Below, piece after piece: positions 1 to 11,006 of a stretch of 11,006 nt of DNA. The translations under genes and the position numbers were made by a program. Below the pieces are notes generated by a model. The model was not told the origin of the DNA and did not search any database. It saw only the letters and a program-made list of their open reading frames with translations. The first letter of the stretch is position 1; each line of letters opens with the position of its first letter. The stretch comes from Azolla caroliniana (Eukaryota; Plantae; Polypodiophyta). The stretch covers positions 1 to 11,006 of the forward strand of contig JBHGNT010001200.1 in the NCBI GenBank assembly GCA_043228905.1, written 5' to 3'.

Positions 1-8
1 AGAATGTA

Positions 9-241
9 AATGGTTTACAGTTGGAGTGTGTTGATATTAGCTTGATATTGAATTTAATTAGCTTGATATTAATTGTTAATGATATTATGATATTAGCTTG
101 ATATTGATTATTAATGGTTTAGGGTTGAGATTATGATTTAATGCTTGATATTAGAATGTGGCCCAAGTTTAGAACAAGTTTAGCTCATTGATCATTGAAT
201 AGACTTGCGAAAATTGATTGATTATTAATGGTTTACGGTTT
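9..241. repeat. Degenerate short AT-rich repeats (TTGATATTAGCTTGATATTG; GATTATTAATGGTTTA)
   Basis: TGATATTAGCTTGATATT-like units recur near 31, 57 and 88; AATGGTTTA(C/G)(A/G)GTT recurs near 9, 113 and 227. Confidence 0.6.
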
Positions 242-338
242 AATCCTTTGCTTGATTAAAGTTAATATTGTGTGTGTTTGAGTATTAAATTCAAAAATGT
301 TTGATTACTTATGTTTTCTTTTCCTTGTATGGTGGTAG

Positions 339-1380
339 ATGGCTGTCAGGTCCAAGTACAATGACTGGCGGGATTCCGATAACGGTGAGATATATCCAAC
401 TAAAGAGAGGTACGTCACGAACCAATCTCCCCTAATAGTGGTAATGATGTATGATGCATGCATGTTGATTGATGATTTGTTAAAGGGTTTTCGTTAGAAG
501 ACATTGGAGAAGTTGTGCAACTGACATATCTAAGGGTGGGGAGAGCATGGATCAGGCATTGGTGGTTCATCTGCCTCGGATCGAGCCAATACAGGCCATG
601 GCAACATTTGACGAAGATGCTTCTCCTGCAGGTATGTGGATTTACTCTCGTTGTATTATGTCAATCTTTATGTAACACATACAAAAACAACAAATGCTCC
701 TAGCCTTAGCTCGTTGTATAAGGTTGGAAGAGATGCCAATGGGAACAAGGCCCGTGTTTATATCGTGGTTGAGTATTGCCGCCTCTCGCCAAGGTGGTAT
801 CGCAAAATATGTGACATGGAAACACATTTACGCAGGGCACATGGAATTGACATAGTCCTACCACAAGGGATGTAGATAGAGGAGGATGGTACTCCGGGGG
901 CAAGCTTTAATAACTATGAGCGTCAGAGATCACTCAGAAGATTCATGGATCCTGAAATCAAGTACCATAGAAATCGGCAGTCACACATCCAAAAGTTGAA
1001 GGTTAGGGTTGTTTCGAGGTACAACTCTATTCCGGTGGAACTCCGACATGACACGTAGGCAGAGTTCGTGGCGCAATTTATGGACTACGAGATGACCATC
1101 TACTACTCCAAAAAGGATGAGCGGTTGGAGATGGTGAAGAAGAAGATTGCATTTGGTTTGGATTCTTATGTAAGTATGAACGAGGATTTCATTCTTCATA
1201 TGTGTTGGAGGGTTTATTGGCAAATTTTAGATAGTAACACGCGTCTTATTGTGGTGAAATAGTGTAAGAAGGCGGGGATATCCACCGAAGAGGGTGGTGT
1301 GTCCACTGATGTGGGTGAGGCTCTAAACCCATCTGAGGGTGGTGTGTCCACTCCACCAAGACGGAGACAGCCAAAGATGC
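339..1380 (+). pseudogene. Decayed multi-exon TE-associated gene with a C2H2-like zinc finger and an unrecognised conserved domain (copy 1)
   Basis: ORFs 636-875 and 1068-1262 share one frame broken by two TAG stops: CRLSPRWYRKICDMETHLRRAHGIDI...FNNYE...DPEIKYHRNRQSHIQKLKVRV...LDSY. GTAAGT..TAG intron at 1170-1262, then exon CKKAGISTEEGG. Candidate upstream exons 339-409 and 498-631 have GT-AG borders, but the phase join to the next exon is unresolved. Homologous to the - strand copy at ~10180-10677. Confidence 0.75.
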
Positions 1381-1382
1381 AT

Positions 1383-1652
1383 GAGAGAGAGAGTTGTAAC
1401 CTATTGTAATCGTCATCTGATGAAGAGGAGCTCAAGGTTGTTGCCTTAGAGTCTCTTGTGTATATTTCTCTCACTATAGTGATATAGTTCGAAGTTTGTG
1501 GATTACCATGGTTTTTCCCTTTTCAGGTTTTCCACGTAAAATACTTGGGCCTCTATACTTTTGTTTTTTGTTTGTTGTGATTTTTGTTGGTTCAATCTTT
1601 GCACCCGCATACGCTTTAGTGAGAACCGGTTGTGGCCGATAGGATCCTCACA
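1383..1652 (+). mobile_element. 3' part (R/U5) of a Copia-type LTR, no internal domain
   Basis: CCATGGTTTTTCCCTTTTCAGGTTTTCCACGTAAAATACTTGG (~1506-1548) resembles a motif common in plant Ty1/copia LTRs; ends ...ATCCTCACA at 1652; no PBS follows; left boundary approximate. Confidence 0.6.
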
Positions 1653-2107
1653 TATATATCTATACACCTTTGCATCAATAAGACAATGTTATACATTTTT
1701 TTCTACCTTTGTATCAAAAGAGGACCTTCACAAGAACGATGGATTAAACATGGAAGATCAGCAAGTTATGGAGATTTAAAGATGAAGAAGATATAGAAGA
1801 AGAAGAAGGAGACGGGGAAGAAGAAGAACACAATATATCATTTGATCTTTCATTCATCAAGAATGTATGAGATTATGTTTCTTTCTTTTTTTCTCTATTT
1901 TACCTAATTTATATTTTTTCTTTCAGTCTTTGTTCATAAGAAAAGATTGTTGCAAACATGTTGGATGCTAAGAGGTCTAATAATAAGGACAATATGAACA
2001 GATCAAGTATTAACGGAGAAAGGAACTTGAAGGGATATAAAGTTAGAGGTGTTTTCCAAAAGTAGAAAAAGCAAGAAAAAAGATAAAGAATGTATGAGAT
2101 TATGACA

Positions 2108-2819
2108 CCTCACAACATGAAATGTCTTATATTTAAAACAATCGGTGCAAGAAGCCACAAATGACAAAGCTCATAATGAAGCAAAAGATATAGAATCATC
2201 CAACTTAGAAAGCTCATATTAGAGAATAGGTTATGAGAAGCCATACACAACATATTGATAACGATGAAGTTGTAAATGACATGATGAGGAGCTTTTCAAT
2301 TAACGAAGACCATATTGATGATACCGATGGAAGAACCATCAAGTGTACGAAGCTCATTCTGAAAGCAACTAAAGCCTCATGACATGAAATGTCTTATATT
2401 TAAAACAATCGGTGCAAGAAACCACAAACGACAAAGCTCATAATGAAGCAAAAGATATAGAACCATCCAACTTAGAAAGCTCATATCAGAGAATAGGTTA
2501 CAAGATGCCATACACAATATATTGATAAAGATGAGGCTGTAAATCACATGATGAGGAGCTTTTCAATTAACGAAGACCATGTTGATGATATTGATGGAAG
2601 AACAATCAAGCATACAAAGCTCATTCTGAAAGCAATTGAAGCCTCACTACATGAAATGTCTTATATTTAAAACAATCGGTGCAAGAAGCCACAAATAACA
2701 AAGCTCATAATGAAGCAAAAGATATAGAACCATCCAACTTAGAAAGCTCATATCAGAGAATAGGTTACAAGATGCCATACACAATATATTGATAAAGATG
2801 AAGTTGTAAATCACATGAT
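2108..2819. repeat. 267-bp tandem repeat, about 2.7 copies
   Basis: ACATGAAATGTCTTATATTTAAAACAATCGGTGCAAGAA starts at 2115, 2382 and 2649 (period exactly 267); the last copy stops at 2819. Confidence 0.97.
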
Positions 2820-3017
2820 CATACACGTATCTTGGACCGTCTGTGTTCGCAGTTTTCTCACCAAGCCTAATTATTATTAGGTAGCAAATAGAAACGTTGT
2901 GGCTCCCTACCAAATGATAAAGAGGCATAGTGAGGGAATCGCGAGGCCAAGGGCACGTGTGATCTCCACCGTCCGATCTGTATAGAAAATAAGTGCGCCA
3001 TAAAAAAATGACAGCCT

Positions 3018-3143
3018 CTATCACTGGGAGCCCGACTCTCACAACCTTTGCACCAGGAACTTGACTCTATGTTAGCTTTTATCACTAGGAGCCTAACCGG
3101 CTCAGTACAAGAGCCCGACTGACTCAGGGCAGGAGCCCGACTC
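3018..3143. repeat. Cluster of GAGCCCGACT motifs, probably subterminal repeats of a DNA transposon
   Basis: GAGCCCGACT near 3028, 3111 and 3134, with degenerate GGAACTTGACT and GGAGCCTAACC; lies downstream of the MULE transposase. Confidence 0.5.
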
Positions 3144-3430
3144 AAATTCAAACATCAAAAACTTCAAAACAAATTGGGCGTAAAACAAAAATTTCCCATC
3201 AAAATCTTGCACCAAAATTCCTAAAAAAATAAAAAATGTCCAATTACACAAAACTTAAAACTTCAAATTACACTTACATTAAAGCTTAAAACTTCAAATT
3301 ACACAAATCTCCAACCACAACATGTTTCTAACATCACAAGCTATGTATTTTTTATTCCGGAGACCAAAAATGCCCAAATTCCAAGTCAAAAAACCTGAAG
3401 ATGAAATCAGAATACATATGTACGCAAAGA

Positions 3431-4660
3431 TTATGGCTCGCGTGGGGATGATTCCAAAATGCAACCACAATTTTTGCAACACTCAACATTTAAGTCCCTT
3501 GAAGTCAAGTTCAAGCCATTGCAATGCAAACATCGAACCTTCTTAGTCTCAACCCGACTTGCACCTCTCTGTAGTTTTTTGGTGTGGGATTTGGAAGTGT
3601 TTGGGGAACTGCCAATAAGTTCTTGCAATATGTCGATTGTCGCTCCTCTATTCACACCAATTTGAGCCTTCTCCATTGGTTTGTTTCAGTGCACGTAAAC
3701 CATACGTCTTTTGTAGTAGATCTACCATTTGTTGTAGATCATCCTCAACATATGATCGTTCAAGGGATCTTAACCCTTGCTCGAGCCATTGAGTAGCTTC
3801 CTTGGTTGTTTGTATTTGAGATGATTCCATGTCAAATTTAGTAGGGTTTGTTTGTATGTCTGGTTCTACTTCTATTTCTCTGATATCTCACATTTGCATT
3901 TGGGCCGCATGATCTATAAATGGTAATGACCCACATATGGTTGACATATGCGTCTCAATGATCATCTGAATTCTGAGTAAATGCTTACATTTACTTGCAA
4001 GGTCTGGGCAATCACATATGAGCATTGGAGCAAGACATTATACCATAGAGTGGGAGTCATCATGCTCAATATTTGGAACCAATATCGAGCCTCATCTACA
4101 ATATCAGTCACATATTTCTCGAATATCCTCTCGACCTCTTTAAGTCTTGACCTTTGATCCCTACAATTTGTACGGTGCGCAAATGTACCACTCTCACATA
4201 TTTCTTGTTATTACATGTACCATTGTATGGCGGTCCCTCCGATGCAAGAGCCAGTTTTATTATTCCCGATTAAGACATGCACAGATCGATAATAGATTGG
4301 TTTATTCTTCCTCTCAAGGCAGTATACTTGATAAATTGCCAATGTCTCTCCACAATATTGGTATCATCAACATGTTTGTAGTTTAATAATCTACCAAACT
4401 TGGGCCATAATTTCCTCCACAGACATGTCAAGCCACACCATCCTCCTTCTATATATTTCTAAACATCAAGTTTGTCTACATATTCTAACTTTAATTCCTC
4501 ACACATCACATTGAACACAGATTCCGTAATGCAATGCATGAATTGACACATTTGTTGATAGAGATGGTTTCTCTCAGCAACACTTACTTTGGGCAACAAG
4601 TTATCTACCCATGATTTTTTGTGTGAAACAAACACAACAAAGTTGGCATTACGTTTGCGA
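3431..4660 (-). pseudogene. Mutator-like (MULE/MuDR) DDE transposase pseudogene with SWIM zinc finger and C-terminal C4 motif
   Basis: Minus-strand translation with frameshifts and stops: LLCLFH/KKSW (MULE CxxH, ~4623-4634), KYIEGGW...WRKLWPKFGR, DTNIVERHWQFIKYTALRGRIN (catalytic Glu motif, ~4300-4365), CDCPDLASKCKH (SWIM, 3981-4016), CLHC-x14-CKNC (3467-3532). The N-terminal extent is unclear. Confidence 0.88.
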
Positions 4661-5049
4661 CCATTGCCCTTGATCTTAGATGTGGTTTTGAATTTTTCTA
4701 ATATGGCTTGTTAACTTTTTTGTGAGTATGCACCTCATTGTTGGCAAGTTTCAAACTTTTATCCACATAGGCTTTTGAGAGGGACATGTGAGATTATGCA
4801 TATTACACAATTTTTGACAAAGATCCTATACGTGCTATATGCATAATTTTAGGCATGGAGTTTCCAAGTTAGGATCTTGGTCTCTTTATTGTCGATATTG
4901 TGGTGGTTTCACCTCACATTTCTTGAGTTGAAACATTTGATACATGTCTATTTACTAAAGAGTCTTGGTGAGGGAACTGTGGTCACAAACGATGCATTTT
5001 TCTAATCTTGTGAAATATGCATTGTCATATCATTATCCAAAAACATTGT

Positions 5050-5345
5050 GCACCCGTAACTAACATGGTAGTGACCAGGCTTTGTCATGTCTAACCAAGG
5101 AACTTGGAAATAACCTATAACCTGACCAATGGATTGGCTAACTTGGCTCAATCCTTTTTACGATATTACTAATCTGACAAGTTGTAGTAACCTAATAGAG
5201 ATCATTATGAACTTGGCATGTGTCATTACTAACTAAACAAGTCCCAATAACCCAGTGAAGATCATTACTAACCTGGTCAATCGTAGTGGTCAATCGTAGT
5301 AATCCGATCATTCTCTAACTAACTTGATACCATGGAACTAGCCAA
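5050..5345. repeat. Degenerate CATTACTAAC(C/T)TG-type repeat cluster upstream of the MULE ORF
   Basis: Variants of (GAT)CATTACTAAC/AACTTGG recur at least five times; exact tandem duplication of TGGTCAATCGTAG at ~5274-5300. Confidence 0.55.
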
Positions 5346-5644
5346 GTGTCGTGGTGCATCTAACTCGGCTCCAAATGCAACACGACGAAAACCCTGAAGG
5401 CATGACATTTTGGCTATTTTTTTAATCGATTGTCTACTACAAGGGTTTAGGAGGGAAGAAAACAGAAGGGCTCAACCATATGTACATGCCAACCACCGAT
5501 ACCTGATCTACTTTGTATATTGTATTTTTCTTATTTGTCTAGAGCATACGCTTTTGTCGGTTCTAATGATTCATGATTAATGTTTCGGGTTTTACGTTGG
5601 GTGAAATGTTGGGTTTTGTTTCAAGGAGTTGTGCATGGGTGAAA

Positions 5645-5887
5645 TTGAAATCTGGTATTGATGTGCATGCATTCAAATAGTTGAAATCTGGCGTTGATGT
5701 GCATACATTAAGGTAGTTGAAATATGGTATTGATGTGCATGCATTCATACTGTTGAAATATGGTATGGATGTGCATACATTCAGATAGTTGAAATATGGA
5801 ATTGATGTGCATGCATTTAAATAGTTGAAATATGGTATTGATGTGCATGCATTTAGATAGTTGAAATATAGTACTAATGTGCATGCA
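5645..5887. repeat. 36-bp minisatellite, about 6.75 copies (TTGAAATATGGTATTGATGTGCATGCATTCAGATAG)
   Basis: Units start at 5645, 5681, 5717, 5753, 5789, 5825 and 5861, head to tail with no spacers. Confidence 0.97.
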
Positions 5888-5908
5888 AGGATTAATGATG
5901 AGGATCAC

Positions 5909-5934
5909 GAGAGAGAGAGAGAGAGAGAGAGAGA
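5909..5934. repeat. (GA)13 microsatellite
   Basis: Read directly; a second GA tract lies at 6031-6052 inside the LTR. Confidence 0.98.
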
Positions 5935-6172
5935 TATTCTATTATTGTCTTTGGAGGTCAAATATGACCTATGAGACCAAAAATATTACATTTCACGTGA
6001 TACATGTGAAAGTGAGTAGTGACTCTCAATGAGAGAGAGAGAGAGAGAGAGAAAGAGAAAGAGAATATTATAAAAAGAAAGAGTAAAAAATATGGGAACT
6101 AGGCTTGAGGCGTAAGATTGATGTTGAATCGAATTGGTTCGAGGAGTACAATATGCCTCTATTTATAGGGCC

Positions 6173-6320
6173 TTCAAGAATATTCTTGGAATTTCTAAAA
6201 TGTTCTAGAGTATTCTTGAATATTTATGGATTTTTTTGATAACTTTGGAAAGTTCCAAGACATTCAAGAGTATTCTGGAATATTCATGAATTTTCTAGAA
6301 TATTTTGGGAAGTTCCAAGA
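6173..6320. promoter_or_regulatory. In-register heat-shock element (nGAAn/nTTCn) array in LTR U3
   Basis: 10-bp periodic TATTCTAGAA-like units; perfect six-pentamer HSE TTCtgGAAtaTTCatGAAttTTCtaGAA at 6273-6300; abuts the TATA box. Confidence 0.75.
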
Positions 6321-6362
6321 CCTAGTTAAAATAATCGATGACAATATATAAAATATGTATTA

Positions 6363-6436
6363 TAATAAATATTCCAATGGTAAGGCTTTAACATGTGTAT
6401 AGGTTAGGACTTCAGAGTTCAAATGCTTTTGGGATA
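6363..6436 (+). other. Degenerate tRNA-like / Pol III A-box and B-box segment, antisense within the LTR
   Basis: TATTCCAATGGTAAGGC (A-box/D-loop like, from 6370), TAAC..GTTA stem, GAGTTCAAATGC (B-box like, 6415-6426). Confidence 0.5.
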
Positions 6437-6448
6437 ATATTCATGACA

Positions 6449-6462
6449 TTATCCCTCTCTTT
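6449..6462 (-). other. Polypurine tract (PPT)
   Basis: AAAGAGAGGGATAA on the - strand directly 5' of TGTCATG. Confidence 0.85.
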
Positions 6463-6487
6463 GAATGACGAGTTTTACAAGTTTCAT

Positions 6488-7737
6488 TAGTTAAGGGCTC
6501 CTGCATTTGCAACATTCTTCACCAGTTCCCAAGTGTGGTTGCTTGGAATATATCTCAGCCAGTCCACCAAATAATATAACTTGTTGTGAACAATGTTGTT
6601 CCTTATACTATAGCAACAAACTTGTACTCTTGTACATCATCAAGTTCAACAAGGGGTGAATGTGGTTTAATACGATTTGGAATAGAACTTACCAGTCATG
6701 AAGAGAGAATGATGAAATACTAGATGTAGCTAGTGGCCACGATTGTGGGGGAAAATTAAGACGAATGTTTACATTATTGATTTTTGCATTAATGACTAAA
6801 GGGCTTAGTTGTTGATAATGCAATTTGGCACATGGTCTAATAGCCTTCATATGATGTCATAATAACCATACTCGATCTCCAACTTGAAATCTGGTTGGAA
6901 GTTGATGTTGATCTGCATTGGATTTGTGTGTTACTTGAGCTTCCTTTAGATGAGTGGAAAGTTCTGTCTAAATATGTCGTACTCGATCTAAATGATCATG
7001 AGCACTAAGGTTTGTTGGTAATTTAGGAGCTTCCAATAATCATTATCAAGGATGGTAACTTGTGTATGCATAGAATGGTGTAACCCTAATAGAGGAATGT
7101 ATAAAATGTTATATGTAAAATCTGCAAAATGTAATATATTGGCTCGATCATCTTGTTGATAATTGATGAACCATCAAAGATTCAGCTCTAATGTTTTGTT
7201 TGATCATCAATTTGTGGATGATAACCCGAGAGGAGTTTGCAAGAGACTTTGAGCATTGTGAAGAGATGCATCCAAATTTTAGATATACATTGTGGGCCAC
7301 AATAATTAACGATGTTGTTTGGAAGACCATGGTCACGAAATGCTTCACACATGACCAAATTTGATGTTTCCTCACTAGTGATGTCTTTAGTGTATGGCAA
7401 GAAATGTGCCATTTTATTATATCAATAAACTATTGTTAATATAATATTGAACCCCATAGAATGTGGAAGATCTGTAATAAAATCTAAACACATAGATGGC
7501 CATGGCTTGTTTGGAATTGACAATGGCTGTAATACTCTGTAAGGATGATGTTGAGGCATCTTTGTTATACAACATGCATCACATGTGCGAACATATTCTT
7601 TGAAAAATTCACATAGATGAGGCCACTAGAATGATTGTGTCAACAAATCCAAGGTCTTGTGGACAAACACCAAAATACCCAACCATATATGTATCATTGC
7701 AAAATGTTGTATGACTTGGAGGGAGGATGGCCTGCAC
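6488..7737 (-). pseudogene. Gypsy pol C-terminus: integrase (zinc-binding, DDE core, GPY/F region) and chromodomain, decayed
   Basis: WPHLCEFFKEYVRTCDAC; LQPLSIPNKPWPSMCLDFITDLP; KMAHFLP...HGLPNNIV...YHPQIDDQT; FQVGDRVWL; YYLVDWLRYIPSNHTWELVKNV. Many stops and frameshifts. Confidence 0.93.
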
Positions 7738-8112
7738 TTTTACTAGATAATGTTCCGATGGTCAAAATTTCACATGAATCTCAAAGCTATCCTTGCACTG
7801 TCCATTGTATATGTATATGTATGCATGTCTCACGTAATCTCGACCATTTTGAATTGAATGAATTGATTCGGATAGCAGATGGAGATGCAAATGCAAAGGG
7901 CAACACCCAACACACCACAATCCACAACACAACACAACTTAAAACAATACAACACAAACTTAACACTACAAAATCCTTGCTCTCTCATCATATTCTCTAC
8001 CTCTTCTTCTTCCTCTTCTTTTCCTTCTCTTCCTTCTCCTTCTTCATCAGACTCTTAAGAGAATTGTTTAGCCACTCCAGTCTGTCAGTCTGACAGACAA
8101 AATGGCTACGAA

Positions 8113-8115
<3 letters not shown>

Positions 8116-8151
<36 letters not shown>
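8116..8151. repeat. (TC)18 microsatellite in the THO2 promoter/5' UTR
   Basis: Read directly; GA/TC tracts are known BBR/BPC binding sites near plant transcription starts. Confidence 0.97.
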
Positions 8152-8153
<2 letters not shown>

Positions 8154-8234
8154 AACAATCAAGAAAGCAAAGCTCGGCGAACAGTTTTCCCCCTCCCTAT
8201 GTTGTCTTCTTCCAAATCTTCTTCTTCTTCGGCA

Positions 8235-8363
8235 ATGGCCGTAGAACAGAAGCTTGTCATCAGTGAGGAGATCCTTCGTATTTGGAAGACCTCCTCAAGC
8301 TCTCAGAAGCTCCATGTTCAGCTTCCTCCTGCACGCTTCATCTACGAGCTCTTCTGGACTGTG
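8235..8363 (+). CDS. THO2: THO complex subunit 2 (THO/TREX), first coding exon
   Basis: MAVEQKLVISEEILRIWKTSSSSQKLHVQLPPARFIYELFWTV matches the plant THO2 N-terminus as I recall it (ECKYVTEE..RE.K....KL...VP.LRFLYEL.W..VRGEL); good start context gcaATGG; donor GTG|GTGAGT at 8364 (phase 0); alternative in-frame ATG at 8199. No exon 2 found in the window. Confidence 0.85.
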
Positions 8364-8504
8364 GTGAGTGCCTTTCTCCTATTATTTTTACCCTTTCCGT
8401 TGTTCTGTTGTCGCTACTTCTTTTCCCTATTTGTTTTCTCTGTTTGAAGACAAGATGATGGCAGTTTTTAGACTGCGTTGGAAAACATATACTTGATTTC
8501 TGCT

Positions 8505-8995
8505 TCCATTATCATGAAGAAAAATGAGATTTTATTTGCTTTTTCAAGAGTAGGAAATCATGAGGAAGTAACTCGTGTCCAAGGAAAAAAAGCTTTATTT
8601 CTGCTTTGTGTCTCAAGAGGAGAATATTTTCTCGTTTCAAGAGAAGGAAATGGTGAAAAACAAAACTACAACTCCTACTCAAGGGAAAATGTCATTCCTT
8701 ATGAAGAGAAAAAGCAGATTTTATTTGGTGAAGAGAAGGGAATGGTAAGAAGGTAGCTCAAATTCAAGGAAAGCAGATAGCTTTCTTGGAAAAACAGATT
8801 GTATTTTCTGAAGCGAGGAAATGATGAAAGATGAAACTTGTGCTCAAGGAAAGTACAATGTTTTCTTTCTAATGAGGAAGAAAAGAGGATTTTATTTGAT
8901 GAAGAGAGGGAAATGATGATGAAGTTGGTCATGCTCAAAGAAAGCTGATTTTAATTGCTGAAGAGAAGGAAATAGCTGGAAAGTAGTCCACGTTC
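8505..8995 (+). repeat. Degenerate purine-rich intronic repeat array, about 6 units
   Basis: GATTTTATTTGNTGAAGAGAAGGAAAT...CTCAAGGAAA variants near 8528, 8625, 8717, 8797, 8888 and 8947. Confidence 0.75.
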
Positions 8996-9101
8996 AGAGT
9001 TGTAGTTTTAGTTCAAAGAATGGCCTTGTTCTGGTTCTGATGCTCAGTTGAAACAAATGAGAATAGTAGAAGTGAGCATAATTTGGGTGGGCAGGCAAAT
9101 G

Positions 9102-10677
9102 GTACACATCCTCTTGGAACATGACCATTATGACATCCATATACCAAATGGTCATGATCTCATTCATTTACTCTAACGTCAACATGGAAACAACCACATC
9201 ATGATAAACCACATTGTCATTGAGTGCAAGGATGCATTCGTCGAGGTGCACCTACATGATGACAAACATAAGTAACACATGCGCACTCTTTTGGATCCCT
9301 TTTTGAAAGTATGTTACAAATTTGACATTATAATATCAAGAAGCCTAAAAGCCTTCGTGCCCATTTCACCATAGTTATTTGATGGCGTTGCACGTCTTTG
9401 CATGTAATAGTCATAGGCCCAACCATTGGGTTGCATTGGGATGTTCAAGCCATGTGTCGATCCTTAGTTACGATGCAATGGTCGATCGACATGTTACATA
9501 TCGTATGTATCGCCATATATGCTATATTCTTCAAGGTGTTAGTCACCTTATTATTAAGTGGATTCAAGAGACTATTTGGTTAGTCACATTTGTAGCATCT
9601 ACACTGGTCGCATCTTTGTCCAAAGCACCCAATGACTTGAGTGCAATGTGGGTATGAAGATGTAATCATGCTCAACCACATGTTCGAGGATGTCTTCCAT
9701 CTTAAAACTTTGCTTTTGAAGTTGCACCCAAAGTGGGTCAACGATGTGGAACTTTTCTGACACCTCTTGAGACAATGTGTACTCCATCCACATGGTGAAT
9801 GGACTCGTGGTCTACATGGATGCCATTTCCCCCCCAAGTTGCACATCATCCGCAAATCTGACTCATCCATGAAAACTGCGAGATTGAGTCTTTGACAAGC
9901 AAGCTAAAACCTTTTTCCAATCAACAATGCAAGTATATTGAGTGTTTGACATACAAGTTTTTCAAAACACAATGCTATTACTTGACAAATTGTTTGTTGG
10001 TTGTCATGTCCTATGTTTTGGTGGCATTACCAAATCCAATGTTGTCAGTTCCCACATCAGGTGCACCCTCATTGGAATCTGATGTAATCTCCTCACATGG
10101 AGTTAGGTCCACCTCATTTTGTCTTACAATATTTTTTCCCTTCTTGGTCTAGTTGATGGTGTCTTGTCACATGGTTGGTGTTGTCCACAATAGTTGATAA
10201 AGCACCATCATCTGTTGATATCCCAACCTTCTTACACTAAAAATTTTATGGTTTGACTCAACATATTATAAAAGCCATACCTTGTTTTAGTCACATACTA
10301 ATCAATTTTGAAGTTTCATACTTATATAATAATCATATCTAGATGCAAACTTTATCTTCAACTTGTCTAATCATTCTTTTCTAGAGTCGTTTATTGCTAC
10401 CTCGTGAATTGTGAATCTTGCCATGAATCTTGACTTAGTGTTGTCTTAGAGTTTAATTGTAATGTGTAAGAACTGGGTTGCCACCCTTATCTTAAGCTTC
10501 CTCATGTGTGATTGATGATTTTGTGTGTATTTTACCTCGGGCTCCTTAAAATGCTTTAGTCACTATTGTTGCTCGTAGTTGTTGAAAAATGTCATGCCAC
10601 TATTCTTCTCTATCGTACCTTGTTTCATTTCCTCTATCCTTAGCCCTCTTGGAAACATTATATCAATGCCATGTACC
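9102..10677 (-). pseudogene. Decayed TE-associated gene: zinc-finger tail, conserved domain and Ulp1/C48 SUMO-protease-like domain (copy 2), antisense in THO2 intron 1
   Basis: HGIDIMFPRGLRIEE...FNNYE...EPEVKYTQNHQSHMRKLKIRV...YDYY|CKKVGISTDDG (intron 10237-10325); FHIVDPLW...DYIFIPTLHSSHWVL (His-Trp at 9629-9634); IPMQPNGWAYDYY (Q-x-N-x-x-x-C-G motif with Cys>Tyr at 9413-9415). Confidence 0.82.
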
Positions 10678-11006
10678 TGTCATAACATAGTGACATAAAA
10701 TTAATAGTTGTGAGGATTGAACCTACAACCTCACATCAATAAGATATAATGCTCAATCATTTGGATATAAACATATATTTGTATATAATAGGTAAGTATT
10801 GTATAGTTTAACATATAGTACATTCTAGAATATTCTAGTCTTTAATATATTTTAGAAATATTCTATTATGTATTTTAGACAGATATATTTTAGAGATATT
10901 TCTCGAGTATATTTTAGAGATATTCAATCTTAGAACTTGTATAAATACCTGTAACTTCTTTGCTCCTTTTTAAGGGATTCAATGCTAGTCATTGGCACAT
11001 CAATCT
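10678..11006 (+). mobile_element. LTR related to the 6005-6448 LTR, running off the window end
   Basis: Begins TGTCAT exactly where copy 2 coding homology stops; TATTCTAGAA units; TATAAATA at 10940-10947; ACATCAATCT at 10997-11006 is shared with LTR1 (6115-6124, -). Confidence 0.78.
10703..10773 (-). other. tRNA-derived segment, antisense within the LTR
   Basis: Minus strand TATCCAAATGATTGAGCA-TTATATC ttatt GATGTGA-GGTT-GTAGGTTCAATCCTCAC gives D-arm/A-box, anticodon-arm-like stem and T-arm/B-box at tRNA-like spacing. Confidence 0.65.

What the first reader, a model, noticed from the sequence alone, without database searches (positions are those of the whole stretch)
6363..6448. Antisense tRNA-like Pol III cassette at the start of U3 in both LTRs
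Seen: LTR1 (- strand element) has A-box and B-box-like motifs on + at 6370-6426; LTR2 (+) has a clearer tRNA-like segment on - at 10703-10773. Both lie within ~20-95 bp of the LTR's TG end and point outward, although the two LTRs are otherwise very diverged. Neither is a PBS, since both are inside the LTR. Known: Cassandra TRIMs carry 5S-derived Pol III promoters in LTRs, and TFIIIC-bound B-boxes can act as chromatin barriers. Inference: a conserved LTR module (tDNA-like insulator or antisense Pol III unit, HSE enhancer, TATA) that I do not know to be described.
Basis: partly seen in the sequence, partly recalled or inferred. Interest (0 to 1): 0.8.

Follow-up and report, generated by a model that had tools for sequence, protein, structure and literature searches.

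The report
Backward tRNA relic inside retrotransposon promoter
A branch of plant jumping genes carries a worn, backward-facing copy of a transfer-RNA gene at the outer edge of its terminal repeat, and because an intact relative keeps its two promoter boxes while neighbouring DNA has been replaced, it likely serves as a landing site for the tRNA transcription machinery that would shield the element's own promoter from silencing.

Summary
Observation confirmed. The only two A-box/B-box pairs in the 11-kb window (at most 2 mismatches per box) are the two named, both antisense and just inside an LTR's TG end. The two LTRs belong to separate insertions. LTR1 is the 3' LTR of a decayed Tcn1-type chromovirus. 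An intact sister family (L009-L011; tree support 99/96) has the same module at the same place: exact A box, exact B core, tRNA-like spacing, T-arm and acceptor pairs, then T4 (0 of 2000 shuffles as good). Module and TATA/R region align between the families; the U3 middle does not, so the heat-shock array is not part of the conserved unit. The intact element is predicted to self-prime and has a Pol II TATA, so the module is neither a primer site nor the genomic-RNA promoter. ARAGORN and Rfam do not call it, and its function is untested. Best reading: a TFIIIC-binding, tDNA-like barrier or chromatin opener (0.4). Closest known are the Helenus and Cassandra TRIMs, which are non-autonomous and (Helenus) sense-oriented. 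The scan noted a tRNA-like capture in a fungal Gypsy, but at another site. New variant of a known kind.

The parts
5998..6448 (-). LTR1: 3' LTR of a decayed Tcn1-type Ty3/gypsy chromovirus (TG start at 6448; the 3' end near 5998 is approximate)
   Evidence: Follows the PPT and chromodomain; TATA/R aligns to the intact relative's LTR, z 5.8; end placed by alignment to that LTR's end
6363..6430 (+). Antisense tRNA-derived unit in LTR1 (predicted start about 7 nt before the A box, through the T4 run)
   Evidence: similarity to the intact relative's module z 3.5 with the terminus excluded
6370..6380 (+). A box (1 mismatch), LTR offsets 69-79
6416..6426 (+). B box (2 mismatches; core not exact), LTR offsets 23-33
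6427..6430 (+). T4 run, possible Pol III terminator (weak; chance 0.08)
6449..6460 (-). Polypurine tract directly before LTR1
   Evidence: Sequence; shared with many contigs in runs X1, X5, X13
6173..6305 (-). Two arrays of alternating nGAAn/nTTCn (heat-shock-element-like, label recalled); family-specific, absent from the intact sister LTR
   Evidence: 14 of the window's 19 such 13-mers lie here, 0 in L011's LTR
6160..6167 (-). Pol II TATA box of LTR1 (offset 282)
6123..6140 (-). Decayed homolog of the R-start hairpin that holds the predicted self-priming sequence in the intact relative
   Evidence: Alignment to the L011 LTR
6493..7730 (-). Decayed integrase with SH3 and chromodomain (stops, frameshifts); upstream pol and 5' LTR not found
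   Evidence: Pfam Integrase_H2C2, SH3_Tf2-1, Chromo; tblastn; tree
10678..11006 (+). LTR2: a separate insertion (5' or solo LTR, no PPT before it) in a decayed repeat; runs off the window; family not identified
   Evidence: Sequence; TATA at 10940
10697..10774 (-). Antisense tRNA-derived unit in LTR2: A box 10767-10757, B box 10723-10713 (exact core), T4 at 10700-10697
10818..10835 (+). Short HSE-like array in LTR2

Best explanation
The segment is a tRNA-derived unit lying antisense at the outer edge of U3 in a sublineage of Tcn1-type chromoviruses, and it is likely kept as a binding site for TFIIIC/TFIIIB that would act as a chromatin barrier or opener for the element's Pol II promoter. Steps: (1) Shown: tRNA-type A and B boxes at tRNA spacing, at the same place and strand in LTR1, LTR2 and an intact sister family. 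(2) Inferred: a tRNA gene or tRNA-derived SINE head entered the U3 of an ancestor once and was then copied into both LTRs of every descendant by ordinary reverse transcription. (3) Shown in the intact relative: a TATA box, and a 12-nt stretch just after the LTR that is complementary to the LTR 33 nt past the TATA. Inferred: genomic RNA is made by Pol II and self-primed, so the unit is neither its promoter nor its primer site. (4) Inferred: TFIIIC binds the boxes and loads TFIIIB on the AT-rich tract upstream of the unit, which lies on the enhancer side. In the 5' LTR this puts the complex between flanking chromatin and the promoter. That would matter for an element whose chromodomain integrase is thought to target heterochromatin. 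(5) Possible by-product: a ~75-nt antisense Pol III RNA ending at the T4 inside the LTR.
For: Intact sister family L009-L011 (tree 99/96 with the window integrase): exact A box, exact B core, offsets 65-75 and 22-32 against 69-79 and 23-33 in LTR1; 0 of 2000 shuffles as good. Of 82 Ty3-bearing loci scanned whole, only L009-L011 (one element) have a pair with 2 mismatches in total. Two motifs from that module, searched with a free gap in IMG/VR, hit 70 places, 70 of 70 of them ARAGORN tRNA genes (gap mostly 28, against 27 in the LTR). A tRNA model ranks this module first in 73 kb, with and without structure. Module and TATA/R align between the families (z 3.5-3.9 and 5.8) while the U3 middle does not (z -0.9). 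Other copies in organisms A, B and D share the A-box half at 80% or more; loose ends at the LTR start show near-exact B boxes in B and D. T4 follows the B box in 3 of 3 modules, with none between the boxes. Established: A/B boxes bind TFIIIC, which loads TFIIIB on an upstream AT-rich tract (PMC13578239, section 20); TFIIIB/TFIIIC sites limit silent chromatin in yeast, and tRNA genes insulate in animals (PMC9540200, passages).
Against: There are no functional data: no RNA run held the stretch, and there is no ChIP. The tRNA model scores are weak (12.9 and 9.5 bits, E about 0.1), and LTR1 itself is not detected. Only one intact family was obtained. Its host is not established and may be close to the window's, so the depth of conservation is uncertain. 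Two loose-end rows at the LTR start show no B box, so some relatives lack it. SM-Tcn1's LTR shows none by eye (PMC2864245, supplement S3). The passages read from the plant barrier review give tRNA/TFIIIC barriers only for yeast and animals. In the intact copy T-stem and acceptor pairing is partly kept (11 of 12 pairs, P 0.025), which a pure DNA-binding role does not need. T4 is weak evidence in AT-rich DNA (chance 0.08-0.19 each).
Confidence: 0.4

Rival explanations
1. Neutral relic: a tRNA or SINE head entered an ancestral U3 and rides along without function, surviving because the LTR's outer end tolerates change less than its middle.
For: No anticodon arm aligns in the intact copy and the unit is about 30% G+C. 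Both window copies are decayed. Some relatives lack the B box. Partial acceptor pairing fits a fairly recent origin.
Against: In an intact, high-coverage family the A box and B core are exact while the interior has drifted from any tRNA, and the adjacent U3 middle has been wholly replaced between sister families.
Confidence: 0.25
2. The unit is a self-contained antisense Pol III gene whose ~75-nt tRNA-shaped RNA is the agent: it pairs with the U3 of genomic RNA next to the PPT, or feeds small-RNA pathways, and so tunes copy number or reverse transcription.
For: A box, B box and T4 all lie inside the LTR's first ~90 nt in 3 of 3 modules. The T stem pairs 5 of 5 in all three with different letters (one bulge allowed). 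The intact copy pairs 6 of 7 in the acceptor stem.
Against: Pairing is only marginally above shuffles (P 0.025, 0.08, 0.27). The free fold of the intact unit is no better than shuffles (P 0.32) and is not a cloverleaf. No CAA motif is evident upstream.
Confidence: 0.17
3. The sense strand matters: genomic RNA carries the complement of a tRNA in its 3' U3 and anneals a host tRNA to help minus-strand transfer, as proposed for the tRNA-Lys3-like sequence in HIV-1 U3/R and for Ty3's bipartite primer site.
For: Orientation and place fit: antisense tRNA-like sequence in U3 is tRNA-complementary in the genomic RNA. The HIV precedent was seen as a title only; the Ty3 one is recalled.
Against: The intact relative is predicted to self-prime (typical of Tcn1, PMC6317226), so no tRNA is tethered to the cDNA. 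The families keep the boxes, not one tRNA's sequence. The longest exact stretch among the five best-matching of 251 viral tRNAs was 12 nt; host tRNAs were not available.
Confidence: 0.08
4. Chance or convergence: short box-like words arise in AT-rich LTR ends, for example as binding sites of unrelated factors.
For: ARAGORN and Rfam are silent. The LTR1-LTR2 module similarity is not significant.
Against: A prediction made from the window was met in an independently fetched intact element at the same offset and strand (0 of 2000 shuffles). Its motifs retrieve only tRNA genes (70 of 70).
Confidence: 0.05

Closest known systems
Helenus TRIMs (TRIMp3; Kojima 2024, PMC10886601; main text parts 1-5 of 6 and one supplement passage read)
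   Same: tRNA-derived sequence inside the LTR, conserved around boxes A and B, not a functional tRNA, not the primer; proposed origin by SINE insertion into an LTR.
   Different: Helenus are short (311-1263 bp), non-coding, have a tRNA PBS, and carry the unit in sense orientation (seen in the supplement consensi) as the presumed promoter of the genomic RNA. Here it is antisense, in an autonomous gag-pol chromovirus with a TATA box and predicted self-priming. Kojima notes that 'not a few' Repbase LTRs have tRNA-like parts but analysed only TRIMs under 1000 bp, and argues that autonomous partners must use Pol II.
Cassandra and Ajax TRIMs (PMC10886601; bioRxiv 10.1101/2023.07.14.548913, passages)
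   Same: Pol III internal promoter from a small RNA gene kept inside an LTR.
   Different: 5S-derived (A/IE/C boxes), non-autonomous, and replacing the Pol II promoter; here it is tRNA-type and coexists with a Pol II promoter facing the other way.
Tcn1 clade chromoviruses of non-seed plants (Neumann 2019, PMC6317226, passages; Novikova 2010, PMC2864245, passages and supplement S3)
   Same: Ty3/gypsy pol ending in a chromodomain, PPT, no tRNA PBS, predicted self-priming.
   Different: Neither set of passages mentions a tRNA-like unit in the LTR; the SM-Tcn1 LTR shows none by eye.
tDNA/TFIIIC barriers of yeast and animals, and SINE B2 boundaries (PMC9540200 passages; PMC8136502 abstract)
   Same: A/B-box unit placed between a promoter and neighbouring chromatin; mobile boundary element.
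   Different: Not reported for plants in the passages read; here it would be built into the LTR of an autonomous element. B2's boundary activity is linked to CTCF in that abstract.
tRNA-Lys3-gene-like sequence in HIV-1 U3/R (Piekna-Przybylska et al., PMC2802660; title seen in a reference list only)
   Same: tRNA-gene-like sequence embedded in U3 of an autonomous LTR element.
   Different: There it is tied to the tRNA primer and minus-strand transfer; this lineage is predicted to self-prime.

Membership tests
Helenus / TRIMp3 | tRNA-derived sequence with boxes A and B inside the LTR | tested here: met
Helenus / TRIMp3 | Short non-autonomous element (under about 1.3 kb) with no coding region | tested here: not met
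   LTR1 follows an integrase; the sister element has intact gag and a 1203-aa pol. LTR2's element could not be seen.
Helenus / TRIMp3 | Unit in sense orientation, able to drive the genomic RNA | tested here: not met
   Antisense in 3 of 3; best sense-strand pair 7, 7 and 9 mismatches
Helenus / TRIMp3 | tRNA primer-binding site after the 5' LTR | tested here: not met
   In the sister element the post-LTR sequence is complementary to its own R region; window elements lack a visible 5' junction
Cassandra / Ajax | 5S rRNA-derived promoter | tested here: not met
   No 5S match in Rfam scans; motifs retrieve tRNA genes
Tcn1 chromovirus | Ty3/gypsy integrase ending in a chromodomain | tested here: met
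   Pfam hits in the window (chromo E 0.0027, below the curated cut-off) and in P0278
Tcn1 chromovirus | No tRNA PBS; self-priming complement | tested here: met
   12-nt complement in L011; homologous R hairpin in LTR1
Tcn1 chromovirus | Placement in the Tcn1 clade against named references (REXdb) | tested here: inconclusive
   No named reference in the tree. The window group lies beside a group holding a Ceratodon-linked cluster, with weak support (82/70).
Functional tRNA gene | Cloverleaf with anticodon arm, called by tRNA finders | tested here: not met
Copy-specific SINE insertion | Present at one locus only, with own tail and target-site duplication | tested here: not met
   Same position in a sister family and in other contigs; no tail between the B box and the LTR end (21-35 nt)
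tDNA/TFIIIC barrier | TFIIIC occupancy and B-box-dependent blocking of silent chromatin | not testable with these tools
   Needs ChIP and a reporter
Pol III transcription unit | Short RNA from +1 to the T run | not testable with these tools
   No RNA holder was listed; contigs cannot show strand or ends

The most novel reading that the evidence does not exclude
An autonomous, heterochromatin-seeking chromovirus lineage has domesticated a tRNA gene as a built-in, portable TFIIIC barrier (with or without a tRNA-shaped antisense RNA) that protects its Pol II promoter, and has scattered hundreds of such Pol III landing sites through its host genome. That would be a natural tDNA insulator in plants, where such barriers are not established.
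Probability: 0.35. Interest if true: 0.8.

Novelty: new variant of a known kind. Interest (0 to 1): 0.57.

Why it matters
Small-RNA-derived Pol III promoters in LTRs are described for short non-autonomous elements, where they replace the Pol II promoter. An antisense unit beside a working-looking Pol II promoter in an autonomous, self-priming element needs a different explanation. If it binds TFIIIC, it gives a compact natural test of whether tDNA-type barriers work in plants, and a way for heterochromatin-targeting elements to stay expressed. Each LTR and solo LTR would also add a Pol III site near host genes; this one lies about 1.8 kb upstream of a divergently oriented gene exon. If it is neutral, it is still a marker for one chromovirus sublineage and a possible intermediate on the way to Helenus-like elements.

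Tried and rejected
No whole genome was held, so no family-wide set of copies could be drawn. ARAGORN and Rfam: no tRNA or 5S call in the window or in the relatives scanned. A PPT/LTR-start pattern found 0 places in IMG/VR and 7 in metagenomes; 0 of the 7 carried a pol match, so they were taken as chance. Integrase or pol scans of IMG/VR gave no confirmed loci or only distant Ty3 elements. The representative-protein search gave only distant relatives (best about 43% over the main integrase segment). An automatic PPT locator on 36 loci placed a start in 30, many clearly wrongly, and missed L011's own LTR. None of the 30 had an antisense pair with fewer than 5 mismatches; about 10 starts look real by eye, all with 6 or more. 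This is a weak negative. The moss-type group (P0154-P0175) could not be tested: the one locus, L012, lacks the start of its LTR. A search of 401 cyanobacterial-phylum genomes for stray host contigs gave 4 short chance matches. No RNA holder was listed. A motif search of the Physcomitrium TE paper's supplements gave 0 hits. Rejected: PBS (inside the LTR; the sister self-primes); the two LTRs as one element's pair; HSE as part of the conserved unit; the PPT-replacing tRNA-Arg site noted elsewhere in this genome (LTR1 has a normal PPT). A tRNA-model hit at 6185-6261 (10.1 bits) is the palindromic HSE array.

Full report
Setting. The window is AT-rich plant DNA made mostly of decayed repeats, with one gene exon at 8233-8364 (THO2-like, recalled; no Pfam hit). 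No whole genome was held. Contigs of run X1 match 6150-7991 with no differing letters, so the sequence is real; X1 may be the window's source.

The observation. LTR1 begins with TG at 6448 on the minus strand, right after a polypurine tract (6449-6460) and the chromodomain end of a decayed integrase (Integrase_H2C2, SH3_Tf2-1 and Chromo hits), so it is a 3' LTR. LTR2 begins with TG at 10678 on the plus strand with no PPT before it and runs off the window. With textbook A- and B-box consensi (recalled), at most 2 mismatches per box and a spacer of 28-45, the window holds exactly 2 pairs on both strands: 6370-6426 (+) and 10767-10713 (-). Each is antisense to its LTR. Shuffles of the first 130 nt do as well in 3 and 16 of 2000; the segments were chosen after the fact. 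ARAGORN and Rfam call nothing, so these are relics, not tRNA genes. The LTRs are separate insertions. Their modules are only weakly alike directly (z 2.5 with, 1.2 without the terminus; P 0.53 under harsher scoring), while their U3 middles share an nGAAn array (z 3.9).

Is it family-wide? Contigs from three organisms (A, B, D; none in C) were laid on 6335-6480. In all three, other contigs match the A-box half (6347-6400) at 80% or more. Of the six loose-end rows shown at the LTR start, two (organisms B and D; 6 and 2 contigs) carry a near-exact B box about 15 nt further in, one (A) a degenerate one, two show none, and one is too short; 18 rows were not shown. A homolog search gave intact pol proteins. 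P0176 and P0177 are closest to the window integrase, and a tree of 43 integrase segments groups the window with P0176, P0273, P0177 and P0278 at 99/96. P0278's contigs L009-L011 (one element; gag plus 1203-aa pol) give a 415-nt LTR. It has an exact A box at offsets 65-75 and an exact B core at 22-32, antisense; LTR1 has them at 69-79 and 23-33. 0 of 2000 shuffles score as well. Among 82 Ty3-bearing loci scanned whole on both strands, no other reaches a total of 2 mismatches. The host of L009-L011 is not established and may be close to the window's.

Is it tRNA-derived? Two motifs from the L011 module with a free gap hit 70 places in IMG/VR, and 70 of 70 are ARAGORN tRNA genes of many isotypes. 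The gap is mostly 28 there and 27 in the LTR. A covariance model from 85 of those viral tRNAs (85 of the 98 selected) ranks the L009-L011 module first in 73 kb (12.9 bits, E 0.12; sequence-only 9.5 bits, E 0.09). LTR2's segment comes next by sequence only, and LTR1's module is not found. The training loci were themselves picked by L011's motifs, which favours that result. In the alignment the intact module spans a whole tRNA length, with T stem 5 of 5 (one bulge) and acceptor 6 of 7, and no aligned anticodon arm. With the boxes held fixed, this pairing has P 0.025 in L011, 0.08 in LTR2 and 0.27 in LTR1. A T4 follows the B box inside the LTR in 3 of 3 (chance 0.08-0.19 each).

What is conserved around it. 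Between LTR1 and the intact LTR, the first 110 nt align (z 3.9; 3.5 without the terminus) and the TATA/R region aligns (z 5.8), but the U3 middle does not (z -0.9). In 60-nt sliding windows the module signal is modest (z 2.2 and 0.8) against 5.7 for TATA/R. HSE-type 13-mers number 14 in LTR1, 2 in LTR2 and 0 in L011, so the enhancer turns over and is not part of the conserved unit. In L011 the 12 nt that start 2 nt after the LTR are complementary to LTR position 266 onward, 33 nt past the TATA. This is the self-priming arrangement predicted for Tcn1 (PMC6317226, passages). The unit is therefore not a primer site and, being antisense, cannot make the genomic RNA.

Distribution. Distant Ty3 elements (34-47% identical) show no such pair near their LTR starts, but the locator was crude and missed the positive control. 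SM-Tcn1's published LTR shows none by eye (PMC2864245 supplement S3). The moss-type group could not be tested. LTR2's family is unknown. The unit thus looks like a trait of one sublineage, present in at least two pol-defined families and one further LTR type.

Mechanism. Exact boxes with a drifted interior and a replaced neighbourhood point to selection on the boxes. A and B boxes bind TFIIIC, which loads TFIIIB on an AT-rich tract upstream (PMC13578239, section 20); here that tract lies on the enhancer side and is AT-rich in all three. In the 5' LTR the complex would stand between flanking chromatin and the Pol II promoter. TFIIIB/TFIIIC sites limit silent chromatin in yeast, and tRNA genes insulate in animals; the passages read give no plant case (PMC9540200). 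Chromodomain integrases are thought to direct insertion to heterochromatin (PMC7466625, passages). I put this barrier or opener reading at 0.4, a neutral relic at 0.25, a functional antisense RNA at 0.17, annealing of a host tRNA at 0.08 and chance at 0.05. All functional steps are inferred.

Comparison and novelty. It works like a tDNA-type Pol III unit in an LTR. Helenus TRIMs (PMC10886601; text parts 1-5 of 6 and a supplement passage) are the closest kind. This is not a Helenus: it is coding, antisense and without a tRNA PBS. Cassandra and Ajax are 5S-derived. A tRNA-gene-like sequence in HIV-1 U3/R is known by title only, and SINE B2 boundaries by abstract. Ten full-text searches listed no title or abstract start describing an antisense tRNA-derived unit in autonomous plant LTRs; most listed papers were not opened. 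bioRxiv 10.64898/2026.03.01.708851 (passages) had nothing on it. Limits: subscription journals and Repbase were not searched. Kojima says 'not a few' Repbase LTRs contain tRNA-like parts, and the REXdb sequence supplements of PMC6317226 were too large to read; either may hold such cases. Earlier notes of this scan show no look-alike sequence and one fungal Gypsy with a tRNA-like capture at a different site.

Verdict. A real, tRNA-derived, antisense module at the outer end of U3 in a Tcn1-type chromovirus sublineage. It is a new variant of the small-RNA-derived LTR promoter theme, with an untested but testable function. Interest 0.57.

Noticed in passing
window 8233-8364 (+): First exon of a THO2-like gene (identity recalled; no Pfam hit) followed by a GT donor, about 500 bp from the truncated integrase and divergent to it; a second copy at about 84% protein identity exists (P0003).
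   Followed up: partly
L011 4221-4250 and window 6123-6140 (-): The predicted self-priming sequence at the R start is one arm of a perfect 9-bp palindrome with a 5-nt loop in the intact LTR; L012 has a different hairpin with its own matching post-LTR complement.
   Followed up: partly
L009 whole: Contig is an inverted duplication of the element joined at that palindrome; probably an assembly artefact, though fold-back cDNA is conceivable.
   Followed up: no
window 6173-6305 and 10818-10835: Dense nGAAn/nTTCn arrays suggest heat-inducible LTR families; the intact sister has short GC-rich repeats there instead, so the enhancer was swapped.
   Followed up: partly
window 2108-2819: 267-bp tandem repeat (about 2.7 copies); two units give a weak C/D-box snoRNA match (snoZ105, E 0.87 and 8.4); probably chance.
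   Followed up: no
window 5609-5896: 36-bp tandem array next to GA microsatellites, beyond the end of LTR1.
   Followed up: no
window 836-1314 and 10185-10677; 3400-5100 (-); 9000-10000 (-): Decayed DNA-transposon-like remnants, two of them inverted relatives of each other; words resembling SWIM-finger and Ulp1-type protease motifs (recalled; no Pfam hits). LTR2 interrupts one of them.
   Followed up: no
L012-L087: Many prokaryote genome records hold eukaryotic Ty3/gypsy contigs (76 loci), which are apparently binning contamination.
   Followed up: no
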